Source: Zygnema circumcarinatum SAG 698-1b (taxonomy: Eukaryota; Plantae; Zygnematophyceae). Taken from it: a stretch of DNA of 64,000 bases. The translations under genes and the position numbers were made by a program. Positions within the stretch are counted from its first letter, which is position 1; the number at the start of each line of letters is the position of its first letter. The stretch is from positions 1,890,518 through 1,954,517 of the forward strand of contig CM074822.1 of the NCBI GenBank assembly GCA_037447605.1, written 5' to 3'. This document shows, one piece after another, positions 1-64,000 of the stretch. The notes beneath the pieces are model-generated. The model saw nothing but the letters and a program-made list of their open reading frames with translations, was not told the DNA's origin and made no database searches.

Positions 1-3000
1 AGGTTGTTCGGGCTTCCTTTGCTGCCAGTCGACTCGACAATCCAATCGGAGAAAGAAGAGCCACTTGTGGGTTCTAGGAAGGAATTTTTTGCTATGTACA
101 GGTTTACAATGGTATGGCTGATATCCAGACAACCCTCTCGCAGAGTTGGCATGTCATCCCCTCCTTATTGATCCGGAAAAGCGGATAGAAACAGAAGGCT
201 TCTCTAAGGATGGAGCCTTACGTTCATTCAAGATTCTCAACTTGCTTTTTCCCCTCCTGGTTTGGCTCCTGAATTGGGGTCCCCAATTGAAGCATGCAGA
301 TGATGACTACGTGCATTGCAATTCTGGCAGTGGACTTTCACGCTTTTCCAAGACGCTATGCGAAGACTGAAACTTATGGAACAGGGCTTGTACGTTCTCC
401 ACTCTGTTTTTTGACTTCTTTACTTCGGGGCTCTTGGCGTTTTGCTTCCTTCGTTCCCACATTTCTTGCGTTCGGGTTTAGGCCACCCTTCCATTTAAAC
501 ATCTCTAACCTCCACAACGATGCAAACTTCAAACGTGGTCGAGGAAAGCGCAAACACGTTGAGGAGGGATGTTTTCCTTGAGAGTGGAAGTTGGTCATCT
601 TCGTTATGTGACTATGTTTGAGTCTGAGTTTAAGTTCCGTGCAAAATGAACAAAGAAATGAGCAGAGGGTACTCCCCTCTGTGTTCCCTCACTGCGAATG
701 CCCGTACAGGGCTTGACGCATAGGACCTTATGAGCGGGGCTTGCAGATGGACATTGGCGTGGGCAGCTTCGTATGCGCAAACGCTTTCGTTTCCAAACAC
801 GCTCGCCACACATCCAGTTCTAAGTACTTTGTGACTCTTCACTTTGTGCTTTTCCTCCCATAGATCGCCAGCATCCCACTGCATCCCCTTCTGAAGCAGC
901 TAACTCCAGAGATCAGAGATAAGAAAGAGAAAGAGAAGAGAAGAGAAGAGAAGAGAGATAAGATAAGAGAGAGATTTCTCTACCTATCGCCTGAGGGAGG
1001 CTGTCCATGGCTGCCAATGGGCGCAGGGGGGAGAAGAGCATCCTCCGCCGAGTGAGCCCCCTCCTGCTGTTGGGCTTCGCTCGTCTCGCGCTCGTCAAAG
1101 GAGCGGACTACCAGGTAGAGGCTGGGGTATTAGCAGGTGTTCTAGCGGATATTAATAGGGTATAATTAGCCTAAGATAAGCACTTAGATTTGGGTTTGAT
1201 GGAATATTATGGACCCCCGGAAGGCCATCCGGCGAACTACGGAGGCTTACTTGTCAGACGTTCGAAGGTAGGCCTACCCGTGATATGTTCACGTGTTGTT
1301 AGTCAGTTTCAGTGATGAATGTGTGTGTGTGTATGTGTGTGTGTGTGTCTTCTGGCAGCAACCAAATAGTCGTTATTCGTGAGTTCCCTTTCATCATCAC
1401 ATCTCCTTTGGGAGGTTTTGGCGCAGGAGCATGTGGGGGAATATGGCGTCCATTGGAACTTCTTCTTCACGCTGGCGACTGTTGCTCTGCTTGCCTCCGC
1501 CGCTCCCTTCTCCTCCCCAACCTGCGGCCTTCTCGGCCTCACCCTTCTCTCCGGTGCATTGCCATTGCCATCTCCCTCTCAAATGTGCAAATGACCTTCA
1601 GTTGGGTCCGTCCTAATTTGAATTCAGCTGCCTCACCCTCCTCCTCGGAGGGTCCCCAGGATATCAGGGTGCGCTATCATGGGGGGGATGGAGTGACTAC
1701 CTCATGGCCGATGAAAGGAGAGACGACCTCCTCTCTCTCAACAAGGAGGGCATCGCCAGTTCCGTCGGTGAGAGCCCTAAAAGTGCATTGAGGGGGCGAA
1801 GGGTGCATGGGGGCTCACTCTGCAAATCTCAAACGGTCGTGACTCGAGCATTGCCTGCAATGGGACTCGCCTCTCATGGTTTGCATATGGCTATGGATGC
1901 TCTCTGCTCACAGGCTTTCTGGCCCTATATCTTCTCAGCGTCGAACTTGGGAAATTTCTCTGGTGGGACCCTCCGGGTCAGTAGAGTCTATTTTCTAACT
2001 CCTTCCTCTCTTGCTCTTTCTCGCAACTAGAAGAAGAGCGTGTTTCCCAGTTCCATGCAACGCAGATCAGCGTACTAACGAATCCCTTTCTGTCACATTT
2101 TCACAAAGTTTTTGTTTGCGCAATGTTTCCCTGCTCTTAGGACAGAGCACGGCAGTTGGTGGATTTCCCGACAGTGGCAGCAAGCGGTCGGCGTGTGCCT
2201 GCTTGACGCGGGGCTGTGGTGAGAGCGCGGCAGAGAGTGAGGGAGTGAGTGAGTGAGGGAGTGAGGGAGTGAGTGAGTGAGTGAGTGAGTGAGTGAGGGA
2301 GTGAGTGAGTGAGTGAGTGAGTGAGGGAGTGAGGGAGTGAGGGAGTGAGTGAGTGAGTGAGTGAGTGAGTGAGTGAGTGAGTGAGTGAGTGAGGGAGTGA
2401 GGGAGTGAGGGAGTGAGGGAGTGAGGGAGTGAGTGAGTGAGTGAGTGAGTGAGTGAGTGAGGGAGTGAGTGAGGGAGTGAGTGAGTGAGGGAGTGAGGGA
2501 GTGAGGGAGTGAGTGAGTGAGTGAGTGAGTGAGTGAGTGAGTGAGTGAGTGAGGGAGTGAGTGAGTGAGTGAGTGAGTGAGTGAGTGAGTGAGTGAGTGA
2601 GTGAGGGAGTGAGTGAGTGAGTGAGTGAGGTGAGTGAGGGAGTGAGTGAGTGATTGAGTGAGTGAGTGAGTGAGGGAGTGAGTGAGTGAGTGAGTGAGTG
2701 AGTGAGTGAGGGAGTGAGTGAGGGAGTGAGTGAGTGAGGGAGTGAGGGAGTGAGGGAGTGAGTGAGTGATTGAGTGAGTGAGTGAGTGAGGGAGTGAGTG
2801 AGTGAGGGAGTGAGTGAGTGAGTGAGGGAGTGAGTGGCCCTCCCTCTCAAGCTGAGCGCGCTTCAGTGAGTCCCTCCGTTGGCAGGGTGGCGGCAGTCAT
2901 GGCGGACGCATTCATAGAACGCGTGTCGCGGCGAACGGTAAGTAGCTTCCTCCTGCTGCTGCTGCAGTTGCACTTGCGGTTCGCCCAGGAGTGTGTGTCA

Positions 3001-3780
3001 TGTGATGCATGCAATGGCTGCAGTCGGCTGCTGCCTCATAGTGAGAGGTTCTTTTGTTTCTCTCCCGACCGGGGGGCTGTGACTGTGAGCGCGCCTTACT
3101 GTTTGCCGTTGTGCACATTCTCGTTGCATCAGTTAACTACGAGTTAAACAGGTGTAATGGTTTTTTCTTTATTGGAGGATGTTTGTGTTATTTCTCTCCC
3201 TTCCTTTTGACACATGCTATTGGGGGGGCTTTCAACAGTGCAACATGGCGTATGTCATGTGGATGCTGGCACAGAACGTGCAGGTGAGTCACCCTTCCTT
3301 CTGAAGCATTCTGAACGCAAGTCAGGGGACCGTTCTTCTTCTCACGATGTAGGAAACACCATGATCGCGTGTGGGCAGTTCCTTCTTCTTCCTCCGCAAA
3401 GCGGCCCTCACCGCTCGCCTCTCGTGCGTGGCAGGTGGTAGCCGCATTTCTCCTGGCCGGCCTCACGCTTCCACGTGGCAGAATCCCTCTCGTGGCTGCC
3501 TTTGAGCGGAATCCTCTCTTCCTTTTCTTAGCGGTAAAACCTCCTTCCCCCTCCTCCTCACCTCTGTCCTTTCCCCCATGTGTTGCTGCGTGCGGCTGAA
3601 TTACCCAAGCCCCCCCCCCGCCCCCTGTGCTTGCAGGCGAACCTCCTGACGGGCGGGGCCAACCTCGCCCTGGACACCATGGCCGCGTCACGTCACGGCG
3701 CGGCGGCCCTCCTCACCGCGTACATGGCCGCTCTGTGCGCGCTGGCGGCCGCCATGCCGCGCCCCCTCAAGTTCTGGTGA
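1..3780 (+). CDS. PIGW: GPI-anchor inositol acyltransferase PIG-W/GWT1, multi-exon, 5' part outside window
   Basis: Spliced exons give FAMYRFTM|[30 protein letters not shown]|[32 protein letters not shown]|[37 protein letters not shown]|[20 protein letters not shown]...KFW* (stop 3778-3780). Most junctions are GT-AG; the acceptor near 990-1000 is unresolved. Confidence 0.93.
2234..2836. repeat. Compound (GAGT)n/(GAGG)n tetranucleotide microsatellite in a PIGW intron
   Basis: About 600 bp of GAGT/GAGG units; explains the spurious (SLTH)n ORF. Confidence 0.97.
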
Positions 3781-4235
3781 CGTCACGTGACGTGACGCCA
3801 AGGAGGTCTGTGCGTGCGGGAGCAGCGTCGACGTAGTTCCAACACATGGCGCTTGGACCTCGCGCAACCCTCGCTCGCTGCAGGAGTGTGGCCGAACACT
3901 TCATTGTCTGGGCGTTGCGTGCATGGAAATGTTGATGTGCAACTTGTCGGTATTGAAATGCGAGTGGTCTGCTTCAGCGTTGCGTCTGTAGCCATCCGCC
4001 GTTCCTCCCTTGATGTGTTCCGCGCCTGAAGAGCGCACAGAGCGAAGGCGAATGGCCCGGTTTGTGAATCAAAGATCACGACACTTGCCGCTGCTCCGCT
4101 CGGCGCCCGCACTCCAATTAACAATACAGCACTGGTACGGCAGAGTACCGCGCACTCCAAATAGCACAGCACTATATCTCACCCTGAGAACTGACAACAT
4201 TGTCCTGCCGTGCGAGACTGCCGCGCCGGGTGCTG

Positions 4236-4429
4236 CACAGGTCGACCATTGGATCAACCTTTCGGCGGGTACCTAACCTACCATTACCATAATATTCCAT
4301 TACCATCATTGACTGGCCAACCATTGTTTATCCACCATCGAATGAATCCAATGGTTGCAATTGCTGGCAATGATTCGCCAACCATTCCAATGGTTGGTCC
4401 AATGCTTGATCCAAACGGTCTGACCTGTG
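4236..4429. mobile_element. Possible MITE (~190 bp)
   Basis: Imperfect TIRs CACAGGTCGACCATTGGATCAA / TTGATCCAAACGGTCTGACCTGTG; CCATT/AATGG-rich interior; no TSD seen. Confidence 0.4.
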
Positions 4430-5395
4430 ACAACACCTGCAGGTACTACTCCATAGGGGACTCTGCACCTCCTTGCAGCGTAGTTGCCAGTTCCGTGTCA
4501 CGTGGCAGCATTAAATTCGCCACGACTACATCGAGTTCGTTCTGGCGTCGAACTGACCTGCAAACTGCGCAGCGTGTCTTGCCACTCGTTCCACGTCACA
4601 TGAAGTTCCGTACGGACGGTGGCCGCCGTTGCGACGTGGTGCAGGTATCGCCTCGCCGTCCGTATGTGACCGTACAGACCCCGTCAGTGCGGTCTCTTGT
4701 CCGTATTCGCGCCCGTCAGATCTTGGACCCGCCGCCGAATCATGTTCCCGATCGGCTCTCGCGGAAGGTGCCGCGCAAAAACGACAAAACGTATAAACGA
4801 CCGTGGCCATGGCGCGTGCTCGCGGCGCGTCCACGTGGCACGGCTTGAGGGCGCTTTTCGGCGAGCAGGGCCGGCGGCTGACGCGGCCGCTCGGCCCTGC
4901 GCACCACGTCGCTGGATCTGATCTGATCCGATCCGATCAGCACCGCCCACGCGCACCGAATCGCGATCGGACGCGATGCGGCCGCGGCACGTGCCCGCGC
5001 GCCTCTGGCCACATCGCCAAGGACAAATCTCGTACGAGAAGCATTAAACGCGCGGGCGAGAATTCACGCGCGACGACTTCGCCAGGCGGGAGTCAACGCC
5101 AAGCGGGGACGGACCGCGCGCCGCGTCGTCTGCCGCGCGGTTGGCGGCCTCCCGCAAATAGCGGCCCGCCAACTGCGCGGGAGGCACGGGCGGGCGATCA
5201 GCGGGCGACCGTAGGGCCGTACGGCGGGGCGTCGTTACGCGGCCGTCGGCACGGGCGGCAGTTATGACTCGCGCGCGGATCGCTGTCGGCGGCGCTTGTC
5301 GTGTAGGGGCCTGTCGCAATCCGCGCGGCGGCGGGATCGGATCTTGAATATTCGCCCACCGGAAATTGCGCAGTCCCTTTGAGAAGCGCCTGTGG

Positions 5396-5768
5396 GGGCG
5401 GGCAGCGGGCAGTGGGCAGCGGGCAGCGGGGCAGCGGGCAGCGGGCAGCGGGCAGCGGGCAGCGGGCAGCGGGCAGCGGGCAGCGGGCAGCGGGCAGTAG
5501 GGCAGTAGGGCAGCGGGCAGGGGACAGCGGGCAGCGGGCAGCGGGCAGTCGATCGGGCAGCTGGCAGTGGGCAGCGGGCAGTCGAGCAGGCAGCGGGCAG
5601 CGGGTAGCGGGCAGTGGGCAGAGTGCAGCAGTGAGCAGCGGGCAGTCGAGCGGGCAGCGGGCAGTAAGCAGCGGGCAGTCGAGCGGGCAGCGGGCAGCGG
5701 GCAATCGATCGGGCAGCTGGCAGTAAGCAGCGGGCAGTCGAGCGGGCAGCGGGCAGTCGAGCGGGCAA
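5396..5768. repeat. (GGGCAGC)n heptamer array with variants
   Basis: Direct reading; source of the spurious (AARCPLP)n ORFs. Confidence 0.95.
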
Positions 5769-6048
5769 CGGAGCCGGCGGGTTGCCGCCGCCGATGCCCT
5801 TTTTCCCGCGCCCAGCCCGCGCTGCCCGTTCTCTTGCCCGTGCCCCAAAACGTTTCCCGGGCAGGCTGCCCGCGGCCGCATTGAGTGCCCGGTCCCGGGC
5901 GCGGTGCCGCCCGCCAGCTGGCGCCGTCGCGTCCACATGGCGGCGCGGCGCGCACAAGGCAGGCAGCGCCCCGCGGCCGCCACCGGACGCCCTCCTCCCT
6001 CCCTCCCTCCCTCCCTCCCTCCCTCCCTCCNNNNNNNNNNCCCCCGCC

Positions 6049-7137
6049 ATGGCGGCCGCGCCCTCCGCGCCGCACCTCGCGCGCTTCTTCCTCGGCAGGC
6101 CGCCCTTCTCCTCGGAGGACGCGCCGCGCGGGCCAGGGTTTGGGGCCGAGCGGCGGAGCTCTCCTCCGCCTCCGCCGGCGCTGCCCCTCTCGCGCATGCC
6201 CTCGCACGTGAGCAGCATCACCACTGACAGCAGCGCGGCCATCGCCGCCGGGGAGGGCGGCTGCAAGGCGGCGTCTCTCTGTTCGACGGAATTTAGCGAC
6301 CAGAGCAGCTCCTCGCGCCCCTCCTTACCCTTCTCAGAGATGGAGGAGCAGTTCGGCCGCGGCCATGGCCATGACCGGCACGACAGGCTGCGGCGAGAGG
6401 TTCAGAACGCGGCGGCCATGGCTGCAGAGAAGGGCGGGGCCTGGGCGCAGACTGAGCTGCATCTACGAGGTTCACAAGCTGCCGCGTGGCACGCTGCTCG
6501 CTTTGCAGCGCAGCCAGGCGAATGCGCATCCGGAGGCTCGCCTTGCTCAACCACGTCATCGCTGACCGAGGGATCCGAGCGGAGCAGCCATGGCGGCGTG
6601 AGGACGGAGGGTCTGCTCGGGGACAGGTCAAAGCAGGTAGCGGAGACAGGGAGCACCGCTGCAGGGGCCATGGCGGCTGCTGTGGCTTCGAGGAAGGCGC
6701 AGCGCGTGGGGGCGTACGGCCTCTCTTTGGAGAACATGGCGGGACTCCCCCCCGCTTGCTGCACGCGCATGTGCACGTTCTTCTCCATGCCCTGCTCCAA
6801 GCGCCGCCGCAGGATGCCGCCCGGGGACGCGCCCCCTCCGCTCTCGCCGCCGCGCGACCGCCATGGCGACCACGGGGCGGCGGAGCGGGGGCAGTCGCCC
6901 GAAGAGGAGCGATGGGTCCTCGGCGGGAAGGAGGCGGAGGGAGGAGGGAGCCTGCTTCCGCTTGCAGCAGCAAGCCATGGCTCCCGCAGCAGCCATGGCG
7001 GCCACGGGGCGCTGGAAAGCCGGCCGGTCCCTCTGAAGAGGGTCGCAGATGCCGCGGACGGGTGGCGGCGCTGCCCGAGGGAGGACGCGGCGGCTGCAGC
7101 AGAAGGAGGAGACCTCGACCTCGACCTTAGGCTATGA
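6049..7137 (+). CDS. Intronless hypothetical protein (~362 aa) with KRRRR NLS and C-terminal EAR motif DLDLDLRL*
   Basis: gccATGG start at 6049, open to TGA 7135-7137; the terminal LxLxL EAR motif is typical of plant TPL-recruiting repressors. Confidence 0.6.
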   Translation: MAAAPSAPHLARFFLGRPPFSSEDAPRGPGFGAERRSSPPPPPALPLSRMPSHVSSITTDSSAAIAAGEGGCKAASLCSTEFSDQSSSSRPSLPFSEMEEQFGRGHGHDRHDRLRREVQNAAAMAAEKGGAWAQTELHLRGSQAAAWHAARFAAQPGECASGGSPCSTTSSLTEGSERSSHGGVRTEGLLGDRSKQVAETGSTAAGAMAAAVASRKAQRVGAYGLSLENMAGLPPACCTRMCTFFSMPCSKRRRRMPPGDAPPPLSPPRDRHGDHGAAERGQSPEEERWVLGGKEAEGGGSLLPLAAASHGSRSSHGGHGALESRPVPLKRVADAADGWRRCPREDAAAAAEGGDLDLDLRL

Positions 7138-7849
7138 CGGATGACGGATGGACGGACGCGCCACAAGAACATTTGTCACCATTCCATTAATTTTTTACAT
7201 AGTAGTTCGAAGTTAGATTGATGTCGAATACAGCCCAGTTTGCTGCACCTGATGTCCACCATGCCGTCTCTTATTTTTGCATTCGAATAACTCGACCTCC
7301 GTAGGAGCTACTCATAACCCTACGAATAAGCGAACCTTGCACAGGGCAGGGGAGAGAAGTGTTCAGATCGACCGTCGTTAGAAGCCCTGACTTTGGATTT
7401 CGTTACTGAAATTTTGATAGTGCAGTGTCTTATCTACAATACTACTCTTATGTTATTTGCAACCTTTTTCTTTTATCAAAATGTGATGCTTTACTGCATG
7501 CCTCAGGCAGAGAGCTGGCAGAGGGCTCCGGATTATAAGCAGGAAAATAATTGACGCGTCTTCTCGTTCACACTTTTGAGCCTGAGCGGTACCTCTGTCA
7601 TTCACTGCACCGCTGCAAACTGCGAAGAGCAAGCAACGCTGAGTGCACGCCAGACCACGCAACAATTGGAAGGCTTGGATTGCCAGCGAAACTTGAAAGC
7701 ACACACATTACATCCTAACGCCATCCGGTCCCCTTTCCTGTACAAATGAGGCTGAACAAAGGCTATGCGCCAATTCGCAAGCCCGCCCGCCCTCCCTGCT
7801 CTGCACTGCCCCCTACCTCCCTCCCTCCCTCCCTCCCTCCCTCCCTCCC

Positions 7850-10800
7850 TCAGCGCAGCCGTCGCCGCTTTTCCTTCAAGTCCGCGAAGAAGCCGCGTAC
7901 TGCCTCTCCGGTGACGGTCTCGCCCCTCTGCCCGCACTGCGCCTGCCACACTCCTCCAACCCCCGCGGACGGACAGTTCAGGGACTCGGACTGACTGCTT
8001 ACAAACTACCATGAGAAAAGAGGAAGGAGGCGGCGGTCTCCCTGAAGGCCAACTCTCCTCTCGTCCGGCAGGGTTGGACATTCTTCTGGCAGATAGTTCA
8101 TGCAGTTCGGTGTGGAATTTGAAAGACATGCCAAAACGAGACTACTTCAACATCTGGTGGAGACGTCGCACAGAATGAAAGAGAGAGAATGATAAGCGCT
8201 TACCAGAAAATCCTTCAGCTTTGACGTCATATCATTAAATCCATGCATGATTTCAATTTTCTGGACATGGCTTATTTCTGGACTCTTCATGAAAGCAGAG
8301 GTGGCACGCTCCATGAAAGATGGTTGGCCCTGCCGTCTCTGCTTCACGCCTTCCTCATATGCTCGGATGGTGTCCTCCACGTTCAGCAGAAACAAAACTT
8401 TGCCATGTTCGTACAGTCTGTATGCGCACACGCCCCGGACCGTTCATGAGAACTTTGGACGGCTCCAAAGCCCACAGCAGCACCAGACAACGCGTCTCCA
8501 GGCATAGAAAGTCGCAATTTTTTTCATCATACATAGAACGAACGGTCTGAATGCATTCCGTTTGAATAGTTAAGTAGCACTGAACAGTCAGAACGGTCCA
8601 AACGCTGACACATTCAATAGAAATATCGAGGTGGACCATTTCTGCATCCATATCAGATCACACCAAAATTGCACACACCCATGTTTTTTTACCACCCCTT
8701 GCAGACCCACCGAGGCATGAATGCGTACTCACTTGGAACATTCCGGGCAGGTGCAAAGATTGGAACGCCAATTCTTTGGCAGAAATAGGGGTCCAGTTAA
8801 CGAGGGCAGCGCTGACCCTTCCCGGGAGGACACCCGGCAACATCCTCTCTCGTCGCTTCCATGTCGAGTTTCAATTCCTCCACCATTTGAATTCATCTCA
8901 ACCCCATGGTTTATAATCGCCACAGATGAGCCTGTCGGCCCTGTAGGGACAGAATCTGAATAGGATCCAATGGATGGTCCTTCACCAACGATTGTATCGC
9001 CTGATGGCGCTTCACAACTTTCCGCACTTGTCTCCCTCTTTCCAGCAACGTGAGAAGAAGGTGACACATCCGTATGTGCCGTCACTTGCCCTCCTTCTGA
9101 CTCACCTTCTGATGCTGACTGCAGCTGCACCGTTTCCTGCTTCCTAGCGGCACTCTCAATGTTGCAGTCAAAAGTTGCTTCCGTCGCCTCTTTAGAAATC
9201 ACCACATCTGCTCCTGCTTCGCCGTCTCCAACGATGCTTGGGCTAATCAGCAAATCAGGGTAGAAGGCCAAGAAACTACAGCGCTTTGTCGCACACTCTT
9301 TACAAATCAACTCCTCAAACAGCATTTCACCTTCATCGTCAGCGGGTGCCTGCAGTAAAACGCAATTTCAGATCATACACTTGAATTTGAATCGGTCTCT
9401 ACTTAACAGTTTGCAACAAAAACAACTGATACGACTTGGATGTCGTGACTCTGACGGGCTTCACCACAATGAACCGTTTAGGCAACAAACAATTCAGGGG
9501 CGAATGAGCTTCTTCGTTAAGTCAAGTTAAGGCGAGCAACAAAGTATGCTAAGCTTTGTGCGCAACAATTAAACCCCCCATTCTTGTGGGAATGAGAGGG
9601 GTTGGCCACAACTGGATGGTGATCAAACCGAAAGTCCACGACTGCCTTCAGTTGCATGTGAACCTGTGACTCCTCTTGTTTCCTTAAGGCATCAAAATAA
9701 AGGTGTTCCTTCAAAGGTTCTAACTCTGTGACCTGATAATATGTACGGAAACACTCATTCACGCTTGAATATGGCTATTGACACAAATCTACAACTGCCA
9801 ACACAGGCCACCCCTTCAGTCTGAAGACCAAATTTTGGAGCAGCGAGAATTCAAACAGAAAAGGAGTTTCTCAAAATAGGTTTCAAAGTTAGAGATAAGT
9901 GAGCCTTACACTCAGATTGGAGCTGAGCCCAAGATGGTCATAATGGAACCAATCTTCACAAACACAGCATTGGATCATGTCCTCTGAAAGCTCCGCATCA
10001 GCCCTCTCCTGATCTGGATACGGGCGGCCGCACGTGCAGTATTCACCCTTGAAGTTCTGATTATAGACATTATCAGCATTGACAGCATCTTTTGAAGGTT
10101 GCAACCGACACATGAATGCCCCAAATTTGGAATTTCCACAATCACATCGAAAATTGCGTCTAGTCCAGAGCTCCACAACCTGCATTAGAGATCAAGCATC
10201 GTCAACAGGGTCTTAACTGAAAGAATTTATTAGGTCACGCACAGATGCATGGTTTCGTGCTGACAATGAAGGAACAAGAACTTTTTTCGTGGATGCTGTA
10301 TGATGAATGTTTCCGTAAGGTGAGAAAACGTTCCCGGGATTTTTTTTTGTCTAACGCCTTGTCTACGGTTAACAGCATCAAAATTAGCCATTGCAAAAAA
10401 GGGACAAGAAAACCATTTTCCAAACCATCACTGAATCATCCTTCCCAGTTTCAGAAAATCCATACTCCCACCTGCATTGAAGGTTCCTCCTTAATCTCAT
10501 TGACTTGCTCAGTTTCACGACAATGACACACAAGTCAGCCATTGCAAATACTCTTCGCCTCCGTAGCAGAACACAGGAAAAGCACTGTTGACAAACTTTA
10601 TTTCATAACTCCAGCGAACAGCTCTGCCATGCAGACCCACATTGTGGTCGTCATGACACGCGAGAGCACACGCCGTGCAGAAGCCCGCCGCGCCCTCGGG
10701 AGTGCAGGTCAGGCACGAGAAGACAGCCTGGCGAGCCACGTAGCCCTGCTCGTACGTGCAGCGGTCGCCATCGTCCCCGCCCAACACCATGTCTGCTTCC

Positions 10801-11632
10801 TGCACGAGGCGGAGGGGGGCGAAGGGGGAAGTGAGGGAGGTGGGAGGGGGTGAGGGAGATAGAGAGGCGGAATGGGTCGGAGATTGAATGGGGAAGGGAG
10901 GAGAGGGGCGACAGAGAGTGGGCGAAGGGGGGCAGGACGAGGAGGGCGCGAGGGAAGCAAGAGAGAAAAGAGGGAGCAAGACGAAAGTGGGAGAGAAAGA
11001 AAGAAGAGGAAGGGCGAGGTAAAGTAGAGCAAAGAGAAAGACGTAAAGAAACAACGAAGGGCTATTCTGCATTGTTGCTTGCAAAGCAAGCGAAGCTTGG
11101 AATTCAGAACTGACAAACAGGTTGAATACGACCTTAGCTGAATTTCGGATGAAAATCATCCAGTTACAAATTGATGAGTTATTCATGCAATTTGCAGAAA
11201 ACCTGTTGCGGAATGCCAATGAAAGGGCTATTCAACTTCTGTGCCAGAATCTGGTAATTGGACTATGTCTCTTTCGCTTTAGAAGCGAAAGTAAAAAAGC
11301 TGATGGTTTGGAATATAAGTGGTCGAGGAAAGTAAGCTTATTCTACTCTAACCGCACATAAACGAAAAGATAATGCAAGGAGCACACGACAGGGCTCCAG
11401 GAGAAGAAAACTGAGAAGAAAGGAAACCACATGGAAACCGAGCGAGTGGGAGAAGTGAAAGGAGAGCGGGAAGGAAGACGAGGAGAAAGAGCAGAGGCGA
11501 AGGAACAAAAAAGATAGCCGCACTCCTGCCGGCCGGCCCCTCGCACCCCTGACTGACCTGCTCGATGTCCTCCAGCTTCTGCAGGTACTCGCCCGCAGTG
11601 ACCACCTCGTCGGCAGCAAGAACCCCGTCCAT
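7850..11632 (-). CDS. UBR7: UBR-box/PHD E3 ligase UBR7
   Basis: MDGVLAADEVVTAGEYLQKLEDIEQ|EADMVLGGDDGDRCTYEQGYVARQAVFSCLTC...CHDDH, ELWTRRNFRCDCGNSKF, MIQCCVCEDWFH, WRSNLCTCPEC; last exon ...GFFADLKEKRRRLR* (stop 7850-7852). Confidence 0.92.
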
Positions 11633-11866
11633 GGCGCCTGCCTCCCTCCCTCCCTCCCTCACGGCCCTTCAAACGCTCTGCATCCTCTCCTTTACCTGCC
11701 CGTAGAAACCCGGGCAGGTCGCACCTCTCTCCTGAGAGGCCCTCGGCCCTGCCCTAGTGGAAACATTTCCGACGGGCAGGGCCGTACCGTACGGAGAGCG
11801 CGCGCCTTTGGTTCGCGTTCGCGCCAAAACTCAAAAAGTTGGCCACGCGCAAAATGGCTCAGGACG

Positions 11867-11938
11867 AGGTCCTACCGGGATTCGAACCCAGGTCGCTGGA
11901 TTCAAAGTCCAGAGTGCTAACCACTACACCATAGAACC
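11867..11938 (-). tRNA. trnQ-UUG: Cytosolic tRNA-Gln (anticodon TTG)
   Basis: GGTTCTATGGTGTAGTGGTTAGCACTCTGGACTTTGAATCCAGCGACCTGGGTTCGAATCCCGGTAGGACCT: full cloverleaf with A and B boxes, downstream T-runs. Confidence 0.98.
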
Positions 11939-12057
11939 ACATGAAAACTTGAGTGTTACTTACATCTTTATCAAAAATTCCGTGCTAGCTCTGAAACAAT
12001 TAAAAAAGGGAAGAAAGAGGACTTCTTTTGTATGTAGAAAAGAAGGAGAAAGAAATG

Positions 12058-12148
12058 TGTTTCGGTCCTTTGTGACCAGTCCTTCGTGGTTCCACATTTT
12101 GCCTTTGTCCATGTACATTTGATGGCCTCGCCATCGCGAGTTCAATGA
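12058..12148 (-). repeat. Short copy of dispersed repeat family A
   Basis: Reverse complement closely matches 41475-41565 (CATTGAACTC..GGCCATCAAATGTACATGGACAAA..GTGGAACCACGA). Confidence 0.8.
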
Positions 12149-12945
12149 AAGTTTTCCCTTAGAAAGAAATTAATTGAAATTTTGTAAAAGCCGAATTAAA
12201 AAATTATCAAAATCTTCTTCGCCAGGGAGAAAAACAGGAACATTTTTTTTTTTGCTAAATACGCTAATTATCTTTTTGTTCCTTTTGCCTAAGGAGAAAA
12301 GGCTTTTTTGCTACTGACTTTTTTTTTAAACTTAAAGGATTATTTTACATTGTCACTACTAACAACGGGAGGCTGCTAGTGTCCCTCGTCGCGGAGCTCT
12401 TCGCAGTTTTACTTTGTGATTGGCCGAAGCTAAATTTATCGGTCGGTCGGTCGGTCTGTCGGTCGGTCAGTCGGGCGGGGGCACATCCTGTCGGCCCATG
12501 GCAATAGCGCTCTTGAACGAGACCGAGAGCGCACAGGCATGGAGGCATGCAGGCATGCAGACATGCATGACCCGAGCGAGCTAGTACGGCCATGGCGGGC
12601 GGCAAGGCGAGAGAGTGATGAGCGGTGGGAGCATAACGAGATTCCATTCACGGCGCTCTGCGACGCACACGGGCTGAGCTCGCAGTCACAGGAATGAATG
12701 AATGCCGCTGATTATTACTGACCTGCATGGAAATAGAAGCCTCTACTCTCCGTACTTCGCCCACGACCCGCACTAGAGGGACCTAAAAAATGCCAAGCCA
12801 CTGCACTGTACTCAACAAAGCCAAAAATCAAAACGCCCGTTCTGAGCTGCCCGAAAAAGAACTCTTCTCCTCTTAGTCAACAGTACAACGAGCGAGAAGA
12901 AGAATCCGCCGTCGCGCTCGCTCGGGGCAGACGGTCTGCCGCTGC

Positions 12946-15900
12946 TCACGCCACCTTCTTTGTCCTTTTGCTCCGCTTGACTCTCTTCGCCGCGACCTTT
13001 GGTGTTGCCCCGTTTTCCACGCCAACCTGCACATTGCAGACAATCGGCTCAAACGACTGATACGTAGAACTGCGTGCACCCTCAAATAGCAAAACAAAGC
13101 GTAGATCCCCAAAGACATCGCGCCTCACCAATCTTCTCCTAAACAAGACCTGTTGCAGCAGCATACACTCTGTTCCCGCTGACTCCATAACTATGGCGTG
13201 AGTCAAGGAGTGAAGTCGTTGGCCCATCCTTGTCGTACCCGTGATGTGAGGACAACATCATATGGTACACACAATTCTTCTCTCAAAGGAAGTCTCTCGG
13301 ACACTACTTCGATGGACCAGCCATGAGTGGATTAAGCTTTGGACGAGCCTACACTCGTCCATCTGAAAGGTGAACTGGGTTCTACAGATCTCAACAGTCC
13401 AAGTTCAGTCCAAACAAAGCGGGAAGACGGCCGCACCTTAGAGGGAGCAGACGATGGAACTTCGAGATCGTCATCATCATCTTCGTCGTCGTCGTGGTTT
13501 CCCTCCTCCCCTGAGTGCTCCGCCTCCCCCTGCTGCAGCGCGAGCCTCCCTCTGTCCTCTTCTGCCTTCGCTGCGCCGACTTTAGCGGCCTCTTCTGCCG
13601 CTTGCCTTGCTGACGCTTTCTTTGCAGCTTCTGCCGCTTTCAGAGCTCTAAATCTGATGGGATCACAATAAAAACCAATGCATTCCCATGAGCAGGAGAA
13701 AACCGGAAGTTGGCTACTATTCATAATCCTGAACCTGTTCAAAACAACGACCGGTACATTTCATGTACTCTTCCGGTGATGCCACACACCGAAAAATAAA
13801 GCCAAAGCCCTTTTCCACTACGAATATCTTTTAAGTTCCATGTTTGCCCCCTTTCAAGTATACGAATGGGCAGGGGTATTCCTCCGTCTTACAGAAAGAA
13901 CGAATTATCTTTTTTTCTTTTTTTTTTTTGCGAGTTCTCGCAGGTCCTCCTTGCTCCTACCGCAGACGTTCCTCACTCCGACGAAGTTAGCTCACCAAGA
14001 CACTAATAAACGACATCAGACTCGCCGCTTCGCCACATTAGACGGCGCGTGAAACACAAGAAACACGTCGATCCCCCTAAAGCAGCTGAACGAGCTCTTG
14101 CATGAAAGGTAAATTTCGATTTCCCACCTTTCCCCTCTCGTCCGCTCCACTTCCTTCTCTTCGACTGTGGCAATTGTCGCTGCGCCGGAACGCTTGGCCT
14201 GCCCTGCATCGATGATGCCGCTCCCATCTTTCCCGACGACCGGAGTGGCCCCGCCGTACTGCTTCAAATAGAGCTGCTGAGCTGTACTCAGCACATTGTT
14301 TGTCAACCTGCAGACACCCCCTCGCCACGTTGGAGTTAACAGGGTCTGCGACGAAATAGTGCTCCCAACATATGAGAACCCCCATTCTATGCTGCTTTGT
14401 TGTCTGCAAAGTCACTGAAGGACATGTAATGTGGGTGGTGGCCCCAAGGCAGTACACGAAACCTACATCTCCACAGCCAAGCCAACCACTTCAAAGAAAA
14501 ATAGCTATTCTAACTCGAGCAACAAGAATTCCACACTCTGGTTAGGCGGAAAGTGCAAACCACAGAAAGTTTAACTTCTCTGAGATGCCTGATTAGAACA
14601 GAACAAAACAGATCAGCTTCGGCCCCATACCAGTAAAGTGACAAGCCCGATGGCACCGAAAGGGAGAAATAACCAATCATAAACGGAAGGAATTTCAATA
14701 TAGCCTGTGTCTGTTTCTGTGCAGGGTCCTGCGTAGGTACATCCAACCATCCAAGAGAAGGTGTAATGTTTCAGCATATTGATAAGCATTCAAAAATGTA
14801 ACGACTGACCTTTCGGAATCGAAGATATGGTAGAAAATAGAAGGACATGGATCTCAGATTTTCATGATTGAACCCATGCAATAATGCACATATCTCAGGA
14901 TTGCCTGCGCTTGCATAGCGCCGCCAGAAGCCATTTCTGGTTTTATGATTAGATTTCCGCATCGAGAGCCCACAAGCGAATTACTACATGCTCAACATCC
15001 GGTACCGTTTGGTCCGTATCCTAGGGTTTGTTAACTGCATAAACCTGCAAAAGAGGCAGCTAGTCATGGGGCTTGCAATGTGTTTTCTTCACCAGAGAGA
15101 GCCCGCACTCACAGTGGTGGCCGGCTGCATGAGCTGCATTGAGAAAAACTGCGACGCCACGAGCATGACCGGCAGGACGAGGTATGCCGCCGTGGGTAGC
15201 CACCCGAGAGGAGGGGCACCGTCCTGCCATCCGCAGCATGCGGACCACCACCGACACATCAATGGCGAAGAGTGCTTCAAAGTAGCACATAAATATGTAC
15301 ATCACCTTCTGGGCAAGACGTATGACAGCCTGTTCCAACGCAAAATCTGAATGTCAAAACATCCGCTATTCCCCCAGCTCAAAGTTTCAACACAACCCCT
15401 GAATGGGGAATTATAATATCGGCGCAACACGGACCTGGACAGGTAGCAAAGCTTGGGCAATTCAAAATTGCTCTGGAGGAACGATAACATGCAATTGACC
15501 AAAACAGTTGCACCGTGCCAAAAGGTTCTTGAACAAGGGAGGTGCCACGTCCTGGCGAGTGTCTCTTAGCAGTGTGACAACAGAGGTTCCAACTTCGGCA
15601 TAAAAATGGTTTCTGACTGTCTGGTCAGCGCAGAAGACCAAAACCTATCTTGTGTTCCTCCTTCAGCAGTGTCTGCTTTCAGCCCTTTACAACTTGGCTA
15701 GTTTCTTTCTGGCAAGAAGTTCAGATATTTTACCACAAATGGAAACAGCCATGTAAGGCCTGTCTGGCCGTTGGAAGGACCCGCCAATGAAGGAATCCAA
15801 AAAAACCCCTCCGTCAAGACACCCTGCAAGTAAAACGATTGTGTAGAGTACTTCATAATCTTGTATCAGACAAATTTAATGCGACAAAGTAAGTAGTCAA

Positions 15901-18817
15901 GCGTAATCGACCACTAGTAGGCCAAGAAAAGCAAAGCGTAAAATCACTGCTTTCTTTTCGATGAAATCTCAGAATGCGCTGCCCGGAATTCATGAACGGA
16001 CCTCATTCGCAACATTGCTTAATGCGCGATACAGGCCAATCCAAACCGGAATGGTTGCCAAGGTAGGAAGGCAGCCTGAAAAAAAAATAAGTGAACATAA
16101 AATGTGCTTGAAAAAGGTGCAAAAAAAGGAAATCAGCAGCGTAAATCACTACGAAAGTTTCCTATCGGAAGCGTCTACCAAATAAGGGTGGCAATAGTGG
16201 CTGCGTCATGTTGCCGTGAGGAGCTGGGTCATGCATGCCACATGTGCTTCACCTGCAAAGTTCCATATGTCCCCAACTCAAGGCCGAAAATGACGTTTCT
16301 CACCTGCTAGAGGATTGACACCAGCTTGCTGATACAGTCTTGCAGTTTCCAGTTGTATCCGTTCCTGAGACCCCACCGCAAAATTTGAACTTCAGCCAAT
16401 ACAAATGCTAACTTCACCTTGAAACCCCCTGACAGCTCCTTCCCCTCCACTTCTCACCGACCTAAAAAAATTCAAAAAAACCTTCATTCTATTCCCATTT
16501 CCATACCGTCACAGCCCAAAAAATGCAATTTCTCCAAACCAAGCTCCTACCTCCACACTTCCCCTACTGTCTCTTTGGTGCTCCTTCCCCATTTCTTCCC
16601 AATTCCTCCTCTCTCTCTCATCAATTTTCTCCCTTCTTACCTCCTCCCCTTTCAAACTACATTCATCATGACAATTTCATCCTACCTAAGAATGCTTAAA
16701 ATGCTATCACACTTATAAGTGCACTGGTCAACTACCTCTACCTTTATCAAGTTTATTGTCATGCGGTTCTGAGGATTGAGAATATGCTCAATATTTCAGC
16801 AACCCCTACTCCCCTTCCCCCACCTCCCTTCTCACACTACCTCCAACCCATACCACCCCCCCCCCCCCCCGCCCACAAGCTTCCTTCTGCATGTGCAGTC
16901 TGTTTCGCTTCCTGTTCTTCACTAGTTCTTTTCTTTCTCACGTTTAGATTCCACTGCCTACACCTTCCCTCCCGTCTACCCCACTATCTCCGTCCCCTTC
17001 TCTTTCTCCTCCTCAAGCACCTGTCTCCTTCACTTGTCCCTCACCTTTCTTCTTTCTCCTCCCTTCCTTCTTACTTTCTCACTTTTTCCTTTCTCCATTT
17101 CCTTACTCCTTTTTCCGGCCCATGCCCTACCTTCAATTCTTCTCTCCAAACTTTACAATATTTCCTTCATCTTTTCCATTATCTCATTTTCCAATCCTTC
17201 TAGTCCCGTTCATAGTGTCTTTATGTACCAGGTGTTATTCTTCTTTTTTCCATGCTTCCTTCCTCCAATAGCTTCCAAGTTTATCTGGTTGCGAAGCCCA
17301 TCCCAGTAGAAAATAAAATCCACACCTGGTCGCCCTGGTACTTTGTTTGAATAGCTTTGATTTTCGGTTGAAGGTTCTGCATAGCCATCGTAGATTCCAC
17401 CTGGAACAGACGCCCTAGATTTACAGGTCAGCCCGGCGATGCCCCCAGCTTCAACTAGCAATCAGTTTGTTCCTTTCAACTTAACTCTGCGGTGTAACAA
17501 ATGCTCCCGTAAAATATTTTTCTGAGAGTCCGAAAAAAATGGTTTTTATGAATTTTAAAGAGCGGATTATGCCAGTCTTATTAATTTTCAAACAATGAAA
17601 TCTAGCGGCTCGCCATTATGCTGGCAGAGAAGGAGTAAAACTAGCGCCTTGAATAAGGAGAACGCCCTGAAACTAGCTACATCAGTTGAAGTTGGAAACA
17701 CCTTCTGCTCCAGACTCGAGACGGATGGTCAGGCAGGGCAAACGAAGGGGGGAACCTAAACCTGCTGCTTCGTCAGCGGATATGTGGCGGCTTTGACGAG
17801 GAGCGTGAGGAGGATGATGGAGAAGCCGTAGGCGTAGGGCACGTGCACGTTAGCCAAGCCGTTCTCCAAAAGCTGAAGCCAAGCCGCCCGTCTCCCTCGT
17901 CAATCACACTTTGTGGAATCCAACAAGAAGCAGGGCAAGAACAAGAAGCAGTTGTGGTTGAGCAACAACACCTGTCAAGAAACACACTGACGTAAAGGAC
18001 TCCGAGACCAAGACAAATTAACTAACTAGCGCGGTGCATTAGTTGCGAGCAAGATAATGCAATTGCGCATAAATTTCTTCGCGGTTGCACTGTATGGCAG
18101 AGGAGAGGCACACAAGGAAGGGCCAGCTCCTCTTCAAAACAACAACCTGAAGGCACTGCGTAAGACGGAGTGGAATGCGCTCAATACATGGAGCCCGTCC
18201 TATGCCTGCTTGCGACGCGGAGGGACTCGAGAAGTGAAGCGGACAAAGCTGGGCAAAGGCTTACATCCTCCGTGCGGGACGACCGCACGGGAACAAAAGG
18301 ACAGGACACAACGGCATTCATGGCGTGCAAGCGTCGTAAAACCTACAACGTTCTCGCAAGCTGTTGACCACAGGGAGACTCTTGCCTTTAAGATAGATTC
18401 AAGCACGTCTGCAAGGCCTGTGAGCCAATCCTGCTGCTTGACAAAGGTGGAGGCAGTCTCGGCAGCCGTCGATGCTGCGTCCACTGCTGACGATGCAGCG
18501 TCGGCAGCGCTGGACGTGACAGCTTGAATCGCGACATCATTTGCCGCATCAGCGATGCTGTAGACGGCATTTTGGCCGAACGCGACGGCCTCCTTGGCAG
18601 TCTCAACAAGGGAAAACGCATCCAAGGAAGCCTTTGCGGCGAAGGCCTGTACTCGGCGCTCATGAATTTGCCAGCTGTGCGCTCCGCCTAGTGTTCTACC
18701 GCCAAGAGAGCTCCTGAGCCGTTCCTTCGCAGGTGGCGAGGCCCGGCCGTACGGCGCGGAGGGCGGGCAGAGCGCGCAGCAGGGCCGCGCGGCGGTGAGC
18801 AGCAGAGCGCCCTCCAT
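12946..18817 (-). CDS. ALB3: Thylakoid membrane insertase ALBINO3 (YidC/Oxa1 family)
   Basis: Transit peptide, then LLENGLANVHVPYAYGFSIILLTLLVKAATYPLTKQQ|VESTMAMQNLQPKIKAIQTKYQGDQ|ERIQLETARLYQQAGVNPLAG|CLPTLATIPVWIGLYRALSNVANE, FLPFMIGYFSLSVPSGLSLYW, TNNVLSTAQQ, and basic tail KRVKRSKRTKKVA*. Confidence 0.95.
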
Positions 18818-19039
18818 GGCGCCCGCGGGGGAGGGAGGGAGGGAGGGAGGGAGGCAGGGAGGGAGGGGGGGGGGGGGNNNNNNNNNNGGGGGGGGGGGGA
18901 GGGCAGCGGAGGGCGGGCGGGCGGGGAGGGAGAGAGAGAGAAAGGGGGGAAGGGAGGGAGGGAGGGGAGGGCTCAGCCTCAGCGCCGCGCGCCGACGTGG
19001 CGCCCTCCCAGGCCGCCCCCGCATGGGCGGGCACTTTTC

Positions 19040-19490
19040 GCCCTCCTAGCACGCCACGATACAGCACGATAGGGTACGATATTTTATGATACACGATACG
19101 AAACAACCCATGAAGATATTCAGCGATACGAAATGACACGATGCGGTCGGTGTTCAGTGCGACACAAGACGACGCGGTGCTTTATGAAGAGTACGATACG
19201 ATACGGGCCGCCTCATGGCACAACTAAAAGCATACCTCGATACCTTAATACCAAGTAATTTCAGAAGGGATGTGGCATTGATCTCGCGCATGGCGATGAT
19301 GCCATCACATGGACATGGACAAAATCAGCACGGGGAACCACGAGAAACTGGTCGGCAAAGACCTACGGACAACAGAAACAAGCTAAGGAGCGCAAAGCTA
19401 CGCCTAGGCTCAACACCGCCTCAAGCCCTCCCTCCCTCGAAGCCGCCGCGAAGGTCGCCGATCGATCGATGTGCGGCACATCGCAGTGAT
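19040..19490 (+). repeat. Dispersed repeat family A copy preceded by a (CGATA)n tract
   Basis: 19263-19490 matches the reverse complement of 54965-55175 over ~200 bp and part of 41475-41660. Confidence 0.8.
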
Positions 19491-20036
19491 TTATCGTATT
19501 ACAAATTCTAAGTATCGCACACCAACCCCTGCCTTCTGTCTTCCCACACTGCCCCCCCCGGCTACCCTTGATGGCCCTCACGACGAGCCCTCACACGATC
19601 AGACGGCTGCAATGGCCGTAGCTGCACTTTTTGTAACAGTGATCGCCAACGTTTTGTACGAGCATATCATGCCTGATAGTCCCCAATTCTCCCTTACATA
19701 CATATTCAAGGGACGGCCAAGCATATACTTATATGATCTAAGGAACTTCGTACACGGAAATTTGTAAATGCGATGGGCTATATATGTCGCATGTCTCTGG
19801 ATTTAAGGGAATCCATAGACGGGTCCTTTATGTCCCACAAAAATTATTGACCGTCTGCGCCTGCGCCTTGGTTGGCTTTAGTCACCGCCTCGTGCAATGG
19901 TTAGCCACGAAGCTTCGTAGTCGAGGCAAATACCCTGAAAACCCTGCGGGAGGTTGACGGGGCGTTCTACAGCGTAGAGCGGCATGGGGCCGTACAAGCG
20001 GCATGATGGCAAGGGTTGTGTGGGTGTTGCGGCGTT

Positions 20037-20131
20037 GGGCCTGCAGGGTTTTCGGGACGGGCAGCCCCGGGCCTGCAGGGTTTTCGGGACGGGCAGCCCC
20101 GGGCCTGCAGGGTTTTCGGGACGGGCAGCCC
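20037..20131 (+). repeat. 3 x 32-bp tandem repeat
   Basis: Unit GGGCCTGCAGGGTTTTCGGGACGGGCAGCCCC; the third copy lacks the final C. Confidence 0.95.
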
Positions 20132-20353
20132 TCGCCCAGCGCGCGGGGAGAAGGGGAGGGAGGGAGGGAGGGAGGGAGGGAGGGAGGGAGGGAGGGAGGG
20201 ACGGAGGGAAGGAGGGAAGGAGGGAAGGAGGGGGCCCGCGAGCTGCAGGGCGCTGCGCTTGAGAGGGGGGATAGGCCGACTGTGGGGGAGGGAGGGAGGG
20301 AGGGAGGGAGGGAGGGACGACGGGAGGGCGGGCAGGTGCAAGCTGTGCTTTAA

Positions 20354-21895
20354 ATGAAGGGGGCGCCTGGCGGGTCGTGGCGAGACTTCGGGCAGATTGC
20401 GGGCGGCAGTGCTCTGCGCTCGGCAGCGTGGGCTCGTCTCGTGGAGGCGCCGCTTACAGGCGCGCCCCTGGGAGTGTGCAGGGCGGCTGGTATCGCCTCC
20501 TCCGTCGATATGTTTCTTAACGCGCTCGCAGCCAAATCCTCTGCCAACTGCGGCGCCTCTCTCGACGGCCCCTTTGGACAGCGGAAAATTCTTGACGGCG
20601 GGAATGCTGCCGCCTCCAGCTATGGAGGAGCCGACTGCTATCGGAGGGCTGCCCTAGACTTCGTCACGGAACTAGCAGGCCCGCGCGCGGTGCCTCCCTC
20701 GACGGAAAAAGTGCACTGCCCGGACTCGTTCGTTTGCGCTGAGGAGCTGCCCGTCCCAATGTTCGCTGTGGACAGGCGCGCCTCTTCACCCCTCTTCTCT
20801 CTATTGTGCCGCTCCAGGCTCATCCTAACGATAGCTTACTGTCTGTCTTTGAGGGTGGTGAAATTGGGGCACGTTTCCGTCGCTCGCGCGTGCGTTTCTT
20901 CATTTGTACAGAGTTGGAAAATGCTTTGTGTGTAAACTGGTTCTCTATTCTTTGGAACGGAACTATGTCGCCGCAAATAAATGCAACAGCGGCCAAGGGT
21001 CTTGCCGTCGAACTGTGGTTACCGTGTCTGAATTGGTCTACATGCTGCTTGAATGTGCCAATGACCTTCCGTGCTTTCAAGAATTAACTTTCTGCAATGC
21101 GGCCTTCTCCAGAGATATGCACTGCACGGTGTGGAATCGGCGGCTATCGGAGCTCAGCGGGTGGACTGAAGGGGAAGTGATGGTCACTCAAAAATTCGTC
21201 GCGTGCACTTTTTCTCCTGACAGCGGCAGCCGCTCGCAGAAGTAAGTGCCCTTCTGTGTTACGCCATGCATGCGTGCACTCGTTCTCTGCCCGGCAGACC
21301 TTGCCGCCCTGCTGTGGCGGCCCACTCACAGTTGCCTGCTTCGAAAACAAAAGTGGCATTCTGTAGGGTTCACAGTATCACGACTGCCGTTTAACTTAAC
21401 TTCCGCCAAGATATCAACGAGTCTTGATGGCTTCATTTTGAAGCCGCTCATGGCATACTCCCATGGTGCTCTGAGGAAACTTCCATTCTCTCAAATCTCC
21501 CCAAGACACGTTCGCATGTGAGAGCAATCGAGATGAGTAGCTTCGCGTGACTGGCTGAGTGACTGCTTGATTGCATTTGACTGCACGTATGCAGGTCTTG
21601 TGAGGACGAGCTGCGTGCCGCCATGTTCGGGCGGGCGGTCGCGGGGGGCGAGTTTGTGCTGCGGACGAAGGGCGGCCGCGCAGTGCGCGTGCTGCTCTGC
21701 GCGAGCCGCCGTACGGACGCACTCGGAGCTGTTAGTGGAGTGCTGTGCGCCGTGCTCAAGCAGAGTGACATCTTTGGAGGCTCAGAATCGGCCACGGTTT
21801 TGCCAAGGGAACAACAGGAGATGTCAGAAGGTGTGTTGACACATCCTAGTTGTATCTTTCGAGTCAGGGAGAATAGGCGGACAAAGAGCGCATGA
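20354..21895 (+). CDS. Small stand-alone PAS-domain protein (phytochrome PAS-A-like); start uncertain (20354 or 20510)
   Basis: Spliced EELPVPMFAVDR|DMHCTVWNRRLSELSGWTEGEVMVTQKFV...QK|SCEDELRAAMFGRAVAGGEFVLRTKGGRAVRVLLCASRRTDALGAVSGVLCAVLKQSD resembles the phytochrome motif ATVPIxAVDxxGxxNGWNxKIAELTGL. Confidence 0.7.
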
Positions 21896-22678
21896 GAGTT
21901 TGACCACTTTTGGTTCTGTCTGTGGTTATTTCGTGTACTGTTGTTGAATGAACAACTAGTGAACGGTCGGGACTGACTACGGCTGCGTCCATGCATTCGT
22001 TGCAAGTCGTTGGTGTAGTGCGTAGGCTCTGTTGAGCGAGTATGCAACCATGGACGATGTGTTGCGGCAGCCGGTGGTTGATTCTCAGTGGCTGGAAGAG
22101 GTAGAGCTGGAGTGTTTGTTGGTCTGCTCGTGATGCACATTGAAGGTGCTCTGCCCTGACCACTTGAGGAAACCACGTTTGATTTTGAATGCCTTCTTTA
22201 TGGTCGTTGGATAAGACTGGACGCGTCTACTCGTTGACATACTATTCTCTAGCAATGGCAGAAGCTTCACGCTGTGGTTCTTCCCTAGTTATACAAAGGA
22301 GTTCGAGGGGCTGTTTCGACGGTAATGGCAGGGTGGTGTTCTGAATTGTAGTCAAGTGCAGACGGTTTCACTCTCTGACTGACTGACTGACTGACTGACT
22401 GACTGAGTGGGGCGTGGCGGACTTGGCTAACAGAGGCGAGCAACACTGGCGACGTGGCAGCAGCTGAGTTCCGCACTCCCAGCCCCCCTTCGCCGGTCCT
22501 GCTGCCGTCGCAGGTCCTGACCGGCTTCTCCCTCGAGGACCCATCGCCATTCGGTCAGTGCCCTCTTCACATGTCACGTACTGTGCTGTGCTGCTTCGCT
22601 CAGGGGAGGACAGGCGGCGCATGGTCCCCTCCCTCTTCTGGGAGAGACACTTGTTGCCCCTGCTGCTTGGTCGCGGCT

Positions 22679-22833
22679 TCTTCTTCTTCTTCTTCTTCTT
22701 CTTCTTCTTCTTCTTCTTCTTCTTCTTCTTCTTNNNNNNNNNNNNNNNNNNNNNNNNNNNNNNNNNNNNNNNNNNNNNNNNNNNNNNNNNNNNNNNNNNN
22801 NNNNNNNNNNNNNNNNNNNNNNNNNNNNNNNNN
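22679..22833. other. (TTC)n microsatellite running into a 100-N scaffold gap (22734-22833)
   Basis: Direct reading. Confidence 0.97.
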
Positions 22834-23160
22834 GGGCCACAAAGAGGCCACAAAGAGGCCACAAGAGGCCTGAGGCCACAAAGAGGCCACAAAGGAGCCA
22901 CAAGAGCCTGGGCCTGAGGCCTGAAGGCCACAAGAGGCCTGAGAGGCCACCAAGAGGCCTGAGGCCGCAAAGAGGTCACAAGAGGCCACAAGGGCCATAA
23001 GGCCATAAGAGGCCACCAAGGCCACAAGGGCCATAAAGGGCCATAAAGGGGCCACAAGAGGCCTGAGGCCTAAAAAGGCCCATAAGGCCTGAGGCTCTGA
23101 AGACCTAGAGGCCTGGGCCACAAAGACCCTGGGAGCCCTGAGGCCACAAGAGGCCCTGAG
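22834..23160. repeat. Degenerate GAGGCCACA(A)/GAGGCCT minisatellite
   Basis: Direct reading. Confidence 0.9.
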
Positions 23161-23194
23161 GGTTGTGTGAGCAAGTTGACTGTGAAACCAACGC

Positions 23195-24228
23195 CTCGTG
23201 CCTGCGTGTCACCGTGCCTGCGTGCCTGCGTGGCTGGTGGCTGGTGGCTCGTGCCTCGTCGTTGGTGCCTTGTGGTTGGTGGCTCATGCCTCGTGCTTCG
23301 TGGATATGGCTCGTGCCTCGTGCCTCATGCCTTGTGCCTCGTGCCTCGTGCCTCGTGGCTCGTGGCTATGGCTCATGGCTCATGGCTCGTGGCTCGTGGC
23401 TCGTGCCTTGTGCCTCGTGTCTTGTGCCTCGTGCCTCGTGGCTGGTGGCTGGTGGCTGGTGGCTCATGCCTCGTGTCTCGTGGCTATGGCTCGTGCCTAT
23501 GGCTCTTGGCTCGTGCCTCGTGTCTCGTGCCTCGTGCCTCGTGGCTGGTGGCTGGTGGCTGGTGGCTCGTGCCTCGTCGTTGGTGCCTTGTGGTTGGTGG
23601 CTCGTGCCTCGTGCCTCGTGGATATGGCTCGTGCTTATGTCTCGTGGCTCGTGCCTCGTGCCTCGTGCCTCGTTCCTCGTGCCTCGTGCCTCGTGCCTTG
23701 TGCTGTGCCTGCACCGTGCCTGCGTGGCTCGTGGCTATAGCTCATGGCTCATAGCTCATGGCTGCGTGGCTTCCGTGGCCCCGCCAGCTGCGTGGCTTTC
23801 GTGCCTGCGTGCCTCATGCCTGTGGCTCGTGAAAACAGTGGCTGCGTGGCTGCGTGGCTCGTGGCTCGTGGCTCGTGGCTCGTGGCTCGTGGCTCGTGGC
23901 TCGTGGCTCGTGGCTCGTGGCTCGTGCCTCGTGGCTCATGGCTCATGGCTCGTGGCTCGTGGCTCGTGCCTCGTGCCTCGTGCCTCGTGCCTCGTTCCTC
24001 ATGCCTCGTGCCTCGTGCCTTGTGCCTCGTGCCTCGTGCCTCGTGGCTCGTGGCTATGGCTCATGGCTCATGGCTGCGTGGCCTGCGTGGCTGCGTGGCC
24101 TGGCTGCGTGGCTCGTGCCTGCGTGCCTCATTAATAAATGGCGCTCGTGGCGTGGCTGCGTGGCTGCGTGGCCTGTGCGTGGCTCGTGGCTCGTGGCTCG
24201 TGGCTCATGGCTCATGGCTCATGGCTCG
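23195..24228. repeat. (GGCTCGT/GCCTCGT/GGCTCAT)n heptamer array, ~1 kb
   Basis: Direct reading; source of the spurious (ARGSWLV)n ORFs. Confidence 0.95.
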
Positions 24229-24237
24229 TTATTAATG

Positions 24238-24620
24238 ACGAAGTAGACGTGTATTTAGCAATTCTGTTGTGGGTGTCACAACTAAAAACGGTCCAAAACT
24301 GCATTGGAAGATCGGGACTGAAAAGTAAAACTAGTTTTGAGCTGGGCACATATAGTAGCGTGTTTCAGGAAAATGTCGGTCGAAAAAAAATAAAAGACAA
24401 GATAGTTAGAAATAACGAAGTAGACATGTATTTAGTAATCCTTTTGTGGTTGTCTCAACTATAAACGGCCCAAACCTGCATTGGATGATCGGGACTGAAA
24501 AATAAAACTAGTTTTAAATAGGGCACATAACGTAGCGTATTTCAGGAAAATATCGCTCGAAAAAGAAAATGACAAAAACGGAATAAATGACAAAGTAAGC
24601 GTGTATTTAGCAGTCCTGTT
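24238..24620. repeat. ~175-177 bp AT-rich tandem repeat, ~2.2 copies
   Basis: Units start at 24238, 24415 and 24590 (ACGAAGTAGAC.TGTATTTAG...GATCGGGACTGAAAA.TAAAACTAGTTTT...). Confidence 0.85.
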
Positions 24621-25392
24621 AGTCTTGTTGTCCTGGTTGCGCAGGAGTAATTCCCTCACAACTGGTGTGTGAGGTGGTTCAACCGGTCGACAGTCGATAC
24701 CGTTGAGTGTGCTCGATTTCACAGGCTGTATCGAATAGGCCGCTTGTTGGACAAGGCTTCGCCCGCACATCACCGCCAGCAGATCACTCACTCCATACAT
24801 TATTATGTGCATCGCAGCCCCTCGACATTAACCCGCGTATGTATGCTGATGGCCTCCAGCTCGCCGCGGTTTCTAGTGTTCAGACCAGTGCAGTTTACCG
24901 CTATAATCAGGGAGCATGCAATGCAGAGGCCACAGCCGGTGAACACTCTCCATGCACACAAGCGACAAAAGCACCAGCCACAAACTGATACTAAAAAGAA
25001 GCACTGTTCTGACCAGTACGAAAAGGCGCAAGCCATAAAAGATGCTTAGAAGATAACGAAACACACGTTTATCCTTGCTTCATATCATCATCCTACCGCC
25101 GTACGAAGTTAAAAAGCAAGCTCTGTCGAAGCCGACGGTCGAAGGCCACAACATGCAGGCACGACACAGGCCGACTGTCCTTACCAATTCCTGTTTGAAG
25201 TTCACAGTATGCGCTGTGGCGAGTTGTGAATGACGGGGTGGTTCTAGTCCATGTCACAGATAGCAGTGCCCGTATGCCACACGCTATACCTACAGGGGGA
25301 CATATAGATTCAATCTTGTGCTCACACTCCCAAGGCTACATCTCAAACGCAGTTCAGTCCCCCACACGACCCTTCGCTGGGAGATTCCCCGT

Positions 25393-28300
25393 CTATGAGA
25401 TGCCGGCAGGTGCCTCGATGGCTGTTGATGTGTTCGTCCCTGTTTTGCCGTTCAAAACAGTCACATTTCCCTCTGAATCGACATCGATGATGGCTGAATC
25501 GCCCTCCTTGATCTCCCCCGAGAGCATGCGCTCAGCCATGCTGCAGCCGGCCGTGCCCACAGAACAGTCAGTAATCGCGGCCAACAGAGCATGTACCATC
25601 ATCCCGGAGCAGCAGCCGCACAACATTACACCATAAAAACAAAGTCCAAAACCAGACGTGCCCGAATCATAGCTGAAAAACTGCAACACCCTCGTTCAAA
25701 CTTAATCTCTACAAAATTGCTCTCTTGTGGGTGAGGGCTTTCGGAGGACAGCCAGCCACCTGTCCTCGAGGAGTCGCATGATGGCCCGTCGGAGGGGCCG
25801 CGCTCCATAGCTCGGACTGTAGCCCTCATCCACCACGCGCTCCCTGAAGCGCTCCGTCACCTGCAGAACGATAGCCGAGGACACCTCCGAACATCAGCCG
25901 GAGACTAAAGTGACCCAGTGGCTTGTGGATCAGCCTTTCAAAATACGTTATGCTCAGAGTTTGATAAGCAATGACGGCATCCCAAAACGGCTGAGTCTAG
26001 TTTGAATGGAGGCAGGACTCACCTGCAAATCAATATCTTTCTTCGCCAACCTCTCAAAGATTTCCTTCAACATGATATCCGCAATCTCCTTCACTTCTGA
26101 CTTTGTCAACTGCCTGAACACGATGATCTCATCTAGCCTGTTCAAGAACTCGGGTCTGAAGTACTGCTTCAACTCCTCATTCACCAACGTCTTGATACGG
26201 TTGTAGCTGCTGTCCTTCTCGCCATAATCAAGCTGCAAAATGGACCACGAATCCCATCACGCAGAGCAAGGTCTACAATGCAACCATTGAGCAGGCCTTC
26301 ACCATTCACAATATTCATTATGTCTCTCAAGCACATCCATCCCTGCGCCCCTACACGCACTCAGGACTTGAGGGGACACTTCAGCAATACATATGCTTCC
26401 ACTCACCTGGAATCCGATGCCACCTCCGCCCTTTTCAATGACCGATGAGCCGACGTTGGAAGTCATGATGAGGAGAGTGTTCTTAAAGTCGACAGTGCGC
26501 CCTTTGCTGTCAGTCAATCGCCCATCTTCCAAGATCTGTTGCCACCAGCATGTCCATCGGGACCACCATCAATGGTCATGGCCTGATACCCGCATACTGT
26601 TATTGGAATTGCATTGCCGATTCCAGAGTCGTCAAAGTCTAAAGTGGTTGAAATAACCAACTATAACTGGAGCCACGCTGAATGGGAAACCCTATAGAAC
26701 TTCCAAACATATAAAATGATTCCCAAAAAAAAACAAGCTGAAAACTCTCATACAAGTCTCTCACTGGCCGCTTTTCCGTAACAAAGTGCACACACAGAAA
26801 GGTAAGGACCATGGCCACCCCTCTTTTTTCCTGATCGAGGTAAGAAACTTTCCCAAGGATTGAATTAAAGACACAGAAATACTGGACTGCAATAAAAACA
26901 ACACTCCACTACAAAAACCCACTTGCAAGAGCGCCATAGCCCTGCTTTTCAGTATGTTATGAGAACACAGAGCTAACATCTGCTTATCAGAACTAAACCG
27001 CTGAACTCCTTTACCCGAGAATAGCAGGACTAGCCAGCCACACGTGAAGTCTCACCTGAAGCATCATGTTGAAAACATCGGGATGCGCCTTCTCAATCTC
27101 GTCAAACAAAACAACGGTGTAGGGCCTCCTGCGGACCGCCTCCGTCAGCTGCCCGCCCTCGCTGTAGCCGACATAGCCTGGAGGTGAACCAATCAGCTTC
27201 GACACTGTGTGTCGTTCCATGAACTCGCTCATATCCAATCGCACCATAGCCTGCTCGAAAAAAGAGTCACCTTTGAGCATAAATACAAAGCAATCCACTG
27301 TGCTTAATTAAGCAGTATAGATGCAGGGTTGATGGCATCGTTTAGGTTTAGAAGATGGATAAGAGTAATGATACAACCAAAACAGATACAATGCATGAAC
27401 AGCCCACGCTTACCTCCTCTGAACCAAAGTAGTATGATGCCAAAGCTTTGGCCAACTCTGACTTGCCCACGCCCGTGGGTCCGGAGAAAATAAAGCTTGC
27501 AATTGGTCTGTTCGGGTTCTTCAGTCCAACTCGAGCACGTCGAATGGCACGGCTGCGAGTAAAGACAAACAAATAATACCCACCAAGCTCTCTAGATCAG
27601 AGCTGACCAACAAAAGAAGCATTCAAGGGCCACTTCACCACTTGGCTAAAACAAGGTGTTGAGCCCTCCACCCTAGTATTTCGGAGTGGACGACCATGCC
27701 GTTGCAGATTGAATAGCCGTTGGCATAGGATTCAATTGTACCTGATAGCCTTGACTGCCTCGTCCTGTCCAATGACGCGCTGGTGAAGGGTCTCCTCCAT
27801 CTTAAGCAGGCGGTCGCTCTCATCCGTGGACACCTTCTCCACGGGAATGCCGGTCCACGCGGACACGATCTGCTGAATGTCCGCCTCCGTCACCATGGGG
27901 CCCTCCTCGCGAGCCTCGTTCTCCGCCTTGGACTTCTCCTTGCCCTTCTCCGTCACCGACGCGATCTGAGCCTTCAGCTCCATCTCACGGTCGCGGAGCT
28001 CTCCAGCCTGCAACGATTCATTCCAAAAGCGTATCAAAGTCCTGCAATTCTTTGTTCCATTTGAGTGGGGAAGGCTGCCTTTTCATGCACCGTCGTTTAT
28101 GGCAGAATGCTCAAAATATGCAACAAAAGTACAACACCAAGTAGTCCGCGGATGACGAGCTCATTTAGCTCACAGAAACTGTCACACTGAAGCTGTGACA
28201 TTGAAGGAAAGTCGGGCTAAAAAATCCCATCCGCGATTATCAAGTGCGAAGTAGCAAAATGCGAAGAAGTCCCTCACACACACCTTCTCAAAGTCCTGAC

Positions 28301-31300
28301 TGCGAACTGCTTCGTTCTTTTCCTTAGTGATAGCACGCAGCTGCTTATCGAGCTCCCGAGCCTCCTCCGGCACCTGAAATTGGATCATTGTGGTTAATTC
28401 ATTGTTCCTGTCAAAAGAGCTGCAGACCGAAAAACTGCTGGATACTATACATTGCATATTCAGCTTATATATATGAGTTTATTTGGACAATCTCAGACAT
28501 GCACTATCCCTGTATCCCTGTTTGGCTTATGGCCCCCCTCCAATTCATTCCCTTTCCAGACAAAGGCCCATCCATATAATTGATGTGGCGGGAGTTGTAT
28601 CGCACTCTGGCATCGGCCAGAAAAAGTGTTCAGCACTACACATAGATAGCTGGAAAACACGCATCACCTACCCTACAATCGACGGTTCAAATTCAACTGA
28701 AGCAGTAACGAAATGAATTTCGTGTCAGAAAAAAAAGCAGCCGGCACCACGATCTTCATTCCTCTCGCGCTCAGACCATCCTGAACGAGACGAGACACGT
28801 GGCAAGCCCGCCTCACCTGCGCGTGACGAAGGCGAACGCGAGAACCGGCCTCGTCGATGAGATCAATAGCTTTGTCGGGTAAAAAGCGGTCACTGCATGA
28901 ACACAGATTAAGCGTAGCCTTAGTCTGTGTGAAAATGAAAGAGACGAGAGGTGAATTCAGATCGACAAGCCAGATGGAATAGCACAAGCTAACAGTCCAG
29001 AAAAGTTCACAAGCCCCCACCTGATGTATTGGTAGGAGAGCTGGGAAGCAGCCACCAGTGACTCATCGGTATAACGCAGCTTGTGGTGAATCTCATAGCG
29101 CTCACGCAGCCCCTTGAGGATGAGAATGGTCTCCTCAACCGTCGGCTCCGGCACCTGCCGCAATGAACAGCAGCTTACACATAAGGATGTTTCTTGGCAT
29201 CATAACCTGCATCCAGCAATCAGCACTTCTTGCAGGCCCTGTTCATTCCCACTTGCTGGACAACATCCAGGCATGTCCAACCTAAAGACTTTGCACTCAA
29301 ATTGACAAATACGACAATCCAGTAAAAGCTTCAGCAAAAGAACTAGACATCCTTGTAAGCAAATCTGCCAGAATCGAGCTCCATTGTTCGAGCCTCACAA
29401 CAAGCAGACGTTTATCTAACTAAACATCAGCAGAAGGTCACAACTAACTAAACACTTGTCAGACAGCTGACCAAGAGAAGTTCTCGACTTCCGCGACCAC
29501 AATAAAAGAAACTTTCAGGCAGATACCTGCACAGGCTGGAAGCGGCGCTCAAGAGCAGGGTCTTTCTCGATATGCTTGCGATACTCGTCCAGCGTTGTAG
29601 CACCGATGCACTGCGTAATCAATTGCCATCCCAGTGTCCGTTAGAAGAAATTCAAACAAGCAGTCTTATAGACGGACATCAACTTCACAGAATATCAACA
29701 ACGTAAGAACGAACTTCCTTAAAAAGAAAACGAATGCCAAAAAAGTACCCAGAGTGCATATACTACATGAGGACATCCATAACATCAACATTCTAGACGA
29801 ACCACAATCCTGAAATCCTTAAAAACCCACATACAGCATGTCCTTGCATAGCTCTCCACATACAGAGAACAACAACTGCATACAGAGCATGTGGCCCCGC
29901 ATGTATAAAGCGTATGCGTAGTGGGTTAACAGTACTTTTCTAAACACTACTTCGAATAATCATCCATCATGCCGTCCCCATCCGGTCAGACGTCAACTGC
30001 AAAGACCACGCAATTCAACCCGACAGCCTAAGCTACGATTGCGGAGTAAGTGATGAAGTTCAATACATACCTGCAGTTCTCCACGAGCCAAAGCTGGCTT
30101 AAGAATATTCGCAGCATCAATAGCGCCCTCGGCAGCTCCCGCCCCGATAAGAGTATGGACCTCATCAATGACAAGGATGATGTCATCAGCCTGCTTAATC
30201 TCCTCCATCAACTTCTTCAATCTCTCTTCAAATTCTCCTCGGTACTTAGTACCGGCGACAAGCAACCCCATGTCTAGCGTAATAACCTGCGCCATCGTAA
30301 GCAGTGATATGAGCGTGCTGCCCTCAAAACTCACATCAGAAACACGCAATCGAAATCAAACGAGTTGAGAACTGGAAAGCATACAAAAAGCAGACACCTC
30401 ACCTTCTTGCCTTCGATCGTCTCCGGGACATCGCCGCTGGCAATGCGCTGAGCCAGCCCCTCGGCAATTGCCGTTTTGCCCACTCCGGGCTCACCGATGA
30501 GGCAAGGGTTGTTCTTCGTGCGGCGACCAAGAATCTGAGTCACGCGCTCAATTTGAGCTTGCCTGCCAACAACGGGATCCAACTTTCCCTGCAAACAAAA
30601 CCCACCATGAGTGCAACAGGTAAAATCTAGCAATTCGCTATTTTAGTGAAAATTTAGGCACATCGCAAAATCTCCAAAGAGAATACGTTTATGTGATTAG
30701 AAAGACGAAGGCAGCACAATAATAGTGTCTGTGTAAAGCAAGATAAGCAGTGCCTCTCTGAAAGCGGATATTTCTGTTCATCCGCAATCTATCCATACAC
30801 TAAGAACCTACCCTTAACAAAAACAGATCAAAGCCAGTTCACCCCTATCGATAAAAGTAAAGTTGGTATGCTTATGAGAACATTTCACGTATCCCATTAC
30901 AATAGGGTTCAGAAGTGTCATGCTCACATCTTCTGCAAGCTTTGTGAGATTAGTTCCATATTCCTCCAAAGTTGGCATTTTATTGCTGCTGCTCCCTCCA
31001 CCGACACCAGCACCAACAGCCTCCGTGCTCTCCCCAACCATTCGGATAACCTGAACATTATAAAGACCCAATTAAAAAGCAACCAATGAGACCTAAAATC
31101 TCTGAGGACACGACACGGAGGTGGGGATATACGGCCTCCGTAAACCTATATCATTCTACTTTCTAAAATGACATCCGCTAACGGTAACGGCGTTTCGTGA
31201 TACCATGTCGTCGGGCTCCATTTTCTAAATGACAAAAACAATCCTGCTTCAGAGAATAACTAACCAATGCAGACATGACTGATTATGAGTCCTTCCACAC

Positions 31301-32705
31301 CTGAGTACGAATATTCGTCGGATCAGCACCAAGGTTTTCCAGAACCCTTGCCGCAACCCCCTCTCCCTCGCGCAACAAACCCAGCAAGAGGTGTTCGGTA
31401 CCAATGTAGTTATGACCTACAGGACAATACGAAAACGCAAAAGAAGGCTTTATTAGAATACACTCCATCCCAGCCAGTCAGTCTGCTCCTCAACGCAGGC
31501 TGTGTCACTGTTGACCCACAGAGACTATTTTCTTTTCATTAGTAAGTGAAAGCCAGCAGTGGTGTACCGAGCTGACGAGCTTCCTCCAAAGATAACTCCA
31601 ACACGCGCTTTGCCCTAGGAGTGAATGGGATCTCCACCGCCACAAACCCTGAACCCCGTCCAATGATCTTCTCTACTTCCACACGAGCTTCCTTCAAATT
31701 CACTCCCATGGATTTGAGAACTTTGGCCGCAATTCCAGTGCCTTCCCCAATGAGTCCCAGAAGGATCTGCTCCGTCCCTACAAAGTTGTGACCAAGTCGG
31801 CGAGCTTCTTCTTGGGCAAGCATAATCACTTTGATGGCCTGCATACCGTGTACTTCCAGAAGAGTGTAAGTAGGAGAACAACCAGCAGATGGAACAGCTT
31901 GACAATTATAAAAAAAAGCCGGAATCTCGCGCTGTCAGTAAAACCAACATTCACTTGTGATACAAAATTGCAACCCGAGAGACATGCCAACTTAGCAAGA
32001 CGAAAAGGAAAGATTAACATCATCGTCTAATGATATTTTCAATTGAAGGTGAGGATAAATTGCTCAAACTAAACAGCCCAGTGAATGTACAATTCCAAAT
32101 TAACGGCAACAAGTGACTGCAGATCGAGTACAGCGGATGCAACTGCGAACCACGTACATACATTCGGCAATGTCAAAATTGGAAAACTACCTCACGGATC
32201 CATACTGACCGAGAGAATATCTACAATTGCCCTTCGCAAATAGATTCAGAAGGAAAGCGTTCAGCAGCAGAGATCATGGATTCCTCATGCGGCATTACCT
32301 TTACCTGACTAATCACTTCAAGACTGCAGAAATAGGGTAAACGACCCATCATCGTCAGTGAATTGGGTGTTCATTTCCTGTTCAGCAGTAGTGGCACGAG
32401 AGCAGTACCTTTTCTGTGAAGCGCTCGAACATCGCAGTGGTGACCCCTCTCCTCTGGCCATGGCTGCGAGGGACGGCGCTCACAGCGGCTGCGACAGTCG
32501 ACTGGAGACTCCTCGCAGGGCGGGACCCGGCCGCGTCAACTGCAGCGGTGCGGCGCAGGCCCGAGAACCCCGCACTGCAGCTCGGGAAGGAGCTTCTCGC
32601 AGCAGCGGCCCTGCGAGCCTTGCGGCAGCCGCGCGGCTGAACGCTGTTCACAAGGCCAACTGTGATTCCCTGGAGAGCAACCGACTGGGCCAGAATTCCC
32701 GCCAT
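25393..32705 (-). CDS. CLPC: Chloroplast Hsp100 chaperone ClpC
   Basis: Transit peptide, AMFERFTEK|[29 protein letters not shown], Walker A GEPGVGKT and [44 protein letters not shown]; ends EAPAGIS*. Confidence 0.97.
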
Positions 32706-34643
32706 ATTCTCTTGTCCGGACTTGGACTTATCTTCTACGACCTAGCCAACTGTCACCGTTCTCCAATCACACTCTCAAATTCGACGCACGCCTGCAACAA
32801 CAAGAAAATGACAATTGCATCAACAAAAAGAGGACATGGACTGCGAACGCAGGAATACATTGACATGCATTGACCTGCCAGCTCCCTCGACGCAAAATCC
32901 CTCGACTGAATTCAATTTGCGGTCTCGATTGGTCGTTTAAGTCACCCAAAGCGTCCAAGATAGCTCTGCATATCCTCCTGAATTCCCCACTCCTCTCCCC
33001 AGACCTCCGTGCTCAGACTACAAAACGAGACTCAAAATCTTAGAGACATTCTCCTGAATCAGAGTGCCTTTCAGAGTTTCCCCAGACGTAGCTCAAGGGC
33101 CTTGCTCCTGCATGAGATGGCATCCTTGAGAAACAGCAGCTAGGCCGCCGAAAAGAAGAAGGGCCTAGGGCGCGGACCTGCGGCAGCGCACCGGTGCAGC
33201 AGAGCGGCCCTCCCTCCCTGCGGACAGAGCAGAGCTCTCTCGGGCGGGCGGGTTCTCTTGCCTTCCCTTCCCTTCCTACAGGATCCTCCCTGCCTCCGTC
33301 CCTCAAGCTCGGCCGGAGCGCAGCTGAGAGGAATCTGCCTCGTGGAGAAGGGACCAGATGAGATGGCGTCCGCTGCGCGCCTCTGCGCCGTCCGATGGCG
33401 CCCTCCCTCCGCCCATCGACGGCCGCGCGGCGGCCACGCGGGGGGCCACTGCACACGCGCGGGCAGCGATCCGACGGCCGCGCGCGCAGTTCCTTCCGCC
33501 CGCACGCAAGGCGACGTGGCGCACGGGGGAGGGCGACGTGGCCGTCTGCCCGCCGTCGGATGGATGGCACGAGGGATGGGATGGGACGGGATGCCGACCG
33601 GCGCTGCCGGCCGCCCGCCCGCCACGGAGCCCGGCCGGCCAGCAACGGCCGGTACGGTCCTGTCCCGGCCCGCCTCGACTGGGGCCGACTGATGACGAGA
33701 GTGCGAGTGGTTCCTTTAAGAGGAGGGACGGGAGTGCGCAGACAGGCAGGCAGACAGGCAGACAGGTCTATGTTGCCGCGTTTATTTCAAAAGAGGACAG
33801 CGCAACTTCTCACGAGAGCGAGGGAGTGCCTTGATGCACGTTCGTTGTGTCTCTAGGGCCTCTACTTCCTCTACTTCCATCTGCAAATTTAAACGAATAC
33901 CCTAAAAAGCAATCCTCCCTGCGCCCTGCTACATACTCCATGCACTATGTACAACTGCAAGCTTTTGTTCAAAGCAACGGTGGAAGCGACCCACTTCCAC
34001 AAAATAACTTTGGCAAACGATCGCCACTCGGCCACTTCGCCCCGCCCTCATAAAAAGCGTTTCCTCCGGAAGGCAAAATAGGTTGCGCAAAAGAATGGCA
34101 CGGATGCATTGTCGCCGCGGAAGGCAACCCTCCAAACAGCACAGCCGCTTGAGCAGATAGACAGCGCGCTCTGCAGCCGCTAGGAGGGGCAGGAAAGGAT
34201 GGCAGACAGGGGAAGCTCGAATTCGAGTTCTCCCAGAGCTTACGATGCCATATGTGCATTTGAAGGTTGGTACAGAGTACGCCATTATGCAAAAGCATAC
34301 TCAAAATGAGAGATCAAGTATGAAAACCCACGAGCAGGCTCCATGTGAACGGTACTCCGGGCCTGCTCGCCACTCTCTTCTCCAGAAGCTTCATAGCCTC
34401 CTGCCACCGCTTCGCTCTGACTGCCGCCACACAGAGGAGCTCCTCAAAAATGTCCAACTGCTCGTCGGAGCCGCCAACAGGCTGCGGCCCTATGCACGCC
34501 ACTGTCCACCTTTAGCTGCCACCACGGATGGGGCACAACAGGCATGCAAGGGATACAGAGTGGAAGCGGGGAAACGACAGAAGCAAGAAAGAGATGAGGC
34601 AGAGAGAGGGGGGGAGGGAGAGGGAGAGAGAGAGAGAGCGAGC

Positions 34644-34674
<31 letters not shown>

Positions 34675-35835
34675 AGAGAGACCGGGAGAGGGGGAACGAG
34701 TGGAAAGGACTAGGAGCAGGTCCAAGTTGAGTCAAAGCACCTTGGATGCAATTCCAACTGCTAAAATGACATTTGAGTACATACAGCTGATACTGGATAC
34801 TAACTTCTGAATGACAAGGTGAGCGTAGTGGTTCGACAAGAAAGGAACACTGCGAGAGTTGTTACCTTGAGCTGTTTCGCAGAAAGGCTGAATGGATGAC
34901 AGTCTGTAAAGCCCCTCGTAATCCCCCCCACCGAATGCAGCCATGGCCCTCGCCCCGCTTCGCCGGCCTCCCTCTGCATATGAGCAGAGAGACCGGCATT
35001 GCAGCAGGGCTGCTGCTGCCGACCGGCCTCGCTGCAGAGGGAGGAGACGGAACTCACTCAGTTGCTTCACGCAATGTCTCCTCACAAAGCCATGTGGCGA
35101 TGAATGTGATCTCTTCTTATCTTTGGAATGCACATCAGAAATGCATCACATGAAATCATGTAAGTCGAGAGGAAGCTCATTGCAAAAAATCGATGCTAGA
35201 CTCCGGCACTAGCCTCAATTGCGCAATGTAGGTTCCGCGTGCTATTAAATATGCAAGAGATCTACTTGAAGACGATTATCAGCTGACTAAAACACAGGAG
35301 CCACACTGTAGAAGTTTGTGACAGTGGGAGGAAGGTCAGCACATGATAAATGTGACAAAACTGTAGGCCAGAGGATAATAAATAGATATACGATGGCAAC
35401 AGAATGCTAGTCTATGAATTACTGTTAATATGTAGTGTATTGAAAGCACATATTGTTCAATATGATAAGCGTTCAATCTAGTATATTGTCAAGCATAGCA
35501 TGTGGATAATCTTTTTTTTAACAAAATCACACATGAAAAGTATCATTGAAGAAAGAAATACATCCTTAAATGGTTTATCATGTTACAATGCTACAAGGTG
35601 AAATCAAATTCTTCTTAAAAATAATATATTATGAAAGTTCTTTCAAATTGTCTTTTTGATTTTATGTTTTGGTACACTAAGGACTTAAATATAATCAAAT
35701 CAATTTACAATTTATTTCTTCGGTAATCAAATCAATTGTTATTCATTCTGCTAAGAATACGAAGTGTGTTTTCATGTTACAAAAGCATTCTACTCAAGGA
35801 ATGAATTGAATATGCTTGACAGTAAAATAATAACA

Positions 35836-35884
35836 TTGACTCTAGATAGCAATTGTCCACTGGACACTTGCTATCTAGAGTCAA
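35836..35884 (-). terminator. Plastid-type 3' stem-loop downstream of rbcL (second copy 37168-37216)
   Basis: TTGACTCTAGATAGCAA...TTGCTATCTAGAGTCAA inverted repeat ~45 bp after the rbcL stop. Confidence 0.75.
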
Positions 35885-35928
35885 CTTGTGCTGTGTGTCT
35901 AGAAGTTCGTTAATGAATTTGAAATAAC

Positions 35929-36088
35929 TTACAAAGTGTCAATGGTATCAAATTCGAATTTAATTTCTTTCCAAACTTCACATGCTGCTGCTAGTTCAGG
36001 ACTCCATTTGCAAGCCTGACGAAGTACATCGTTACCTTCGCGAGCAAGATCACGACCTTCATTACGAGCTTGAACACATGCTTCTAAT
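35929..36088 (-). pseudogene. rbcL: rbcL 3' fragment, copy 1
   Basis: [52 protein letters not shown]. Confidence 0.95.
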
Positions 36089-36152
36089 NNNNNNNNNNTC
36101 ACAGAATGAATTTTTTAATTATTATGCTATACAAAATGTTTATTCTACTATA

Positions 36153-36455
36153 TTACCAGCTAGCTTTTGTTACCCCGGGCAATAGACAAGCATGTGCCAT
36201 TTCTCTTAATACGTGTCTTGATAATTCAAAATCTCTGTAGATAGCTCTAGGTCTGCCAGTGACAAAACAGCGTCGACGAACACGATTATTTGCGCTATTA
36301 CGAGGTAAACTTTGTAGTTTTCTTTGAATGTTCCATTTTTCTTGAAATGAGGATGCCTCCTTAATCATTTCTTTAAGTGAATTACGAACAGAAGAATACT
36401 TTTCTGTAAGTGCTCTTCTTTTTTTATCTCGCTCAATACTACTTTTTTTTGCCAT
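36153..36455 (-). CDS. rps14: Plastid ribosomal protein S14, intact ORF, copy 1 (within plastid insert)
   Basis: [13 protein letters not shown]...[51 protein letters not shown]. Confidence 0.95.
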
Positions 36456-37260
36456 ATTAGTTTTTTCACATCCAGAATTATGAAAATTATGTGTACATGC
36501 GATCAATGCTTTCATTTTTGACTTATTATCCCTTTGAATTCTATACCTATTATTGAGTCAAAATTTATTGGCTGTTTCAACACCAAATTCAAGCATAAGG
36601 CAAGGACTTATGTGTGATGCTTGAGTTAATACATAACACATTTGTATAAGTGATACTATAAATTTTACTACATTGAGAAAAGATTTATTTTCTATGTTGA
36701 TCCACACAACATAAATGTAAGCGCTATATCTTAAAATGCTAGTCTATTAATTACTATTAATATTTAGTGTATTGAAAGCACATATTGTTCAATATGATAA
36801 GCGTTCAATCTAGTATATTGTCAAGCATAGCATGTGGATAATCTTTTTTTTAACAAAATCACACATGAAAAGTATCATTGAAGAAAGAAATACATCCTTA
36901 AATGGTTTATCATGTTACAATGCTACAAGGTGAAATCAAATTCTTCTTAAAAATAATATATTATGAAAGTTCTTTCAAATTGTCTTTTTGATTTTATGTT
37001 TTGGTACACTAAGGACTTAAATATAATCAAATCAATTTACAATTTATTTCTTCGGTAATCAAATCAATTGTTATTCATTCTGCTAAGAATACGAAGTGTG
37101 TTTTCATGTTACAAAAGCATTCTACTCAAGGAATGAATTGAATATGCTTGACAGTAAAATAATAACATTGACTCTAGATAGCAATTGTCCACTGGACACT
37201 TGCTATCTAGAGTCAACTTGTGCTGTGTGTCTAGAAGTTCGTTAATGAATTTGAAATAAC

Positions 37261-37435
37261 TTACAAAGTGTCAATGGTATCAAATTCGAATTTAATTTCT
37301 TTCCAAACTTCACATGCTGCTGCTAGTTCAGGACTCCATTTGCAAGCCTGACGAAGTACATCGTTACCTTCGCGAGCAAGATCACGACCTTCATTACGAG
37401 CTTGAACACATGCTTCTAATGCAACACGGTTTGCT
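37261..37435 (-). pseudogene. rbcL: rbcL 3' fragment, copy 2
   Basis: [16 protein letters not shown]...EFDTIDTL*. Confidence 0.95.
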
Positions 37436-37469
37436 NNNNNNNNNNATACAAAATGTTTATTCTACTATA

Positions 37470-37772
37470 TTACCAGCTAGCTTTTGTTACCCCGGGCAAT
37501 AGACAAGCATGTGCCATTTCTCTTAATACGTGTCTTGATAATTCAAAATCTCTGTAGATAGCTCTAGGTCTGCCAGTGACAAAACAGCGTCGACGAACAC
37601 GATTATTTGCGCTATTACGAGGTAAACTTTGTAGTTTTCTTTGAATGTTCCATTTTTCTTGAAATGAGGATGCCTCCTTAATCATTTCTTTAAGTGAATT
37701 ACGAACAGAAGAATACTTTTCTGTAAGTGCTCTTCTTTTTTTATCTCGCTCAATACTACTTTTTTTTGCCAT
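37470..37772 (-). CDS. rps14: Plastid ribosomal protein S14, copy 2
   Basis: Protein identical to copy 1. Confidence 0.95.
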
Positions 37773-40700
37773 ATTAGTTTTTTCACATCCAGAATTATGA
37801 AAATTATGTGTACATGCGATCAATGCTTTCATTTTTGACTTATTATCCCTTTGAATTCTATACCTATTATTGAGTCAAAATTTATTGGCTGTTTCAACAC
37901 CAAATTCAAGCATAAGGCAAGGACTTATGTGTGATGCTTGAGTTAATACATAACACATTTGTATAAGTGATACTATAAATTTTACTACATTGAGAAAAGA
38001 TTTATTTTCTATGTTGATCCACACAACATAAATGTAAGCGCTATATCTTAAAATGCTAGTCTATTAATTACTATTAATATTTAGTGTATTGAAAGCACAT
38101 ATTGTTCAATATGATAAGCGTTCAATCTAGTATATTGTCAAGCATACCATGTGGATAATCTTTTTCTTAACAAAATCCCGCCCGCGCGCGCTCCAAGTGG
38201 CAGAGCGCCACGTGGCACCAGATGTGGGTGTACCTGCGTCAGGCAGGGAGGGCCTGCTAAGGTGGGGACGAGTCGGATGGTTGGCCTGCTCATGGCATCT
38301 ACAAGCAAGACAGTTCAGTTCAAATTTCAACGCAAGGATTTCTATCTCAGTGATTCAGCGAGCTCGTGGATAAATGTATTCTTCATTTAACGTATGACCA
38401 GTATGAGCGCGCTTACGCACAATCAGAAAGTCAAGTCCAACAAGTTAAGTTGTCAATCGTAAGAAATGGGAAGACAAACGCAGACATGCACTCAGTTAGG
38501 AAAAAGCGTATGACGAACTCACAAGAAAGAGCCACAACGATTCCAAGGAGGAGCCCACTGCGAGGAAAAGCGTAAAGCCTCAGTGAAGCTGCACTTCTCG
38601 TGCAGTACATGTAGAAGCTGCCTCCGCACCCGCCGACCAACTTCCAGCCATCAGACTCTTCCTCTGGGAGAGCAGTATAAGCACGCACTTCAGAATGGGA
38701 GCAGAGGAAGCAGGCGAGTTTCCGCATTTCATGCAGATTTGCGAGAAGAGCTAGAAAGTAACATCTTTTCCTCCCCATCCCGACACATTGACACTTCTCT
38801 CTGATTGCATTGCAGAACTTGAAAAGCTCAGAGTTTAGTTTTCGATTGTAAAGAATGACATGCCCTGTAGTCAACATACTTTCTGCAGTACGGCTGTAAT
38901 TATTCAAGGCTTTCTAAGCACGGACAAACATCCAAAGAATCATCCAGCTGAGTGAGCATCAGCAGTACACAGATGCAGGCGCACTTGCAGCGTGAGGTCG
39001 AGCATCTCGCGGCTGCGGCCCAAGTAGAAGCACAGCGTTTGCCCACGCTTCACTGAGAGCAGATCGCGAGGAAAACGTCCTGCCAACCGCAGTGCACAAC
39101 CCAGATCCAAACAAACGGCAGCGCGATTTGAGGAGGTCACGCATCGTTTTGCAACCAGCCCGCAGGAAGGTCGTGCTCAGACTCACAGCGGACATGAACC
39201 TTACGCCAATGGGCCTTCACAAAACAGACGCATGTGAAGCAGAGAGACAGACCACTTTCCTACGGCGACTCACCACGAGCTGCTCATACTCCGTCCCCTT
39301 CGCCTGTCACAAGAAACATCTATTTAATCCCTGCCTGTATCAACCAAGTTCATGTTCGTGTCTTCTCCTGACCACAACCTAAATGGCTTTCGTCAAACCA
39401 TGATCGAGTTTCCAGTATACGATGCACTTGACATCATTTATGGACTGTACGAACTTTGAGTGCCCTCCGTGCCATTTCGTAATATGGAGTGTGGATATAT
39501 GAAGAAGGCAAAATTTCTATAGTTCGTGCACTGCCGTTATGCAAAGTGCTTGTAACAATTTCGGCATACAGAAAACCATAAAAATAAAACACACAACTTA
39601 TCACACGATTGACTTGTGCTCTGAATGGTTTGAAGTAGGGTCAATAGTGATCGATATAAATGTAAGCATAACATAAGCTAATAATAATATATAAGCTTTG
39701 AGTTCCGTAGGCTTGGGATGCTTGCACTGAAAGCTAAGAAGGTAAGCGTACGAGGTGCTCTGCCGCCGCGTCAAGGTCCGGGCCCGCCTGGAGGCGGCAC
39801 GCGAGCTGCCGCCTCCAACGCCGCGCCCGCGCCCGCGCCGTAGCTCAGCACCTGCGCGAGGCCCGACCGTTAGCGGTTAGCGGCTCATTCACATTTCATA
39901 TAATGCAGAATGTAGAATGAGGATTCTACATATGGATGGGAAAAAAGGCCGGCTATACCTTGGTTGCTCCACTGACAAAGCTTACAACAGGCAGACAACA
40001 AGTTGGGAAACAAAAAAACATTTTGAACTTCCCTTCCTTCTCCTCCATCTCTCTTGTCTCTGTCCCGCTATTTTCCTAGGTTGCTCAGATTTCTTGCATT
40101 GCCTTTTTTTCCTTCTAAACTAGTTTTGCTGTCCACTTGTTTTCACTTCTCTATACTCAAAGGAGGAAGAAAGGGACGCAAGCTGAAAAGATGAACCCTG
40201 CTTCTCTGGCCTTGCAGATAATTCGGGCAATGGAAAATTCGACAAATGGAAAACGTGCCACTGAAGATCTTCCATGTTTTTCGTGCATCAATAATCTAAG
40301 GGAAATAGCATGGTTAACACACAAAGAAGCGTGCTGGGGCAGAGGGAATGAAGGCAAGACGAAGGAGAGAAGGGCGAAGAAGTGACCTCCAGGGCGAAGG
40401 CCTCAATGTTGGTCAGGCAGGACACAGACGAGGAGCGCACACACGCCATGGCTCGCGCGTCCAGCACCGTCTCCTGCTCGTGCTCGCCCATGGCCGGCGC
40501 TGCGCTGCAGCAGGCACGGTCCGCTCCCGCCTGCCTGCCTGCCTGCCCCATCGCTGCCGGTCAGTCGCTGCCCCGCCCCGCGCTGGCTGCTGCATCGACC
40601 GGACCGGACCGGACCGGACGACCGCCACCGACCACCGTACTGTACCATACTGTACGGTGCCGTACTAGAATGCGAGGCTGCGAGTACAGGGGGTCCTCGT

Positions 40701-40827
40701 CATATTTTCCACCTTCAACAGTGCGTCACCAATAAATTCGCACCGATTTTGCCGAAACCACCTTTTTGTACGGTAACTTAGAGTTAGCCGTACTATTCGT
40801 ACTATCCGTACCCTAAAACCCTGAAAC

Positions 40828-41165
40828 TGTAGCGTAACGGAGCTGCGTTCGACGGATCCGCGCCCGTTCAGTTGTACTTGACATGTTCATATTCAGTGTC
40901 ACGGACCGGCCTGATCCAGGAATTGCCGACGGAAAATGCGAGACGGCGGCGCCATTTGTTGGCGGCCCACGGGACAGCACACCATCCAGCTAGGCGCACT
41001 NNNNNNNNNNGTGTGCTGTTCCGTGGGCCGCCAACGCATGGCGCCGCCTTCTCTCAATCTCCGTTGGCAGCTCCTGGATTCCGTTGATCCGTGACACGGA
41101 AGAGGCATATGTCAAGTACAATTGAACTGACGCAAATCCGTCGAAGGCAGCTCCGTTACGCTACA
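40828..41165. mobile_element. Foldback MITE with ~155-bp TIRs
   Basis: TGTAGCGTAACGGAGCTGC...GGGACAGCACAC / GTGTGCTGTTCC...GCAGCTCCGTTACGCTACA; N10 gap at the centre; a solo arm at 52903-53075; no TSD seen. Confidence 0.8.
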
Positions 41166-41474
41166 TCCGTCTGGTCCACTCTGTCTGCTCGTTCATCCGT
41201 ACATTCGTACCGCATAATACCGTACAGTCATATGACCGTACGACCGTCCGACCGTACATGTTGTAAAGGCGTTGTAAAGTATTATATAACAGCCGTTATC
41301 TAGTCGTCACAGTTATATAATATAATATATATTATATAGTCGTAATTAAGCCATCCCTAGTAGGGATGGCCGTAAAATCATTATTATTTTTTGAAAGGTA
41401 GTGCTAAATTCACACCTTTTTTGTCTGGACAGTATAGCTCGGTACTATACACCTTGAAAAAAAGGAAAAAAAAT

Positions 41475-41660
41475 CATTGAACTCACGATGCCGAGGCCAT
41501 CAAATGTACATGGACAAAAGCAAAATGTGGAACCACGAGGGACTGGTCGCAAAGGACCGAAACACAATAAAACGAAGCTAAGCGCGGAAAACTACGCCTA
41601 CGCACAACAACGCAGCCCCTAGAAGCAGTCGCGAAGGTCCTCGATGTGAGGCACATCGCG
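41475..41660 (+). repeat. Dispersed repeat family A copy
   Basis: Matches 12058-12148 (rc) and 19263-19490. Confidence 0.75.
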
Positions 41661-42169
41661 AGGAGGGAGCGGCGGAAGTCCACCAACGCGATCACCAACA
41701 ACCACAGCACCCCGAAGAAGCGTAGAAGCAAGGCAACGCTGAAGGGCGACGGAAATGCGCTGTCGATAAAAGGTAGCCAGGTTCGATACAATGTATTGAT
41801 CCGTACAGCCAGACATAGAACCATACGGAAATGATGTACGGGACTATACGGACCAAGTCACACGTGTTGAGGTGCTAGGCTAGCACCTCACCATTGTAGC
41901 AGCACTACCAGTCTACCACATGTCCCATCATCACCGTCACTCTTGAAACTGCTCTTGTGGACCTAATTTTCAATACAACTATTTTGAAACTAGTACAAGG
42001 TGTCCTAGAGCTGCCTTACGACTTGAAGCTTCAATTATTATAATCAATCTCCGTTTAATTAGCAAGAAAACGAAAGAAACGACGTTAAATACATATAAAG
42101 TACACTGTATTTTAAAATGTCGTATAATACGCATGTATTAGGGGGAGTCAGACCTTGACCATCGCCAAA

Positions 42170-43469
42170 TCAATTTCGTAAGCCTGTCGGGCGAATTCAG
42201 CATTGGCTAAGTACGCATTTCAGTACTGCTGTGTACGGCGGGGAGTCAGACCTTGACCATCGCTTACGAAATTCCTGAATTCCTTATACTAAAGGAAAAT
42301 GATACAGCGGCCCCACTTTTTGGAAATCGGCGCCCCCTTTTGGGAAAAAATTGTACTTTTTTTTTGGCTAATCACTCCCCCCCTTGGATCTTTCGGGAGG
42401 AGAGATCTTGTAGACAATCGGACCCCGCTCCTCGCGCGCAGGATCCGACCGTGCACCGACGTACGGCGCCGCGCATCGCGGCGTGGCCCGCGAGATGCGG
42501 CGAGCCTACGGAAACGTTGTCCTCACCTGACCCTTTTGGGTAAGAGGTTGCCACGTGGCAGTCTGCCATTGGACAACCCTGCTGCCGGTCGCCCATGCCG
42601 ATACAGTGGACCCCCATAATATTTTCGCCATGGTTTCGGCAAATACTGGGCGAGAATATTGTAATTTGCAAATATAAGGTCCGTGTTACCAATAGGCGAG
42701 CGGTATTATGTTAGAGTTCATGTATGTTCGTACGTATCGTATCGTATCGTATCGTATCATATCGTACCGTGATTTAGATACACGAGCTCCTATTGGTGCC
42801 GTACGTATACCGTACGACTTAGAGATTTTGTTCGTACTTACCGTACAGCGTAAAAGCGTGACCCATGTTTGAAATCCGTTTCGATAAACAGATTTTGTAT
42901 TGGATAATAGGTCAGGTTAGGTTAACACCCCTAGTACGTTAACATTGAGTTACCGTACAAAAAGGTGGTTTCGGCAAAATCGGGGCGAATTTCTTGGGGA
43001 CGCACTGTATAAGGTGGAAAATATTATGGGGGTCCACTGTATCGGCATGGGGGACCGGCAGCAGGACTGTCCAATGGCAGACTGCCACGTGGCAACCTTG
43101 ACCCAAACGGGTCAGGTGAGGACAACTTTTCCGTAGGCTCGCCGCATCTCGTGGGCCACGCCGCGATGCGCGGCGCCGTACGTCGGTGCACAGTCGGATC
43201 CTGCGCGCGAGGCGCGGGGTCCGATTGTCTACAAGATCTCTCCTCCCGAAAGATCCAAGGGGGGGTGATTAGCCAAAAAAAAAGTACAATTTTTCCCAAA
43301 AGGGGGCGCCGATATCCAAAAAGTGGGGCCGCTGTATCATTTTCCATACTAAAAGTCACTTCTTTCGTGTACGAATTCCGGATCGGGATCCGCGGCTCCG
43401 CCGAGCTCAGCCGTACCGAAATGTGTACCTAGCCAATGCTTAATTCGCCCGACAGGCTTACGAAATTGA
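42170..43469. mobile_element. Outer inverted-repeat element (62-bp arms) hosting the MULE
   Basis: 42170-42231 TCAATTTCGTAAGCCTGTCGGGCGAATT.AGCATTGGCTA.GTAC.CATTTC is the inverse of 43408-43469. Confidence 0.65.
42294..43345. mobile_element. Non-autonomous Mutator-like (MULE) element, 1052 bp, ~340-bp TIRs, 8-bp TSD ATACTAAA
   Basis: Ends GGAAAATGATACAGCGGCCCCAC / GTGGGGCCGCTGTATCATTTTCC; ATACTAAA at 42286-42293 and 43346-43353; no transposase. Confidence 0.88.
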
Positions 43470-44588
43470 CTTGACGACGACGACGAAGACGACGTATTAT
43501 ACACGCGTTCGATACATATGGACCTATACTAGACACAGACCTTTTTTCGCCGGCAGATTTTAAAATATACAAAAAAGGATTAAAAACAGAAAATGCTCTT
43601 TTCACACCTTTTTGGAATCGATACACACCTTGTTCCGTCGGGCAGATTTTATTTTACAATCCGCTCGGAGCGGAAGATCCGTCCGCCACGAGATCGTTCG
43701 CGGGTGGCCGTCCTTCACACGTGCAATCTCAGCCGTCGATTCTCGCGCAGATCGTACCATGGCAGATCACCGACCGATCTACAGTTTTTTTTTCGTCCCA
43801 TTCGCTGAAGGTCCGGACCCGGCCTCAGCGAATGGGACGCGCCCACGTATCCCACCCAAGCCGGCGCAAAGGTCCGTACAAAAATCGTACGGTCGCATCT
43901 TCGAGGAAAGGCGAAATGCCGTACATTGGGAGCCTGGACCAAACCATTTGTCACGTGTCCTGCCACATCATTCAAACCAACACGTTGCAGCTAATACTGT
44001 ACCCCCGCCTAAAGTTAACACAACTTCTACTTTCCAATCCCAAGATTTTCGTCCAATAATATCGGCCGAAACCATGGTGAAAATATTAGGGGGAGGTACT
44101 GTACTGTGTGTGTATGTACGGTATGGCCTTGCCATCGTGAGTTCAATCAAACATCATTTTCCTCGTATGTATGAAATGTATGTATGTATGTATGTATGCA
44201 CGCCTGGTCCAAAAGTAATATCTGAGAGCGGCTCTCATTGGCTGCTCTCCGAGATATCTGGCGGAGCGGTGGGGGCCGTCCGATGAGCCATCGTACGGTC
44301 GGGGCGCGGAGTACGCGGGCGGACGGGGCGCGGGCCGGCCCAGATCGATCGATCCACGCGGCGGGCGGGCGAGCTATCCACCCATCCATCCGGTGCGGCG
44401 GGCGGGCGGGCGGGCGGGCGGGCGGGGGTCCACGTCGAGCGACTGCCCGAAAAGGTCCCCCTCGCGGGACGCCGCGCGCCGCTTTTTGCACTTTTCCAGC
44501 GCACCGCAGCGTGGCCGCACGAGGGAGGCCGGGCGGCCTGGGTACGGGCCCTGGGTAGCCGTCTGTAGGGTTCCCTTTCGACCTCTCG

Positions 44589-44631
<43 letters not shown>

Positions 44632-44790
44632 CCTCGCCTTCGCACGCGCCCGCCGGCAGCGGCAGCAGCAGCAGCGACGCGGCTCCCTCGTCTCCTCTCC
44701 TCTCCTCTGTCCCGCCGCCCGAGAGAGAGAGAGAGAGAGAGTGAGAGAGAGAGTGCCAGCCGCGCGGCGCATGCTCCGAGGCGCCGAGCC

Positions 44791-47700
44791 ATGAGCTCTG
44801 CGCGGCGCGCGTCGCGAGGCGGCGCCGAGAGGAGCGGTGGAAGTCGGCGTGGGGGCGCCGCTGGGGCCGATGCGCCAGCTCTCTTCCCGCCCATGCATGT
44901 CGCCCACGCCGCAGGACCGGGCTCGGGGCCCCGCGCTCCTCCCAGGAATAAAATGGCGCTCTACGAGCATGTTACCACGCCGTCCAAACGCGCTCGGCCT
45001 TATTGGGGGCCAACTTCAACGATGCAGGCCGACAGTGCAGGACTTCAGACTCTGGACCTCCATGGGATACGCACAGACGCTGTTCTCTCGGTAAGCTCTC
45101 TCTCACGGCGGACGGAGCCGCACAGGCTTGTGCTGGTTGAACCGAGATGTGGTTCGGCCAGACTAGGAGTCTGTTCGCTGTTCTTTGGAACGATGGGCAA
45201 CCAGAGGAAGGTGGCGTGGGTAGAAAGCGAGGAACGTTGTCGCATAACCGCCATTGGCTGTCTTTTCTAAACGTCCTTGCCGGACTGCGTCAACTTCAGG
45301 CATGTCGTTGGAACTCGCTCTGATAATACAGAGTTCACAATCTCTTTCTATTTACAACGAGTTTATCGATGCTCTTTTGTTGAGAATACTTAGGACGGAA
45401 AAATGATTGGGAGATACGTTCCACTAAGTTATGAGGTTGTATAACCGGATGTCGAGGGCTCATGAAGCCCACAATATGCTCTGCACCAATCGTGAAAGCC
45501 CTGCCGAGCCATATGGCGGCAGAGCTTGCTTTGGGTCTGCTCGACTTCAGTCAAGTTCCACTTGCTTTCGGTCTTTGATGTCCTGAATATCAGTTCCTGT
45601 TGTATGCGATTGCAAGATCTTATGCAGGCCCCACTTGGATCTGTTTGACTTGTTGCTTTCCTGCACGCATGGCTGCCTCTGCACAGATGCAACAGTTTCG
45701 AACTTATGAGAGCCGATTCTCATATCCTTCATACTTTGGGCAGTCTGCCCCGAACAGCGGTGCCGTTGTAGGATCAGCTCCAGCTTTTCCCGGGATTTGG
45801 CACAGGCAGGCCTCTGGAGGCAGCAACGCTAGCTGTCTGCAGGACTCGTTAGACAGAGAAGTACCCTGCATGCCTTACAGGCTTCCTGGCCAACATTTTG
45901 CTCGGCAAGAAGTCGCACAGCCGTTGAGGAGCACCATCGGCGAAAAGCACAAAATGTCTGTGAACGCCTTAAGTGTAAGAACGGGCGATTCCATTGTGGT
46001 GGACGCATCGGACGGCAGAATCAGAGCAGATGGCCGAGGCATGCGTGCTCTTACAGACGAAAGGCTTGTGCGGGATACTAGCGGTGAAGGCAGTGGGCCA
46101 GCGTCTTCGCCTGCAACTTCAGAGAAATGGGCTTTTATGGCATGGCAACAGCGACAGTGTATGAAACCCCAAGTAGAGAAGGCTTCATCATCATATGTGC
46201 CAGTTGGTGAGCTAGCACTTTCAGGTGCTACTCCAGGTTCCGGAAAGTCCGTGAAGGGGCACGCAGAAGGATTTCCTGGCTTGAAGTCAGCCGCAATAAA
46301 GCCAGCAGTTAGGAACCTTCCAGGTGGAGGGTTTCCTTCCGGTTTTGATTCTGAAGGACCCTCTGAGATTGTAGAGGTGCGCTCAGTTTGCGCATCCGTC
46401 CAGGGTGAGACTGGGTCTGTTCACGGAGGTCTTGACTCTCGAGTAGGAGTACTTCGAAAGCAGTCGCAGTTCGTGCAGCCTCTGGAGAATTCTTTCTGTT
46501 CTGCTGGTGCTCCCACGGCTAGTGACATCACAGGGGCTGCATTACCGTCAGCAGATGTTCAATGGAAATTTTACACTGCGGAGCGAGGAAATGCAAACAA
46601 GGTGGCCTCTCATTCGGGTGCTTGCATGAAAGAAGGGGAAGTGGGTGAAGGGGGTCATGTTCGTCCGAGAGTGCCTCGAGCTAGTGACGAAGAGCATGAC
46701 TGCATTAGCCGGAAGCACCCAAGAGGACAATGCGGGGGGCAGTACGACGTTGAGGAGAGGAGGGAGCAGGGCCCTGATGGTTCGAAGAATGCGGACGAGG
46801 ATCAGAGAGCGCGAGAGCAATCTGGTGCAGTGAGAAGTGACGCGGAAGCCGCCAGGCAAGCAGAGAAGTGCCCCATGGCAAGAAGTCCGGACGTTTCCGA
46901 AGAGACTAGCGGGGAGAGTGGTGGTGGTTTGTCAGAACAGTCACCTCCTGCAGGAGGGGATGCAGCGGACGGAGACAATGAGGATGTGGAGAGGAGACGA
47001 ATGGTCATGCCCATGGATGTAGTGACAGCCATAGGACAGCAGGAATTTTGGAAAGCGAGAAAGACCATTCTCAGGTACATCCTGCTGCTGGCTTTGAATT
47101 GATTTGTGCGTGTCCTTCGATACGTTAGCACGGCCGTTTGTCTAGTTTTCATGTTCGCAGTCCCCTTGAGTTTACGCCGCCATCACTTTCCTGGCAGCAA
47201 AAAGTTTCAAATAACTTCCTTCTACTTCGGACCTTCACTGAAAATGTTTTCTTTTAGATATCTTTTCCGTGGCCTTGTGTTGTGGTACCTTCCCTTCTCC
47301 TAGGTCGAGTTATAGGGAGGCTCACCCTGAAGCCTCTTGTTAGAGAATACTTCGTTCGAACCTTTTGCAGGGTACTACAAGCTATGGTAGGGGAATTGCT
47401 CATTATCTGTTTAGTGTCATTACTATGGCGGGTTGGCCTGCAGACAACAGAGAATTTTCACAGCGCAGGTGTTTGAACTACATCGTATCATCAAGGTATT
47501 GCACCCTTTTTGTACATTTTCCTGCATTTGCTGGCATGCAATTACCTTCATGTTTGCTTTATTGGCCCTTGCAGGCACACTTTTTGGTTGTGTTGTTGAC
47601 CAGTGAAGTCATTGCTTTGGCCCGTGTGCAGGTTCAAGCGGAATTAGCTCTCAAGGAAATTCCAGCTTGGATGGACACAGCGGATGGATTAGGACCATCC

Positions 47701-49188
47701 ATTCGACCAATGGGAGTCACCGAGGCAGCTCTGGCAGTTAATGGTCTGACCTCGTCCGAGGCCTTGACTCTTGCAGCCCAACGTGTCGGTGAAGAAGCAT
47801 CAAAACTTATGGCACAGAGAAGACAGCAACGGCAAGCCAGCCCTGATGACTCTCCTCTTTCTAGCTCCGATGGAGCTGCTAAGGAGCTCTGCAGTGTGCC
47901 ATCAGCCGCAATGCCCCGCCCTGGGACAGGCCCTGGCCCGCCTACCTCCACAGCAGTACCTTCTGCGCCCCAATTCTGGTCCTATCCTCCGTACTCAGCC
48001 ATGCTTCAGCTTCCACAGCAGGCTGCGGCGGTGGCTGTGGCGGCCATTGCGCCATGGCTGCCGCCGATGCCGCCTCGGATGCCGCCAAGTGCGGCGGCAG
48101 CAGCTGCGGCGGCAGCGGCAGCGGCGGCATTTGCGTACGGCCCGTACGGCCAGATGTACGGCGCAGGTGTCCAGGGGGGGGGCTACTCCACCATGTACAC
48201 GTCTGCAGGAGCGCAGCCAGGGATAGTTGTCCAGCCACAGTTAATGGATGTGGGGGTTCCGCAGATTGGAGGGATGAATGGGAATTATTTAGATAGCCGG
48301 CAGGAGCTTTATCCTGGAGTTGGTAAAGCAGAATGGCAAGGAAAGACCGGCGGCGGTGGGTTCAACTCTGATCCTATGGCTGCTTGGTACGCCCTCCCTA
48401 GCTCACATGCTCAGCTAGCGAGTCACGGTGGAGTCGGATGCTTTGACGGTCTGGCAACAGCTGCTGGTGGACTCCCTCTCCCTCTCGTCCCTTTTCAACG
48501 TGTGAACGCAAGTGCTGTACCTAACAACTTAGAGAGCATGCCTTTGTCAGCTTCAAAAGGCATGGCTCAGCCGCTGCATCTTGCGTTTGACGAGGACATG
48601 TCCCATGGGCCTGTGGCTGAGTCTGCCAGCAGAAAGTTTCCAGCCGGGCAGGCAGATAGGAATCGATTGCCTGTGGAGGAATCGGAGGGGAGTCCGTGTG
48701 ATAGCCCGTCCTCAGGCGGTCAGCCACAGGGAGCTGTGCACGATTGGGCGCATGGGTGGGGCCCAAGCTTGCGTCGCCAGCAAATGTCGACCTCGGAGTT
48801 AAGAGACCGGCAGAGGGAAGCAGCGGATATTGCAGATGAGGAATTCGGAAGAGGGACAGATGTGCACGGGAGTGAAGGAGGTGGAGGGTTTCATGGGGCC
48901 GGCGGGCAGGAGCCTGGACGTAAAGGTCGCTTGGCAGGAAAAGGGCACCAACAGATGGCGGCAGGTGAAGGCAGTAAAGTGGGGAAGCGAGCATCGTCTG
49001 CCGAGCTGCAGCTCTTTCCTCTGCAGCCTCTGCGCTCGTCTTTGGGCGGCGGAAATGCAGACGAGCGCTCAACAGCCGCCGGGCGGGCTACCTCCTCTGT
49101 TATCAAAGTCGTGCCCCGTGCTGCCGCAGCAACACCTGAGAGTACTGCCGGCATCTTGCTGTCCATACAGAAGCAGCGGCAAAGGTAG
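44791..49188 (+). CDS. ELF3: EARLY FLOWERING 3 homolog (evening complex scaffold)
   Basis: LFPPMHV...GPRAPPRNKMALYEHVTTPSKR; PMDVVTAIGQQEFWKARKTILR|QQRIFTAQVFELHRIIK|VQAELA; C-terminal IKVVPRAAAATPESTAGILLSIQKQRQR*. Confidence 0.92.
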
Positions 49189-50454
49189 TGCAGCGCTTTG
49201 CGGGTGTTATGATGAATCATATCTAAGTAGTATATAGGATGCATGTTAAAGTCTGGATAATTCTTGACGAGAATCTCCAACTCTTTTCCGTGCTATAAAA
49301 GGCGGGTTATTTTGGGCATTATTTATGTTCATGCCCTAGAAGATATTGCTATTCTGTAACTCGTGGTCGGTCAATGTAGCCGATCAAATTGGAGGAGGCA
49401 GCACGCATTTGTGCTACGGGAGTAAAAGGACGGTTGGAGCTTAAGAGCGGAGGTGATTTAGTGGACGATTTTGCAGACTATTGCAAATACTAAAATTCTT
49501 TATCGCATTTACAACTCGTTCTTAAATGTTGTCTGACGTTCGAATGAATGTAGTAGCATTGTGGCTGATGCAGTCCAGAGAAAGCTCATATTTATTCGTG
49601 TGCTGTAGCGACGTAAACTAGCTGCCCTACGGCACAAGTAAGACACCCGCATAGCAGAGAGAGCAGCTGCGGCATCTGCCGTGACAACATATGGCTTGCA
49701 TATGAGCTCCAAAAGCGAGCTTGGCATATGCCAGCACCTCTCGTCCCCCTTCCTCGCCCTTACTCAGTCATTGAGGGACCATCCCGATGAAACAAAACAT
49801 TGAGGCTGTGCTCCCCGTGACTGCAGCATCCGCCAATCAATGCACGACACGCGCAATGCATCATATCATGAGGGGCGGCCTTTGCAGCAGTTCTCAGTGC
49901 TAACCTGCATCGAAGCGAACTAGTTTCTGCAAAGCTTTTAACCACCAATCCATGTCTATCAATAACCCGAACTCACACAAAAGCCGTTGAGGTAGAGCTT
50001 TCACACAGAACATTTCAGAATTAAGCCGTCACCATAGAAGAAACTCTTTTTTCAATCTTTTACTAACCTTGAAGAAACACTGACCTTTTCCGATTAACAA
50101 TGCCCCCTAAATACGCTCTCCAGTGTCAAAAGAAACTACCTGCGAAGGTAAAGACTTGGCTAACTTTTTTTCCAAAAATAGCAACGATTGACTAACATTT
50201 TGCTTACTCTGCAGCCAATGCGTGCTAACATGCGCATACCCGTCACTGGCTGTTGTCGCGCATACACATCCATCCCCAACCCCCCTCCCCCCCCAGAAAA
50301 AGAAACCATTTTATCCTGCCTAGAATCCCATTCTACCACCTGATAACGTACTAGCTGCAACTACGTCCTTCTAAGGATATTTCCACCATTGGTATAGTAC
50401 GATGCGCTGAGTTATCTTAGGCCATATTCTATTCGCTGTTCATTGCAAACGGCA

Positions 50455-52236
50455 TCATTCTGCCTTCTTCTTCGTCTGTTTCTCTGAGGCCAAGCCATAT
50501 GCTGCAACCTTTACAAGAATACGCAGTAGGGTGTACAACACAAGCACCATTGCTGCATAGACTGAATACACATCTACATTGTAGCGCTCCACAAAAGACA
50601 TATAATTGTCCGGCATAATCCAGTGGCTGCTGCTGCCCGTCTCTAGCAGATATGCGACCACTTCCGCCCCTCGCCGGACACCACCTTGGAGTCGCATCAA
50701 CTTTCCGAGCTGCTTGGCTCTCAGGACATAACTGCTTTCTGTCTCACCGCCGGATTTGGAGCCTCCATTGACATCTCCCTTATCTCCAGCGAGCTTGTTC
50801 AGCGCCTCTGTGACAATCTCAGGCGTCAAACTGTCCACATCAAGGCTGACTCCTGCCCCCGAGTCACGCAGCCTTGCAGCAAGCTCGGGCTGGTCAGCCA
50901 TGACTGGAATGCAGACCATCGGCTTGCCAAAGTAGATGGCCTCATGAGTGCCACCAAAGCCGCAGTGCCCGACAAACACCTGCACAGCACGGTGATCCAA
51001 AACCGCCCTCTGGGGCAGCCATAGCTCCAGCCTCAGTCGCTTGTGTGGCTTGTCTGCAAAGCCTTCCGGCAAAAACTCGCGGTTATCAGCGCGAAGCGAC
51101 CACAGCACCGGCCTTCCCGACGATTCCAGACCGTTGAACAGAGCGGTGCCCTGCTTGACGGACAGCCTGGCATGGCTTCCCATGCTGACAACTGTGACAG
51201 TCTGATTTGGCCACTGATCGAGCCACGCATGGAGTTCCGGATTTTTCTCCAGGGGGGAGGGCCCAGCGACCTCCCTACCAGGAGGAGGGTAGATGAGTGG
51301 CCCCGTGTAAACAACCATGGGAGGGGTGGGAATGGCGTAGTCAAAGCCCACCACTGTGTTCACCAGCTTAGGCCGCAGCACGCCTGGCTCGGGGTACTCC
51401 GTCACCGTCATGTTGCATTTGCACTTCTTCTGCAGCTTGGTGGTCGCGAGTCTGTACGCGAAGTGATGCGCCCAGTAGTGGCCATCAAGCTTGTACCACA
51501 ACACGCTGAAGAGTCGATCCCGGAAGGTCATTTCCTTAAGACCTCTAGGTGCCGAATGAATGGGGTAGTGGAAGGGGGGGGGAGGCATGGGGTCCCAGAC
51601 AAGCTGCGGGGAGTTGTACAGCAGTGGAATGTCATACTTCTGCGCAATGTACTCCCCTGTCTGCACAGACGTGAAGTGGTTGGCTAAGACGATATCCGGC
51701 TTCATAGAGAAGGGCTGTCCGGCATGATCCTTTCCCACGAGGCCGTGCTCTTGGATCATACCCTCCTGCAGCATGGACCATAGCATGAGCGCGTCGTTGC
51801 TGTAGAATTCCGAGCGCGCACGCACCATCATAGTGAACGTGCTCACAGTACGCGTGCTCCACCGCGCCGTGTTGCGCTTGCTCACCTCCGACTCGCTCTC
51901 GGGAGCCCCCCCCGTCGGCAAATACACGAGGCCCGTACCGTCGATGATGCGGCCGGGCATTTTGGGGCTCACGTACGGCGCGGCGAGGTAAACGCTGAAG
52001 CCTCTGTCGAGCAGCTCCTGCCCGAGGGAGATGGTAGGGAAGAGGTGGCCGGAGAGGGACGCGCAGAGGAGGAGGACATTGGCGCCGCTGCTCTTGGAGG
52101 AGAGATCGTGCGCGCCATTGACGCTGGCGCCATCAACGTCTCCATTCACCGCGGAAGAGAGAGCGATAGGGAGCAGCTGGCAGAAGAGAATCGCAGCGCA
52201 AAAAGCTCCGTAGCTCCACATGATCGCAGGCCCCAT
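50455..52236 (-). CDS. UDP-glycosyltransferase (GT1), intronless 593 aa, signal peptide + C-terminal TM + KKxx
   Basis: SGHLFPTISLGQEL, MTFRDRL, VVSMGS, WLPQRAVLDHRAVQVFVGHCGFGGTHEAIYFGKPMVCIPVMADQ, RYNVDVYSVYAAMVLVLYTLL...KKKAE*. Confidence 0.93.
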   Translation of the reverse strand: MGPAIMWSYGAFCAAILFCQLLPIALSSAVNGDVDGASVNGAHDLSSKSSGANVLLLCASLSGHLFPTISLGQELLDRGFSVYLAAPYVSPKMPGRIIDGTGLVYLPTGGAPESESEVSKRNTARWSTRTVSTFTMMVRARSEFYSNDALMLWSMLQEGMIQEHGLVGKDHAGQPFSMKPDIVLANHFTSVQTGEYIAQKYDIPLLYNSPQLVWDPMPPPPFHYPIHSAPRGLKEMTFRDRLFSVLWYKLDGHYWAHHFAYRLATTKLQKKCKCNMTVTEYPEPGVLRPKLVNTVVGFDYAIPTPPMVVYTGPLIYPPPGREVAGPSPLEKNPELHAWLDQWPNQTVTVVSMGSHARLSVKQGTALFNGLESSGRPVLWSLRADNREFLPEGFADKPHKRLRLELWLPQRAVLDHRAVQVFVGHCGFGGTHEAIYFGKPMVCIPVMADQPELAARLRDSGAGVSLDVDSLTPEIVTEALNKLAGDKGDVNGGSKSGGETESSYVLRAKQLGKLMRLQGGVRRGAEVVAYLLETGSSSHWIMPDNYMSFVERYNVDVYSVYAAMVLVLYTLLRILVKVAAYGLASEKQTKKKAE

Positions 52237-52529
52237 GGCGGCGCCCCACTTCCCTCAGTCAGCGGCCGGCGGGCAGCGAGGCTCTCCTCTCTTCTCCTCT
52301 CCTCTCCCAAGAAGGAAGGCGCTCGCCTCGCCTCGCCTCGCCTCGCCTCGCCTGGCCTGCTCGCGGCCATGGCCGCCGCGCCGCGCCCTAATGCCCGGAG
52401 GCGCGCGCAGCGACGTGGCGGCGTCGCGCCACGTGGCGCCAGTCGTGGAGGCGCCGACGGGCCGCAGGAGCGGGGGCTGTCCGTACGGACGGCCAGTTTC
52501 GGTCTGCAGGCCCAGGCCACGGCGGAGAG

Positions 52530-53075
52530 CGTATCTAAGTATCGTATTGACTATGTTAAATAACATCGTATTGAGAATCGAGCAGAACATTCGTATCGAG
52601 AATCGTACAAAATTATCGTTTTGTATCGTATTCGAATTTTGGAAATATTCCCCAGTCCCAGCCATAGGACTCGGCCTCGTAGCGTCCGTACCGTCCGCGC
52701 GGTGGCGTTACAGTAGGACCCCATCATATTTTCCACATCAACATTTGCGTCACCGATAAATTCGCACCAATTTTGCCGAAACCATTTTTTGTACGGTAAC
52801 TTCGTGTTAGCCGTACAACTCGTACAATTCGTACAATTCGTACTAACCGTACTAGCCGTACTAGCTGTACTAGCCGTCACGGGCTGACGCAAAACTCACC
52901 GATGTAGCGTAGTGGAGCTGCGCTCGACGGATCCGCGTCAGTTCAGTTGTACTTGATATATGCCTCTTCAGAATCACGGATCAGCAGAATCCAGGAGCTG
53001 CCAACGGAGGATGCAAGAAGGCAGTACCATGTGTTGGCGGCCCACGGAACAGCACATCATCCAGCAAGGCGCACT
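52530..53075. mobile_element. Composite foldback-family remnant (TATCG tracts, MULE-internal module, solo MITE arm)
   Basis: 52710-52850 matches 40690-40810, 54300-54440 and rc 42945-43040; 52903-53075 matches the 40828 MITE left arm. Confidence 0.7.
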
Positions 53076-53879
53076 CGGAGCGCCGCAATTTGCCGCCGAT
53101 AGTTGTTAGTTGACCTATCATAAGGCTCCACATCGTCAGCCAGGCCACTCAGTGGTCAGTTGGCCAATCAGAGACTGTCACTACTAAGACTCAGGATTTA
53201 CTGTCAGAGATAGATAGATGGGATGTCAGTGATGCTAGTTTGTCTTTTAGTGCTGGGCTTAGTATTTGTATTTGCTGTGTGGTTTGTTGTCCTGTTCTTC
53301 TTTTCTTCCTCTCAAGCTCCAGCAACAGATGCTAGTACGAGAGAGAAAGAGTTCCACTGCAGAGAGAGAGAGAGAGAGAGTCTTCTTGCTGATAGCATTT
53401 AGACATCCAATTCAGCCCAGCCAGACAAGCATTTCAGTGAGAAGACACTTATATTGTAATGAGAATCCCCAGCCAACCGCTGGCTGGGGTAAGTTTCCAA
53501 GACACACCCTTTTTCTAAGCTGACCTTTGCTGTCTCTATGCCAAGCTCCAAAGTTGCTTTATCCTGCCTTCCATTCCTCCCAATGACCGATGATAACTAG
53601 GAGCCTAGCAAAGAGAATAGCTGAAGAGAGAACAGAAGAAGAGAACCCCCAGGGAAGGGCTCTTTGCGTATCGAGTCCGGCCGCCGGCGGGAACATCTTC
53701 AGGATCCCTACGTCTTCCGCTGCGCGTACCTCTGAATCCCCCGGTTCGTGGCTCTATACTGCAGGCAGACCCACAGCCCCAATCCAACCCTTCATTAGTT
53801 TTAGTATAGATGCACTAGTTGCCGTACAGCACCTTCAGCTAGATCAGCAGTCTCCTCTTAACTCCACTTATCTTGTGCT

Positions 53880-55180
53880 ACACCAATTCTCCCCGCACGT
53901 GCCGCCGTCAGAGGCGCTCGCTCTTCTCCCCTTCTTCTTGGCTTCGATACGATACGGTACGGTACGATACGATACGATATGATACAATACGAAACTCCCC
54001 AATACGGTACTATCCGTACTAGCCATACGAGCTGTAGTAGCCGTTACGGGCTCGAATTTAAACTCTTCGATTTTTCCCGCCCTTGTCGCCGCAAGAGGCC
54101 ACCATAGTGTCAGTTGCCACGATACGATACGGTACGGCGCGATACGATATATCACCAAGCGATACGATACAATACGTACGGACGTACATAAACTCTAACG
54201 TAATACCGTCCGTCTATTGGTAACACAGACCTGATATTTGCCAAAAACAATATTTTCGCCGGATTTTCGCGAAACCCAGGTGGAAAATATGATGGGGTCC
54301 TACTGTACAGTGGGGGGTCCTCGTATTTTCCACCCTGTACAGTGCGCTCCCAAGAAATTCGCCCCGATTTTGCCGAAACCACCTTTTTGTACGGTAACTC
54401 AGTGTTACCCGTACTACTTGTACTATTCGTACTATTCGTACCGACCGTACTATCCGTACTTGTTGTACTAGCCGTTACGGGCTTAAGCAAAACAAACCGA
54501 ATCTTCCCGCACGTGCCGCCGTAAGTGGCGCTCGCTCCTCTCCCCTTCATCTTGGCTTCGATACGACACAATACGATACGACACTACACGATACGTTACG
54601 ATACGTAACGATATGATACGGTATTAGACGATACGATATGTACGGACAAACATGAACTCTAACATAACACCGCCCGCCTATTGATAATACGAACCTTATA
54701 TTTGCAAAATCAATATTTTCGCCCCTTTTTGGCCAATACCATGGCGAAAATATGAGGATCCCCCACTGTAGTGCGTTACGGCGTGGCCCAGAGGGACGTG
54801 CGGACGGCGGCTCCCAGCCGGGGGGGCTCGCGTCATCGCAGGAGATGAATAATCGCACACCACCAGCACCACCACCAGCAGCAGCAGCAGGACACGCGGA
54901 CCAACGGTTGGTTCAGGCTCCCTCCGCGCGATGTGATGTGATGTGATGTGATGTGATGTGCTGCTACCGCACATCGATCGATCGGTGACCTTCGCGGCTG
55001 CTTCGAGCAAAGGAGGGAGGGCTTGAAGCGGTGTTGAGCCTGGGCGTAGCTTCGCGCTCCCTAGCTTGTTTCTGTTGTCCGTAGGTCTTTGGCGGCCAGT
55101 TCCTCGTGGTTTCCCATGATGGTTTTGCCCATGTACATTTGATGGCTTCATCGCCATGCGCGAGGTCAATGCCATTTTCC
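53880..55180. mobile_element. Cluster of duplicated foldback/MULE-internal modules plus a family A copy
   Basis: 53885-53960 resembles 54505-54580; 54120-54300 and 54600-54770 resemble rc 42600-42770; 54965-55175 resembles rc 19263-19490; many CGATA/GTAC tracts. Confidence 0.7.
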
Positions 55181-57739
55181 CAGTATTCTGTCGAAGCTGA
55201 TTTGCAGGCGCACGGTGCTTGTCGTGCGGCGATTCTCCTCCGTCACCTGCTCCCTTTCGCTCTCTCTTCCGAGAAAAAAATAATATGCGTTGAAATTTTG
55301 TTGGTTATTTCTGCTCCCTAAAAGTGATTTGGATCACACAAGATCACGCCATCTAAAGGCACAAGGACAAAGACAATACGTAGAATCAATGTGAACCAGT
55401 CACAGATGATTTTTTATGCTATATTTCGTAGCATATTTGGACATGCCGGCGTATCAAGGAAGTCGAGCCAAAGTACAAATTCAGCGCATTTTCAAAGACA
55501 CCAAACTCCGTATTCGAGAACACTGGTTCAACCAGGAGACCTGGCTGGATATGACCCTCCTTCGTAGGAGTTTCAAATGTCAATGTAGCGCATTCACAAG
55601 TGTGGGTTCCACGATATTGGGAATCATTCAGACGATGGAGCCGTCTGACCTAGATTTTAGCCGTACAAGATTTCAATTGGTGACGAGATAGATATTCAAG
55701 TGAAGAAGGAATGGATATTTGCTGTTCAAGGTGGTTGAATGGTTGAATTCGACTTGGTGATGAGATGCTGACTGCGGAATTATTGAGACGTTGAGACGTT
55801 CAACTTTTCTAAAGGTCAGTTTAGAATTGGTAAAAGGTAATGGCAATCACCAATTAAAATGGCAACCCATTCCAAACCTTTGAACTGGATTGTATTTGTA
55901 GAAAAAAAAAATAGCCAGCATGTACAAATGCTCAAACTGGTTAGCTCTCCTGTGCATACTTCCGTTCCGTTAAGTAAACGGTACCGCATGGCCGTTGCAC
56001 GGCAGAGAGCAAAGTAAGACCTGCAGCACATGGCAGACGAACTCCGCACTCCTACAGTAGAGTACACAGGCCGGCTCAGAGACCAATGCTGGCCGATCAT
56101 ATCACAGAAGAACTGCGACTTGGCTGTTCCGAGCCGCGACAGGGTCCACGACCACCAGAGTTCCCCAAAAGCTTCTCATCCATTCATGCACTCAGCTCGC
56201 GAGGGTTTGAGACATTTTCAAAGCCACAGTACACGTGCCATGGTTTGCATCGCAGAGGTCCCTTGCATACGCCACACTGGTACACAGGTGACAGCCCCTT
56301 TTCGCAGAGAACAGCGGGCGTTGGCACACCACGCAGAATGCATCTCATCAGGCGGACAGCCAATGCCCGGACAGTAGATAAGCAAAGCCGCAACATAGCA
56401 AGACAAGGCTTTTACAATCATTTCATTTATGGGAGTCGCCCGCATTACAATTTTCCCGATGTCCGCACTGGGTTTGCTAAAGCCTCTTCCCCCCCCCCCC
56501 CCCCCCCCCCCCNNNNNNNNNNCTTCCCCCCCCCCCCCCCGACCTTGACCTTGAAGGAGACCTTGCTGCCCCTCACTAGAACAAACACAGCCGCCAGTTG
56601 TTGTGGCCTTGCCATTCCGCAGGTGCCAGGACGCCAGCGGCAATGTGATTTGACAGCATGCCCTCGGAATATCAGCAGAAAGCGAGTGAGAGTTCAACGG
56701 CTGCAAACGGCTCGTTAATTCCTGAATCCTTATGAACTTCACATGCTTGTCAGCTGCAGCTCAAACCACGAAAATCCTAGAGCGAATGGCAATTGACATG
56801 ACAACGAACTTATTCCTTCACAATATAAAATCATGTGAACACGGGAATGTATAAAATACAAACATGCAGAATGAAAACGTGAGACACCGAATCAGGCAGA
56901 CCTACCCCTATCAGTGACAAGCGCGATGAAGCAAGCTGACAAAGCTGATCGCTAAATCAACAGGCATGACTCTTGAGCCAGAGAAGCCTGAGTGGACTCA
57001 CCATAGACAAGCGTGGATCCGACTTGACTGAACCAGCACATGGAACTCCTCATCAACGGTATATTCCGCACATGCTCCACGCAATGCCCTGGAATGTCAA
57101 TCACAGAACAAATCAAGAAAGAGAAGCAGAGAATAGAGGGCTCAGGTCACGAAAGTGAACGAGTGAGAAAACAATCCACACATCGCAAGGCTTACGGACG
57201 CCTGACTGTCATTGCTTCAAATGGCACCATTCAGCCATGAGTGGACAGATGGTTTCCTATCAAGAGAGCAAAAAATTGCTCTGAGCAGAGCCACTAGCAG
57301 GCAGGGTCAATGTCCGTCGGACTACCCAGTCCGTGGCAGGGCCGCTCATGGCGCATGCCTGCCGGGGCTACCATGCAGCACTCCACCAAATACTGCATGG
57401 CATCTCAATGCAATCAGATGGACAAATGATGCTCTCCATCCGGGCACATCGAGAGTACCAAATGTGGCGAAAATTATGAAATTTATGATCTGCGATTGAT
57501 CAAAATATATCTTCCGCGGCTACAAACAGCTAAACGAGCTGTGGGCTTGAGGGAAAAAGAAGACCTCCAGTTCACTAACAACAGTGGAACTAAGAGAATT
57601 TGCTTTGATCTCAACATGGCGATGCCATCAGATGTACATGAACAACAGTGAAACTTCATGAGAAAGACAAGCAAAAAAAATTCAGAGAAACTTTAAGAAT
57701 TGCAGCAATCGTACACAAGTAGATAACCTGGATCAGCAA

Positions 57740-57827
57740 TGGTCATTCAGGACTTCTTAGAGGTTATGCCCACAGTTGGCCAAAGCCTTTCAGTGGATTG
57801 ACAGATAAAATGTCATCAGCATGACCA
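57740..57827 (-). ncRNA. Box C/D snoRNA with two 18S guides (U33/snR55-like and U61-like)
   Basis: TGGTCAT-GC-TGATGA-CATTTT-ATCTGTCAATCC-A-CTGA...CCTCTAAGAAGT-C-CTGA-ATGACCA: 7-bp terminal stem; boxes C, D' and D; 12-nt complements to the conserved 18S GGAUUGACAGAU and ACUUCUUAGAGG. Confidence 0.85.
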
Positions 57828-58814
57828 CGCCTTCCAGGAGCTCACAAATCAACGATTCAGACAAATATACTCCACGTCTAACTATAGAGTGTGTGAGCCT
57901 GTCATACTTTGCCTATTTCTCAGACAGCCAAGAGATTGCTCGCCAGTGCCGGCAACGGACCAGAAACTTAGTCCGAAACTCGGGTTTTCATTCTCTAGGC
58001 CAAAATAGTAGGCATGCCTTAGAATACAAATAGAAAATCAGTGGTATGCGATTGTTATGTGCTCCACTACAACTCCGACAAGGCAATGCAGAAGGCGGCG
58101 TCGGTTACTTAGATCACAGCAAATGTACCATCACTCATCAGCAACGCCTACCAAATCGCCACGAGAACCCAGCAATGCAAAAGGAATCGGCAGACTAACT
58201 CACCGAAACCAGCTCCAGCGTGTGAGATCGCAGGCATCAAAGGCATCCTGGAACTTCAACGAAACCAAACATTGAACGCATCATCCAGTACGCTACGCGC
58301 TTTGGATCCTTCAAACGTTTCTTCCCTGCAAACGACCGAATAGTCACACCTAAACTATCAGATTTGAAGTCATGTGTGCCTTTCCTTAACGAGAATCAAG
58401 GGACAACAGCAGATTCATCGCCAATAGAGTTTACAAAAACAGGAAGATGCAATGTCAAAGGCGACCTACCTCAGCAAAATACAAAAAGAACATGGATCTC
58501 CACATATTTCTGTATACTGCGTACAGGATCGTCAAAATGCTTCTCTGCTGTCAAAGACCATAGACAACCGGCAGGAGGCAAGAGACCATACGCAGCCACA
58601 AACAGACAGCCTGATTTCTGCAGAGTTTACTCAAGGCCAAGTAGACTAAGAAACTAGGAATTCCCATCTAAGGAACAAGGAATAGCGATCCAATCAACCT
58701 AAACGAGAATAAAATCTACAGCACATGCGCTCTGCACGGATGCATGTATGAGCGAGCGAGCGAGCAGGCCATCTCTGCAGGCGAGGGAGCGCTCCGGGCC
58801 GTTGGCGGGCGCGG

Positions 58815-58902
58815 CCTTATCCGGGCAATCCCCTCCGCGCGCGAGCGGCGGCCCTTATCGCGTCCGCGCGCCCCGCCGCGTGCCCGCCGTCCGCCGCACG
58901 TG
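58815..58902 (+). promoter_or_regulatory. RBCS upstream I-box/I-box/G-box module
   Basis: CCTTATC (GATAAGG rc) at 58815-58821 and 58853-58859; CACGTG at 58897-58902; ~125-215 bp upstream of the ATG. Confidence 0.55.
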
Positions 58903-59027
58903 CGCCGCGCCAGGGCCGTCGATCGGACGCCCGCCGCACCCGCAGCGGCCACAAAAGGGCGCCGCGAGCCTCGCATATCTCATCCTCTCCCTCTTGCCCT
59001 TCTCTCCATCTCACCTGTGCTGCAACC

Positions 59028-59842
59028 ATGGCAGCCATCGCAGCCTCCTCCGCCGCTATCGTGCCCGCCACCCTTCCCGCCGTCTCCGGACAGAAGGCTG
59101 CTGCTTCGCAGCGCACCGTGGGCGCCTTCACCGGCCTCAAGGGTGTTACCCTCTTCGCTGCCCCCAGCAATGAGTGGGCTGCCAAGACCGTCTCCAACTC
59201 CTCGCGTATCTCCTGCATGAAGGTGAGCTTGGCCTGCTAGCTTCCCGATCTGAGTGCCTTGCTATTTCAAGCTCATGTTGGAAGCTTCATTTTCCCTGTA
59301 CTATCATATTCTGACGCTTGCTCTGAGCTTTAGTCGGTGCTTGCAAATTTATCAGATTTGCAATCTGTGATTGTACACTTGCTACTGCCTCTGATCTGTT
59401 TTATCTATTCTAATTTTGTTTGTAGTTGCGGTCTCCTGCTCCATTTCTAATGCAAGTTTGTCATTTTCCGTTTTTTTCGGTGCAGGTGTGGAACCCCATC
59501 GATAACCTCAAGTTCGAGACTCTCTCGTACCTGCCCCCTCTTTCCGACTCCGCCATCAGCAAGGAGGTTGACTACCTTCTGGCCAAGGGCTGGGTGCCTT
59601 GCCTGGAGTTCGACGCCCAGGGAACCGTGTATCGTGAAAACAACGCCGGTCCCGGCTACTATGATGGCCGCTACTGGACGATGTGGAAGCTCCCCATGTT
59701 CGGCTGCACCGACTCCTCGCAAGTCCTGCGTGAGCTGTATGAGGCCAAGAAGGCCTACCCCGATTGCTTCATTCGCATCCTTGGCTTCGACAACATCAAG
59801 CAGACCCAGTGTGTGTCCTTCATCGCCCACAAGCCGCTGTAA
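59028..59842 (+). CDS. RBCS: Rubisco small subunit precursor (exons 59028-59222, 59486-59842)
   Basis: Transit peptide ...SRISCMK|[19 protein letters not shown]...WVPCLEF...[16 protein letters not shown]...IRILGFDN...FIAHKPL*; single GT-AG intron. Confidence 0.98.
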
Positions 59843-60854
59843 ATCAGTCCGAGTAACACCATTCCGGAGTGCGTCGTAGGCCGTCACACACCAGAGTGTA
59901 TTTAATTTGTCGGCACTGAAAGTAGACTAGGTCTTCGTATCCAATGTAAGGTGCGCTTTTTATGTGCCATCTGGAAACTGTTAGACCGTAGCGTTAGCGT
60001 TGGTTCAGAGCCACAAGGCATTTTTATGAATCACAGTTATTGAGACCAATGTGTGCATTGACCAAGATTTATTACAATTGAATCCCTTGATTCTGATCCT
60101 TATCACCCTCTTGCCACATGAAGAGTCTTCGATTGCTGACTTTGTGGAAACCCGTTGAAACCTGTTGGTTCCTTCCCTATTGGATGTGTTCTCAATCACG
60201 GTAGATATGAGATCTTCGCGCATCGCTCCTTGCTTTGATTTACAATCGACTGGTCCGGTTGAGGGTTTCTGATCTGAGCAGGGAGCAGCCTGTAGCCTTT
60301 CATTTCTAGGAGCCCTGCTTGATTAATGGTCTTCTTTATTTTGCCTTGCTGTATTCGGCCGTCTGAACACTTCCTAAATACCTTGTCATCTCTTGAAAGG
60401 CCTGAACTGTTGCTGTTGGTTGGATCCTTCGCTCGACTCCCAGCTCCGCCATTCTGTACATTCTCTGCACAGCTCTCACGTCTGTACTTGTATCTCTGAA
60501 AAAATTTGCTTTTTATTCCTGATTTTTATCGTTTGGTTAATCACATGAACGATAAATTTGGAAATCCCGCCTTTATCTGATATCCCGCCCTTTTTTTGGC
60601 TATTCCCTCCACCCCCCTTGTGTTTCGGAAATCCCCCCCCTCTTCCATTTTGCTTATCCACCCCCCTTTTTTCTCTTTTCAGCTAGCGTATTGCCGCAAA
60701 GACACATTCGCAGATAGAGGATGTAGAGAGAGTAGAGTCGTCGGCGGTCGCTATGCTTGCCGATTTGCTTTTGGCCGTGATCAGGTATTGGAACAGGGTA
60801 GTCGATTTTGATGTGAAGTCTTTCGTGCTTTTAGTGCTCGGTCAGGGGAGACGA

Positions 60855-61197
60855 CTGAAGGGGAGGGCACGGGCGGCGAGGGGAGGGGAGGGAATGAGAG
60901 GGGAGGGGAGGGAAAGGGAGGGGAGGGGAGGGGTCTGAAGGGGAGGGGACTGAAGGGGAGGGGACTGAAGGNNNNNNNNNNAGGGGAGGGGACTGAAGGG
61001 GAGGGGACTGAAGGGGAGGGCAGGGGCGGGGAGGGGAGGGAAGAGGTGGGGAGGGGAGGGAAGGGGAGTGGAGAGGCGGAGAGGTGAGGGGATGGGAGTG
61101 GCAGGGAGGGGAGGGGAGGGGACTGAAGGGGAGGGGAGATGCTGGGAGGGGAGGGGAGGGGAGGGGAGGGGAGGGAAGGGGACAGGAGGGGAGGGCA
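60855..61197. repeat. (GGGGA)n / GGGGAGGGGACTGAA purine-rich low-complexity tract
   Basis: Direct reading; contains an N gap. Confidence 0.9.
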
Positions 61198-62752
61198 AGG
61201 GATATCCCAAAAGGCGGGTGCGAAGTATCATTTTCCAAAAATGTTTAACCGTTATTTAAAAGAAGCGTCGTTTTGAAAATCCACATAAGGAAAGAGCAGT
61301 CGAGGATGACGTGACGCGGTGAAAGGACAGAGTTGCGCTCCAATCGCGCGTAACGGTACCACGTCATTGTCACCGTCTGTTCTGGACCCTATCTTCACCG
61401 CACCGTTACGAAAGCCTTTGGCTCGAGTTTTATTGGATTGCAACGCAGAGAATTAAAAGGAATTTAAAAAAAACGAAGCGAATAAAATTCCATACAACCA
61501 GCCAGACCTAATCGAATTTCTTCTGTTCGAACGATTCTGAAGTGCCCCACACGCCGTTGCAGTCGGGTAGCCAAGCCAGTCCTCACAACTGTAGCTTGCT
61601 ACAGTTGCGGAGGTCCCCCAAGAGGCGAAATCGGTACAGGCGGCTGCTCATTCGTAGGTTGTGCAGGCAATCCGCTCTCGCTTGCCATTTTCCATTCCAT
61701 CTTTGTCACACATGAACCATCGTACAGGTGAAAAAGTGGGTTTGTGCGTTACCGATTCACGCAGCTTTCTTCAGAGCAAGCCGTTTCCGGATTGCACAAA
61801 AAGGACCCACCTGAAATACAAATGTGAATGAAGGCGGCCTTTGTCCACCCGCCTGCATCCCATGACGACGCTGCAGGGGAGATTCTACAGCCTATCTTGC
61901 ACCCCACTTCCATTGGAGCCCTGTTCGCTCGCGCAAGTGGCCGCCAACCTTCAATGCAAAGAGTCCGGCGCAAATGTCCGCCCGCAACGCATCGCAGGGC
62001 AGTGCAGTGCACTGCCGCCCGCTCGCGTATTCGTATGCATATACTGCAATCATTGTCAAAAGCGACTGAAAAGGACGAGTGAACCAAAACTCTTTGTACA
62101 CATTAAGAAAAAATAGTTCAGCTTATTACAGGGCGCCAAAGGCACTACCGAGCGCGAGTTTATGAACTAAGGATCATTTCTGGCACTAGCTGAACCACAG
62201 GGTGCGAAGATTCAGAAGCAGAAGCAAGCTGTTCCACGGACCCATTAACGCTACAGTCGAACACTTCAAAAACCCGCTATTCGGTAAAACCTTCTGAGGG
62301 AAATTACATATCATATTATATTGAGTAATCGAGTACGTGAACGCTTCAGAATCCTCTGTTCAGGCCTTAACCGCTAACTGACATAAATGTCAAAACATCC
62401 AAACTGGAAGTCAGAAACCTGTAAAACTTCAAAGAGCCAAGGCGCCGAGAACTCTTTCCACGTTCAAAAAAAACCTCTCGCGCAGCCTATACGACTGGGC
62501 AAACTAAACGCACTTCTCAAGGTCCCAAATATCCCCGAGCAGTCGTGCAGCTCAGGCTGAGGTCTGTCCCGAGCAGTTCGTTTCCGTGGGGTTTTGTTCC
62601 AACCCCGTTCCAATCCTCTTGAGCGTCTACTGCGCTAATTGAATTGGCATCAAGACAACCAGCTTTCTAATGGCTTCGGCAAAAACGATCGGTCAATAGC
62701 CACACGTAATTGACAATATTGTTACAGAGAGAGCTGACGAAGTAGCGGCTGG

Positions 62753-63807
62753 TCAGCGAGAGAGGTTGAGAGGGTTGTGCCACGACCCGGACAGGGCTCG
62801 CGGCAGCGTTGTGGGCACATCCAGGTATTTGCTGCGCACTCCGAGTTTCCGCAAAGTGGAGCGCAGCTGCTGCATCTTTATGTTCTGAGGGATGACGGCA
62901 TCCACGCCGGCACTCATGCCCTTGTCCATGCTGTTGTCCATGCCTGCAAGGTCCCACCTGCGCAAAACAATGTCACCCGCCACTGCTCGGAGGTCAGTTG
63001 GTATAGAGCAATCTACCTATTGCGCTATAGACTGGCATTCTCCGCTGTCAGAGCATCCTCCACATAAGGGTCGTACGAAGCGAGTCGGACACAAGCGACT
63101 GGTGATTCACTCGCGCATCATTCAAGATAAGTTACAAGCACAACTCCCAGTTTCTCGACATGCACCAAATGCTCCTTCAAAAAGATCTCCTCAACAAGCA
63201 TTCCACGCAAACCTCCCACACTAAGCGACTCGGCCCTTCCAAACACAAGCAGATCAAAGGGCCAGACAGCCAAAAAAACGTCAACAAGAAGGCACCTGAC
63301 GTGGCACCTGTTCCAAAATCATCATCCTAGAGCGGGTCTTACTCCGCTATGGCGAATGCTAACAAGGGTACAAATTGGAGTCGACGTGATTGTGATTGGT
63401 CAGTGCCTGAGTGTCACTGTCTGACTGACAGATGCAAGTTTTCCCTGAAGGACTCTGCGGGCTGCAAGGGTTTCTAGGGTTCTTAGGGTTTTTAGAGTTT
63501 TTACGTTTTGAGGGTTTCTAGGGTTTCTAGGGTCTCTAGGGTTTTTAGGATTTTTAGGGTTTCTAGGGTTTTTAGGGTTTCTAGGATTTCTAGGGTTTCT
63601 AGGGTTTCTAGGGTTTTTAGGGTTTTTAGGGTTTTTCAGTGGGTGCAGGAGGGCCTGCCTGTTCATGCTCGCCACCGCCACAATGACGGCGCGGAGGGGC
63701 GGCCCCTCGGATACCGTCTGCACCGCCCGCCGCTCCAACCGCCGCATCTCGCGCACTGCCATGTACCCGTCCCGGCTCGCGGCCTGCCGGACAACCCCCA
63801 TCTTCAA
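62753..63807 (-). CDS. 3' exons of a degenerate response-regulator receiver-domain gene (5' part probably outside window)
   Basis: SRDGYMAVREMRRLE...LRAVIVAVASMNR|WDLAGMDNSMDKGMSAGVDAVIPQNIKMQQLRSTLRKLG aligns by eye to the hybrid-kinase receiver pattern MDGYEATRRIRxxE...PIIALTA...CxxAGMDxxxxKPxxxxxLxxxL. Confidence 0.55.
63467..63636 (+). repeat. Interstitial telomere-like 9-mer array (TTTYTAGGG)n, ~19 units
   Basis: AGGGTTTCT/AGGGTTTTT units read directly. Confidence 0.95.
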
Positions 63808-64000
63808 CTCTCATCAATGGAAGTGTAGAGAATGCTCGAGAGAAAAAATTGGAGACATTGCAGGATGTAGCGGGAAGGCCGTTTCGAGATGAAACGCAAC
63901 ACGTTTGTGTGTGTAGGAAGAGCATGATGAACGAAAATCTGAGAGAGAGATAGAGTGATACAGATAGAGTTATTAGAGTGATACAGTCGAGCAAGCTCAT

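Follow-up and report, generated by a model that had tools for sequence, protein, structure and literature searches.

Plant UDP-glycosyltransferases (UGTs) are soluble cytosolic enzymes, while those of animals are ER-luminal and membrane-bound. A gene in the 64,000-nucleotide window of Zygnema circumcarinatum SAG 698-1b analysed here (the window; part of contig CM074822.1) was described in a sequence-only reading as an animal-type, ER-anchored UGT. This raises two questions: whether a streptophyte alga indeed encodes a UGT of this kind, and where such a gene comes from. We consider it probable that the locus encodes a functional type-I ER membrane UDP-glycosyltransferase of an undescribed zygnematophycean clade, sister to a sponge-containing clade of UGTs.

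The gene (Table 1) starts with an ATG, is preceded by an in-frame stop codon 18 nt upstream and is the sole long open reading frame (ORF) at its place. As first read, it is an intronless 593-aa GT1 gene: the UDPGT frame is uninterrupted, collinear with its homologues and free of gaps that would hint at an intron. No assembly gap lies inside or adjoining it, the nearest N runs being at 41001 and 56513. The gene is intact and under purifying selection, with a dN/dS of ~0.1 for the UGT clade over the entire length, where dS is unsaturated. Its surroundings were less distinctive. The transposable element remnants of the earlier reading were confirmed in part: upstream, at 52.7-54.7 kb, there are arrays of short units and modules duplicated in dispersed copies, none with an identified transposon domain. 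A Pfam scan of eight ORFs neighbouring the UGT gene gave no match, neither to ELF3 nor to a transposon; two long plus-strand ORFs at 45600-49188 have no Pfam match, and ELF3 as a neighbour was not confirmed.

The protein is a CAZy GT1 enzyme with a GT-B fold. Pfam UDPGT (PF00201) matches it with an E-value of 2e-27 (96.6 bits against a cut-off of 19.5), and the AlphaFold model (pLDDT 79.5, pTM 0.76) places a GT-B core between terminal helices at residues 2-27 and 554-586. Foldseek aligned this model to many GT1 structures with a probability of 1.00, the best being NbUGT72AY1, OleI, TuUGT202A2 and YojK (E ~1e-19 to 1e-20). These best four are small-molecule GT1 enzymes.

Table 1. Features of the UGT gene and its product, in positions of the window. 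A1, alignment of seven clade sequences (down to 42% identity); A2, alignment with outgroup UGTs included.
Feature	Position	Strand	Basis
Complete single-exon CDS, membrane-anchored GT1 UDP-glycosyltransferase	50455..52236	-	593 codons + stop
Putative N-terminal signal peptide, residues 1-29	52150..52236	-	Hydropathy; predicted helix 2-27, then low-confidence linker
N-terminal (acceptor-side) Rossmann-like half of GT-B fold, residues 50-330	51247..52089	-	Model; query 48-574 aligned full-length with outgroup UGTs
His64, GT1 catalytic base position (S-G-H-L-F-P)	52045..52047	-	His in 88/92 non-gap rows of family alignment
Asn186 in column of GT1 catalytic-dyad Asp, then His187	51679..51681	-	Family alignment; end of predicted strand 182-186
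MTFRDRL motif, residues 236-242	51511..51531	-	Translation; M236, F238, D240, R241 invariant in A1
C-terminal UDP-sugar-binding half of GT-B fold, residues 331-490	50767..51246	-	Pfam and PDB matches; model
UGT donor-binding signature W..Q....H-C-G..G..E....D-Q, residues 406-449	50890..51021	-	Conserved W406, Q409, H424, G426, E432, D448, Q449
RYNVDV juxtamembrane motif, residues 551-556	50569..50586	-	Directly before anchor; D555 and V556 invariant in A1 and A2
Single C-terminal transmembrane helix, residues 557-580, core about 557-572	50497..50568	-	Hydropathy maximum 2.05 (561-579); predicted helix 554-586
Short cytosolic tail, residues 581-593, ending K-K-K-A-E	50458..50496	-	K at -3, -4, -5; canonical KKxx/KxKxx ER-retrieval pattern

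The algal protein shares the GT-B fold and the donor-binding signature with land-plant UGTs of the PSPG type (UGT76G1, UGT72, UGT74, VvGT1), which are soluble and, unlike it, have neither signal nor anchor. Because PSPG-type enzymes prevail among solved structures, they come out best in comparisons with PDB sequences and by Foldseek. Their sequence matches are limited to the C-terminal domain (query 337-488); with this domain alone, the query scored a little better against plant UGTs (78 bits) than against a human UGT2B7 fragment (58.5 bits), a point against our reading. In the maximum likelihood (ML) tree, a branch of 2.3 changes per site leads to the UGT76G1-like representative. Given this distance and its signal-like and transmembrane segments, the algal protein is not a soluble PSPG-type enzyme. 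Bacterial macrolide and antibiotic GT1 enzymes (OleI/OleD, MGT, YjiC/YojK) are alike in fold and C-terminal domain, but lack a signal peptide, an anchor and a dilysine tail, and the NCBIfam scores of the query were all far under the family cut-offs (for MGT, 74 bits against 260).

Topology was assigned from hydropathy, predicted helices and conservation. Kyte-Doolittle (KD) analysis found three hydrophobic stretches: a signal-like one at residues 1-34, one at 53-72 and one at 553-584. The middle stretch, with the catalytic His, forms beta strand 1 of the GT-B fold. The putative signal has an h-region at about 10-27 (KD up to 2.08), and the small residues S-S-A precede the likely cleavage site; the string quoted for it earlier begins at Met6, whereas the ORF begins five residues before. 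A similar hydrophobic N-terminus was present in 5/6 homologues that have an N-terminus in A1, the exception being P0004, an ORF call with an upstream extension of ~70 residues. The hydrophobic N-terminus, the MTFRDRL motif (MTFxDRL in the consensus of A2), RYNVDV with the following transmembrane helix, and the dilysine end were all recovered where the sequence-only reading had seen them, the terminus reading KKKAE in full. The K-x-K-x-x pattern is kept in all seven A1 sequences, with K589 and K591 (-5 and -3) invariant. Among 74 full-length relatives, 64 have the C-terminal transmembrane helix, 49 terminate in a dilysine motif, and 40 combine signal, transmembrane helix and dilysine end. C272, C274, C425 and C442 are invariant, and an N-x-T sequon at N275 occurs in 5/7 clade sequences; judged from sequence, these cysteines and the sequon would fit a luminal domain.

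The layout recurs in metazoan ER UGTs (UGT1/2/3/8 and the sponge UGT-like genes Halichondria panicea 'YjiC-like' and Ephydatia muelleri Em0004g788a), which have in common with the algal protein the N-terminal signal (putative in the alga), the GT-B domain, an MTFxxR-type motif, a Y-x-x-[LV]-D-V motif, one C-terminal transmembrane helix and a K-x-K-x-x tail. The two differ in that identity is ~25-32% with the algal clade separate and deep, that the nucleotide-binding loop reads H-C-G-F-G-G in the algal UGT and H-G-G in most sponge-like sequences, that Asn replaces the dyad Asp, and that the algal host is a photosynthetic streptophyte. The signal-like N-terminus, GT1 domain, transmembrane helix and dilysine end are real and conserved, but 'animal-type' is too narrow a label, because two fungal GT1 enzymes with phenolic substrates, UGT58A1 (Absidia) and UGT59A1 (Rhizopus), are reported to be transmembrane proteins too (PMC10334773); they are likened to the algal UGT by description, neither sequence being in our tree. 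Feature matching in the atlas gave leads in several directions and is to be read as leads only: the nearest large clusters were from Mucoromycota, Nematoda and Ascomycota, and further matches were in Mollusca and Arthropoda. The top-scoring large cluster was a 577-aa Mucoromycota UDPGT, and an arthropod CGT-like cluster at rank 9 (score 0.95) is a lead toward UGT8/ceramide galactosyltransferase.

Homologues were found in other Zygnematophyceae. Eight related proteins, 37-79% identical to the query, conserve the architecture, including one from Netrium digitus and two from Mesotaenium endlicherianum; the sources were two independent transcriptomes (Netrium EP00270 and a second EukProt Trinity assembly), the Mesotaenium genome and three other contigs. 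An exhaustive HMMER search returned five 50%-identity clusters at E<1e-60 (P0001, which is the query's own, P0006, P0007, P0008 and P0009), after which values fell to 1e-43. Species names among these five were those of Netrium (P0006) and Mesotaenium (P0008/P0009) only, and no land-plant orthologue was among them. A word search with a 16-sequence profile alignment yielded seven proteins only; it added one partial Mesotaenium paralogue but left the outgroups without further names. As the features are conserved in these eight relatives, the gene is native to zygnematophycean algae, and its clade is present in three or more of their lineages. The sequence-only reading had counted a broadly conserved streptophyte clade of the same topology against itself; an algal clade with this topology does exist, but it is not broadly streptophyte. 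In open-access papers we found no description of a zygnematophycean membrane-UGT clade, a result that does not by itself prove novelty. The enzyme type is known; its zygnematophycean branch is old and, as far as those papers show, new to the literature.

In the ML tree, the algal clade (support 100/100) is joined (100/98) to a sister clade that contains the Halichondria and Ephydatia genes (100/100), on long stem branches (0.8 and 0.59). "Sister to a metazoan clade" here means two sponge labels, the sole taxon names among the outgroup rows, in a tree built without vertebrate, insect, nematode and Mucoromycota reference UGTs. Members of the sister clade are laid out as UGTs with signal, anchor and dilysine end; one of them, P0014, has human UGT2B15/2B10/2B7 as best match, and at the base of the clade eukaryotic metagenome contigs (the P0019/P0020 group) carry the same layout. 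A further clade attaches outside the algal and sponge-containing pair, in which P0042 is named as an MGT-family GT and P0088 best matches bacterial-type GTs. Cluster look-ups of 20 outgroup representatives yielded one name, 'MGT family glycosyltransferase', which is uninformative as to taxon. The contigs of the outgroup members L004, L005/6, L007 and L008 held no phylum-diagnostic genes, their surroundings being eukaryotic and gene-sparse or transposon-bearing. The proposed affinity to animal enzymes therefore holds in that the nearest non-algal relatives, sponge genes included, share the layout and are not PSPG UGTs; it does not hold in that the algal clade is not nested in labelled animal genes.

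That the gene was recently transferred from an animal, or sits on a contaminant contig, is highly improbable. Its single exon and its GC3 of 0.70, above the 0.46-0.54 of neighbouring long ORFs (whose coding status is putative), would suit such an origin, but homologues on contigs L001 and L003 are high in GC3 as well, the gene and its borders are gap-free, and its closest relatives are algal (42-79% identity, including Netrium and Mesotaenium) while the best non-algal matches are only ~30% identical. Recent transfer was ruled out by the occurrence of the clade in at least three zygnematophycean lineages and by its deep branch outside the sponge-containing clade, and contamination by the algal homologues and the gap-free surroundings. 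Intronlessness, earlier read as a sign of transfer, turned out to be a family trait of these UGTs and no evidence of transfer, because the relatives are single ORFs as well: the algal homologues on L001-L003 and the outgroup genes on L004, L007 and L008 (Mb-size eukaryotic contigs), with the caveat that ORF-based gene calls favour intronless genes. Of the earlier proposal of horizontal acquisition or a clade lost in embryophytes, recent transfer has thus to be dropped, and both an old transfer and loss stand.

An old horizontal transfer from an opisthokont (holozoan-like) or another eukaryote into the ancestor of Zygnematophyceae, followed by vertical inheritance, is a good possibility, if short of an even chance. 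It would account for strongest matches that, apart from Zygnematophyceae, include no land-plant or other named green-lineage member, and for an algal clade that is sister to a sponge-containing one with another clade joining outside, a topology in conflict with the species tree if that outer clade is fungal. Lack of nesting within labelled animal sequences and the long stems speak against it, unlabelled outgroup rows may hide unsampled protist or green members, and a scan of viral contigs for a giant-virus intermediate found none. Codon usage is uninformative on an event of this age. Vertical descent is possible too, though we hold it tentatively: ER-type UGTs would be ancient, with one lineage kept by Zygnematophyceae and lost in embryophytes and most other Archaeplastida. 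The deep, separate position of an algal clade with the full ancestral architecture favours descent, as does the occurrence of the layout in animals, in fungi and in the metagenome contigs basal to the sister clade; against this, many independent losses over green and red lineages would be needed, and no other archaeplastid member was identified among the sparse labels.

Whichever the origin, the active site of the Zygnema protein departs from the usual GT1 pattern. The dyad-Asp column of the family alignment has D in 72 rows, E in 16 and N in 9. It is N in the query and in P0001-P0005, D in Netrium, P0007 and Mesotaenium, and varies in the sister clade as well (E, N, T, A). From sequence, replacement of the usual catalytic Asp by Asn186 may mean reduced or altered activity. 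A protein that is catalytically impaired or repurposed, for example to bind a sugar nucleotide or an acceptor or to act as a partner subunit, is nevertheless improbable: the query and its five closest relatives all have N186 where deeper algal members keep Asp, but His64 and all donor-binding signature residues are retained, variation in the dyad column extends to the sister clade, and the low dN/dS applies across the full length.

For the functional ER enzyme that we favour, the layout suggests the following course. The N-terminal signal would direct the nascent chain into the ER, leaving the GT-B catalytic domain (residues about 50-550) in the lumen and the single C-terminal helix as membrane anchor. 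COPI would read the K-x-K-x-x motif of the cytosolic tail and retrieve the enzyme to the ER. In the lumen, His64 would act as the base in the transfer of sugar from a UDP-sugar to an acceptor, predicted to be a lipid or a lipophilic small molecule.

It is a speculative and rather unlikely extension of this that the ancestor of Zygnematophyceae gained a luminal 'phase II' enzyme in the style of animals and fungi, or was alone in keeping one, and that the enzyme works within the endomembrane system, glycosylating phenolics or lipids bound for the vacuole or the cell surface. Glycosylated phenolic pigments are known from zygnematophytes and are possible substrates in such a reading. If true, these algae would make small-molecule glycosides by a path that does not depend on the cytosolic PSPG UGTs, which expanded later in land plants, and the Zygnema-like subclade would use an unusual His/Asn(-His) catalytic centre. 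In surveys of sequenced green and red algae, GT1 genes were few and none was for glycosylation of small molecules (PMC3797821); the streptophyte alga Klebsormidium has only three UGTs (PMC10513242). The zygnematophycean membrane UGT is a concrete candidate for small-molecule glycosylation in algae. The enzyme type is already well known; the advance lies in its distribution and evolutionary history, together with the questions of the acceptor and of the Asp-to-Asn change, and the clade is well suited to testing gene loss as land plants arose against an old inter-kingdom transfer.

Our starting point was a sequence-only reading in which the UGT gene had been taken to encode a signal-bearing glycosyltransferase with an MTFRDRL motif, a RYNVDV segment running into a transmembrane (TM) helix, and a dilysine end; this description was borne out by the ORF, Pfam, hydropathy and motif positions. 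The gene is the sole long ORF at its locus, with an in-frame stop codon 18 nt upstream of the ATG. Its 593-aa product (the query) scored 96.6 bits on the Pfam UDPGT profile (PF00201), for which the cut-off is 19.5 (E 2e-27), with weaker overlapping matches to GT-B C-terminal families. NCBIfam bacterial GT1 models scored far below their cut-offs, the match being confined to the C-terminal domain. By Kyte-Doolittle hydropathy the N-terminus is hydrophobic (maximum 2.08, in windows within residues 1-34), as is a C-terminal segment (553-584, maximum 2.05); the sole further hydrophobic stretch is the fold's first beta strand. MTFRDRL occupies residues 236-242 and RYNVDV residues 551-556, and the protein ends in K-K-K-A-E.

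Eight scaffold gaps are present in the window (N runs at 6031, 18878, 22734 (100 N), 36089, 37436, 41001, 56513 and 60972), none of them in or immediately beside the UGT gene.

Positions of the UGT gene, neighbouring ORFs and upstream repeats in the window
Feature	Position	Strand	Remarks
UGT ORF	50455-52236	-	593 codons, ATG start
Codons of Asn186 and His187	51679-51684	-	dyad-Asp column and insertion
Neighbour ORF, 500 aa	45600-47102	+	no Pfam match
Neighbour ORF, 607 aa	47365-49188	+	no Pfam match
Partial copy of UGT 5' end	55196-55271	+	inverted, versus 52152-52211
Modules and arrays	52700-54700		upstream of UGT
Module pair	52724-52902 and 54322-54501		inverted, 82% over 181 nt

The layout is shared by the algal homologues. 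In an alignment of the query and six homologues, 7/7 sequences have the TM helix and end in K-x-K-x-x, and neither K589 nor K591 varies. Where homologues have an N-terminus, it is hydrophobic in five of six; the exception, P0004, is an ORF call with a long upstream extension. C272, C274, C425 and C442 are invariant across the algal clade and the N275 sequon is retained in 5/7 sequences, features that would be compatible with a luminal domain. Animal ER UGTs, human UGT1A/2B enzymes among them, are type-I membrane proteins whose catalytic domain faces the lumen and whose dilysine tail serves for retrieval by COPI. The query architecture matches that of animal ER UGTs, and its predicted placement is ER-luminal.

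An AlphaFold2 model of the query, built from a 16-sequence alignment (mean pLDDT 79.5, pTM 0.76), displayed a GT-B core flanked by helices: an N-terminal one (2-27), joined to the core by a disordered linker (26-46), and a long C-terminal one (554-586). The best Foldseek matches in the PDB were small-molecule GT1 enzymes (E ~1e-19 to 1e-20), namely NbUGT72AY1, OleI, a kitacinnamycin GT, TuUGT202A2 of a spider mite and YojK of Bacillus. A family alignment of 116 rows shows conservation of the catalytic His (H64) and of the residues that make up the donor-binding signature (W406, Q409, H424, G426, E432, D448, Q449). The query and the five proteins closest to it have Asn186, followed by an inserted His187, in the dyad-Asp column; Asp is retained in the Netrium, P0007 (a further algal-clade protein) and Mesotaenium sequences. 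Over the 116 rows this column reads D 72, E 16, N 9, T 9 and A 3, and it is variable in the sister clade. Asn186 thus alters the catalytic centre in one lineage; it may reduce or change activity, and we do not take it as evidence of inactivity.

When 5.8 billion proteins were searched by a word-based method, six relatives emerged at 42-79% identity, one of them a Netrium digitus transcriptome protein (EukProt). HMMER, run exhaustively over 1.84 billion cluster representatives, gave 8522 matches, with just five clusters at E<1e-60 and the next at 1e-43; Mesotaenium endlicherianum accounts for two of the five, with gene models ME000184S02197 and ME000013S00780. Together with the query, these members indicate that at least three zygnematophycean lineages carry the family. 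Three homologues are single uninterrupted ORFs on genomic or metagenomic contigs, and one of these adjoins a spliced trehalose-phosphate synthase/phosphatase gene, and therefore lies in a eukaryotic, plant-like context. Given this distribution, a dN/dS of ~0.1 where dS is unsaturated (Nei-Gojobori) and the finding that no N run in the window touches the gene, a contaminant or recent transfer was excluded.

We found no description of this algal clade in the open-access literature. A survey of green and red algal genomes, covering chlorophytes and cyanidiophytes and no streptophyte alga, reported that GT1 genes were few and that none served small-molecule glycosylation (PMC3797821); Klebsormidium was the sole streptophyte alga sampled in a study of Archaeplastida UGTs (PMC10513242), and a study of Serritaenia remarked that its own UGT candidates are unrelated to known flavonoid UGTs (PMC11156808).

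The HMMER search supplied 74 full-length-like representatives. The N-terminus is hydrophobic in 56 of them, a C-terminal TM helix occurs in 64 and a dilysine end in 49; all three features coincide in 40. For many representatives the alignment to the query starts near residue 50 and takes in the juxtamembrane motif (~574); alignment of solved plant UGTs is limited to 337-488. Trees built by FastTree (113 rows), quick IQ-TREE and careful IQ-TREE (LG+C20+F+G4 PMSF, 54 rows; ultrafast bootstrap/SH-aLRT) were mutually consistent on UGT placement. In the careful tree the algal clade was monophyletic (100/100), with a large clade of signal-TM-dilysine UGTs as its sister (100/100; union of both 100/98); a further clade joined outside this union (100/99), and the plant-type clade was separated by a branch of 2.3 changes per site. 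Taxon labels are sparse, and no row is labelled as a UGT from a vertebrate, an insect, a nematode or Mucoromycota; the labelled sister-clade members are sponge proteins, from Halichondria panicea and Ephydatia muelleri. The best matches of P0014, also of the sister clade, were the C-terminal domains of human UGT2B15, 2B10 and 2B7. In the outer clade, P0088 was closest to bacterial-type GTs and P0042 is named MGT-family glycosyltransferase, and the far-outgroup P0024 is UGT76G1-like (E 1e-88 to 1e-116). The nearest large atlas clusters of the query are from Mucoromycota, Nematoda, Ascomycota, Mollusca and Arthropoda. The clade with labelled animal genes does not contain the algal clade, which falls outside it. 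The earlier label "animal-type" fits the layout, but is too narrow because fungal UGT58A1 and UGT59A1 are likewise transmembrane (PMC10334773).

An old transfer into the zygnematophyte stem is about as likely as an ancient eukaryotic lineage that embryophytes and other Archaeplastida have lost. Intronlessness, previously read as a sign of transfer, does not discriminate between them, because algal homologues and outgroup signal-TM-dilysine UGTs are also single ORFs, the latter (L007:10001-11530, L008:10001-11584 and L004:6001-7536) on eukaryotic contigs of up to 8.6 Mb. Genes with a single exon thus seem to be common throughout this branch of the family, with the caveat that they are favoured by ORF-based gene calling. 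GC3 is 0.70 in the UGT gene versus 0.46-0.54 in adjacent long ORFs, themselves only putatively coding, and high GC3 is common to two of three homologues compared. A viral-contig scan found no viral intermediate.

Upstream of the UGT gene lie dispersed duplicated modules and arrays of 5-nt (CGATA) and 9-nt (GTACTANCC) units, and no transposon protein domain was found in this segment; the TE remnants of the sequence-only reading are only partly borne out. On the other side of the gene, the two plus-strand ORFs of 500 and 607 aa gave no Pfam match, and the neighbour's assignment to ELF3 in that reading is putative. An inverted partial copy of the signal-peptide-coding 5' end (60 nt, 83% complementary) is located 3 kb upstream; within a short ORF it encodes a similar hydrophobic stretch (14/25 residues identical) and diverges beyond. 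A local inverted duplication may have left this remnant, or it may represent exon 1 of a divergent gene that has borrowed the signal.

Acceptor and sugar are not readable from the UGT sequence. Most likely, this putative enzyme would act in the lumen, glycosylating a lipid or lipophilic small molecule with an imported UDP-sugar, and we speculate that it is tied to the glycosylated vacuolar phenolics of zygnematophytes.
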